A stretch of 64,000 bases of DNA from Sphagnum compactum (GCA_965153455.1 OZ234493.1:27332213-27396212), one strand, 5' to 3'; positions 1 to 64,000 are shown, counted from the first letter of the stretch. Notes: generated from the letters alone by a model not told the origin. Translations and numbers: made by a program.

Positions 1-1059
1 CACACATAAGTATTGTATATTTTGGTAGTTATTGTTAAAAACTAAAATAGTTTTGAAGATCCAATCGCAAAACACAATATCCACATATGAAAACAATGTC
101 ATTTCAAATATAATACACCTCAATAATTATTACATATTTGTGACCAAAATGCAAGCATTCTTTTTGTTTCTTTTTTTTGGGATTTTTTAAATTTTTTTTG
201 TAGACTTTTTTTTCATCTTAATTTTTATTTTTCTAATTTATTTTACTTTTTTCCTTCTATTTTTTTTTCTTGTTCTAAATTATTTTCTTCTATTACTGAT
301 CTTTTTTTTCTATTTTTTTATATTTTTATCATCATCATTTTTTTCATTGAGCATGCATATTTTATGCCCAACATTTGGGTATTGCACAAACCATCCCAAA
401 AAACCAGCCATCATTTTATGCTTCAAATGTGGGTATTGCAAATTCATTATAAAAAAACTAATGTTTGTTTTGTGACCCTTATCCAAGTATTTCACATTGA
501 ACTTTATGTTTTTGAAGTTCTTTTAATGCAACATTGCAATATGTTTCAAACTCATAATTTTAGGGAAAATTTCAACAAATATTAATGCAATGTTCACATT
601 CAAGGCATGCAAACATAATACAAACGTGAGGTTACAATTGCAATAAGACAGAACTTGTATGTATTGATGCAAATATCACATCTATCAAAACTTTAAAAAA
701 TGTTCAAAAAATGGAAAACATGAACTCTATGTCATTGTAAAAAAACTTAAGTAAGATATGCATGCTACTTTCTAACTTCAATAGACCATTTTCTAAACCT
801 ATTTTCATTAGCCACCATGTCACTCATTCATCGATAAGTTCTTGTTGTTGAAACCATTTTAATAGCATGTTGATGAGTGTAAAATTGATAATGATACAAT
901 TGGAGTTGAATGGCATTGGTTACAAATCGGTATTTCACTGTTACTCAAAGTACATCAAACACATGATACACATTAATATGCAAGTTTGAAAATGTAAACC
1001 AAACCCCAAAAAAATTCCATGGGTATGAACATATATACTCTATTAACTTTTTTCAAAAA

Positions 1060-2010
1060 GAAAATTTGGAAAAAGAAATTGGAAATAAAAAATAAAAAAA
1101 TAGAAAAACAAACTTCATTTTTTGGAGTTTTAAAGACCAAAAAAAAAGGAAAAATAAGGGGAAAGTAAAATAAATATTTAGGACAAACATAATAAAAGAA
1201 ATTTTAAAAAATCTTCTAGCATTTTAAAAAAAAGGAAAAAAGGGGAAAAAAGGAAATATAACCCCCAAAAAAATGAAAAGGGAAAAAAATCTTGAATTCT
1301 TTTTCTTGAATTAAGAAAAAAAAACATAGAAAAGGAAAAGAAAACAAACTTCTTCTTCTAGAAATTAAAAAAATAGAAAAAAATAAAAAAACAAAAAAAA
1401 CAAAAAAGATTTTTGTCTTTTATTTTTTCTTTTCATCTTCTTTCTTTTTTAATTTTCATTTCCTTCTCTTTAATTCTTTTGTCTTCTTCTCTTTCTTTTT
1501 CTTACTTTTCTTTTTTGTTTCTGCTCTCAAACTAAAACAAAAAAAAAACAAGGGAAAGGACAAAAGCATACCTAACATGATGTGCATAACTAATGATAAT
1601 GCAACAAGCAATGGTAGCAAGTGCAACGAAGTGAATGAAAAAAGGAAGATGCTTGAAGAAGGAGATGGAAAACAAAAAAAAAATAAAATGATGAAAAAAA
1701 TGTAACTATAGAAGAAAAGAAAGATACAAAAGATGAAAAATAAAATAAAATAACAACAAAAATGAAAGAAAATAAAATATAAAGAAGAATATATAACACA
1801 AAAAAGGAGAAGAAAAAATAATAATAACAATAGCAAAAAAAAAGAGGAAAAAAAATGATGAAAAAAAAACTACAACAATAATGGGAGAGATGATGATGAT
1901 GGTGGAAGAAAAGAAAAAAGAAAGAATAAAAGACGAGAAAAATAAAGAAGAGGGAAAAAAATGAAGATTTTTTTTGAAATTTAAGGGAAGTGTGGGCTAA
2001 TGAAAAGAAA
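1060..2010. repeat. A-rich low-complexity tract
   Basis: Long runs of A/AAAG/AAAT. The overlapping ORFs are Phe/Lys-rich artefacts. Confidence 0.8.
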
Positions 2011-2039
2011 AACATAACACACCTCAATGTTTTATTTGG

Positions 2040-4400
2040 TTTAGGTTAAATGGTTTGGGTTCATCGCAAAATGGCCAAAACAAACTCATCCACAATTAGT
2101 GCATTGGTGGGTGTTGAGGACATAGGTTTATTATCGCGAAACATGAAATTTTTCATCTTTTGCAATGGTTGCTAAAACATCTCACACAACATCATGTGAG
2201 GCCGTCCTTTCCCCACCATGTGCACAACAAAGAAAGTGGATCTCTAAGATCCAAAGGCTAGCTACAAATGCAGTGTGACACCCCGAGCATTAAAGGATGG
2301 GAAAGACCCAACCTAATGCGTAATGTAGTGGAAAAAACATTTGAAAGTAGGTAAAATAAAGGAATGACTAGGTGGGTTAACACCCAAACACCAACATCTG
2401 GCCTCTCACATGACCTCAAGCATGCTTGATGCAAATTAAATGGTAAATCAGAAGGATGTTAGTAAAGGAATGGTTGTGTAATCTCTATGAAATACTCTCC
2501 TTAAGGTGATTTGTGCTTCTTTCGGCCAATTTCCCAAAAGGGGGGACACATGTTGTAGCCTTTAAGGGGAGAAGTTCTCGTGTTGATGCCAAATGTGTTT
2601 GGAAAAGAAGTGGCCCTAAACTGCTACACCAATCACCTCCAACAAAAACTTGGAAGCTATGTTAAAGGCTACTAAGGCCTAGTTCCCTAGATAGGCAATT
2701 GGAGCAATGACCTTTGAGGAAACCAACCTTACACCCCCATAAGAAATGAAGAAAATTAATTACTAATAGACTAGAGGGGCTTCGAGGCATTCCAATGAGC
2801 TCGAACCCAAAAGCCTCTCAAAAATTCCCATAAGGGTGGAGTAAAAAATGACGAGCTAACTTCGAACTTCTGCACGAAGGGGGAAACAACAACAAAAAAA
2901 ATCAAAGTCTTTATGTGAAATATCAAGAAAGGATACCAAAAGCCACTTGGACATCCCCTAACCTTAGGAGCACATTTGTATGCTGAACATCCTCGATTAA
3001 AGCCCTTTGCCAAAAAAATGAAGTCGAGGAGGTAGAGCCACAGGGGAGGCCAAGGATCTTGATGCCACTAAAGGGACAATAGAATTCGACAAAGGGGACA
3101 AACCTAGGAGGTAAGTTAAACAAAGCCCAAGTTGATCATTTGTGGGGTTGAAAAAAACAACCCCACAAAATCAACTGGGAAGCAAAATGATCAAAGGTGA
3201 GGGAAACAACATGGGCATGGCCGAGGATATGGGTGTCATCAGCCAGGGAAAGGAAGTGACAAGAAGGGAAAACCTTCAAAGAACAATGTAAAACATGAAA
3301 ATGAATAAGGGCAAAAAAGGCCTTGCAAGCGGGTCGCTTTGATGGGTGCCCATAAAAGAAAGAATGACAAACAAAGCCCTTGAAGAAAAATGATGACTGA
3401 AGTAGAAAGGAACCCAAAGGCCATCAAAATAATGAAGAAAAGGAAAAAATTGTAACAATTGGCCCCTTGTTGTTCGAAGTTCCTAGAAGATGGCCTTGTG
3501 CGAGATGGTGTTGAAAGTGTTCGTAATGTCTATCCAGAACACCACCTAATCAGGATGGGCATCTAAAGTGGCCTGAATACCATGGACCGCGGCTTCATAA
3601 CCTCTTCTAATTGCAATCCCGAATTGATATAGTGACAAATGAAAAGCAAATGCATCATGAAACTACAGCCATAAATCCTTGCTCATTAGTTGGTAGAACG
3701 CTTCTCCCATTACAATCAGACGGATGCCATTAGAAAGTTTAGCCAAAGCTAAAAACCTATTAGCCCCAAAAACTTGGGTGCAAAACTAGCAACATGCTAA
3801 TCATCTTTAAGGACGCCAAAGCTATGGCAAGAGGGGCAAGAGCCCTGGCAACACCTGTAAACTCCTTGGCACACCCCAAGGTTAAACTTCGTCCCAATCG
3901 ACATAGGGGGGGGGTGCCAAAAGGGCAAAATCAAAATCGAGCAAAATTGAAAACGCGCCCATAATTAAGGACAAGGCTATTGCTTGTGCCTACATTTGCA
4001 AAAGTTGCTCCACTTGAAGCTCTTCCAAATCACTAGAAAGGAATCATTAAAGGTGCGCCATAATCTATTTATGTTCGACTTCACCCCCACAAAAGGAAAA
4101 GAGAAAGACACCATTGAAGGAACAATAAAAATAAATGTTAGGCTGCCACATCAAATGAATCAAAGGCCCAAATGGGTGCTCAAAGGATCTAACGCCAAAA
4201 CCCAAGCCCAAGCCGCTAGGGGTGGAAAAGGGGCTAAAAAAGAAATAAAAGAACTTGGAGAGCCACTTGGAAGGAAAACCTGATAAGTTTGATTATGCTT
4301 CTAATGTTGAGCCATGCCACATTGGGAAAATAGAACTCCACAAGTTGAACATTGAACGTTGTGAAGAGCTACACCCTTACCTCCAAGGAATGATGAAACA
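2040..4400 (-). mobile_element. Degenerate non-LTR retrotransposon (CRE-like, RT plus C-terminal zinc finger/REL region)
   Basis: The minus strand gives interrupted RT motifs: RFLALAKLSNGIRLIVMGEAFYQL, YQFGIAIRRGYEAAVHGIQATLD, DITNTFNTIS, GTHQSDPLA, SLADDTHILG and GIKILGLPCG. Near 2170-2290 there is a CxC..H..CAHGGERTASHDVV zinc-finger motif. Many stops and frameshifts; boundaries approximate. Confidence 0.8.
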
Positions 4401-5617
4401 CCACAAGGGCCACGAGTTGCTTAAGGAGCCAAACCAGAACGAGGGCCAAAAGTTAAAGAAAAAAAGGCCTCCATTGGACTAAAGGAAAATAGAGAAGAAT
4501 GAAAGATTGAAAAAAGAAAGAAAGAACAAGAAGAAAAGAAGAAAGAAGTTAGCCATGCCAAAAAAAAGGAACAAAGGGAAAATGAAAAAAAGAAAAGAAA
4601 AAGAAGCAAGAAAGAAAAAATAAGAAGAAAAGAGAAAGGAAGGAAAAACCAAAAAAAAGAAGGAAACAAAAGAAAAAAAAAACATGTACCTCATTTTGGA
4701 AAGAAACAAAAAAAGAAGAAATAGGAAAATAAGCCTAGAAAAAAAGAAAAAAAAAATGTACCTCAGGTTATCACACTATTCCCACCCGCTAACCCTTCTT
4801 TTGCCATCGCCAGGACACTTCTTTGACATGCTAACACACTTGCCACCATCGCTAGAACCAAAACCATTACCTTTCTACCCCTACGCATTCTCACACCCTC
4901 CACTTTCGTGTCTACCTCAAAAGTAGCCCCACTATTGCCTCCTCTTTCTCTCACACACACTCTCAAAATGGCTACAGCTTATTTGTCCAACTAAAGAAAA
5001 GGAAAGGAGGAAGAGACATACTCAAATCTTGCGGCCAAGTTCTAAAATCTTCATTGCAACAAGTAAGCACAAGAGTCAATGATGGTGTGCACATGATGAT
5101 CATGAAAAACATAGATTTCAAACCAAGAAAACAACTACCAAGAAACCTCCCCTCTCTTTCCCTTTCTCAAAATCATATGCATTGGTTGCCTGATGCAAAT
5201 TGCCAACAAATGTTTATATGAGATTTTGCCACGCAAAAACTTGTAGGTACATTGAGTAGAAGCAGCTCATTTGCATGGTAGAAAACTTTGCTTGTTGGCT
5301 ATGGTGTTCTAGCTTCCCTCCTAAACTTTCCACTGCTATTGCCACCCAAAGGGACGATGAAACACCAAAAAGACCATGAATCGCCCAAGGAGCCAAACCG
5401 AACGAGAACCCAAAACCAAAATGAGAATGGTTAGTTATTCAACAAGTCGTACTAGGCAAGACATCATCAAAATGGTTGATTTTAAACATTTTGTCATATG
5501 GACCTCTATTGGTGTGTTCAACAAAGACAATATATGCACAACCAATATATGTCATTTAAAAAGGAACAACAACAAAGCTACAGAGCTAGGCTGTATAACT
5601 AAACCCATGAGCTTGGT

Positions 5618-5910
5618 GGCTTCAGTGAACCAACACCCACCAGCACACCATACACTGGATGCTTGTTATTACTGAGTTGTGCCTGATCCTCTGCGGAGTT
5701 AATATTTGGTTTCACCTTGATAATCAATTCTGTAAGAAATAGGTCTCATATATAGGTAGGTAAGAAAATAGGTAACTACTAGGTAAGAAGATGTTTACAT
5801 AGAGGTAAGGCTGTTTTTACTACTTACCTACTAAGAACCTGCTTGTGAGTTGTTAGTAGGTAGGTAGAATAAAAACCAACTGAACTAATCACCATGGTTA
5901 GTTAGGGACA
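5618..5910 (-). mobile_element. Partial copy of the MULE-type MITE at 11689-12078, in inverted orientation
   Basis: Reverse complement of about 11770-12078, sharing ttggtttcaccttg, aggtaaggctgtttttactac, gttgttagtaggtaggtagaa and accatggttagttaggga. Only one TIR-like end is present. Confidence 0.75.
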
Positions 5911-7457
5911 TGTAAACATCCTCCCCCCAAGAAGCTTTGTCCAACACATTTTCAAGCTTGACTTTTTATGTCTTTTTGCGCTCTACATGGTTCTATGCAA
6001 AATTGTTATGCATGGTTTTACATTTTTTTGCAATTTTATTTTATTTTATTGTTCTGCATGTTTGGCATGCTATGCCAATCTCAAACCCAACACCTCTTAG
6101 TAAACACCAAGCATATCAACCTTAAAAGTGTAAAATCCCTCCTCTTTTCACAAACAACAATATTCACATCTATCCTTTAGCATGAGAGGATCATATACCT
6201 ATTGCCTTAATTACAGCTCCAATTTTGGAAATGTTTTTAAATTAGGCACATATGTTCACACACTTTGCACTCTTCATAAAATAAATTCTTTCATGCAAAT
6301 ATTTGTTCTACTTATCCCAAGCAGCCCAAGTGGTAACTTGAACCCAAGGTTCAAAAGAGGGTATGAGTTATAGGATAAAACTAAGCTCACTCTAAAACCA
6401 ATTGGTATTCTTTCTTCACTTAAACATGTTCGGATCTTACTCTTCAAGTTACCATGAATTTTTCAAGTTGTTTCTCCATTAGCATCACACAATTTGGGCA
6501 AAATAATTAGGTAATGTTATTACCATCCCGGAGCTTAGTGAATAAGCACCATTCTCTAACTATTGATTCAATCCCCAAACACAATGAAGCTCAAGGAAAA
6601 ATAATCACTGAAATGTGGATCAAGTGTCATGGTGGGCTTTACTTGACATTCCGTTACATTGTGATACATACATCTAGTGCCTACAATAATGGTGGATGAT
6701 GGGAAACAACAATGGAGTAGATGGCTACCAATGTGGTTGGAAGTTGGAACCACAACCACCCAGGTGACAAGCTTTAATTTAACATGCCCCCATGCAACAT
6801 GTCTAGGCTTTTCAACCATGAAGATCCATCATCTGATGCATGGGCCCAAGAATGTATTTCCATTTGTGGGTCTATGAGACAAAAAAAATTGGGATATAAC
6901 CAATTGTATATAAATTCAGTTTAAAATATTTCGTCCAATGTAAGTAAAAAAAATTCACATTATGTGATGAAAGACCTAATTTTAAAAATCTATCTAGATT
7001 GATTTGGTTTAAACTTTTTGTCTCCAACTATAATTTTTTTGCAAAGTAGGGTTACGATGAAATTGTGAAATGGTAAATTATACCTTAGCACTAGTCATGC
7101 ACATGAGTAAAAGGACACTTTTGTCATTAAAATGAACAAATTTGAAGACTATTATTTTGACAATAACAATATGACATTTGAATCTCATTCAACAAATTTA
7201 ACAAACACAATTTTAAAAAAAAATTTGATAGGGTTCATCTTGCACAAACGTTACCATGTCTCTAAATTTTTAGAATCTCATTGAAAATTGTGAGTAAATT
7301 TTTTAAGATCTTTTGTCACTTGATTTAACTGAATGTCCCACTAAAATCCAAATATTTTAATTACTTTTTAGCATCTGATTTAAGGGGTGTACAACTAAGT
7401 CTTGCAAAGTTCAAATTTGGGCAATATTGATAATGAATAATGAATAAGGACAATGTT

Positions 7458-7548
7458 GCCTATGAACCACCTTTCAACCCCCTATGAGTGGCCTTTCAAC
7501 CCCCTATGAACCGCCTATGAACCAACCTCCTATGAACCTCCAATGAAC
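7458..7548. repeat. Short tandem repeat (cctatgaacc / cctttcaaccccctatga units)
   Basis: About six imperfect cctatga-containing units. Confidence 0.6.
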
Positions 7549-7985
7549 AATGTGGTTTTTGCTGCTGCCCTGCCTGGCACTATACCAAAAGGGGTTGGGA
7601 GTTTAGTGCCAAGGATGAGCCATGGTGTAGTTAGTCTACCTAAGACTTGGTATAGTGGACACACTAGGTAAATCCCAATTTTTTAGAATCTGATAATAGA
7701 ATCTAAAAATCTTTAGGATTTAAAATTTTAGATTTTATAATAAATCTATTTATAATTTCAAGATTTTCTAATTCTAAATTATAGTTTTTTTTAGAATTCT
7801 GAAGTTATATATCAGATACATATCCACTATTCTTAAAGATCAAAAGATCACAATTTAAAAAAAATTTATTGTCCTGCACGTTGTTATTTAATGCTACATC
7901 CCTTCTCGGGAAGGGATGCTAGTCAATGATGCAGAAAATTGAAAAAATAAAAATAAAAACACCATAAGCTGCAAAAAATGCACCT

Positions 7986-8058
7986 GCAACCCTAAACCCT
8001 TAAACCTTTCCTTTAAGGAAAGGGTGCAACCCTAACCCTAAACCTTTCCTTTAAGGAA
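7986..8058. repeat. Direct duplication containing telomere-like aaccctaa motifs
   Basis: gcaaccctaa..taaacctttcctttaaggaa occurs twice, about 40 bp apart. Confidence 0.6.
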
Positions 8059-11000
8059 GAGTGTGAGTATGGTATTGTATAAGGAAGAAAGGTTGTCAGT
8101 ATCTGGATCAATTCCAGCCAGCATCAAGAGTTGGGTTTCTGCAAGGGATTTGCTTGCACATGTGGTATATTGGGTTGGGGAGCGAGTTGCTAAAGTATGT
8201 GCTATACGGACTTGTTGGTTGGCACGAAAACCATATGTTTGTTGTCCAACCCGTTCTCTTCGTCAAGTCTCATATGTTCTTTGTCGTTACTCATTACCAC
8301 CTCCTCCTCCTCATTGAGGTCCATGTGTTTGTTGTCTTTTCCCTCCTCCTTGTCAAGGTTTCTGCTTTATACAAGGACCGACAACAAACCTTTGAGCTTT
8401 TTATTATTATTCAGAGGGGAAGTGGTGAAAGGGGGTGGGGGGACGGTTGGTCCTTCACATATATGCCAGTGGAAAAAAGGAAGCAAGAAAAGGAAGGGTG
8501 GGAAGGCCTGAAAAGAAAAGGAATGAAGATTGTCGAACAAGGGGTGTGTCACACCATGGCCTTGCCATTTACATTTAAAAGTATCTTAAGGCAAAAGAAG
8601 AAATATGGAAATTCAAATATTTCACCATGCAAAAATATAATCTTTTAAAAAAAAACCCTCCAAAAAAAACCCAAATCCTTCAAGATATCATAACTCCATA
8701 ACTAATCTCAAGTTTCAACACAAGGCAAAAAATGTTATCTTTCAAAAATCCTCATATAAGAATAGACCTATTACCTAGGGGCCAAAATCCATTAAGCTAC
8801 TACTACTAGGTATTCTCTATAATGGATCTAAACACAATATCCTTGCCTACCAAGGCAAGGCGAACAAATGATATTCTAGAATAAATAGGTAGGCATGAAT
8901 GAGAAGATAATAACATATATCAAATGAATAAAACATTGCTTATTGGATGAAGTTGATCATAAAGATGCATTTTCTATACCCCAAACATAGTTACTTACTA
9001 GTTAGGTAGACAGCAGGAGGGGGAAGTAAGATGGGTTAGGAATTACAAGGAGGGAAAGGAGGGAACTCACGTGGTGCAAGAGAGCACGAGAAAGGGGCCA
9101 TTATGGTGAAGAGGCTGCCAACGGGTCCAAGACAAACCGTTGTTGTCGTCAAAAGGTTGGGAACTTTTGCAAGGGTCGTTTTTGGTTGCAACTTGCTCGA
9201 TATAAAGGAGGCTGGGTGGGTCCAAGCGGGGCAGGTTTTCAAGGTTGGTTTTGTCTTCACTTGTCATGCTTGTGAATAGGCAAAAGCTGGACTACATTCG
9301 GGCAAGTGTAGAGTGTATGAGGTTTTGAAGCTTTCTTATTATGTACGATGTTCAGGAATGCACAATGATTGATACCGTACGTAGGCTTCTTGTATTTCTT
9401 GCATGCTTTGCTTATGTTCTTGCATTTCTTGCATGCTTTGTTTCCACACAGGTCATGCTTTCCTATTTTCCAAGTTGGTTCAAGGACACTGAAGCTAACA
9501 AATTATTGCGTGGGGGAAGAAAATCAACATAAATTGTATTAGTGACCTTTGGAGTGATGGAAGGCATTCATATTATCGGTAGCATGCAAACTATAATACA
9601 GTTCTTTGACTCCAACTTAGCCAAGGAGCTGGCCGGCTTGGACTGTAAGCCTCTTTCCCATGCTTTAAGTAGTGCCTCCCTAGGAGACGGGTGTTCACAT
9701 GGTGTTCATTGGGCTAAGCGGTTTTTTTAGGGACAATTTTTTGTGGATTTTTTTAAACCTGAAAAGTATGATATTTCAACACATATAAAGGAATTTTTTG
9801 GTGAAAAACATAGCCACACTTTTTATCAAATGTCAAGATTTCTTTTGAATCCACTCAATGTCTACAAACAAGTTTCAATAGATAGCCAAAATATAAAAAA
9901 AGATTCCTAATTTTTTATTTTAAAAAAATAAATTCATATCTACTCTACAGCCAAATTTGGCAAGATTTTTTTTCAGTAGTAGGAGGGTAGTAGTTTGTCA
10001 GAATTCTAACTACTTGAGAGCTATCTGTTATGAATTGACCGTTAATTACCTACCATACCATCTTTCAATGTCCATACAAAGTGATTGTACCTTTGCATTT
10101 AGTTACTGGATCTAGAACAACTGGGTAGGGTTTGGCGCCCAACGTTTAGTGGCACTTGGCACATTAGCACAACAGATTGAAGGCAGTAGTGATAAATAGT
10201 AGTATATTATTATTAAAATGGCCAAGTTCAACTGGTTGCTTGTTCAATTCATCACTGGGCCACAACCAAACCTTTTTACTTCAACCCTAAAACGCTTGAT
10301 AATAAGCCAAAGCTGGCCTTTCTGGGAATTTCACTTTTGTGCCCAAAAGCTGTACAAAAAATTGGGTTTAGTGGGCTGGGTTTGTGTGCCATTTGGAGTC
10401 CAAGTCTAGTGTTTAAACAATAAAATACAATGAATAGTTAGTAACACAGGCTCAATGACCCCTGAATCAGCTTGAAATTGGCAACCCGACAACATTTGTC
10501 CTCATTTGTTGTGGTATTGTTGTTTGATTTCACTCTTGGCTAGTCCCTAGAGAGCTGCAACAAATGAGGAAGGTGTTTTGGTGTGTTGAATTGAGGTTGA
10601 GATGTTTGATAAATGGCTTTACCGGAGGAGCACGTGCTTACCCTCATATGATGTCAATTAAAGTGTTAGATCTTGTCATTTGCCAAGCCATTGAGCCTCA
10701 AATTTTTGTCACAACACACCCAAGAAGTGCACTTCAAATCCAAGAGTTGGTTTATTCAACTAATGCATGCATGCATCAGTTCTTAAATGTGGAGATGATT
10801 CTAGAGTTGGGTTCAAGGCTGGTGCACTTCCCCATATACTTTGGTTCTCTAATCCTTTCCATCTTTATTCCCATTTTTTTTTCCCTCTTTGGCCACCTAT
10901 CTCTTCATGCTTTGTCCTTGGCCATCCCAAATTGCCCCTCTTTGCCCCTTCTCCAAAAAAAAAGGGGGGGTTGGAAAAAAGAAATAAAGGTGTAGGTGCT

Positions 11001-11688
11001 AGTTCGCCCAAGGTAAAATATAAAATCCATGACAAGAGGGTCTCTCCCCTAAACAACAAATACTTTTTTTTTTCTTATCCGAATTCATTGTTAGTGGTCC
11101 TTTGCTAATATTAAACATATGGCGGATTCATCCTTTTATAATGATATATGAAAAACCACAACACTTCCACTTGATGGTATTGTTCTTTTGCAATGTCACT
11201 ACACATTTTGCAATATTTGTATTTGCTACCTTGTTGAAGGCCACTCTTCTTGCTCCAACACTTTTAATATTCATGTTTAACCACTACCTTCGTAATTGAT
11301 TAAATGATGAAGGTCACATGTTTAAATAAAGAACATAACAATGGTTTCCATAACCTTTTACAACTTTTGGAACAACATTTGAAAGGCAATTGCAAATCCT
11401 TTTACATATAATTGTGTGTATCCATCCCAAAGGATAAATGTTAGCTAAAAGGCATGTCTACGCATGCCACATCAAGATGGTAAAACGTTGATAAGTTATG
11501 TTAGCCTTTACTTGGATTGATAGTTTTGCAAAGCTTAAATACCGTCATTGGATTGGAAAAAATTCACAAAGCTTGAATACACTTACAAGGCTGATATATG
11601 AAAATAAAGGTGCCTTCTCAACCTTTTGTAGTTAAATTGAAGTTCACAAAATAGAGTGGCAATGTAAGCACTAAGGGTATGAAAGGTG

Positions 11689-12078
11689 GGCTACAGTGAA
11701 CCAGCACCCATGAGTGCACCATGAAGGATGAATGGTGAACAATCAGGAAACAATTTTCTGTTGGGTTCCAGTTCCCTAGCTAACCATGGTGGTTACCTCA
11801 GTTGCTTTTCTTTCTTTTTTTTCTACCTACCTACTAACAACCCACAAGCAGGTTGCTAGTAGGTAGTAAAAAACAGCCCTTACCTATGAGTAAACCATCT
11901 ACTTACTTAGTGGTTACCTATTTTCCTACCTAATCTACTTATGTATAAGACCTATTTCCTACACAATTGGTTACCAAGGTGAAACCAAAGATTAACTCAG
12001 TTTACGTTCATCCACAACTAAAACGAAATAACGGGCATCCAGTGGATGGCGTGTGTTGGGTGCTGGTTCACTGTGGCC
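11689..12078. mobile_element. Non-autonomous Mutator-type MITE, 390 bp
   Basis: TIRs are GGCTACAGTGAACCAGCACCCA and TGGGTGCTGGTTCACTGTGGCC. A perfect 9-bp TSD, tgaaaggtg, lies at 11680-11688 and 12079-12087. Confidence 0.9.
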
Positions 12079-12710
12079 TGAAAGGTGGGCCTTTATCTCA
12101 TCTCGTGGCTACAAGGCCCCAAATAAACAATAAAATAAAATGAAAGAAAATGGCGGGGCTGGTGTCCTCCCCCATGGAGTCCGCCTCGGATTTTTTTAAT
12201 AATGGAAAATAATAATAATAATAATAATAATTGGACTACTTTGAGATCAACTGCCCATTCAGCATGGTAGGAAGTAGGTACCTAGTCATGTAGTGCACGA
12301 GGTTCAATTATGGGACTAGGGTCTTAACCTGCTAGAGCACACAGAGTGTTCACGGTGATCAACACGCTTCAGCTGGTTACCGGACATAACCTACCATGAA
12401 AAGGGTTCTCAATATGCTGCAACACTCTTTGGAGTGGATGGAAAGTTACATAATCGTCTTATAAATGGATGAAAAAACCATCTAACCCTCCTGTCCAAGG
12501 CTGGTGAATAGCAATTGTGTGCTGAATAAGATAGTGAACAGGGGAGTCCTTTGGGCGGTTATTAGAAATGGCACCAACTAACTATCTGAAGGTTATCAGG
12601 GAGGTTATATATCATTTGAGATATATAATAATTAATCACAGTTCTCAAAAATCAAATAACCAATAATAATGGTGCAGAACTAACTGCAATGATTTTTGAG
12701 AACTGATTGT

Positions 12711-12713
<3 letters not shown>

Positions 12714-12751
<38 letters not shown>
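12714..12751. repeat. (TA)n microsatellite
   Basis: Direct reading. Confidence 0.9.
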
Positions 12752-12753
<2 letters not shown>

Positions 12754-12939
12754 CTGCAATTCTTCAACCAAAAAATACTCTAAAAATCATTCAAATAGAC
12801 ATTCATAAAAGCCTATTTCTAATTTTTTTTTCAAACATCAAAACTTGAGGTTATTTAAAAATCAAATAACCGCCCAACACTCATCATTGTACAAATGGCA
12901 AGCTTGGGCTGGAGTCACTGGTGGAAGTCAGTAAAAACG

Positions 12940-13068
12940 GGTACTTGAAAGTCAGTAGGGGAGTGTCCCTCACTCAGGCAGGGTTCAAGTCTCAGATTAT
13001 TGGCAGGAATGAGGCAGGTATATCCCGGGTATTTAAACCGGGTACTCCCTACTGACTTTCAAGCACCG
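12940..13068. repeat. Inverted repeat / small MITE-like element upstream of the MYB gene
   Basis: ggtacttgaaagtcagtaggggagt pairs with actccctactgactttcaagcacc. Confidence 0.65.
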
Positions 13069-13862
13069 ATATATGTATATATAGAGATATTGGTATGTTT
13101 GGTTTTCATTAATTTTATTTGTTTTGGGTAGGGTAGTTGCAAGAGCTTTCCTTCCTTTTTCTTTCTTGGCTGCTCTTTTTCTCTCTCTCTCTCTCTCTCT
13201 CTCCCTCTCTCTCTTTTCTTTTCTCCTGTATTCTGCCGCCCCCCTTCCCCTTACTTCCCTAACGTCTTTGGGACCCTGTCTTCCCCCATTGTTTCGGGCT
13301 GTTTATAGTTCCCGTTTCGGTTCTTCCGCTCCCATGTCCATTTGTGGACGTTGAGTGCTGTCCAAAACCTTCTGTCTCTTATCTTCCTGTGAGAGAGAGA
13401 CACACACACACACACACAGAAAAAGGGAAAGAGAAAGGAAGGGGATAGGGAGGCACAGAGACAGAGAGATTGATTTTGTGTGATGCCATCTATTTTCTTT
13501 TTCTTTTGCATTCTGTTCTTGGGTGCGAATTTTATTCTCGATTGAAGAAAAAAATTAGCTCCAATTACATTCTCTTTTAGCCTGCTTGATCCGAAATCTG
13601 GGTACTGCGGTGGTTCCCATTCTTTTTGTTTCTGCTTTATCTGTTTGTGAAGAGAGTTTTGGTGTTTCTTCTTCAAAGGTTAAGTGAGGAAGGCGAAGGC
13701 GAACCGTCGCATTTGGTCTCGATCTGACAAAAAGAGAGTGCAATTTGGTTCAGAGGTGCGAGAGAACTAGGAGAAGAGGGAGGGAGGGAGGGAGGTAGAT
13801 TTCCTTAGCTCGGAAGAGAGAAACCCCATATATGAGGCAGAGAGGATCGGCAACAACCGGGA

Positions 13863-15311
13863 ATGGCGTTGTTAGTGTCAACAACCAAAACTCAGCAGCA
13901 GCAGGGGGTAGAAGAATTCGACCGCATCAAGGGACCATGGAGCCCTGAGGAAGACGCAGCGTTGCAGCAGCTAGTGGAGAAACACGGAGCTCGCAACTGG
14001 TCGCTCATCAGCAAAGGCATACCAGGTAGATCAGGGAAGTCATGCCGTCTGCGATGGTGCAACCAGCTTAGTCCCTTGGTGCAGCATCGTCCATTCACCG
14101 CGCTGGAAGACTCTGCCATCATTCAGGCCCATAAGCTTCACGGCAACAAATGGGCCACCATCGCCAGGAGTCTCCCTGGAAGAACCGACAATGCCATCAA
14201 GAACCACTGGAACTCTACTCTCCGTCGTCGCCACCGGATCTCCAACAACGAGGAAGAGGAGGAGGAAATTGTGAGCGCCGATGCAGGTCGCAAACGGAGC
14301 AGTATTGAAATCTCCACGGACGGAGGAAGCTTGCAGCAGGAAGAGAGCAGTTGGGAAGTCGATTCACGCAGGCTAAAGAAGTTTGGGGGGAGATTCGACG
14401 ACGATCATGCACAAAGGAACAAGAGGATCAGCTTCAGTGGGCCTGATGATGGCGATGCCCACAGACTGAAGAAACTGAGCTTTGGATCATCCGATGCTGC
14501 CACTTCGACCGTGTCCTCCTTGTTACTGCCATCTGACGATGATGATACCCACCAGAAGCTCAAGAAGCCGCCCGCGAACTTTGGCTCCGAGTCCTCCACT
14601 CTGATGCGAGCTCCTGCCGTATTCCGACCTGTGCCTCGAGCTTCTGCCTTCAATACCTTCACCCCCTCTCCTTCTCCCCCCTCGTACGTCCATGTTTCTT
14701 CTCCAGGCGTTCCCCAGTCAAATATCGAAAGACACAAGGAGACCTATGGCGATCAGGCAGAGACGGGCTCGGATCCAACTACCTCTCTGAGCTTATCGCT
14801 TCCAGGAACCGTTCAGAGTTCCCCCCCTCCATCGGAAGCATCAGAGCAAACGCTGGAAAAGGAGCCACCTATGTCCAAAGGCTCAGCGATGATGATGCAC
14901 AGCTTGATAGACGTCAACAACACGGAAACTTGCGAGGATCTGATGAGCATGGCGGCGAAATCTGCAGTTGCACAAGCCCTAGCTCCCGTCGTGTTTTCAG
15001 CGGCGCAAGGCTTCGGCCCCACAAACTGGGCTTCTTCTTCTTCTTCTTCTTCTTCGTCTGTTCCCTTGAGAAGTTGCTACGGCTTGGACGCGGCTGTGAA
15101 TGCAGCAGGCTTGTTGACCATGATGAGAGACATGGTGGCCAAGGAAGTGCAAGACTACATGACGGCGGCTGCGCAGTCCTCCTGGTCCTGCCTCCCTGCC
15201 TTCCACCACGCCATCGCCGACCACCATGAGCACGGCACGAGCTTCGCTTCCCGCGCACAGCCGGACTTCCTCGGTGCCATGGCCACAACTGCTCCTCGGA
15301 AAGCTTTGTGA
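13863..15311 (+). CDS. R2R3-MYB transcription factor, subgroup 22-like (MYB44/73/77 family), intronless, 482 aa
   Basis: R2 is [12 protein letters not shown]...[17 protein letters not shown] and R3 is [28 protein letters not shown]. It also has an EAR-like [12 protein letters not shown] motif and a C-terminal [14 protein letters not shown] resembling the subgroup-22 EMIxxEVRSYM motif. Confidence 0.95.
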
Positions 15312-18300
15312 GCGGCGATCGCTACATCCTCATCGATCATCTTCATCCAAGATTGAGCTGAGCTTTCCCTTTCCCCCGCCCCCAAAATCATCCTTCGCTT
15401 TTTTTCCTTGCTTTTGGGCTCATGAAAGGCTTCTGGATGAGCTTTTGGGGTTTCATGAAAGGCTAGCTCCTCATCCTGTACATACGTGTTGTTGTGATGC
15501 ACAAGAGCTTTGGGCTTTGCAACTCCCCTCGAGTGAGTTCAGTTGGGTTATTTATCATCAAAGGCCATTGACCTGTCTTTGAGATATCATCCCCAACAGA
15601 AAATGTTTTTTGAGTTTTTGGTTTGTCATAGATATTGTTTTCTCCTCTCTCTGTCTCTCTCCTATTTGAAACCCACCCTAAATCATAAGCCACCAATTCT
15701 CCCTCTTGGTTCACAACATTTTCTTAGAAACAAGGATTGGTGGATTCTTCTTCTTCTTCACAAGAGGAAATTTATTTACATGATTTCCTTTCATTCCCTT
15801 TCCCAATGGTGGGGAGGGATTCCCAAACTCTCTTTGCAACAAAGAAAGACTATTAGGTAGTACCTTGTCCACAATTATCTCTAGTAGTCTAGAACCCATT
15901 TTCCTTGTCTCTCAATCAAACTCATTCCCAAAATACTGGGAAATGTTCGTTCCTCAAATAAAAGCATCAAGTTTTTTAAGGTGCTTAATTACATAGGGTG
16001 CATAGCACTCCTTCTTGTATACATATGTTCCTTCGACATGCACTTCTTAGCTAGCTCAATACTTCCTTTCTTGACCTAAGAGTAGATCACAGTGGAGATC
16101 CATTACCCACAATATTCTTAAGTTCCCTCAGCCTTTCCCAATTCTCATAACTGCAAAGATTTCAAAATTTCATGATCATCTGTAGTCGAGATTGGTTACA
16201 TAGTAGGGTTGGTTGTCCGATACTCTTCTCTCTGCTAGCAAAGCCTTCCATTCTTTGCAAAGGAAGGCACCTCCGGCATTCTATTTAGTGTAAATAAATG
16301 AGCAATAGAAATAGTTACTAGGGTTAGGACTAGTTGTGAATATTTTGAGTGAGACCCACCCCCCATTGTTCCTGTTGTTAGTCTCTCTTTGTACATACAT
16401 GGTTTGTTAGGGTGGTTGTACTTGTCCCCAGTTGCACCGCCCTCCTCTTGGTGTAGATAGATAGATATCTGCATTTCAATTGCAAGAACAGTACAGATAA
16501 TGGATTGGGAAGAGTGTTCAAAACTGTACAGTTATTCTGATTTCCGCGAAAGCTTTATACAAATTTTGCACTAGTTCATGGTGCCCTAAATTTGTTTCCA
16601 GGTGATGTGATAATGGTGGAACCATTGATGTAGAATTTGCAGATAAATTACACACAGTTTGTAATCTTCTGGTTTTCTTCAATTTCAAAGTTAGTAATTT
16701 GTTGTGACATTTTGAGACGGGTTGTGGTGTTTGCCAAGAGAGGTATGATCCAGTGTTGGCTAGATATTGACTTTTGATGCGGTCCAGGGCAGCATGTGAA
16801 CTAACCGATCTGCTGGGGTCCCAACTTAACTAAGATCCAGTTAAGACCATTGCTTGTCATCCACCAACCCATTATGCACAAGTAACTCAAAGTTTGTATC
16901 AACAAACATGCTGCTGCCAACTTGCCAAAAAAATTTGGGTTGTGGGCCCATTGGAAACTAAATACTGAGCAGTTGATCAGTCTGACTAGAACATCTGTTC
17001 AAGTTGCTGACATCAAGTGTTTCTTCACTTGGGGTGGGGTGTCTTATTGAACTCATGACTCTCAGGTGGTCTTGAATGCAAATTTGTTTTCAATTTGAGA
17101 AGTGCTGCTAATTCTTGTGAGTAGTGCGGACTTGCCTGTTCCTTCTGTTCGGAAATGTTACTAGTTAGATGTTTAGAAACATTACTTTGCTTCATGTAAT
17201 TAGTAACTAAATCAGGTAACAAAACTAGGTGGATTAGATTCAAGAGCACAAAGGCGAAGCTATGAAATAAGAAGAACACTCTCACGAGCTGCTATAGGAC
17301 ATTGCATCACCCTTGCAGTGCACAGTTGATATGACTGGGTTATATTACTTGTACAGAAGTTTGAAAAACTGTGGATTTGGTGTTATTTGATGCTTCACTG
17401 AAGCTGGATTCACAGAGAGGCAGTAAGGAGATTAACCGTAACTCTATCTCACTCACTTCGAAGGAACGAAATAACTCAAAAATTGAGTTGGCAAGTGACA
17501 TGTCATGGGTGTCATGGAGGGATAAATGCCTTTAAATATCCATATCCTGACAAATAAATATCTGCAATGTTTAAAAGATTGGCTTACTGTGGAATAAGGA
17601 GGTTAGTTTGATCCCTTGATTTCAAAGGATTTAAATATCCCCCCTCTACTTTCTCTCAACCACCTATGATTTAAGTGCCAGTGAAATTTGCCATCTTAAA
17701 ATTTTCCACCTTAGGTCTGAACTGCTCAATGTAGAGAGTGACATTAATCATCTGGTTGCATTATTCCCCTTGTGTGAACAGTGTAAAGGTTTGTTTAATG
17801 ATTTTAATCCCCAACCAAAAAGAGGGTTAAATGGATCTCAAATACCTCTAAAAAATCCTCTACTCTCCAGTGGTGTGAATCGAGCTTTATTGGCTCTGTC
17901 CTACAGAGACATTGTGGGAACACCTTTTGAGCGGGTATAGGGGCCGGAGAATCAGAGGTAGGCTGAATGGATAAGTTTAGGTGTCAGTTTTTGAAAAAAA
18001 GTTGGGTGAGGAGAGCACAGGGGTTTTTTTTTTTTTTTCATCTCTCGAAGGGTTTTTTTTTAGATGTGAGGGTTTTAATGAAATTGAAAATGAAGATGTT
18101 TTATTAAGTGGTATTGGGAGGGGTAAGGAGTTTTTTTTTTCAAGGAGTTATTTCTTGGGTGAGAAAAAAGGGGGGTTTTCCCTTTTTCTCCTTTTTTTCC
18201 CTTTCTCATAATATGGTAACTTAACAAGGATGTTTTCCCAATCAAATATTTTTAAAAAATCAATGTCATTTTTGGGCAACACCAAACATGGCAAAATTTC

Positions 18301-19183
18301 AGGATAAAATGATTAATTTCAAAATTGTAAGAAAAAAAAATCTTGTTTGAAATCAAACATTAAATACATTTAACCAACAATTGAGAAACAATTCAATTTC
18401 AATTTTTTGTGTGACCAAAATTTTCATGCAAGTGACCAAAGAATTGAATATGTGTGTGTGTATGTGTGTGTACTGAATAGATATATATTGAAGTGAAAAT
18501 GAAAATAATGGTTTAAACAATGGAAAAAAGTTGAAGGTTAAAATCTTGTATTTCAAATTCAAGTTGAAACAACTAAGTTTTTGATGTACCCATGGATTGC
18601 ATCATTAAAATTCATAGGATACCTTGTTCATTATTAAACCATAACTTAGTCATCAAACCATGAATATGATTTTTTATTGTTAAGTTGCACTCAACCATGT
18701 AGTTAGAATTAGTTGCAGCCAAACACACTAGTAAAAGGTTTAGGTTAAATTTAGGGTTTCAATTAAATTTTTGTCCCATACTAAAGATTACATTGTATGT
18801 TTGTTATTTCTCTTTCTTCCTAGCATGAACATGGTGTTTGACTTAAGCTTTCATTTGTATTGATGTTTTTTGCAAGCTTGAGTTTTTTCAAATGTGTGTT
18901 ATTACAATTGTGTATTTGTTAAGTCCCAGTTTTTTGCTATTTCGTTTATTGGTTGTCAAATTCATTTTGTTAAATTTTATTTATTTTTATTGCACAATGG
19001 CTGTTGTTTTGGTGAAAGAAGTTCGATTAGCTATTGCGGTGGATGATTTGGATTTTGGAGTTAGAAATGTTACATTTGAAGCAAAAATGTTCAATAAGTA
19101 TGGCACCTTTGATTAAATTGCAAATAAAAGCATGGAAGATTCGGGCTATGCATATTTGCACATGATTTGTTGGAGAGGGCAGT

Positions 19184-20102
19184 TGTCACAACCCTAGCCT
19201 TGGGCTCACAATCAAAGCAAGGGCATGGAAAAGTGTGGGCTGAAAATGCAACCTGGAAATCACATTCACATTCTTGGGAGTGCAAGGGAGTGTGAGGGGA
19301 TGAACCCAACAATTCCTAAATGGACTCCCATTTTGGGAGTTGGAGTCCTTATGGACTCTCAAATTTTTAGAAAACGATTTGAGGGGACAAAACTAATTAG
19401 ATTGAAAAGTTTCTGATATCATTGGAAAGCTTTTGAGAGTAGATGTTTAAAATGGGCTCGCATGATGCATTTGAATATTTAAAACAAAAATTACGGTTGA
19501 AAGAAAGGTCGGGAGTCAAAATGTCAATTTGACTTTTGACCACTAAAAGTTAAAAATCACCTTGAATTACGTGTGTGCAGGTGTCATGTTACATATCGTT
19601 GGAAACCTTTCGATGAGGGCTACAAATTTGCTTTAGTTTTTAACTCAATCAGAGGTCTGAAAAATAAGTTGTTGGGCATCCAAAGTGGTAGGAGTCCCAA
19701 TTTCAGAAATTTCGGGATCCCCAACTTGGTAGTCCCAAGAAAAATGACATTTGGGTGTAACCTCCATGTCCAGTCATAGAGAATACTATCAGGGGAAAGG
19801 TGGTGACTTCTCTCAAATCGGGGCTATGGTGAATCCTATGAGTCCATGTATGCCCGTGGCTCGTCCGTGCACCAAATGTGCTCCAACTATGCACTAATCA
19901 ACTTGTTGTTTGGTTTGTATAGGTCCATATGAATAGTTGACCCGCTTGTCACTCGTTCTAGTCCCCGTGCTGGAGCTTTAGCACTCCCATCTTACCTTTG
20001 AAATGTTGTGAGCTAAGGAATGTACCCCAACTCCTTCTTCTTCCATTGTTTTCACTCTCGAACTCGCATTTGAGTCTTTCAAAGAATTTTGGGGGTGCAT
20101 CA
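19184..20102 (+). mobile_element. Solo LTR, about 919 bp
   Basis: Starts TGTCACA and ends GCATCA (TG...CA). It is flanked by gcagt and gcaat, a 5-bp TSD with one mismatch. Related degenerate copies occur elsewhere in the window. Confidence 0.8.
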
Positions 20103-20919
20103 GCAATTCTGACCACAATCACTTTCAAAATCAAATCACCTCATATAAATATGCATGAGCAATATTTACAAAAAAACATGTTTGTGAAGGTTGAAAATTT
20201 TGGCATTAAGTCAAAGTCCAAAAGGAGATTTGACAAAGGTGACATCCATGTTGTCATTACATTGAGTTTATGACCATTGTGTCAACCATCATTGTTATTG
20301 AATTAGAGTTAGTTCCCATGTTTTTCCACATGGGTTCCATTAGAAAATTCAGAAATTCTCTTCAAAGTTGGAGCTCTACTATTACAGTTGTCGTCGCTAT
20401 TGCTGTAAGGGGATGAGGGAATAGCAAAGGTGAAAAATAGTTATTAATTGCAAATGGAAAAGGTGAATTTGACCAAAATGTTCTTACTTTTGGCAATAAT
20501 TTCATAACAAAATATGAACAACTTTTTGAAGTATATAATGGAGGCCAATGTGATACGATCTTGATAAAAAAATGTGGCAACAACATCCAAATGAGATCAA
20601 TATTTGAAAGCACAACAATACACAATTCTCACAAAAGTTATTAATGAGGCTATTCGAGTTCATCTTCTTAAGTTGCACAACAAACTATCAAAGACTGGAC
20701 ATGCACTAAAAGAGGTAAATTCCATTCTCATTTTTTTCAAAGACATTTTGAAATTCTTTTTCAAAGTTAAGGAAAAAAAATTCAATGGTGCCAAATGTTC
20801 ATCTATAAATCATTTATACTAAAAAAATAATGAAAATGTTAAGATAATTCAATTTAGATAATTAAATAATATTTAAAATAATTAAAATTAATAGTAATAT
20901 TATTATTATATTATTAACC

Positions 20920-21400
20920 GGATGGACACCTAATTGGGCCATAAAGACACAACTGAATGGGCACCCAATTACATTGTAAGGAAACAATTGGGTGGCCATT
21001 TAATTATGCCTTAGGGACATAACTGGGTGCCCAGCCGATTATGTCCCTAGTTAAGGATTTTTTTTTCCTTTCTAACAATTGGATGGTGCCCACCCAATTG
21101 TGTCCCTAGGGTTTTTTGGTTTATTTTTATAATTGGGTGGGTGGCCACTTGATTGCACCTTAGGGACAGAACCAATGGCACCCAATTGAATCCATAGGGC
21201 TTAATTGGGTGCCCACCTAGTTGTGTTTCTAGGGAACAAAAAAACCTTTAAAAAAAACTAATCAAATAGCCACCCGATTGTGTCCCTCCGAAGGGGAAAA
21301 AACCATTTGTTTTTAATACAATCAGGTGGCCACCCGATTATGTCCTTCCCAAAGGAATTTTTTTTAATAATCGATAGGCCACCTAATTGTGTCCTTCCTA
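20920..21400. repeat. Array of AATTGGGTG / CACCCAATT and gtccctagg motifs in both orientations
   Basis: More than ten imperfect copies, often forming short palindromes such as aattgggtgcccacc. Confidence 0.65.
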
Positions 21401-22124
21401 ATGGGAATTTCTTTTTTCTTGAGTTTTTTTTTATAAATTTTATTAAAAAAAAATTTCGCATTCTTCATTACTTTTTTGTTTTAGCATATTTTGTTTTTAT
21501 TTTTCAAGTGACCGGGGTGTTGTCCGTAGTTAGCCCTACTGCACTTCCATTCCAAAAAGTGTGTGGAAATTGTCATGTAATAGATGTCATCATTTGCTCA
21601 ATGGGTGATGTTCATTGTAATGCTTGTCGTTCAGAATCAAAGGTTCATAAATTAGGTTTCCTTCGGGGTTCCATTGCAACCAATGATGGACCTATATTAT
21701 TGACCATTGAAGGAAAATGGCTTGAAGTAGTTATGCATATCACAAAGTTTAAATTCCTAAATTTGGCTTGTCCAAAACAAGTACAACTCTTCATTTCAAT
21801 TTGTGTTTGTGGTAAATTTCAATTGTCACCACATTTGCTGTTGTCAGTTTCCAAAAAGACATACAACAATTTATTTCAAAAGTAGAAAGAAATTTGAATG
21901 TTGAAAGGTTGGTTGCTCTTTTGGCAATTAGTTCCAATGATGATGTCCAGCGTAATTTGAAACACAAGCTTCATTTTGATGAGTTGAAGTAAGTTTTAAA
22001 TAGGAACCTTTCTAAACATTACGGTTGTTGATTACAATTTTTGTGCAACCTTTCTATAATTACCTTTAGTATATGTGAAAATTTCCTATACCATTTTTTT
22101 AAATTTCCTCTTTTTGGATACTTG

Positions 22125-22590
22125 GAGCAATTTTTCAATATAAGCAATTTTTAAATACAATTATTTTTTTAATCCAAGAAAATTTTCCTTCCAATCAAGT
22201 TTTTGAACCAAGCAATTTTTCAATACAAGTAGATTTTCTATCCAAGCAATTTTTGAATCCAAACAATTTTTCAATCTTGTAGTTTTTCCATCTAATCCAT
22301 TTTTGAATCCAAGCAATTTTTCAATCTTGTAATTTTTCCATCTATTCCATTTTTGAATCCAAGCAATTTTTCCATCCAATCAATTTTTGAATCCAAGCAG
22401 TTTTTCAATATAAACAATTTTTTCATCAAATCAAATTTTGAATCCAAGCAATTTTTAAGTACAAACAATTTTTTCATCCAATCAAATTTTGAATCTACGT
22501 AGTTTTTAGTACAATCAACTTTTTAATATAACTAATTTTTCAATACAATCAATTTTTAATATAAATAGTTTTTCAATCCAAGTAGTTTTT
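22125..22590. repeat. Minisatellite built on ttgaatccaagcaattttt
   Basis: Many imperfect ~14-bp units with higher-order repetition. Confidence 0.8.
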
Positions 22591-22779
22591 AAAAAAATAC
22601 TTCAATGTAAATAGTCTTCTAATGAATCATTGGTTACTTGTCATTTTGAATGTGTATGTGTGAGGAAGGAAATTTTTATTGTTTATATATTTGGATTAAA
22701 TTAAAGTTCATAATAACGGAAAAAACTTTATCATATTTTGTTGATTCATCATTTAAACACGTTACATTCATATGGTTTT

Positions 22780-25700
22780 CGTTTGGTTTCAACATATAAA
22801 TATGAAAGAGACAATTTTTTTTTGATTATATATCTTATTTATTGGATAATCATTTGTCATTTCTTCAATTGAAGCAAAATAGCATGGCACATTTAAATGA
22901 TTATTTATTATTGAATACAAAAAAACCCAACAATGTTGTATTCAAGAATTAAATCCTAGTTTTTTGTTTGATTTACATTAAGGTTTGGTGACAAATGAAC
23001 ATAAGTATGTGACAAAAATGACATTATGTGCTACGTTGGGAGGTTTGTGGGGAGATTTCATTGCAATATTTTGGATAGCTGAACATTTACAAAGGTCAAT
23101 TTACATTTGGAATAAAATATCAATACACATTATGTCTCAATGTGAAATGGGTTTTTAATCTATCCCCTTACATTTAGTTTACAACTCTTAACATTTTGAG
23201 TCAATTGAATATGTTAATGGTCTATCTTGGCCTTCACCTATTTTTCAAGCAAATGTTCCCGATGTTCATATAGATTTGGATGATTTTTCATCTTTTTTGG
23301 AATTAATGATGCAGAAATTTCAAACTCAATTCTCACAACCAACTATGCATTTATATTGGAATGAAAATTACATACTTGACTTTACATCAATCAAAATTTT
23401 GAAACATAGTTGGGATTCACAATTGCAAATATGTTGTTTCCTTGTTCAACACTTTTTGCAATACAAATATTACCAAAAAAAGTAAAAATCTATTCAATAT
23501 TTACACAAAAAAATGAGAAACAATATAATATTTTTTTTATCAATTATGAGATTTTGTCTAGTCAATCTGTTTGAAACCAAAGTTTAAGAAATACCTAAAG
23601 TTCAAATGGAACATTTTCAAGATTCAATTGTTGATCCTAATATAACACATAGAAGAAAAAGAGAATATTTTAGTTGGGCACTTTATGATAATAATATTTT
23701 TGAAGTATTAGTTGTTTGTCCAAATCTTACTTATTTTGAAAAAACATCGAAATTCATTAAAAAAACAAGATCACAAATTATGAACACATGAAATATATAT
23801 ATATATATATCATATGAATCTTCCATAAATGACAAAATTGAATCATCATATATCCATTGTAAAAGAAATTAAACAACAATTTTTTGTGAAATATGATGTT
23901 TAATTAGATAAAATAAAACGTAATGTTAATATAAAAGAAAATTCAAAAATAAATATACATTGATATTTATAATTAAAAAATCCAAGATGTTCCCATAATT
24001 CCATGTTTTAATTCTGAAAGGTTAAGTTTTTAAAAACAACTTAAATGTTTTTCAAACACATTATCAAGACAACTTTCTACATACTTTCAAATTCAAATAG
24101 AACCTAACCCCACATCATACATATGTACAAGTTTTTTACATAATATATCAATGAAAATAAACCTCATTTATATAAAATATCGAATAGAATTTCCAAAAAT
24201 AAAATCAGTCCATTAATCCAAAAATTAACATAATTAGAAAAATGTCTTATTTCATCAGGTCTTGTTTTTGTTCAAATTTATAAAACATATGGGTATGGGT
24301 AATGTTATTAATGTCCTTGCAAACATGAACAAAACTCAATCAATACTACCACATCTACCACACAATGATGCAACAATAGGTGTGTTTCTTAAGTGATGTC
24401 TGGAAACAAATCATCTTCTATGTCAAGAAATGTTCATCCAAATATGGTGATGATTGCTTTATGAGATTTCATTGGAACGCCATAATATAAAAATTTGAAT
24501 GCTACCATCATCAACAACGGGCAAGTTTGTTTATTTTGCATATGGATTTTGAATCCCAGATTTTTAATTCTAATGATGCATTATCTGATAATTCTAATTG
24601 CGATAATGAAGAATTACATCGTACACCAACATATTTGATGATACATAACTTTTTGGAAGTTCCAAAAATAATGGATTATATATGCCCCAAATCAACATTT
24701 TCACCTTCTAGGTTTATTTAAAAATAAACATTCAGAGCAACTAATTTTTTTAACATTGTTGTATGGCCAACCTCAATAATTTTAGAAGGTTTTTTGTATC
24801 AACAAATAGTTCAATGGGAATTACTTCATAAATCTGGGATTTTTCAACCAATATTTTTCACGATTTTTTTAAAAAAGTTGTTAAAGTTTCCATACAAAAA
24901 GTCATAGGTTCAAGTTGGGTGTGAATATGAAAAGGAAAATTATGTGGCAGAACCTTAAAGTTCTCAAGTACAAGATAAAACAAACTTAAATAATATTTTC
25001 AAATCATACTAAGGTTATCATGATTTACAAGGCTTATGTAATTCATTTGATTATTTTGAAAAGTTACGAAAGAATTTATTTGCAATGATCAAGCAACGTG
25101 GTCCATCAACGTTCTTTGTCACTTTTACATTTGTTAAAAGATTATGGGATCATGTCATTAAAGCTTTGCACACATTACATGTTTCGAAATTAAATCTCTC
25201 AAATAAAATAGAAGACTTACAATCATTTCATATAACAAAATTGATACAAAGTGACCTTATCACATGTTCAAGATATTACAATCATAAAACATCTTCTTTC
25301 CGCAAACTCGTAACAAAAGACCATTATATTTTTGGGCATATTTCTGATTTTTATTTTGTCTCTAAATTCCAAAATCGTGAAAATGAATATAACCATGGAC
25401 TTTGATGGATTAAAGATGTGCCTATGTATGAAGTGCACACAAATGAATAAATTGAATAGTTTGTATACATGTATATTTTTTTGTGATGTATCATTGTTAC
25501 TAAATCCATTGCAAAATGCACAACAACGTCAACACACACTTACATGTAAGAAAAAAAACATGTTGTTTGTAGATTTCATTATCCATCACCTCCCATGCAT
25601 GAAACAAGAATTTTAGAAACATTTCAAATAAATGGAAATTATCCATTTTCACAACAATGCTTCCATACACAAGCAAAAAATATATTTTGATCTTTGAAAG

Positions 25701-26300
25701 ATTTAAAGAAAAATGAAGATATATCATTTTCTAAATTATTTGAACCTTGATGAAAACACACATATATTAAGTTTGAGAAGCAAATTAACAAAGCCACACA
25801 TTTTTTAAAAACGAACTCTTAGAAACATAAAAACAAATGCATGTAGTACATGTGTTGTTCATTTGTGGTTTGCAAATACAAATATTCAATTTATCTTAGA
25901 CCCATATGTAGATGCAACATGTTGCACATCATATATGACAACAATAGATAAATCAATAACATCATAACTACATTCTATCATACAAAAATGTATTGCAAAT
26001 AATATAAATGCAAATACAATAATTCAAAAGTTGGGTAATGTTTTTCTGAACACTCAACAAATGGTTGTTCAATTTTTTTTATATCTTGTGCTTTCTTTAC
26101 CATTATATCATAAATTTTGAACATTTTAATGCATCAACATTTTTCCTTTTGAAGAATGTGTTTTTGTGTTAAACCACAAGTTGCATTAAATGAATTATAT
26201 TAAATTCATCTAATATAATGTGTTCATTGATCATAGATAAATATTAATCGTCTTAATCAATATGAATCTTTCACTGAAAAATTCAACTTTGTCATGCATA
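22780..26300 (+). mobile_element. Decayed Helitron-type rolling-circle transposon (OTU-like protease, DUF6570-like region, Rep); no helicase seen
   Basis: Rep-like motifs: MIKQRGPSTFFVTFT..W (25085), SKFQNRENEYNHGL*W (degenerate HUH), QRQHTLTCKK, RFHYPSPPMHET, WFANTNIQFILDPY and KLGNVFLNTQQM. Upstream are LEKCLISSGLVFVQIY (~24235) and OTU-like WGDFIAIFWIAEHLQRSIYIW...LHLVYNS*HFE (~23048-23200). Stops and frameshifts throughout. Confidence 0.75.
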
Positions 26301-28299
26301 CTATCAACGCATAGCCTCGATACCATGGAGACACGCATATATGATAACAAATGAAATAGAATATATATTAAAATTTGATTAAAAATAATCATAAGAAAAA
26401 TAAGTACAAGCAAATATATAACAACCATAGGAGAATTCAAAAAATGTGAACTAATACACTAATTTGGTTGTCATACAAACAACTCTAATAATGATGGATG
26501 ATTTTTCTTTCAAGTTGAATAAACTTTTTATATCAACAAGAACTTCAATGTGATTTTTGTTGTGATGTTTGAATCAAAGCCAACTACAACTATAATTCAA
26601 GGTTAATAAGAATCCAATTTCAACATTTGCAACACACATATGTACAAGGTGGTAAACACATTGACATTTATTAGTCAAGAAGACTTTAACCCCAACATTT
26701 GATGTCAAGGAACTAATCCGAAAACCGAGTAATCCAATAGTTTCAATATTTACAACACACATACAAGATAGTAAATATCTTGCTTCTTAATAATCAAGAA
26801 GTTCATTATTAAAAACAACTCCACTAGTGTTCAATATGTGGCCTAACAAAAGAAAATTGGATGAAAAAATATGAAAACATGCCCAATTGGTTCGACAAAA
26901 AGGTTTTCGCCCAACATTTTTGCATAAGGTGTTGAAATTGGTAAAAGGCACAACAAAACTTAATAGTTATTATTGATGGACTATATATTGGTTTAGGCGG
27001 GTTGCTATTAGTTGTCTCCCATTTGTTTATACTCCTAGTTTTAGTTTTATAGGTGGGGTTGAGAAAAAATGAATTTAACTAACCTTGGATGCAATAAATA
27101 TTTTTGCAAGGTCACATATTAAATAGTCGTGGAGCTACTTTAAAAGCATTTCTAATGCAACTTATCAAAATTCCTTTGCAAAACCAACATTGTTAGTGAA
27201 TTTGGAGGTTTATCACTTAGAAGTGATGACACATCTTTGCATTGCCCCCTTGCAAAAGGACAATACAACTTGTCAAATTATTTAGCATGCCCATGTCCAT
27301 TGAGTGATTCCGAGGTTTGAAGACAATATATGTACACCTCAAACCACTAAGTTCACCACAAAGTCTTTCTATATGTGCATCAAAGTTGATGACATCTTTC
27401 CTATTATTTATCTTGATCCCACACTTCACTCATCATTCAAACCTCTTAATTATTTCGCAAATGTAGGTTCCTTTAAGAATCAATCACACTACACAATTAA
27501 AAAGACATGAGGTTCTTGATCTCCTAATAACAAATACCAAAAATAAATTTAAAAAATCCTTGTAGCATTGAATTAATTTTTGAATGTGAGAGATTTCATG
27601 CACACCTTACTACCCTTTAACAACATTAGTTCTTCTAATTGCTTGAACAACAACCTCCTTTCTTATTAGTTTTTCAAGAAACCACTACAATGAAGTTTGA
27701 ACATACCAAAAATAGTTTCCAAAACTGAACTTGGAAAAGAAGTCATTAAAAAACTCTTCCTCTTTCTTTTTGTGTTTCTCTTTAAGGAAAAACTTGCAAA
27801 ATAGAATCATTGTTTCACAAAAAAAATGGAGAAGAGAATATGGGGGAAAAGGTGCCCTCAAGATATTGCAACAAAAAAAAAAAACAACAATGAATGTGAA
27901 GAAAAAATAGAAATGAAACAAACCAAAATGAGACCAAAAAAAAAAGTGCACATTGGTGACAAAACCACATGAGAGGGCATGTGGTGACAACCATACAAGG
28001 AAAGCTATTGTTGAGAACAAGGTGAAAAACTAAAATGGGGCCAATGAAAATTTGGTGTAGGCATTCTAGTGAGAACCACAATGCCATTATTTGTGATGGG
28101 TGTTGTTGTAGGCATAAGTAGGCCATGCAGTGGAGATGTTTTAGCCCCAACAACGTTATATGCACTCCATGTTCAATTGACATCTTTTTATTCTACTTTT
28201 AAAACAAAGATTCTACAATGGCACAATCATTATTGTAGGTTCATGCACTAATGTTTATATCTAAATCAATCAATGAGGATAATGGCACATTTAATTTGT

Positions 28300-29400
28300 G
28301 CAGACCTTTTGTGCAGTTTTTGAACTAAACTATGAAAGAGGCCACATATTCACATCTTGCCATAATATGAATTGCTCTTGTTCTTCCATGCAAGCTTAGT
28401 TCAAATTATTTCATTGAATTAATAAGAATAATATGTGGGTATTCAAAGTAGCAAAATCAATTGACCAAGTTTTTGATTTCACACTTTTGCTCCAAATGCC
28501 CCAAGCATGCCACAATAATTGCATATTTTGGGCTTGTGTCGATTGGTGCTTTGGGGCTTGAATATTGGTGGTTCTGATCCTGCCACTCATTAACTGAGAC
28601 TGTTGAAAACATTCGAGGGTAGCTTACATTTTGGCAAAATAGGAAGGTTGACCTCTTCCATGGCCCCTAGCATATGCATTGGAATTTGGCATGGGATTGT
28701 TACCATAATTGGGTTGAGATCTGAAAACACCATATCCTCTTCAAAATCTCTCACATTGCACAAGTAGAGCCTGTACATCATTAGGTGTGTTCATCTTGAG
28801 GGGAAGTTCTCCACTAATTAGCATGGATTCAAGTTCGTTGTATGGTGGCAAGTGTTGAGTATGAACAACATATGTTTGAACACTTCGTATTCCTTAGGAA
28901 GGTTTTGAACAATATAATACATGATGATGTTTTGGGGGAGTGTCACATCAACCTCTGAGTCTAGCAAATTCGCAACTTTTTTCACAAAACATCCATATTT
29001 TGTTGATTTATCTTCCTCATTTTGAAAAATTTCTTGATGAGTTGGACATACCTAACACCACGACCTAACTCATATATTCACTTTCAGCCTAGCCAATAGA
29101 TGTAAAGGTCATTATAACGTTTCATTAACTTGAGTCTCGCGTTTTTTACATTGGAGTTGAGGGTGCTCATGGTTCGCTTCCTTCTGATTATCTTTGTCAT
29201 TACCATTATAATGTTTGGAGGATTTGTGAAATAAGTGAAAATATCATTTTTCTCAAGAACATGCTCCATTCAATATACCCAAGTTTCATCATTCGAATGA
29301 CCATCTAAGTGATAAGACTCATGGATAGAAGTATCACTAGATTTTGAGAGGATGACATTAGGCTGAAGAACACTCCGTTCATTGGCCATGCTTGTCTCCA
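28300..29400 (-). mobile_element. Ty1/copia gag remnant
   Basis: The minus strand reads LDGHSNDETWVY*MEHVLEKNDIF (copia gag N-terminal NYxxW type). It continues to ..PKEYEVFKHML..LPPYNELESMLIS (UBN2/gag-like). Frameshifted. Confidence 0.6.
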
Positions 29401-30160
29401 TTGTCTTTCTAAGGTTAAAAGTGGTGGTGTTGCTAGTCACACTCCTTGCAATTTTGTTTCTCATTGTACCAAGGTGTGTTTTTCCTTCCACCACAGACCT
29501 AATGTTTCTAAAAGAAGGTTAGTAACTCACTTAATTTGAATTTAGGAAAAAAAATACAAACTCAACATTGGCCTTCATTTTTTTGTTCTAATACTTGAAG
29601 AATTATGCTAATCACAAACGAAATTCATTGTAAGGGAACAAATCAAGTCAAAAAACACAAAGAAAATACTCTTACAAATACCCCAGGTAGAAACTAAAAA
29701 TAACATACACACATCAAGTCCTAATATAATCTATCCACCTAATATAATCATCTATTAGATGAATAATACTCAAGTTGAGGGTATATCAATTCCAACATTC
29801 TAAACATAGGAAGTGTTTAGAAAACATGAAGAGTGGACCTCCCTCTATTGTTGCCAAAAGGAACACCACTTGACAAGCTTCGTGGTGTGCCAATGACACT
29901 ATATAAGAGTTGCTATTGGGCCTACAACCTACAATTTAAATATTGCATTCAGCCTTTTTTTTTTCCTTGAAATGTGGTAAATTTGGGTTTTTTCCCCCCA
30001 TACATCCTTTGTCAAAGGTCATATCTCCTTTTTTTTTTGTCACCAAGTGACGAAATTTTGCTGCCAAATAAACAGTAGTAAGGCCTAGGGGCATGTTAAA
30101 CAGAAAATATGAAAATTTATGTGTTTACACACTATGAGATAATTAAACATCATTAATATA

Positions 30161-30162
<2 letters not shown>

Positions 30163-30197
<35 letters not shown>
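30163..30197. repeat. (TA)n microsatellite
   Basis: Direct reading. Confidence 0.9.
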
Positions 30198-30201
<4 letters not shown>

Positions 30202-30975
30202 ACATTTTATTTTTTTGGGGCAACATAAAATTCTTAATACAATGAAGATAACATTTTTTCTTCATACATAGAAAACATTAGAGTTTATTTTCATACTAAA
30301 AATTAAGTTTTAAAATGACCATCTAATAAAAAATTAATAATTTAGTTTTTTGTTATCTTCAAGTTAGTGGCGAACAGATAAATTTCAAAAAGAATTGAAC
30401 ACTTTGCCAAGTAATACTAATGTGGCATGTGCCATTGGCCCAAGTGTGAACCCATTTCAAAATAGGAAAACTCAACATATGAAAATTGTTTTGTAGGGTT
30501 TTTAATTTAAGGTTAAAATAAATTTTAGACCCTATATCCAAAATTTGAAGAGTTGAATATGACTCGGAAGTGTGACCACATTCTCAATCGACTTTTCCTT
30601 TCAAAACCTAGTTTTTTGTAATTCATGTGAATTTGCAGTGACAAAAATCATTTAAAATTTGACATTTTCTCACATCCTAAATTCAAAACTTATGAGATAA
30701 ATTGTGGATTAAATCTTGCTCATCAAGATCTTTCCAACAATACCAAAGTTACATCCCAATTCCTCATACTTGAATTGAATGGTAGACCTTCAAGTGTGAC
30801 CACATTCTCAACTGTTTTTTTTTCTTTTCAAAACTTGGTTTTTTGTGATTATTTGAATTTTCAGTGAAAAAAATCACATAAAATTTAATATTTCCCCAAT
30901 CCTAACTCCAAATCTTGCAAAACATATTCCAATAAAACCTACACATCTTGATCTTTCCAACAACACCAAAGGCAT

Positions 30976-31248
30976 CAGGGTTTTTTCTTGTGGCGAATTT
31001 TCACCACCTGGTGACCAAAAAAAAAAAGGCTGACGAATCCAACAAAGGGATTTTTGAAATTTTTAAAAAAAAAATCACCATATCTCGAGAAATGTTTTTT
31101 GAAGTCACCAAAGTATATAGCCTTTTCCATTAGGTCACCAGAACTAGGCAGATTCTACTAGTCCACCAGGACAGTCACCATTTATTGCTAATTAATGCAG
31201 AGGATCCTCACCAGTACACCTACTTGAGGAACTTTTTTAAAAACCTTG
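30976..31248. mobile_element. hAT-type MITE, about 273 bp
   Basis: Ends are CAGGGTTTTT and AAAAACCTTG. The flanking 8-mers aaaggcat and aaagccac form a TSD with two mismatches. It interrupts a duplicated unit whose uninterrupted copy lies near 30740. Confidence 0.7.
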
Positions 31249-31249
31249 A

Positions 31250-31690
31250 AAGCCACATCTCAATTCCTCTGAAAATTTTAGTTATGATTTAATTTAATTT
31301 AAAGTGAAAAAATCATTCAATATTCAAAAACTTTTACATGGCAAGTCCAAATGTCATGGCAAATCCCAATTCCTCTGAAAATTTCACTTATGATTTAATT
31401 TAATTTAGTATACAGTGAAAAAATCATTCAATATTCAAGAACTTTTACACCACAACTCCAAACATCATGGCAAAAATCCCAATTCCTCTAAAATTTTCAG
31501 TTATGATTTAATTTAATTTCCAATGAAAAAATCATTCAACATTCAAGAACTTTGACATAGCAAAAAGTCCAAATGTTTTGGCACATCCCAAATCCTCTGA
31601 AATTTTCAGTTACGATTTAATTTATTTTTTAGTGAAAAAATCAGTCAGTATTCAAAAACTTTTACACGACACAAGTCCAACCGTCATGAA
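31250..31690. repeat. Tandem repeat, about 110 bp x4
   Basis: aattcctctgaaaatttt.agttatgatttaatttaattt..gtgaaaaaatcattcaatattcaa.aacttt recurs at about 31262, 31368, 31481 and 31590. Confidence 0.85.
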
Positions 31691-32204
31691 ACCAAGCCAA
31701 TGCAAAAACCCTCCTCATTGAAAGCTTTCCAAAGATACCAAGAACCCGATCTAAAGCACAGCCCGGTTTGGTGGATCTCATAGTTACAAAACAAAACAAA
31801 CTACCTTGCTTCTTCATAGATAGATTTGAGCTAGGCTATATAGTATGGATTCTTTATTTAAAAAATTGAAAACCAGTACTCTATAGTAAATAATCATAAA
31901 ACATAAAAACAATCTAAAACTTGAGAGAACAAGTCATTCTAGATTAAGTTTAAAAAGAAAATCAAGTTTGAGACTGTCCGTGCTCTGATCTCACCTCACC
32001 AGGTAAAAAAACTTACATAATTATTAGGCTACAACAACAAAAAAGCATTCGCCTCTGCAAATTGCTTCACATAACAATTTTGTTAGGGCCAATGGAAATG
32101 GTAAAATGGCAATGAATCACATCAGAATGTATTTTTGACACCCAAAAAAAATAAATCACTTCTGAGTCTCAATTTCTAAGAAGCTCAGTGTTGAAATTTT
32201 TCTT

Positions 32205-33696
32205 TCAATCTTCAAAGCGTGGGATAGAAGATGAGCACTCAAAACAAACAAAGATGTCTTTTGGGCGGCTGTGATGAATAGAATTATCCTTAAAGTCATA
32301 CCCAGTTGGTCCCCAGTTTGGACCCCAGTTACTATTGCGCAAGGGATTTGCGTGGTGGTGGTGGCTACACCCAGGTCGGTTGCATTCCGCGCATTTTGGA
32401 AGACGCAGCCAGCAAGAAGAGCACAGCAAGTCGCCACAGAAAGTGTCGTCGAGAGTGTCTTCCTGTGAATCCGTGACGCAAGATCCGCAGTCTGCACAAC
32501 GAGGTATGCAGAAAAGGCAACCGCGACACTGCCGCAGTGGATTGGCGCGCAGTTTCTGACATGACTCTCCCGGACAATCGTAGACCGGACGGACGAAATC
32601 ACACTTCGGACAAGCTGCGACGTCGATTGCACGATCATCGTTTTCGTCAGAAGAAAATGAGCCCTCCTTCGATCTGTAGTACCAAGGCTGCTCAGACTTT
32701 GTCGCAGATGAAAGAGCTTCGGACGTATCCAAAGATGTCCGTAGCGCTTCTAGAATCGGAGCTTCGGTATCCAAAGATGTCTGTAGTGCTTCTAGAATCT
32801 CTTTGTTGAGTCCATAGAGACCTTCAATTCGAAGCTGCTTTAACCCTGGCTGCACGTTGGTTGTCGACCTAGCAGCGCTATTGTGACTCGTCACCATTCT
32901 CGTCAATCCTTCCGCACTTATGTTTGTGCATCCAGGAATGCTAAGCTGCATCGGGACCAACAGAAAGCAAGCAGCGAGAAAGCAGTTAGAATCAAGAGCT
33001 TGGAAGAAGAACCAAGAAACACACGAGAAACATAAGAAACAGCTATCAGGAGGAGCTTGGACGAATAACCAAGAAACACTAAAAACAAACAAGGATCGAT
33101 TTCGCAAGCTTTTTTCTTAGTGAAGGGATCTTCAAAATCTTCCCGACAATCCTAATACAGCAACCACGTACTGAAAGATACTGAAAGGATTTGCAACCGA
33201 AATTGCAAGCAGATAGCAGCTTCAGTGCTTGAACGGCAAAAATAGATTAACAAACCTTTGAGAGCGTTGGATTTGTTGCAAGGACCGTTTCTATGGCCTC
33301 ATCTGATACTTTTTTGCACTGGATGAGACTGAGCGACCGGAGACGACCTTGTGCACGCTCCACCAATTTCAGCAGACCAGTATCGGTGAGTTTCGTGCTC
33401 AAGGGTGCATCGACACGTACCCGCTGCCATAGCAACACGTCGCTGCGGATTGCATCCCACAGAGACTTGCTTACTCTCTCCAAAACCAGAAGCTCTTGAA
33501 CACCGACATAAGGAAGGGTATACACAAGCCCTTCAAGTGCCAGCCTTTCTAAGGCCTCACATGTGCTAGAATTGTCTCCTGGATCCTCCCCAAAACGAAC
33601 TCCACTTGGTTCTGCATAACTGGCATCTCTTCCCAAATCCCCGGACCGTTTCTCGAGCACAACCTCTCCGCCTTTGTCCGCCACCGCCAGAGACAT
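32205..33696 (-). CDS. F-box protein SKIP14/SKIP28-like; exons 33696-33256 and 32945-32205 (~393 aa)
   Basis: F-box-like EGLVYTLPYVGVQELLVLERVSKSLWDAIRSDVLLW, an LRR-like LRSLSLIQCKKVSD..LSIPGC, and a Cys-rich C-terminus (IDVAACPKC, CRGCLFCIPRCADCGSC, DLLCSSCWLRLPKCAECN). The phase-0 GT-AG intron joins the frames. Confidence 0.88.
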
Positions 33697-35675
33697 CGTT
33701 CAGAGATCAGGCTAAAGCTGTGCAACAGAAATGAACTCCAGTCGATGCGAGAAGATAATCAGAGCCACCAAACTACCACCTATTGTCACAAATTAACACC
33801 AACAAAAGCACACCAAAAAAAAAAAACAACAACAACAAATTCCTTAAGAGAAAAGTAATGGAATCAATATGTACAAAAGAAAGGAGAAGGCGATGGAGGG
33901 AGATGGCAAAGGAGGCGCGGGGCGATGGATTTGTGCTAACACAAGACTGGACATGTGCCCAGGAGACAGGCGGAAAGAAGCTTGAACGTGGAAAACCTTG
34001 GTGGTGGTGAGGAGAGCAGGCAGGTGTCTATCTATCTTGGGGTGCGCTCAGATCAAGAGTAGGGCCTATGTTTAAAGGCCGTTCCACAATTTTTAGGGTT
34101 TGTTGCAGAGGGCAAATACTTAGGCCCAAGGCTGCTTGGCAACCAGGATTACAAATGTGGAAAACATGACAATGCCCTGGGCATGGGAAACCTCCTACCA
34201 ATGTGAAGCATGATCTGTGTTTTTATTGGTTACATGATCTGTGAAATTTTTTTTCCAGTGCTTCTGGCATTGTGAAAGGGAAGTGGTATACAGAGTCACT
34301 AGCTCAGCGATTAGAGAAAATTTTAGATATATTTCTGATTCAGTACGGACAGTTTGAAGGCTCTCTAAAGGTACAAACATGAGTTTGAAGTTTTAAATTC
34401 TTGATGAGCTTCCAATCTTAAAGAGTTTCTGTGTGGTCTTTACTTGTAAGTATACTGGCTGCTGTATGTTGCGGACCTCTGATTGGTCTAAGTGGATCCA
34501 ACAACTTGTCATAACTTTCCTAAAATGTTCTGTACTGGAGGAGTCTGCAATTCAATGCAATTTTGTTCCAGAACCTTTTTTTATGATTGTTTCTGAAGGC
34601 AGCATGGGGTTGATGGTTGCTTGCTGTTGTGGTGGAGTGAAAGAATAAAAGATCAGCTTGGTTCGACTTTGGTTCAATTTAGGTCTCATATGCAATTACA
34701 ATGAACCTAAACATATGTTGATCAGGAGCTGTAAGCAGGAAGCACTGACTCCTTAAGAGTGGGAGGGATCAGTTGCTTGCTTATTTGTGTAAGATCCCTT
34801 TACGCAGCTACAAGTCAGGCATAAGATCCCTCCCACTCTTAAAGTGTAATATCCCTCCTCTTTTCTAACAGAGATATTCACAGACATAAGGTGCCCTCTG
34901 AATACACTAGAAAATATTTCTGCAAGTGCTTTATGATTAGATATGCTTTTGGAGGACAATAGGGCATCAATTTTAAGGACAAGCAACATGTATGAACACT
35001 ATTATGCTGCCAACAATAATTGATCACCTTATTTGTTTTTTGTGAACTTGTCTTTATGTGATTGAAGGAGAAACCAAATATCTCACAAACATTCAAATTC
35101 CAGAGATGGTGATAATGATAATCGGTTACAGTTCAAGGCTGAACCCAACAACGTATCCTCTATTGCCTTGTTTGGTGGGAAGACAAACTACCTCAACACA
35201 CCAGGATGTCAAGCAACCTAACAGTTCCTAAAAGCAGTATTCAATGGAGTAGTAGTCTAATCAATATCAATGGCCCTTGATTCATACAAATGCTTCATTT
35301 CAAAGCTGGAATACAAAGTTTGTTTAACTGACTCATATCTTCTCAAACTGCAGAACTACAACGCAGATGTCTGATATTAACTTCAATCAAAGGAATCCTA
35401 ATCCTTCAGAACCACCATATAGTGATAGCACAATTCTTCCTTTGACAATCTGGACACAATATCTAAACATTGTGTACAAACATCACATAGTTGTGTACAA
35501 CCAGTGACTAGCATGTAGCACATATATATGCACTGAAGATGCACTGTACACACTGACAATGGATAGAAAATCAGCTATACCCTTTATGTACAAAGCTGAT
35601 AAATCAGTAAGGGTGGTGGTAAGAAATAAGTTCTGTGACATCACCACAGAAATTTGCAATCATTTGATGCCTTAA

Positions 35676-38516
35676 TCAGTGGTTGAACCAGCCTTTCTGG
35701 GGTTGAACCTCAGCAGGATCCCCACCACCATTCATCAATTTATCCAGCACAATATTAAGGTCAACTGACTGCCCATTCTCTGTCAGCTTCCTTATGACTA
35801 CCTGCACTTGATCTTTGGAGAATCCCATGCTTGCAACCTTGTCAATTACTTCACTGATGGGCACCCGGTTTGTTGATAATGGAGTAGTGCCTGCAGATGA
35901 ACCTGTATTGCTAGCATTATTGCTATTATTGCCACTGGTCACAGGTTGGGCAGTTGGCAAACGGGCATAGCCACCTGTTTCAGTATTAGGCACTAAAGGG
36001 TTGGTGCCTGATGATGACATTCGGTACCCATAAGGTGTATAGTTTTCATAGACAGGGAGTGTGGTATGTTCAGGGTGATAGGGAGGCGGCAATGCCAATA
36101 GCCCACCTCTGTTGTTGCGAGAGGGATCATACATCTGTGCTGAAGACAAGTTTGATGACTGTTGCATTTGAGGAAGAGGCTGTGGGAAAGGTCTGTTTCC
36201 ATAGCCTTCAGGCATGTAAGCAGGAGGGTTTTCTGGACTGTACTTTGCCAGAGACTGAGAGCTGTAGCTTGGAATGTCTGACTGAAGGTTTCCATACTGT
36301 GGTTGCATTGGAGGAGGTGTTCCTGACTGTTGTTGACTATAAAACAGCTGTGGCTGTGGCTGAGTCTGAGGCTGCTGATACTGGATCTGTGGCTGTTGGG
36401 GATGCTGATGTTGAAGCTGGGGTTGATGAGAGGCTTGCAATTGAGGCTGGAGCTGTTGAGGTTGGTGTTGAGCTTCAGACTGCCCTGCTTGCTGTTGAAG
36501 ATGCTGGTACTGGAGCTGAAGCAGATGCTGGGGTTGTTCAGCTTGCTGTTGACCAATCTGATGTGTGAGCTGCTGAGGTTGTAACTGGGGTGGCGGTAAC
36601 AAAGCTTGAGGTTGATATTGATGCTCTGGCTGTGCTGTCAGTGGAGTGGCCTGTAGTTGTAGCTGTTGAGGATGCTGAGGTGGAACTTGCTGATGGGCTT
36701 GTTGCTGACGTATCAAGAGAGCATTTTGTTGCTGGGCCTGAGGTCGCAATTGAGGTTGCTGTTGTTGGGGCATCTGCTGAGAAATCTGTTGAGGAATTTG
36801 TTGCTGGGTAGCTGACACAGCCTGCAACTGCTGTTGCTGGAGTTGTAGTTGATGTTGATTCTGTAACTGTTGAAGGTGGTAAATAGCAGGATCAGTCTGC
36901 TGTCCTGAAGATGGTGGAGCAAGGGCAAGCGAAGTCTCCACTTGCTTGGGAGTTTGGGGCTGCACCTCAACAATGGCTTGGACGGGTGCAGCTGCACTTG
37001 CAGGTGCTTCCACCTTACTGACAAGCTGAAGCTTTGCAAGCTTCAGTTGCTCTTCTGCAATCTCCTGCTTATCACGCAAGACCTGCACACCTCGCTGTAC
37101 CTGCCAATTGCAAAACTTCTCTCTTTAGTGTCTGGACTACATTCCCATTCACATCTCATAGATGTGGGTGGTCCTGCCATCCATAGTCCAAATACAAGCT
37201 AAGCAGTGCACATCTTCATCTTCAGAGTGGTAGGTCTCTCTTGCAATTGTAAGTCTGTTTTGGTAATGAAACATGCATCTGTCCAGGAACAAATTCCACC
37301 TGCTAACATGACTCTAATCATTGGAAAATCTCACGATCCCCTGGTGATTCTTGTCCATGTGATAGGATCACCAATACAACTTTCTGATTCAACTGAAGTT
37401 ATAGAGTTCCTCAAATTCATTCAGGATACTTATTGAGTGGTACTCTTGGCAAATGCCAGTTTTCTTCCAGAGGGCCAGCATTGAACCTGCTGGTAAGCAA
37501 CTGAGACCAGAAAGTATGAGCTATATGAACATGATTGGATTTAGAGGGCTGTCTCTCTAAGAATAATCTAGCAATAATCTACCACAAGAATGCATAGCAG
37601 GAGGACAAAATTACCTCTCTGATCATGTTCTCTAAGGATCTCAGCTTGCCATCAGCTGCACCATGATTATCCGCCGACTCAACTTTGAACTCCTGAACTG
37701 TGTGTTCAATGCGCTGGCTATTGAACTCCAACTGAGAGAGACGGCCACTCATACCCTCTAGCACATGCAGCAAGTTGTCTGCATACTTCTTCATTGTCCG
37801 TTCCACTGTTGCCACCACTATGGCCCATTCAACAGATTCCTTCTCAGTATGTCCTGCTTGGTCATATGATGATGGATTATCCCGCTTTGGTCGCTTCACA
37901 TCAGAGATCCAAAGAAACTCATCAGCATCCATACAACAAGAGATTGCCAAATAAATTCAGCCACTTCAAAACGGATGGCAGTGATATCTATTGACAAAAA
38001 GCTTCAGGTTCAATTGCTCTTGCCAAGTTTGACCTAATCTGAAACATTCCTGGATGTGGCCGACCTGCTTAGGTTCCAGAGAAAAAGGAAGCTGAAGAAA
38101 TAGCCAGTCGAAGTCATCACAAGCCTCGAAGACCAGCCCCCATTTGCCTTCCGAGAAGGAGAATCAATTAGGTCCGGATTGAGCGACAAAACCGACAATT
38201 ACGCTAAACAGCCGAAGGTTTCTATGGAAGAGAACGGAGGGGGAGGGGGCAAAAAGAGGGTCCTTACAAGAGGAGGAGGGGACAAAGAACGGCGAGCACG
38301 GTTATCGGCCTGCGTAGACGACCGGCTGCTCTCGACACCGGCCTGAAACTCGAAACCGGGAAGCAAATCATTATTGCCGAAATCAAAAACAGGCCCGGCA
38401 GCGGCGCTCTTGTACTGATGTGTACCACCAACGTTGGTGGTATTACTAGACTCATGTTCCACAGACGGGAAATCGAAGAAAGGCTCCATGTTCGTGAAAA
38501 CCTCCTGCTTATCCAT
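35676..38516 (-). CDS. FLOE-family DUF1421 protein with coiled coil and Q/P-rich prion-like domain; exons 38516-38268, ~37893-37615, 37100-35676 (~650 aa)
   Basis: N-terminal MDKQ and FDFGNNDLL, then VERTMKKYADNLLHVLEGMSGRLSQLE and LENMIRE|VQRGVQVLRDKQEIAE. A long Q/P tract precedes the C-terminal DUF1421 (EVIDKVASMGFSKDQVQVVIRKLTENGQSVDLNIVLDKL..KGWF). The exon 2 acceptor is uncertain. Confidence 0.88.
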
Positions 38517-38895
38517 CTCCTTCAAAACAAAAAAAAACTCCCAGATCCTTGCACAGCACCAAAAACACACACACACACACACAGACCAAACAACCAAAGG
38601 AACAATGCCAAAGAAGCCCCCAAAAAGAAAAACAGAGAAGACCCAACAACGCAAATGCGATCTTCTTCAACCAACAAACATCCCCAACACAAATTTACAA
38701 CAAAAACAAAACGTAACAAAAGCACGACGCGGATTCTTCTTGTTCCCTTGAGCTTCAGCTTCCCGGTGTGATTGGACGTGGGAGGAGTAGGGTAAGTTCG
38801 GAAGGTTTTTTTTAATTTCTTTTATTTTTTAAAGAAAAACAAAGAGAGGGGAAAAAGAAAGAAGTGGAGTAGGGTACAAGGAAAAGAAGGGTCCG

Positions 38896-39350
38896 GAATT
38901 CCTTTCAATTGGATTTCAGCGTCAAACTAGGGATGAGTTGATTCCTAATTCAGTCATCTAATTGGGCACTGGAACCACTTGGTTACTTACTTATTATATG
39001 CCTAATTCTTTTCAATAGGATTTTCAGCGTCAAGTAGGGATGAGTTGATTCCTAATTTATTCGTCTAATTGGACACTTGAACCACTTGGTTACTTACTTA
39101 TTATATGCCTAATTCTTTTGAATCGGATTTTCAGCGTCAAAGTAGGGATGAGTTGGTTCCTAATTCAGTCCTCTAATCGGGCACTTGAAATGAACCATTT
39201 GGTTACCTAGTAAACATTTTTTCACCAATCAAGCAACCATGCCTAATTCTTTTCAATTGGATTTTCAGCATCAAAGTAGGGTTGAGTTGATTCCTAATTT
39301 GGTCATACGATTGGCCACTTGAGCCACTTAGTAACAAGCTTGATTATATA
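38896..39350. repeat. Tandem repeat, about 105-135 bp x4, in the FLOE-like promoter region
   Basis: The unit gcctaattcttttcaattggattttcagcgtcaaagtagggatgagttgattcctaatt...gaaccacttggttac starts at about 38896, 39000, 39107 and 39241. Confidence 0.9.
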
Positions 39351-40539
39351 ACCGACCTTGATGAGAATCTCAAACACTCTGGTCTGGCTATTGGGTCATG
39401 AGTTTTACACGATAACATTAGCAATCTAAAGGTCCCACCCTCGGCTCTCATTGACCCAATGATTCTTGGATGAAAATGATGTCAGCTGCACTCTTGGTGG
39501 ATGAGAAGAGTGCATCTCATTCTGGTGGCTCATATGTAAATCAACAGTGGGTAAGACTCTAATGATGTAATAGAGTTATCCCTAAAGTCACCCTGTCTTC
39601 ACCCTGTCTTTGGGCATGCTTTCACACCCTGTCCCCTCTTTCAGATTTTATTAATTCTCAGTATGAAATGCTGAAACTCAGCGTTTAATGCACAGCGTTC
39701 GAGAGTAATTATAGTGGTTTGACATGTAGGAGCAGTGAAAATATATGTAGCAGTAGTGGAGGCGCTCAGGAAAAAGGAAAAGAAGACAGGATATCACTAT
39801 AGAGTTGGTGGAAAAACTAGTCTCTCGGGGTCGTAGTTGTTTCGGTTTTTTGGGAAAATTTTCATTCCCAGTTGTTACGTGTTTGATGCCTTATTATGCC
39901 CAAAACTGGCCGTTCTCATCACCTAATCACGTGTGACTCTGAGGATAACTCTAATGTACTGTGTGCATTGGTAGGTGCTGGTTCACTCTGGCCCTACCAG
40001 AACCCCGTACCATCTCCTGGAAAAATGTCTAACCCTAGCCTAGTGGGCTGGATCATGTGTTCCTAGGTAGGATCATGCCTGTTCCATAGTACAGGATTTT
40101 GGATTGAATTGCTTATCTCTGCAAGCTCATCAAAGACAAGATGAGAGACTCCTAGCCTGCACTTAAAGTTATTCACAAATGTAATTTTGCATGAAATTAT
40201 GCAATTTTTGTGTATCAAACATGAACATTCACGTATGTTATTCAAAAACAATGATTCATTAATTTGAATATTTTAAATATTAAATATAAATAAATATCGT
40301 TCATATTAAGCATAACATAGAATTCATGAGATTTTTGTATGAACCTATGAAAATCAAATTTTACAAAACTTTTAGTTTTACAAAAACTGAAGATGACACT
40401 CAAAATGTGACATGAAAGTGTGCATAAGAAGAAAATAACATAAGAATAAACTCAAATTTCTTTCTCAATCTAGGATGCTTCACTTGTCTATGTGTCTACC
40501 TTAGGCTTACTTATGTTATGAGATACTTAAAAGACTTAA

Positions 40540-41280
40540 GGGGTTACAAAAGACCTACCTGAAGGGTTGGCTTAGGATTTCCTATAGGAACATTTAGGAT
40601 AGGGGTTACCAGGGAACTATCCAGGGTATGAACTATGAAAAGTTCATATCCAGAGGTACGTGCAAGGATTACCTTGGGTGACACTTAGGGGCCTACCTAG
40701 GGTTCACCTAAAGATTATTTAAAAAAACACTTAAGAGCCTATTTAAGTTCTGGGATACCTAAGGATTATTTAAGGAACTATTTTAAGCCTACCTAAGGGG
40801 CTACTTAACGATTATTAAAAGTTAACTTAAGGAAACATCTAGGGACCTATTTAGGTTATGGTATACCTAAGGATTACTTAAGGGGTTGCATAGGGCTTAC
40901 ATACTTATGAGCTATCTACCTACCTACCTATGTCATACCTAAAAGCTACATGGGATTGTTTAGGGGCTTTTCCAAAGACTACATAGGTGCTACCAAGGGC
41001 CTTACCTAGGTCAGGGGATACCTAGGGGTTATTAGAAAAGCTACTTAAGGGATACCTAGGTGGTTACCTATGAACTACCAAAAAGTCACCTAGGGGCCTA
41101 CCTAGGTTATGGGCTATGTAAAATAAGGTCTATCAAGAGTTTACATAGAGACCATTTCAAATGTTAAATAGGGGTTACTTAGGGACCTACCTTAGGGGAT
41201 ATTTAAAGACTATTTAAAAAGCTACATAAGAACTATGAGTTAATCCTACGCAACCCCTTAAATAGCCCCTAGATATTCCA
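40540..41280. repeat. Degenerate CCTAGG/CTTAAG-rich repeat tract
   Basis: Dense tacctagg, acttaagg and ggggttac motifs without a fixed period. Confidence 0.6.
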
Positions 41281-43559
41281 TTGCTTAAAAAACGCATGCA
41301 TGTTCAAAACAAAAAGAAAAAAAAAACATTAAATTTTGAAAAAATGTAACAACTTTTTATTATTATACTTGTTTCCAATCAAAAAATTGCATGAAAAAAC
41401 CATCACAAAATAATTCACACAAAGGAAGGTTTATAGGATAAGTTACCAAAGTTGAAACTAGAGAATTCAATTGTGATTCATTTTCAATTAACTCATAAAA
41501 GGTTGTTAATGGATGGTGCATGGGTGGGTGTTGGATCACATTAATCTACTTCAAACTAACAAACCATTTTTATTGTTGTTGGTTTGAACTCGGTTAATGT
41601 GACTTACTATCGCCAAGATCATGAGTGGTTGAAATTAAGCTTTTAGTCACCCTAGGGGCAAGGGCAATGGCTTATTTAACAAGTGGTCAAAAGTAAGGCC
41701 ACTCGATGATGTGCAACAATTTTTTAAAAGTTGACAAATGACAGGCTTAATGCACAAATGTGGTATTTTTAATTGAGGCTAGGAATCAATCGGATTTCTT
41801 ATCAAGGCAATCATTTATTGCAAACAATGGACATGACAACAATGCAAAAAGAACTAACAACAAATAATCAATTAAACCCTTATTCATGTTTCATATAGAT
41901 TGTATCACAAGTCTCCATCACAAATCATAAAAACTTTGTTGGCCAAAAGAAGAATATGTTAATGTTTACATTGAGCATGTTTTGAATAATCATTTTGTAT
42001 AATTTACAATCTAACAACCTTAAAAAGTGATAATTTCACAAAAAGGTATTGAACCCTAAGGTGCATGAGCTATACAAAAACATGCACCTTCAAATTTTCA
42101 ATTGAAACCATCAAAGCAATATTAAAGTAATGTTTTTTAAGGGTTGAAAACCCTCATTAGGTTCTAACTAGGTTTGGATCAAATAAAATTTTCACAATTC
42201 GGGTCCCAAGGTGGAGATCTTCAATTTGATAACCTTCAAGTAGGGTAATCAATATCTATTAAATAGGTGTATACTTGCTGTGTAAAACCATGTCACTTAC
42301 ATGGTCTAACTCATTACACTTATATTATTTGCAATGCACATGTATTTGTTTTGGAGTGTGAAATGTAAGTGCATATATTACATTCTTGCATTGATTGTAA
42401 CTAGTTGTAATTCGTATACAAGTAGTTGTCAATGAATCTCAATGTGCAATGTACATATTTTGTGATAGGCTGTGACTTTGATTTGCCCTTTACAAAAAGA
42501 ATTAATATTTTTAACACCCCCCAAATCAAATCTTTTATTTTCAATGCAATATTATGGTAGTGTTTCCTATTAGCCCACTCATAAACCATCATGAGCACAT
42601 ATTTGAAAAAAAGATATGGGGCAAATTTTGTGATGCAATTGGGGAATATTTTAGGTGCACATTCTTGGTTGCATCATGGGTCCATGCTACCTTAGTTCAT
42701 TTCATCAAATTATTTTTTATTTATAATTTTGTTCACCACCATTTTTGGCTTAGCTTTTACAAGAGCTTGGGTACCTATTATGACTCATATTAATTAGTTT
42801 AATTAATTGTAGTGCATCCCAAAGTTCAATTTCTCTTTTGTTTCATAGTCATTTTGGTTGATCCATCACCAATTTGTTTCTCCAATTTTGGGCATCCCTC
42901 CCCTGGCCCCCTAAATAGAAGTTACACATATTCACATTGTTTTACACAATTGTGTAATATAACCATGTTCATTTAAATGTATTTGTTTTATGCTTACACT
43001 TCAATGGTTTTTACTTGGCATAATATAAACTTACACAATTTTACACATCTCATGAAATACAATTATACAAATGTAAGTGGGCCTTAAACCATCTCTAGTG
43101 ATGCTCCCCTATTCGTTTTTACATTATTATCTCCACATCCAAGATAAATGTTTCCCCTGCCCACCCATTCCAATGAAGATGTTCAATGAAAGACTATGAA
43201 AATTTCACCAATTGGGCCAATCATTACAATTGGCAAATTGAAGACAATTGTGTCCATTTATTGAAATGTTTGTTACTATCCACAACCTAGGGCATATTTA
43301 GTTAAAAAAAAACACTTTCACACCATTTGATTGCTACATTTCATTCACAATTATATGATATAAAGTTTTTATTATTATGGGTGGAGACAATTTTATACAC
43401 TTATAAGGAATGTAATTCCTAAACCATACACAAGTTTGTTATCTTAAGGTGTAGGTGTAAGATCATTTGACACATCCCTTGATTTGTCAAGTGGTATCAA
43501 TCATAAATAATATCTTTGATTCCTAAGTTTGTAATGGAATGCAAACTTAGGATGCATTC

Positions 43560-44400
43560 TTTAGTTCTCAACAAAAAAGATGTGAGGGTTTCAAGATGGA
43601 ATTAAAATGAATCCTTAAATCAAGTTCATGGATGTGTCAACCTACACAAATCAAACAATAAGGAAATTAATTAATTTTGGAACCAAAATGGTGCATGGAC
43701 AAGCCACATGTTAGCTTAGATTCATGAGACTGATCATGACTTGGTCTGGGGAAAAGGCACCACCTTCATTCATGTAGTATATTACATAGCTCTTCATAAG
43801 GGTTACATTTGAATGTTCATTTTTCGTAAGATTCTTAATCAAGAAGTCCAAGATCTATCAAGTTATGAGTCTTACCATTTTGAAGATTCATAACTTTTTC
43901 ATTTCACCTTTGAATTGACCATAAATTCATAACTTTTAGCCTTCAAAATAGTTTTCTATCAACATATCAAGTTCTTCAATCAAATGGGATTTGACATTTC
44001 AAATTGTCATTTAATTGTTCAATAGTCATTGTGGTAGTTTGAATCCTAACCTTTCAAATGACCATAACCATTGTTACACATATTATTATTGAGAACATAA
44101 CTTCACTTTATTGTGAATTGTTCAAGAATTTTGCAATAATTTAAAGTGGGCCCAAGTTGGACAAGGTTTCATCCCCCAAACTTTGATTCAAAAATTTGAA
44201 ACACCTTACAATTAGTACTTCCAACTCTAAAAACTAGAAACATGTTTGGGAGTTTTGGGGGTTCCTCTTTTACAATTTCATACATTGCCCTTTCACAAAA
44301 AGACAATGTTTAGGTTCACAAGATGCTTTAGACTTCTTTCAACTTGTTTCCTTTACCATGCCAAAGCTTGTGAGTTGGAAGTTAAGGTCATGATTAGTAT
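43560..44400 (-). mobile_element. Degenerate copy of the solo-LTR family at 19184-20102
   Basis: 43690-43770 (gtgcatggacaagccac...ggcaccaccttc) is the reverse complement of about 19795-19872. Further similarity extends to about 44390. Confidence 0.6.
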
Positions 44401-47400
44401 TGGCTAGTTCATTGTTTTTTAAAAAACTTGTGATCTTGGGTTTATTTTTTGTTTTAATTTGGTACCTTTGGGTAAGGTTATTTATTATTAAAATTTTTTT
44501 TGTTAAGCTTTGGATAAGGTCAATTTTTGTTTCCAAAACAAATTAATTATCAGGTAAAGTGGTATTTAAAAAAAGAAATGATTTTGGTTATAGTTCAATT
44601 TTAGGGTTATTAATCAAAATTTAAAAACATTAATTATTATTGCAAGTATGTTTTCAAACAAATCACAAGTGTTCTATTCAAATAGTTATCCACTCCCATT
44701 CAATCATCAACAAAAGAGATCATGGAGCACAAATTGAAATTTATAATCATGCGTAAAAATGTTTAATGTTAATAAGTTGGCCCAAGGATTTTAAAGAGTT
44801 AGTTTGAATTATGGTTCCTTGCATATTCTAAAAAGACAATTAAATGTGAACACAAAGAAATCAAACTCACAATTAGATGTGAAATTAGTGTAAATAAAAA
44901 AATGGGGTATGCCTCACTTCTATAACATATCCAAAGTTTTACAATCTACTTTTAAATTGGCATAAATTTAACTTTCTTTTTATGTTGCATGGGTAGTGAA
45001 CACCACAAGAATTAGAAGATTTTGTAAGCGTCATCTTTGAGCAAATATTGTGAGTTTAAACCTGAAATTTTGAATCACACATTTCTTTTCATGCATATTC
45101 TACTCTACAACATGTTTGCCCATATGCACCTAAGTGTTCATCACTTTCATATGGTTTTCCAAAAGTCCATGAGGAACCTACACAAATAAACAACATTAGA
45201 ATTGTTAAAGTGCATCAAAGTAAACATATTAATCATATAACAAAAAACTAAAACATATGTAAACCTAGTCAAAAATCTCTAAAACCAACATTGAACACTA
45301 GAATGAAAAGCAATCCAAACTTGCATTTTCCAACACACAATTGTCAAATTTGATGTCTCAGATTTGCACAAACACACACTTCCCATTTCTTCTCTTTTTC
45401 TCTCCCTCCCCTCATAAGTATATATATATTTTTTCTTCACAAACACACCATAAGCATCATGAAGAAGAAGAAGCCATGAACAAAAAGGAAAAGAGAAGAA
45501 AGTTTGGTGTGCTTCCCTTTTTCAGTCTACTTTTTCACAAGACTTCCCCTATTGATGGTTTTGGATTTTGTACTCCTTTGCAAGGGATGAACAACAATCT
45601 CAACTCCTTCACGATGACTATCTTGAGTCCTTTATGATGATGATCCCTTCTTTCTTCCACAACCAACATAGTTTTTGGATATGTGTGGATTGTGGAAAAG
45701 AGTAGTGATAAGCAAAACAACAAAGACAAGTGGAAGAGAGAGAGGAGGAAGAAGGTGGAGGCAAATAGGAAGTGCAACTCCAGGAAAGTTTAGTGGAAAG
45801 TTGGAAAGCTCAAACAACTGAAAATTATAGGTTCAAGACAAAAGAAAAACCCTAAATCTAGATGGAAAAAGAAATAAGGAGCACTGGTTTAGGTCTGTGC
45901 CCTTACCCAAGCAGAGGTGGGTACAAGGTTCTAGTATTTTAGCTAGTTCTAATACAAAGGCAAGTACAATTAGCTGTTTAGCTAGTTTTGCTATGTAGAC
46001 AAGTACAAGGTTTAGGTTTTTCATCTCCAAAACCAAACCTGCTGGTTCTAAAATGCCCATGCAAATAACCTTCCAAAACTAGTCACAACATCACTCCTCT
46101 TTTCTATTCAAAGAGGGATATATTCATGTGCAAGGAAAAGCCTTAGGGTGAAGGCATTCCCCAAATTAAGGGGCCTTGGATGAGGTGATAGTTGAGTTTG
46201 ACCCCACATTTTGTTAATGTCCACTACCCATGGGCTTGCCACGGTTACAATTCTACACTTTGTAGCACATAGAAATTCTAGGTCAGGCCAACTAAAGATT
46301 TTTGGAATAAATTATTGTCAATAAGGCTACTTCACAAGAAGGAACTAAAATTCCTTGTGTTTTCCTGTATGAATTTTGCAAAAGCTTTGGTTGCATAACA
46401 ACATTTCAAAATTGTGCGTGTTATTGCACAGGGTTTGGTCATGTTGACAAACAGACATCCCTTGTGACTGCTGACAACCAGGTATATAATAGAGGCAAGA
46501 GGGGTGGATTCTATGGACTAGGAAACCACTGGGAGGTTGTCAGTTACCAAACATAACCTACTGTTCAGAGGTTTTGAGAGCAATGCATAACTCTCCTTGG
46601 AAAAGTCTCAATTACTCTGATGGTTGGGTTCTTGAATGACTGTTTCTACAGAATGTTTACACATGTATTGGTGCAGGGGGATGAGGCAGAGGGTGAAGAT
46701 AAACATGAAACGATGCTTCAGATGGTAACAATGAAGGCTGAAGAGTAAGAATAGTGCTCTTCTCCACAAAACTAATCAACAATAGCCAAGCAGAAGTCAG
46801 ACAACGATATCAATTGAGACAACAAAGGTTATCTGTATCCATGTGTGTGGCATGTTTCTATAGCTTGATGAAAACTGAGCATCTGAATCGTCTGAGCATG
46901 ATATGGTACGTTCTTGAATTTTGGATCTTGAAAATGTATAAAAACAACTTCGCTTCCACAATCTTTGGTACAATTGGTAAGCTGTTTACTTACACATCCA
47001 AATTGCTTGCAGCAGCTGGGGATGTCTTCATGTAGCTTTCAAATGATAAGAACCATGTTCAAAACATCGTTGTCCAAGCAGTAGCAACATCTCACTATTG
47101 GACAAGGTTCTGTCTGTCTGTCTGGTCTGGTCTGTGAGACTGAATTGAAGATGATGAAAAAGCAAGAACTCAATCAAGCCATGAGCTACTTGAGAGATTT
47201 GCAAACATGGGTTGTTGCACCTACCTAGTAGTGCAGCAGCAGGTGTGCAAAACAGAACATAGGGGCAAGTTCTCTTCTGTGTGGGAACAAAATCAAGCGC
47301 CAATGACCTCAACAGATTTAAAGGTCTTCTGAATGTTCAGACATATAACAAAACTGACAGCCTCAGCAATACAGCATATGAGATAAGTTTTATGATTGAA

Positions 47401-47932
47401 ATAACTGAGGAATCACTGTGAAAAGCTTGAGACTCTTATGCATGTGTTGCCAGGGCCCCCTTAAAACATTTGAACCAGCAGTGAGTCAAGAGGATGTTTG
47501 TAATAGTACCTTTTGTTGTCATGATGGAAACCAACTTGCTGCCAGATGATGCCATTGAACTCAAGCTGCCCCATGGCCCCTTGTGATGATTAACAGCAGC
47601 TACAGGGCTTCCACCCCATAGGGTTCTTGTTAAGTTGAAGGCTGCTGTGTTTGTGTCTTTCTGGTCACTGCAGCAGACTTAACAATGACACAAAGAGACC
47701 AGAACTGTGTCTGTCACTGTCTGACCACTGCAGCAGGCTTAACAATGACACAAAGATTGAAACTCTGCAATGCCCCTTGAAAGCTTGCGCCTTTGATGTG
47801 ACAAAACTCAATGTTAAATAGCACTTTTCTAATCCAATTAGCCCTTAGAAGACAGACTGGTGGAAAAGAGCACTCTATGCAATGAACAAAGTGGAGAGGA
47901 CCAGAGTTGCAGACTGACCAGTAACCATTCAG

Positions 47933-50050
47933 TTACATCATTGAAGTACTGCCTGCAACAATCTCCAAAATCTCTCCTGTGATCTTAGCTTGACGCTGCC
48001 TGTTGTAAGAGATCATCAGATCCTTCTTCAGTGTTGAAGCATTGTCACTGGCACTGTTCATAGCATTCATGCGAGCAGCGAGTTCACTTGCAATGGACTC
48101 TTGCAATGCTCCCAAAATCTGGCTGTTCAAGTAGAGGGGCAAAAGTGCATCAAGGATTTGCACAGGTTCTTGCTCAAACAGCATGAGTGCATTCAGCTTG
48201 GGTGTGTCCGTTGGCAGACTATCCCTCTCCACAGAAAATCTCCCTTCCTTGGTCGTGAGTCTGAATATCTCATCATCCACCGCATCCACACAGTTCCCAT
48301 TCATGTCATAGACTTCCCCTTGAGGGGATAGAGGGAGAAGAGTGTGAATAACAGGATTTGACTTGATAAGGGACACAAACCTTGTGTAGAGAAGCTCAAC
48401 TTTGTCAACATCTTCACTTACAAAGAGTGAAAAGAGCTCATCTGCAATGGCTTGAGCATCTTTGGTTGTTGGAGTATATCCAGTATCAAGAAACCTGTCT
48501 ACTTGGATATCAGGCCTTCTCCTGAAGTAACTTTTCCCTTTCTTCCCAACACTGATGACTGTGTAGTCAACACCAATCTTCTGCAGCTGCACCATCCTCT
48601 CAGCAGCCTTCTTAAGGATTATATTGTTAAAGCCACCACAAAGGCCACGGTCACCCGTCAATATCACAAGAGCAATCTTCTTCACGGGCCTCACCTGAAA
48701 TTGTTGGGAGAAGAATTTGGGTCATGAAGTTTACATGATAGAAAGTGAGGGTTAGAGAATGCTGGTCTTCTCTGATGCATTAGAGAGATGCTGCAAAACA
48801 ACTTAAATGCAACTTTTCAAAGGTGAAAGCTAAAACACTTGAATCCCAAACCTTGATTCATGTGGTTGAAATTGTCCTGATACATAAAGCAAAGAACAGA
48901 AGGAGTTGCCAAGAGCAACCGTCCCCTGTGCCAGCCAGTATTGTTTGGTAGATGTCAAGCCATTAACATAGATGTCCACATGCACAAACAGAGTTGATTC
49001 TATTTCCATTGATGCATGGCAAAATCATTAGAATTTCTCTCTGAGGCTGTTGGATGACACCATTGCAACAGAAGATAAGGACCATAGCCACTCCAAAACC
49101 AGAGAAATTTCATTTCTGGAGGCAGAGGCTAAGCATATTTTATCTCTGCATCAACATGCTGCTGAATGTCTTGCCATCAGACCCCATAACGAGATGCCCT
49201 TGAGAGAGAACTACTGGACCAAAATGCAAAAGCAAAGATCTAGTTCCTTTACTCTGCTGCAATTTATGCAAAAGCGTTTAGCAGCGGGCATTATGCGTTA
49301 AGGTTGCACATATCCTCAGCCATGCAGGATGAGAGGAAAGCAGAATATTGCATTACCCAACCGGGCTTAACTTCCCTCTGATGATGCATCCGTTATGATC
49401 TTCTCGCAATTAACATACATTACTGGACCATCGTGCAGTGAATTGAGCACAACAGATTGTGAATGTCTTCAGTTCGAAACTACAGCGCACGACGTACAAA
49501 GAAGAAGTTGCAATCGCAGAGAGCAAAGAGAGGCTTTCCCTTTGGATACTGAGAACTGGATATTAAGCTACAAAAGCCATGCATAACGTTATCGTACCTG
49601 CGTCAAAGGCATGTCTATGTCCTCATTCTGAAGACAAGAATTCACATGGAAGAGGACCTTGACGAGGTTGTGCGAGAAAGGACGACTGTTCACCACCGCT
49701 TCTTGTGCCTTGCGCACCTTGGCAGCGGCCACGAGTCTCATGGCATCGGCGATCTTCTGCGTGTTCTTCACTGTTTGAATCCGATCCCTGAAATCTTTCA
49801 TCGCGCAAACCAACGCAGCAGCAGGCCTTCTTCTTCTTCCTCTCTCTCGTCTTTTCTTCTCGACCGCGACAGGCGAGTGACTGAAATCGCTCCTTGACGA
49901 CATCGAGCGCCTTGAAAGATCGTCAAAGGTGACATATGTTCCCAAACAGCCTCCTCCATCAGCTTTCCCGCCACCGTTTTGTCGATATCTTTCGCGAAAA
50001 TGCATCTCTGGTGGCATGAAAAGCACGGATCTGCACAGCAGAGAATCCAT
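47933..50050 (-). CDS. atpC: Chloroplast ATP synthase gamma subunit, divergent paralog; exons 50050-49598 and 48694-47933 (~404 aa)
   Basis: FRDRIQTVKNTQKIADAMRLVAAAKVRKAQEAV, TGDRGLCGGFN, the plastid-type insert TLLPLSPQGEVYDMNGNCVDAVDDEIFRLTT, and RQAKITGEILEIVAG. The phase-0 intron 49597-48695 has GT..AG ends. Confidence 0.95.
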
Positions 50051-52543
50051 TGAACTGCGGGTTGCAGATCCGGAGCAACCCTGATTTCCAGAGCACGAAA
50101 AGATTTGCAATTTCGCACTGCCCTACTTTCACAAAGAAGACACCGCCGCTACTACCCCGGTGAAGGAAGGGGGGGAAGCGAAAGACCGGGCCGGGTCGGT
50201 CATGGGAGTTCCACCAAAACCGACTCGACCTTCTACAGAGTAGAGTATGCCATTGTATGAATTAGCAGCTCCAGCTTCGTGGATGTTTTCCATCTGAAAG
50301 GGGATGCTCCCTCATTCACAAAGACAACTTCCAGGGATTCTAATTTCTTGTCTTCCTCATGACGAAACATTGGTTGGCTCTCGACTATGAACATTTGCAG
50401 TATGCACTCTCTGAGATCACCTAGTGCAACATAACCAACCGATTGTGACAAATTTGATTGTAGGGCGCATCTTGTTAACGTGGCATCACACCGTTGGACA
50501 AGAGCTCTCCAGGTATTTCACAATATTTTTCTGTTCTCCTGACATTTTCATACCTTCCTAATAACATTTGACACATTCTTAGTAGTTGGTTGGCTAAACC
50601 TCATAACTCACCCTCTTCTGTGTCCCATAACCTGTGTACACTTCAGTTCAACCTCCAGAAACAATTTTGTCCCTGAAGAGGAAGCCAAGTTGTTCAATTT
50701 CTTTTGCCATTTTTAAATCTTGCATGTCAATGAGTTCCTTGAACCATTGGTCTCATCAAATGGGTTACCTCAAAGGCACATTTTACAAGCCAAAATAATA
50801 AACAATCACAGTGCTTAAAATTTAGCACTTTCATTCTCATAGCTAACCATGGTGATTAGCTAGGTACAAACCATCTGCATGCCATCTACCTACCTAGTTG
50901 GTTGTCACCAAGCGCTTTACTTAGTTTCTCTACCTTCTTACTTATCTATAATACTTGTTTTTCTTTTGATTTTCACTCTTACACAGCACAAGCAAAATGA
51001 AACAAAAATTTCTGTCAGTGATTTAGGGTGGGTAACTCCCCAGGAGCAGAGTTTTCCTAACCTAAGCATCCCCTCTACCATGGGCAGGCACAGTACTTGG
51101 GGGAATGCCCCGCTCCTGGGGCATTACCCTACTGTATGCACAGAATGTGAACATGATACAATGTAAGAGTAATGAACTCATGATAATGAATCAATGTTGA
51201 ATGAACTGGAATTCAGAAGTGTGAGGACTGATATTCATTTCATGCGAGTTGCACAATTATAAATATGGCCCCTAGGTAGATCTTTTTTTTTTAATATGAG
51301 GATTTTTGAAAGATAACATTTTTTTGGCTTGTGTTGAAACTTGAGATTAGTTAGATTATGATATCTAGAAGGATTTTGGTTTGTTTAAGAGGATTTTTTT
51401 GAAGATTATATACATTTGCATGGTGAAAATTTGAGTTTTCATAGTTCTTCTTTTGCCTTAAGATATTTTTAATGTAAATGGCCAGGCCACAGTGTGACGC
51501 ACCCCTTGTTTACATTTGTATCAGAATCTCCATTGTTGACACTTCCAAAAAGCTTTGGAGTCCAATGAACTTGGAAATTTTGATTGGTGTTTCAGTCTCC
51601 TCTTATAACAAGTGAATCTGCTGGGCCGTATCAAGTTGCAAGCAATTCTGAAAAGATGACTCTTAACTCAATCCAAAGTATGAAGTAAGTTTGCAATTTA
51701 TTAGCTACAAAAAGCTAAACATGTGAAACCTGAATCCTAAGTTGTCTTCAAAATTTGTGTTTCCAACTTGATTAGTTCATGGTTGCTTGTTTAAGTCACT
51801 CCAAACCTCAGAAGCATATATGTATATATATATGAAAGCAAGCTACGGCCTTCCACCCACTACTCGAACCTCATTTATTGTGATAAAATAGTGAGAGAGT
51901 GTTTTCATGTCTTTGAAACTTTTCACAACTCTGGACTAGACAGAATAAATTGCATCTGCTAGTTAAAGTGGCAATCAGTGTTGAGACGGAGCCAGGTTCC
52001 TTGGACATCCAATTGCAGTTTAAAATTTTGTGCTAACATCCAACGAACAGGGACATAACATGTGTTGGGCAACAATAATGATCGGAGCCATCTCTGATCC
52101 CCTTCAAGAGTCGAACACAACCAACTCTGAATATTTATTTATTCTATTCCCTCTGAATAAATAGTTTCCCTCACATCGGGCCATCTGCCTTTGAATTAAA
52201 TATTGGAGTCCCAGAATTTCAGTTAATTTCCTTTTTGACAAAACTGACTTGGCTTTACCATACACAACCCACTTGCCCTGGCCCAGCCCCCACCCCAAAA
52301 AAGAAAAAAGAAAAAAAGAAAAAAGCAAAGCCAATTAAAAGAAAATCTTTGCAAGGTGCTACAAAAGCTGGAAAGAAAAAGAGCCCCATAGTCCATGTTA
52401 CATTTCCTGTGGTCCAATGGTTGGGATGTACACGCTTAACTGACAAGACCCGAGTTCAAACCCAGGGGGATACACCATTCAATTCCACCACTCACCAGGC
52501 ATTCCAGCCTATCTGGAACCTAGCCTACGAGTATCCTGATCTC

Positions 52544-52580
52544 CACGTGTCGATCATCTATTGGTCGACCTGGGCTTATC
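52544..52580 (+). promoter_or_regulatory. Putative G-box (CACGTG) and I-box core (CTTATC) upstream of psbY
   Basis: ccacgtgtc at 52543-52551 and cttatc at 52575-52580. This pairing is typical of light-regulated promoters; motif match only. Confidence 0.4.
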
Positions 52581-53010
52581 TCTCGAGGACGTAATCGGGG
52601 AAGTGCGAGGTTTGTCTCGTCGCGTTGCGTCGCTGCTGCTCTTGCGGATCTGCAATTCGGATTTCACACTATTGATATTTGTTTCTTCGCAACGTTTCGT
52701 TCTGTGCTATTCAATTCATCATCGTCAAGTACGTGAAGTCTTTTTCCGGTTTTTTTCCCGCTTTCATTTGATCCTATTTTGGCTTTCTACGGTCGTTTGT
52801 GGAGTTGGATATGGAGGTTTGAGGTTTGGGAATGGTTTTGTTTTTTTGTTGTTGTGAGAATAGGAAGAGGATAGCGTCTGGGAAGATTGATTAGATTTCG
52901 TTTGCGGGTTTTGGGGAATTGGGTTTTCTCGTTGCAAGGAGAAGAAGAAGTGATTGATGGCTTCTTTGGATGTGGTGGGTGTTGTGGAGTAGGTGAAGAA
53001 TTGGAGCAGG

Positions 53011-54472
53011 ATGTCTATGGCGACGGCGGTTCCCAGCACCAGCTTCACCGGCTCGCTGCTACGGAGGAGTAGGAGCAGCCTTTTCGGAGGAGGTCTGCAA
53101 ACCCTGCGCGTTTCTAGCCTGAGGGTACCCGGGGTGAGTTTGCGCGCCGTTCAGAAATCGGTGTGCTCGAAGCTGTCGTCTTCTTCGTCCTCGACTGACT
53201 CCGAGCAATCGGTGGCAGTGGGTGGAAGCCTTTTGGCAGGTTAGGAGGCATCTTCACACTCTGTCGAAGGATATACCTATTATGAAATATGTATGACCCA
53301 CAGAACTGTCCTGAGCTTTCCACACTTTGCAAAGACATTTAGGTCTTTCGTGAATACGCACTAGAAAACCTTGAATGCTGCCAGGGAAGGAACTAAGGAA
53401 TTGCTGAAGGAACTAAAGGGATTGCTGTGTTTTACAGACCAAGTATAACAGAAGGTTGGGAATTCTACTGCTGCAGGTGCAATGTTCACGGCAATGACAA
53501 TGCCGGATTCTGCCATCGCATCACAACAATTGATGGCCTTGGCAGCAGATGACAGCAGAGGATTTGCACTGCTTCTGCCATTGGTTCCAGCACTTGGATG
53601 GGTGCTGTTCAACATTCTACAGCCCGGTCTAAACCAGTTCAACAGAATGCGGGGGATCAAGGCTGTGGCAGCAGGTGCAGGTCTTGGGGCCGCACTAACA
53701 ACAATGATGTTAGTACCCCATGCATCAGCTGCACAGGAAATAGCAACTCTTGCTGCTGATAGTGATTCAAGGGGCTTGGTTCTGTTGGGTATTCTTGTTC
53801 CTGCTGTTGCCTGGGTTTTGTACAATATCCTGCAACCTGGTTTGAATCAGCTCGACAAGATGCGCTCCTCTAAGGCTGTGGTTGGTGCATTGGGCCTGGG
53901 AGCTGTTTCATCCATGTATTTGACCCCCCAAGCTGAAGCCATTCAGGTACATGACTGAAGCAATGTATGCTTTAGAGAAGCTGATGATTAGACAACTTTT
54001 GTATCTAAGTGGACTTGTATAGTAATTCCGCTGTGATGCTAAGAAATGTTTGCCAAGTGCAGCATATTTTCATTCACTCTTACAATCAAGCAGAACTAAT
54101 GCATTTGATTTTTTGGTATAGGAAATTGCCACTATTGCTGACAATGACTCCAGAGGGTTGGTGCTTCTGGGGATCCTCCTTCCAGCTCTAGGATGGGTTC
54201 TGTTCAACATTCTGCAGCCTGGTTTAAACCAACTTAGCAAAATGAAATCCATTAAGGGGCTTGTCATTGGTGCTGCTGGATTGGGAGCCGCAGCTTCTTC
54301 CATGATGGCTGCTGCACCAGATGCTGAAGCTGCCCAGGAGATAACACAGCTGGCTGCTGATAACCGACCCTTGATTCTTCTCTTCATTCTACTGCCAGCA
54401 ATTGGATGGGTGCTTTTCAACATTTTGCAACCTGCTTTGAATCAGCTCAACAAGATGTCTGGGAAGAAGTAG
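53011..54472 (+). CDS. psbY: Photosystem II PsbY polyprotein with four PsbY units; exons 53011-53239, 53477-53946, 54122-54472 (~349 aa)
   Basis: A Ser/Arg-rich transit peptide is followed by four copies of D(S/N)R..L...PA(L/V/I)xWVL(F/Y)NILQPxLNQxxKM. Each copy is preceded by a hydrophobic signal ending in A-x-A. GT-AG introns keep the frame. Confidence 0.93.
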
Positions 54473-55759
54473 TATAGCAGATGCTGTTTCAGTGCTGTAA
54501 TGATGGTACAGTCTGTACTCCACTGGACTATTCAGATAATATTACGGACAGGGGAAGATAAGATGGACTTATTTCAATTTGTCAATGTCATTGATCGCAC
54601 TTGCAGGGGTAAATGCAAACCTTTTTACTCATGCTAACACAACTATGCATACAATGTTTGCACTGATTTCAGCCTACTGATCTATAGAGTACATACTGTA
54701 TAATCCACAACAATGTTCGGCAATGGGAGGCAAACCCACCTTTTTTAAGAGAAGGTTTGCATGTCAGATTCTGAAAGCTGCAATAACTTCAATTTTCTTT
54801 TTGTTCTTTGGAGGTCAACTTACAACAAGCACATTCTCACATACTGCAACAATATTGTGCTTTTGTTGGAATTCGTGGAGGTATTGAATGGACATCATGA
54901 GGTGGCTAAGCAATATCTTTGCTTTTCTAGGGTTGGAACACTTCAGACTGAAATGTTTGTAGTTCATACCTTGAAGCGGCCTGAGTTGTCATGACCTTGT
55001 CATACAACTAAATCCATTCCCTGTCATTAATTAGGCAAAGTTCCTAAGTATCTGTACAGGATGGACATTTAGTACAGGATTTCCAATTTAATTGTTTGGG
55101 GGAGCCACAACTGTCTTTGACGAAAGCTCAAATTTGTTGCGATGGAGATGCATACTTTTGACAAGAATAAAAAATGACTACCTGCATCACTATATCAACT
55201 CAACCATGTACTTCCACATTCTTTCCCAACTATCACAATATATGGCAACCAATTTTGGCAATATTGCAACCACTTAAATTTTCTGCTTGCAATGTAATCT
55301 ATGACCGAAGTTTGGAAAAATTCTGGACACAATCTGCCAGCATTATTTTTCAAAATTTCCATATCAGCCAGTGTACATGTCTTTCCACTACTGCACACAA
55401 TATGCAAGCTTGCTCACTCACAAGGTGCCTAGTACCCTTGGCCTGCTCAAACTGAAAATGCTTCCATTTGTCCAGAAAAACAGTCATACAATTGTCACCA
55501 GACCTAGTGAACATGTAAGTGCACCAGATCAGTTCACAGCTGAATTCTGATGGAGAAACTGAAAACAGTGGTGTTATATGCAAGTATGCTACCATCTTCA
55601 ATCAAAGAAAAACTCAGAGACAGTAGTGGTCCACAACCACCCAATTCCTTCTACTGAGAGCTCTGACTTGATGATTCCACGCCAGTCATGCCAGTGAGAA
55701 GCAAGGGATAATCTGCCTCATTCAATAACCTGCCTGCCTGCCTTGCAACCATCAAAATT

Positions 55760-57752
55760 TTATCCTTCTTGCATTGGAGCAGGGCCATTATCTTCCCCAG
55801 GCTTTGAAAGAGGGGTGGTTCGGATTTCTGCCAAGAGTGGGGTTGCCATTGCTGGAACAAAAGGAGCCTGCACATCATAAAACACAACTTCCTTCAACCC
55901 CCTGCAAATCTGCTGCCATAGGAAGGTGGTTTGATAAAAAAATCTACCAACACCACCAAGCCAGTAGATATTGTTGATTAAAGCAATTCTTCTCCAGCTC
56001 TAATGGATGTCGACAATCCTGAGGTGGGGAGAGAGAGAGTATCAAAATCAAATAGTGGCAATGCAACAGGCACTGAGAATCTGGATACCCCTTTGGCTCT
56101 CCAAACCAGGTTAAGCAATGCATGGAAAATAAGGCCCAAATAGAAATTGTTGGTTGTGACCCAAACCTGAGCAGCTGCAAGATTCTGGGCATGAAGTTGA
56201 GGTGCCAAATTCCCTTCGCCATTGACCACTGGTGGTATCACTACTTGAGGAAGTGGATTTGAGGCATTGAAAGCCAAGTTGCTATCAGTGAATTGCCCGC
56301 TTTGTGGGGCCTCTGCCTGAGGTGGCACACTTTCATTTGCTGGTAATGCTTCGATCACTTTCTCTGGCACTGTCTTGGTTTCACCCTGGAGTCACAAAAA
56401 TCACATGTCATTGTACTTGCATCTATTATTCACTCAGGGACTAAGAAGGCCTGAAACTTTGAGCAGAAAGTGTCCTTACCAGTGTGTTGATTTCTTTCAC
56501 TTCCTTCCCAGTCTTGTTTGCATCTTCATCCGCAGGTTTTGTGAGAGGTGTTTGTGAGGCACCATTCTGCACACTCTCTTGAGGGACTTGAATTTTGTCA
56601 TCTTGGCTGGTCTCTTTTGATGTCACACTTTCCTCCTTAGTAGTGGCATTTGCTGCCACAGCCTCCTTCAGTACTTCTTCAGAAGCTTTTACTGCTTCCT
56701 TTTGCTTTTCTGTCACTTCCTTTACAGCCTGTCCAAACAGGATTGTTCCCAAATGTTGGTGGTTTGTGCTAACAAACAGGCTTCACTTAATTGTTGTATG
56801 GCATGTCATCAATGGCTGAAACTATGCCATCTTGGAACAAAATCACAAATTGTCTTCTGGAGGACTAATTGCTTCAATATTCAAATATTGGGCTATCATG
56901 CACCTGATCCCACAGTTGTAAAAGGCTGAGACCCCTAAACCATCAACCACCCTTCACCTCAAACTTCAACTCAAAGATGGCAAAAATGGTGTGGAGGCAG
57001 TCCTGTCTTTCCAAAACTATCCACACCCAATTCCAGAATCTGTATTGACGTAAAAGAGTGCCTCTGAAATGCACTGGAATTACTGATGACAGTCTGCATT
57101 ACAAATAACAAGAAACAAAAAACTCAACATGCTAACAACTTCTCTGGCCAGAAGGTCACCTGTTCAAGTTTGTCTTGAGCTTTGGCAGCCTCAGTTACAA
57201 GCTGCTGAACTCGGGCTTGGGCAGAGTCATCATGTGCTCCATCATCTCCTTCCTTGCTACTGACCAAGGTAGCATGTTCAACAGGTTTCAAGTCTCCACC
57301 AGCAGGCTGAGTCTCTTTCTGCTTCGTGGCAGTTTGTACTTCCTGCACAGATAAAAGGTAGAATATCTTCCCACAGTTTTGGACTGCAAATAGGAATCAT
57401 TGGGGAAAAGCTTTCAAGCTTAATTATCTATGCACAAATTTTGTTGAGATTCCAGCAACTGGGCTTTTTAGGGTTTCACACAACACTGCTTGCATGCATG
57501 CATACATACATAGAGAGGACGCATTTTACAAGGTAGACAGACTCTTCACACTACCCAAGGGTTTTCACAGCCAAGATTTTCCAAAGACCAGCTTACGTGA
57601 TTTGTCGTGTCGGATGCTGGCTGCTGCACTGCTGCTCCTCCGTCCTGAATATCCTTCTGCTGCTCGGGTTCTTGAGTCGCCCTTTTCGCACCAGGAGCTG
57701 GCTGTGCTTCAGCTTCCGCACCACGTTTCGTTTGTTGCTGTGGACCAGCCAT
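55760..57752 (-). CDS. Uncharacterised hydrophilic, probably disordered protein; exons 57752-57597, 57342-57160, 56728-56480, 56385-56167, 55867-55760 (~304 aa)
   Basis: Five segments join in frame through canonical GT..CAG introns, from MAGPQQQTKR to NGPAPMQEG*. Composition is consistently A/E/K/Q/T/P-rich, and no domain is recognised. Confidence 0.75.
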
Positions 57753-59849
57753 CTCTCCAAAACTCGTCTTCCTGAGAGAGACCCCCAACTACTGCAAGGA
57801 CCCAGAAAAATTGCAAGAGAATCAAAAGATTGTACTTAAAAAAAACTCTGACTCCAAAACAAACTTCTCTTCTATCAAACTTTGTATTCAAATCGAATTA
57901 AACCACAAGAGAAACGTGAAAAAAAACACCACCCACGTACAATACCAGGAAAGAAAACTCCACAAAAACAAAAACAAAAAAAGCCAAACCACAAGGTCAA
58001 CAACAACAACACAACTCTCGCACAGAAACCAGAAAGAAAACAAGTTACCGACAAAAAGTCTTATACTAGAACTCAACCAATCTGCTGGTTTTCGGTAAAT
58101 CAACCACGCAAAGAAGGAGTCGAGGCAAAAACTTGGTGCTGGAAAATGAAGCAGAAGTCAACAACACAGAAAATGCTCCGAGTGAAAGCAAGAGCAGAAG
58201 AAGAATTGGGTTGAAGTGGGACAAGAACAGGAACAAAAAAAAGGGTTTGCGGGAAAAAAGACGAGGACGACAACGATGCGAGGCAAGAGGCCAGAGAAAT
58301 CGTAGCGACAGAAATGTCGCGCTGCAGACGAAGAAGAAACGTTGAAATTGAGGAGAGAGAGAGGGAGAGAGAAAGAGAACGGGCGTGCGGGCGATGAGCG
58401 CCGTCACTGGCTTTGTATTAATTACAGGACGGGTGGCGTCATGGGCACTTGCCATGTAAGACTTTCCCGCTTTTTCCCATGTCTCTGTCCCCACTTCTTC
58501 ATCATAAGCCCCCTCCCCCCCCCCCCCTCCCCTTTCGCCGCACAATTTTTTCGTTGACAAATATACTCCCTTATAATCCAGATTTTCACATTTAAAAAAA
58601 AACCATTAAACAACAACAACAACAATAATAATAATAGTAATAATAGTCGCAATGTCCCCATATGTATTTAATTTATAGGCTTTTTATTTTCAATATTTTT
58701 TTTGGTTTCCAAAATTTGGCGAAATTTCCCAATTTTTTTCCAATTTAAAGTTTGAAAAAGAAATTCCAAACTTTTTGGTTGCCACTATGGGAAAATACGC
58801 CCCCGCCCCAAAAAAAAAGAAGAAACGTGTTCACATTTTCAGAAGTCATTAAAAAGAAAGGCCCCTAAATTTTGAAAGAATGTAAACCAGGGCTTCTTCT
58901 TTTTTTTTCAATTTTGTGATATTGAAAACTTGGCAAAATTTCCAACAATTTTCTTTTTAAACTCATGGAATACTCACGTGAAAAGTCCCGAAAAAAATCC
59001 TAATTGTTTTGTTGGAAAAAGAAATTTGCAAAAAATAAATATGTGGGGGGGAAAAAAAATTTAATGTACATTACAAATATGTGAAACTTTATTTCAATAA
59101 TTCCACTATAATGAAATATAAATGATTAAAAATATAACCCCTTATTACCCCACCCCCCAAGTAGTAGAAAAACCAAGTAGGTTGGTAAGTAAGTAGGTAG
59201 GTAGTCGGGCCTATCAAGTAGGTTGTACTAGGTACCACACCTTTGTTTTTTTTTTTTCCCCTCTCTTTTTTTTAAAAAAAAAGAAAAAAAAAAAGCAAAA
59301 GAAAGAGGCCAAGTTTTTGGTTGTACCTATCCTATTAATGAAAGTGAAACACTTGTACACTCTACACTACTTCTACATAAATTATACATGTACAAATGAC
59401 ATGTATACTAGTAACTAGTTATGGGGGATACTAGTAGCTTATGATGCTTGGGACAAGCAAATGGAGCCAATAGAGATAATAAAAAATAATGCAACTAACA
59501 ATAATAATAGTGATAGTAATAATGAAACAAGGATTCATGGAAAATGAGGGGTCTACTAGTGAATTAAACCTATAGTGCATTCCATGATAGGGTAGAATGT
59601 TCCCCGAACCATTCTATGACATTATGTAAAAGTGTGTGTAGAACCATTCTACCCTCTTTTATGCTTTGAACCTGCAAAGACTTTATTCCAAACCAAAGAA
59701 AGAGACTAGGGGTGGGGTTTAGGGTTTTCCTAATAGAAAATGGAAAGGAAAAAGGACATGGTCGGGGTTGGGTTTGATTCCTAAGTTGGGCCTAATGTCA
59801 ATGATATAGGGTTAAATTAGAAGTCATCTTACAACAAATATAATATATC

Positions 59850-60930
59850 CCTCAAGTGGTAAAGGGGGAAGGGTCAACCCCACCGCTACTACCACCCTGG
59901 GTTACAATAGTAGAAGCTTGAATCTTTTGAAAAGCTATTGAAAGATGTTGTTTGAACAAGGTAGTTTGGACCAAGATCGGTGGACCTTTGGCACCTTTTG
60001 TACCCCATGCATTGTTGGTGTAAAGGTGTAAGAAATCATTTGCTTGTTTGTGCAAATAATTGAAAATTTTATGTCGTTAAGATGAGGAATTGATTTTAAT
60101 GTTAAGCTCGCTTTACACTAGGAGTTAGGTTTGAAAACCATACAACACTTTATTTAAAAACACACTATTGATTCGAAAAAAGTATAAAAGGGGAGAATTT
60201 AAAAGACGTTAAGTTGGCACAAACTAGATGTCAAAATCTCTCTGTCTCAACAACCAACCACCTATAATAGGTCAATCGTGGCAATGGGGGCTATGTCCTA
60301 AAGTCTAAAGTCGAGAAATAACTAGGCTTAGTGATGTTGTCACTCAACTTAATATGGAGGATGCTTGCATTTTTTATAATATAATTGAAATTTTTAACAA
60401 AGAAAAGTAACCAAGATAGAAAGAGGAGGGCCTTTTGGCCCTTTGAAACTCCAAATCGCATTGGCACAATCATGTAAAAACACATCAACTTGTTTGTGTA
60501 AACATCCAAATACCTCAATTGTTAGAGGGCATAATTAATCAGTGTGGCATCTGTCACGATAACTCATTTTTTTGACTTAAGCTACATGGAAAGCAACAAA
60601 TCATTGTGTAAGATTGGGGAAGTGAATTTACATGCATTGGGTCAATTATGACAAATGTCAACTAAGGTGCGAATTCCATCTTTGTTTAAAACAATGTAAA
60701 CTTGATGATGAAAAGAGTTGAGTGTGGTCGAAGGAAACCATGTTTATTCTTGTCCCGCATGGAATACAATATTTCACCCAATTGTGGCAAAGGTAGTACA
60801 AACTTCATCATTGGTCCCCATGTGCTTTTGACCATGGGTGCAATGTAAAAGATGGATACCCATAGGATCAATGGGATTTGTGCACACACATTAGGGGAAG
60901 CCGACAATTGAAAAATGTGATAATTCAAGT
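59850..60930 (-). mobile_element. Two 3' fragments of the CRE-like non-LTR retrotransposon family
   Basis: CVCTNPIDPMGIHLLHCTHG zinc finger (~60830-60890) and FGCLHKQVDVFLHDCANAIWSFKGPKGPP (~60430-60510). A second homologous piece, HKQANDFLHLYTNNAWGTKGAKGPP...SIAFQKIQAS, lies at 59852-60055. Confidence 0.6.
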
Positions 60931-62877
60931 TGGATCTTAAGCATTGTGGAGAAAACTAGGGAAAATAATTGAAAGCCTAGGAAAATTGGTCGAATTATAA
61001 GTTAAACGTTGGCCCTCAGGCTAAAACATGATAAAATTTGAACACAATGGGCTTTAGATATCCCGTTGGAAAGTATGTTAGAGAAGGTATGATGAATTCT
61101 GAAGTCAAACCATTTGTTGCTGGATGAATTGTTCAAAAGGAAGAAGACATGTGTTTATGGGGGACAGTAGAGGATTGCATGGCCCCTTGAGGTGTTGTTG
61201 GAAAAAGAAGGAATTGTTGTCGACTTGTGTTAAAGCTTCAAGAAGGAATGGATGGACTTTTTGATGTAAAAATATGAACTGATCAATTCACTGGATTATT
61301 AAAAGAATTCAAGAATTCATATTGAATTCTGTTCCAAATTGTTTATAGTGACTAAACATGTGTTGAAGAATGATTTATAAAATTAAATGTGATTTTATTT
61401 TTTTTGTGAAACCTTAACCAAATGGTAGTTATGAACTTTTGAAAGGTTAGAATTGGACCTTGTTTTCAAAAATCCTTTTGAAATGAATTTTTTTTTGGTC
61501 AAATTTCTTGTTATCAATGGATACATAATTGAAATATCTAAATTATTTTTTATTCTTATGGACTTTATGGGTTTCCTTTTTGGATTTTCAAAGTAATTTC
61601 ACCATACCAGTTAACAATAACATTTTTCAATATGGAATTTGATCTAGATTTAAAAGAGGTTTCGTAAAGGATTGAAAGTTTAGTAGTCAAAGATTACATC
61701 AATGAAATCTTAGAATTAAAAACCCTATCCATATGGATCATTTAAAAAAACTTGTTTGTGATTGTTGTAAATGTTATATATGCCTAAAATGAGCCACTAG
61801 ACAATGCATACACCAACTTCATCATGGTCTTGGATGCCATCATCACTAATATATTAGATTCAACACAACTTATATATTGTAATACCAAAATATGATATTC
61901 CTCACCCCCTTGCCCTAGTTCTCCAAGAACCTAGACAAACAACCCCCACAAACGTCATCTAAATGGATTGGTTACCTTCACATAAAAGTTTTTTACAAAA
62001 AGCCCAAGCCATTTCAATGACTAGTTGTACCCTTCGATAGAGCTAGAAATTAATTTAAAGAAATCCTAGTTGATTATTGGTAGCAAAGTGGATGCCTAGG
62101 TATAGGGATTTCTTGAACTGGCTTCCAACACCACGATGCAAGGAAAATCATCTCTACATAGCACTAGTGAATATCTGTGTTCACTCTAGTTACGCGCCTC
62201 ACAAATAAGATCTTTGGAAGTTTTAGAACCTTCCAAATAGATGCGCATCAAACCTTAATTTATTCTTGGACTATTTTCCTTGATATTTGATTGTCCTCTT
62301 GTCACTCTCTTTTCTTTTCTTTCTTTCGAACACAAAAAAAATAAAATCAAAACTCATGATATTCAAGGCTCTTTATTAGTTTTTCCACAAGATCACTTCC
62401 CTTTAATGTCTTGCAACAATAACTCCAAAACACTTTGTGCCTGAAAGCCTAAAAACTAGCCATTCTATGAAAAATAGTTTAATTTGCAGACATTTTTTTC
62501 AACAGAAAACTACCCAAAATTGTCATCGACCAATAAGTAGCACAAATTTTAATTAACACGAGTAAAGATTTCAATTTAGTTCTTTCTTCATAGTTGCCAT
62601 ATCAACATTCCTTAGTAACTCAAGGCAAATGGAAAAGATTTTTTAAATTTCAACTTTGATTCTTAATGTAAAGCCCTTGGGGCTTATTTCAACTTTTGCA
62701 CGAATAGGAATGTTTGATTTGAATTGAACACTGGTCTTGATTCTTAATGTAAAATGGGCCTTAAATGTTGATGTTAATAACTTTGTTACTTTGATTGTGC
62801 TAATTTTAATGTATGGGTCGGTCCTATGATGTCATTAAAAAATGTTTGGTCCATTCTGATCTTGTTTATCCATCTAA

Positions 62878-63700
62878 TGTTGCAACCTTGCCTTGGGCTT
62901 ACAACCAAGGATGGGGCAACACAAAAACAAAAAGATTCAATAACAAATTAAAAAAACTTGAACACATTTGGGGGATTGAAAAGGAAGTATTTTTAGGATT
63001 TTCACTTGATGAATTCCCATTTAAAAAGTTGGGAGTTCTATAGAGTTCCAAATTTTTGGGACAAAAGTGTAACAAGGTAAACCTTATCCAACTCACAAAT
63101 TATATCATTGGAAAATTTTCAAATCATAGCTATCAAATGTGAACTTGCATTTTCCATTTGAAACTAATATTTATGAATTGTGGCCAAAAAACATTTGAGA
63201 GTGAAATTGATAATTTGATTCCTAATCATAAAAATCCAACAAAAAAGATGAATTGACCTTTGATGAAAGTGTATGACATGATGTTGAAAAGATCTTGATG
63301 AAAATTACAATGTTTTAGTCAAAAAAATTTCAATCAAATCTCATGTGAGAAAATTATGAACTTGCAAATGTGCATGACCCATAATTTGAATTTTTCAAGA
63401 CTCTCATTTCGGAGTTATGGACAAAATAGTCGTTTCAATGTAATTTCCATGGAAAGGTTTGAAGTGTATTATAGGGAGGAGGGTGGTGGATTTTTCTTAA
63501 GTCCAAGCCATGTAAATATAGTGAATCCAAAAGCAAATTCGCAACCCAAAATTGGTTTCATTTGCACTAACCACTTACATTCTCTGGTTTGTGCATGTGA
63601 CTTGTTTGTGAGGCGCCCATGATTGTCACGTCATCCTAGTCCCATCCCAAAGCCTCCACATGCCTTTCTTACCCCCCAAGTGCACAAAACTAGGGAGCAC
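62878..63700 (+). mobile_element. Degenerate copy of the solo-LTR family at 19184-20102
   Basis: Begins tgttgcaaccttgccttgggcttacaaccaagg, compared with tgtcacaaccctagccttgggctcacaatcaaag. It shares agggaggagggtggtgg, tgcactaaccactt and cctagtccccatccc near its end. Confidence 0.65.
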
Positions 63701-64000
63701 ACCTTGGTTTACATTTCGTTACACTTTGGCAATCAACAAAATGTTTACCCTTGATATTATTTGACAAGCCTAAGCACATGTCATTTAAATATTTGACTAT
63801 CATGTTCACATAATTTGATTTTAAATTTTCATAATGTTTTCGAACATAATAAATGTTGGATCTTTTGTGAAGATTTCCAATTTTGATGTCATGTTTAAAA
63901 ACATATTTGAAAAAGGTGAATAGGTAGATGTTTGTTTTGAGAATGGGGGACATTGTAACAAAAACATGTCTTTCATATTACCCTTAACATTGTAATTACA

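Follow-up and report, generated by a model that had tools for sequence, protein, structure and literature searches.

An AtpC-type gene with two coding exons and an intron in the 3'UTR

The window, by which we mean the whole 64,000-nucleotide stretch of Sphagnum compactum DNA that was analyzed, carries on its minus strand a three-exon gene of the AtpC type (chloroplast ATP synthase gamma). Exon 1 (49598..50192) was delimited by translation, by a match to PF00231 (positions 2-60), and by RNA contigs and the cDNA contig L001. Its 5'UTR extends from 50051 to about 50158-50192, as given by the ends of the RNA contigs and L001, and its coding part (49598-50050, with the ATG at 50050) specifies residues 1-151, which comprise the presequence and the start of mature gamma. 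The presequence (residues 1-83, 49802..50050) is homologous, by alignment, to the canonical AtpC transit peptide but atypical in composition and fast-evolving. Intron 1 (48695..49597; 903 nt, GT..AG) is supported by the sequence, by joints in RNA contigs, by the L001 blocks, and by tblastn against the canonical loci, which placed it at a codon position common to both canonical Sphagnum AtpC genes. Exon 2 (47919..48694) matches PF00231 positions 70-284 and corresponds to the L001 block 48697-47919; it encodes residues 152-404 (47936-48694), followed by the stop codon at 47933-47935 and the first 14 nt of the 3'UTR. Intron 2 (47678..47918; 241 nt, GT..AG) begins 15 nt past the stop codon, lies wholly within the 3'UTR, and is documented by the L001 blocks and by a 47677->47919 joint in one contig of run X18. 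Exon 3, traced from 47677 down to at least 47124, contains 3'UTR only and was recognized from the L001 block 47678-47124 (94% identity) and RNA contigs. The sequence-only reading had described an intact two-exon ORF; this was correct for the coding part, which is intact and divided between two exons, but the mRNA has three exons because the second intron sits in the 3'UTR.

Exons 1 and 2 joined encode a product of 404 aa that is letter-for-letter identical to P0127 (NCBI CAM6033919.1, Sphagnum compactum). The F-type ATPase gamma family PF00231 matches both coding exons (E 1.5e-64 and 5.3e-15), with 56 bits for exon 1 and 219 bits for exon 2 (to position 284 of 285) at a cutoff of 39.9. L001, a metatranscriptome contig of 1905 nt, aligned to the window in three blocks (50158-49596, 48697-47919, and 47678-47124) and is thus spliced with both introns removed; its coding sequence shows no difference from that of the genomic locus L002. 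Joints in RNA contigs from two studies (runs X15 and X18, spanning 49596-50180 and 49596-50192, respectively) likewise skip intron 1. This intron is also covered in RNA runs, which could reflect unspliced RNA or DNA. These run data are Logan contigs from four runs, from which gene expression levels cannot be ranked. No upstream ATG was present in the 110-nt leader of L001 or in window positions 50051-50192, and the first AUG of the transcript is the annotated start. A start at Met84, as in a 321-aa database form without the presequence (P0003), was considered and rejected: S. jensenii has Ile at that position, and the transcript's first AUG is Met1. The gene has an intact frame, gives a transcript whose introns are removed correctly, and is conserved among Sphagnum species.

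Tyrosine replaces the first regulatory cysteine in a retained redox insert

Plus-strand positions 48308-48310 read ATA, giving TAT (Tyr) on the minus strand at codon 280. The minus-strand translation of 47936-48694 includes LSPQGEVYDMNGNCVDAVDDE, and the context of Tyr280 in the gene product is GEVYDMNGNCVD. The best match among PDB chains (phmmer) was the spinach chloroplast gamma subunit 6fkf_g (E 3.7e-149), to which residues 84-402 align gap-free with an offset that is constant at 40 from residue 84 on. In this alignment Tyr280 is located opposite spinach Cys240, the first regulatory cysteine, and the second is kept as Cys286 (TGT, 48290..48292) opposite Cys246. Of the two cysteines that define a thiol-modulated chloroplast gamma subunit, the product therefore has only the second, with Tyr280 at the Cys240 site. 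Both the sequence and the 6fkf_g alignment bear out the earlier proposal that a TAT codon replaces the first regulatory Cys by Tyr; the Cys199/Cys205 of that proposal is the mature-protein numbering of Cys240/Cys246 in the spinach precursor. PMC7468127 identifies the redox switch as the pair Cys240 and Cys246.

The redox insert (residues 278-325, 48173..48316; spinach precursor Glu238-Glu285 in the gap-free alignment) comprises beta hairpin 1, an acidic DDE motif, and beta hairpin 2, with roles as described in PMC7468127. The acidic motif is kept as D291-D292-E293, which equals the DDE of canonical mosses and corresponds to spinach EDE 251-253; deletion of this motif between the hairpins is reported to abolish redox sensitivity. 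The contacts to the beta-DELSEED segment are also kept, with L297, T298, T299, K300, and E307 identical to spinach Leu257, Thr258, Thr259, Lys260, and Glu267; position 304 (spinach Leu264) is Phe, likewise in canonical mosses. Alignments to bacterial gamma chains in the PDB (phmmer, best stretch) reach only about residue 275-283. By sequence, the Tyr-type protein is thus classed as a chloroplast gamma subunit of the green lineage with the full redox insert, and the view that the insert is kept and its first Cys alone is missing was upheld by the gap-free alignment and by the DNA copies described below.

The only conserved cysteines in the mature Tyr-type protein are Cys170 of the universal GLCGG motif and Cys286. 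Cys139 was considered as a compensating new cysteine and rejected, since other species have His or Arg there. Six sites that are invariant in 108 canonical proteins are altered (T101A, K105R, R114K, E127H, C280Y, and R346G), and, counting these, the Tyr type departs from the canonical proteins at 14 positions with a conservation of 95% or more. AlphaFold2 gave a mean pLDDT of 48.9 for the Tyr-type protein and 50.1 for the canonical S. compactum copy, with the insert below 50 in both. Because six canonical-invariant positions, from T101A to R346G, are changed, assembly or catalysis could also be altered.

The Tyr codon is shared across Sphagnum

The best database matches to the product form a tight cluster of 54 members, among them full-length Sphagnum proteins and JGI and Logan sequences. 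Among 146 motif-bearing proteins, 132 are Cys-Cys and 14 are Tyr-Cys; two of the latter (P0001 and P0127) represent the window and 12 are Sphagnum-type relatives. Tyr together with the retained Cys was present in 12 of 12 other Tyr-type proteins spanning the site among the matches listed. The Tyr is common to four named species, S. troendelagicum, S. jensenii, S. balticum, and S. compactum, the last with a protein identical to that of the window, so that it is no private feature of one sequence. Tyr-type proteins appear in public databases only as unnamed products.

At the nucleotide level, TAT was found in all six distinct Tyr-type DNA sequences, which come from separate metagenome records, and the second-Cys codon was TGT or TGC in every Tyr-type copy. 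Codon 280 is spanned by contigs from four runs, one of DNA and three of RNA, with no other letter among the variants listed. Contigs and independent DNA loci thus agree on TAT rather than TGT, as the proposed Cys loss demands.

All other gamma sequences examined have the cysteine pair. Each of the 108 full-length canonical proteins in the alignment, which range from charophytes to angiosperms, has Cys at the first regulatory site, and all 108 keep both cysteines. A scan of metagenome contigs yielded 79 loci, 61 of them spanning both sites; six were of the Sphagnum Tyr type and the other 55 were without exception Cys-Cys, many green algae among them. Thiol modulation of gamma counts as an invariant hallmark of green-lineage ATP synthase, and it is against this uniform Cys-Cys background (108/108 proteins, 55/55 loci) that the Tyr type stands out. 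Sphagnum itself has at least three AtpC genes, two canonical Cys-Cys forms (the P0005 and P0015 types), which carry TGC at the first regulatory codon, and the Tyr type. The gene is therefore a paralog, as had been assumed from the sequence, and it appears to be a third nuclear AtpC gene that is so far apparent only in Sphagnum.

Purifying selection on the mature protein and an accelerated stem lineage

Substitution rates were estimated by the Nei-Gojobori method on six distinct Tyr-type coding sequences, whose pairs share branches and are not independent. For the mature part, omega was 0.083-0.166 in 14 of 15 pairs with dS>0 (Sd 4-12, Nd 2-6). The mature part of Tyr-type AtpC is under purifying selection, with a dN/dS of 0.08-0.17 that is far from 1. 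Canonical omega values were 0.02 for the comparison of the two paralogs and 0.05 among P0015-type sequences, making the constraint on the mature Tyr-type part about 2-8 times weaker than that on canonical copies (omega 0.02-0.05). Between Tyr-type and canonical copies dN was 0.13-0.14 and dS was saturated (>2.3), compared with a dS of 1.0 between the canonical paralogs themselves. Among the Sphagnum Tyr-type sequences pairwise dS was 0.02-0.06, and because the copies differ by so little, the shared Tyr shows fixation in a common ancestor and is not proof of selection on Tyr itself.

A maximum-likelihood tree was built from the mature parts of 42 of 47 intended sequences, the five without a match to the mature-start pattern being left out. 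The Tyr sequences formed a clade (support 100/100) whose stem measures 0.53 substitutions per site and whose tips measure 0.004-0.014; together with the omega values this gives a Tyr clade under purifying selection, which the sequence-only reading had proposed as a check. This clade falls within the moss clade (97/96), and the angiosperms form a separate clade (100/100). The mosses are split three ways: besides the Tyr clade there are canonical Sphagnum, with a stem of 0.05, and the remaining mosses, and the sister grouping has just 46/0 support. In an AU test on a constrained set without Selaginella, which fell among the mosses in the tree, a duplication before the split between Sphagnum and other mosses was not rejected (p 0.196). 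Changes unique to the Tyr lineage numbered 35-49, versus 5-10 in the canonical lineage (Tajima relative-rate tests, p 9e-5 to 2e-9), and the stem lineage of the Tyr type was accelerated 4-10-fold.

The presequence behaves differently from the mature part. Its 83 aa can be aligned with the canonical AtpC transit peptide, and its first 40 aa contain four acidic residues and 7-10% Ser+Thr, compared with 0-1 acidic residues and 17% in canonical copies. Within the Tyr clade, Nd was 0-9 versus an Sd of 0-1 in the presequence, and 9 of 87 of its columns were variable versus 8 of 321 in the mature part (p=0.003), corresponding to an omega of about 1 or more. Judged by these sequence comparisons, the presequence is evolving almost neutrally and is atypical as a transit peptide, a feature that the sequence-only reading had not mentioned.

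These rates bear directly on the idea of a duplicate that is marginal or in slow decay, with a transcript but with a product that is imported inefficiently or seldom assembled and has little share in physiology. The excess of changes in the Tyr lineage, the omega of 2-8 times the canonical value, the neutrally evolving and atypical presequence, and a GC3 of 0.50-0.52, below the 0.60 of one canonical copy, would all fit such a gene. The frame of 403-404 codons is nevertheless intact in the window and in all five other distinct copies, the omega of the mature part is far below 1, and both introns are properly spliced in transcripts of several datasets. The gene has also survived for a long time, as its synonymous sites are saturated in comparisons with the canonical copies (dS >2.3), whereas the canonical paralogs differ from each other by a dS of 1.0. 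We consider a marginal duplicate unlikely, although it is the strongest of the alternatives to the function proposed below.

Proposed function of a gamma subunit without the dark switch

As described in PMC7468127, the disulfide forms hairpin 1 and torsionally constrains hairpin 2, which together with the EDE motif stabilizes contacts that hamper rotation; reduction lifts this torsional constraint. A Tyr-type gamma without the partner cysteine would be unable to form a disulfide of the Cys240-Cys246 type, and because of this the torsional 'chock' that raises the dark activation threshold would be missing. CF1Fo containing this subunit would be expected to behave as a permanently reduced enzyme that is blind to thioredoxin, to be active at low proton motive force, and to hydrolyze ATP and so keep the thylakoid energized in the dark. 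The Tyr-type gamma would then be to bryophytes what ATPC2 is to dicots, but with an origin of its own and by way of Cys loss instead of changes around retained cysteines.

Two sets of precedents bear on this proposal. In PMC11573611, Chlamydomonas gammaC233S, which is missing one redox Cys, shows faster flash-ECS decay after dark adaptation, and Arabidopsis Cys point mutants are described as viable in bioRxiv 10.1101/2020.04.28.066100. According to PMC5522872, enzyme that contains Arabidopsis ATPC2 is redox-insensitive, works in the light as well as in the dark, and supports Tat import during darkness. From the single-Cys mutants and ATPC2 we infer, on good grounds, a redox-insensitive, dark-active function for the Sphagnum subunit, and darkness probably cannot inactivate this copy of gamma. 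As the sequence-only reading suggested, it may be an isoform for low light, non-green plastids, or stress. A permanently 'reduced-like', thioredoxin-blind gamma is the most likely reading by analogy with these systems, and we hold it with somewhat more confidence than doubt. The atypical, near-neutral presequence is the main weakness of reading the protein as a redox-insensitive CF1 gamma, which presupposes import into plastids and entry into CF1.

Slightly less probable than a marginal duplicate, and in our judgment improbable, is a functional CF1 gamma whose regulation is altered rather than lost, with Tyr280 mimicking an oxidized-like state or Cys286 being otherwise modified. Packing of Tyr280 on hairpin 1 could impose a permanently high activation threshold, or the lone Cys286 could be glutathionylated or engaged in a mixed disulfide. 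Such roles would be consistent with the retention of Cys286 in all copies despite synonymous TGT/TGC variation of its codon, and with the retention of the whole insert, including the acidic motif, despite the lost disulfide. Fixed differences from the canonical Sphagnum copies are moreover concentrated in the redox insert (16/48 versus 44/273 elsewhere, p=0.008), and the one-turn-helix segment carries A290V at a position that is Ala in 98% of canonical proteins. Most of the insert changes, however, fall into the lower hairpin 2 loop, a region that varies among canonical species too, and known single-Cys mutants show active, reduced-like behavior (PMC11573611).

It is very improbable that the protein has acquired a new role away from the thylakoid ATP synthase, be it in a different compartment or with a different partner. 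The atypical N-terminus and the non-conservative changes at the invariant residues E127 and R346 would allow it, but the helices inside alpha3beta3 and the DELSEED-contacting hairpin residues are conserved, and the presequence can still be aligned with the canonical transit peptide. To our knowledge, no free-standing role of an ATP synthase gamma subunit has been described. Finally, a sequencing or assembly error or a private allele, suggested by TAT being a single base from TGT, is refuted by the six separate DNA copies, the proteins of four named species, and the DNA and RNA runs in which TAT alone was listed at the site.

If the permanently reduced-like gamma is functional in the thylakoid, Sphagnum may run two chloroplast ATP synthases, one gated by thioredoxin and one with Tyr-gamma that can never be locked and that energizes dark thylakoids by ATP hydrolysis; we put this forward tentatively and regard it as possible rather than probable. 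Were it true, the Tyr-gamma enzyme would sustain the pmf-dependent Tat and Sec import and preserve the photosynthetic apparatus in darkness, with a likeness to the 'stay-green in the dark' gamera lines of Arabidopsis. Such a trait could suit a plant that is long shaded, snow-covered, waterlogged, or buried. Among the ways in which the green lineage has evaded dark inactivation, it would be the third of independent origin, next to dicot ATPC2 and the Chlamydomonas hairpin, and the sole one made by deleting the switch itself.

Relation to known gamma systems

The canonical chloroplast gamma subunits, exemplified by spinach 6FKF chain g, Arabidopsis ATPC1, and the Sphagnum P0005 and P0015 types, have the PF00231 family in common with the Tyr type, and the canonical Sphagnum copies are 80-81% identical to it over exon 2 with an intron at the like position. 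The Tyr type differs from them by the Cys->Tyr change, by five further altered invariant sites, by a lineage evolving 4-10 times faster, and by its atypical presequence.

A literature search with few subscription journals in its scope found no paper on a Sphagnum or bryophyte AtpC without a regulatory Cys. The nearest natural likeness is Arabidopsis ATPC2 (gamma2), also a second isoform beside the photosynthetic gamma and expected to escape thioredoxin control. ATPC2 was introduced as a redox-insensitive dicot gamma paralog by Kohzuma et al. 2012, as cited in PMC5522872 and PMC5050024. These papers describe it as redox-inactive yet keeping the regulatory cysteines, with differences in the surrounding residues. 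The Sphagnum gene, in contrast, has lost a Cys; by these descriptions, the earlier statement that its Cys loss sets it apart from ATPC2 was correct. The Tyr type is, by its sequence relationships, not of the dicot ATPC2 lineage and of separate origin, because the Tyr clade is nested in the moss clade in a tree that was built without an ATPC2 sequence. According to PMC5522872, ATPC2 is reported for dicots and not for monocots or green algae; the Sphagnum gene shows that, contrary to that description, regulatory gamma paralogs are not confined to dicots.

The purpose of dark inactivation has been reopened by the work on gamera (PMC5522872) and by the Chlamydomonas hairpin study (PMC11573611). 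A genus-wide, expressed natural paralog without the switch provides a ready-made experiment on this question, and it occurs in Sphagnum, which is ecologically important and whose physiology in the dark and at low oxygen is itself of interest. The engineered single-Cys gamma mutants resemble it in that one Cys of the pair is absent and no disulfide forms. They differ in being laboratory Cys->Ser changes in the sole or main gamma, whereas Sphagnum has a natural Cys->Tyr change in an extra paralog throughout the genus. Because Tyr is bulkier than the Ser of these mutants, the effect on hairpin 1 could differ.

In wild-type Chlamydomonas, an algal hairpin segment of gamma keeps CF1Fo active in the dark, which is argued to be a niche adaptation by Lebok and Buchert 2024 (PMC11573611). 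The Sphagnum Tyr paralog is likewise most diverged at the lower loop of hairpin 2. According to that paper, Chlamydomonas gamma still makes the disulfide, which the hairpin segment disconnects functionally, whereas disulfide formation is predicted to be impossible in the Tyr-type gamma of Sphagnum.

Protein-coding variation of the Tyr-type AtpC paralog

The presequence of the Tyr-type AtpC paralog, which carries Tyr at the first regulatory Cys, comprises residues 1-83 (49802-50050, minus strand) and includes a strongly basic stretch, KKRRERGRRRR, whereas canonical transit peptides are without such a stretch. Among the Tyr-type copies of Sphagnum, the presequence contains up to 9 nonsynonymous differences versus 0-1 synonymous differences by Nei-Gojobori counting. 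Its length also differs by one codon (GGG/GG), as shown by a 3-nt deletion at 49950 in assembled contigs from RNA runs X15 and X18, which come from two studies. Downstream of the presequence, codon 139 (49634-49636) specifies Cys in Sphagnum compactum at a position where Gln is 96% conserved in canonical gamma proteins; other Sphagnum species contain His or Arg, and residue 139 is a fast-changing site.

X1, the best-matching DNA run, yielded two adjoining contigs. One over exon 2 (47957-48455) differs from the window at 9 of 499 positions, and the other (48426-50400, 1975 nt) contains only 2 differences. Such a mosaic pattern might arise if the X1 sample carried two alleles or homeologs.

Introns of the paralog

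Intron 2 (47678-47918, minus strand; 241 nt, GT..AG) begins 15 nt past the stop codon and lies entirely within the 3'UTR. It is spliced out in L001, a metatranscriptome cDNA contig, and in one RNA contig from X18. Its acceptor site falls inside a 60-nt tandem duplication (47645-47756) consisting of two 52-nt copies that are 87% alike. The second copy could supply an alternative acceptor 60 nt deeper in the intron. Intron 1 (48695-49597) is also covered by contigs from the RNA runs, at depths below those of the exons in both X15 and X18; this coverage could represent intron retention, pre-mRNA, or DNA carry-over.

Other genes in the window

An open reading frame on the plus strand (53449-53958) contains two repeats of PsbY, photosystem II protein Y (PF06298, E 2e-28). 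It is a second photosynthesis gene neighboring the AtpC paralog, from which it is divergently oriented at a distance of ∼3.3 kb on the upstream side. The window also contains a MYB-type exon with two Myb DNA-binding repeats (13836-15311, plus strand; E 7e-36) and an exon of a DUF1421/UBA-like protein (35676-37124, minus strand; E 3e-19).
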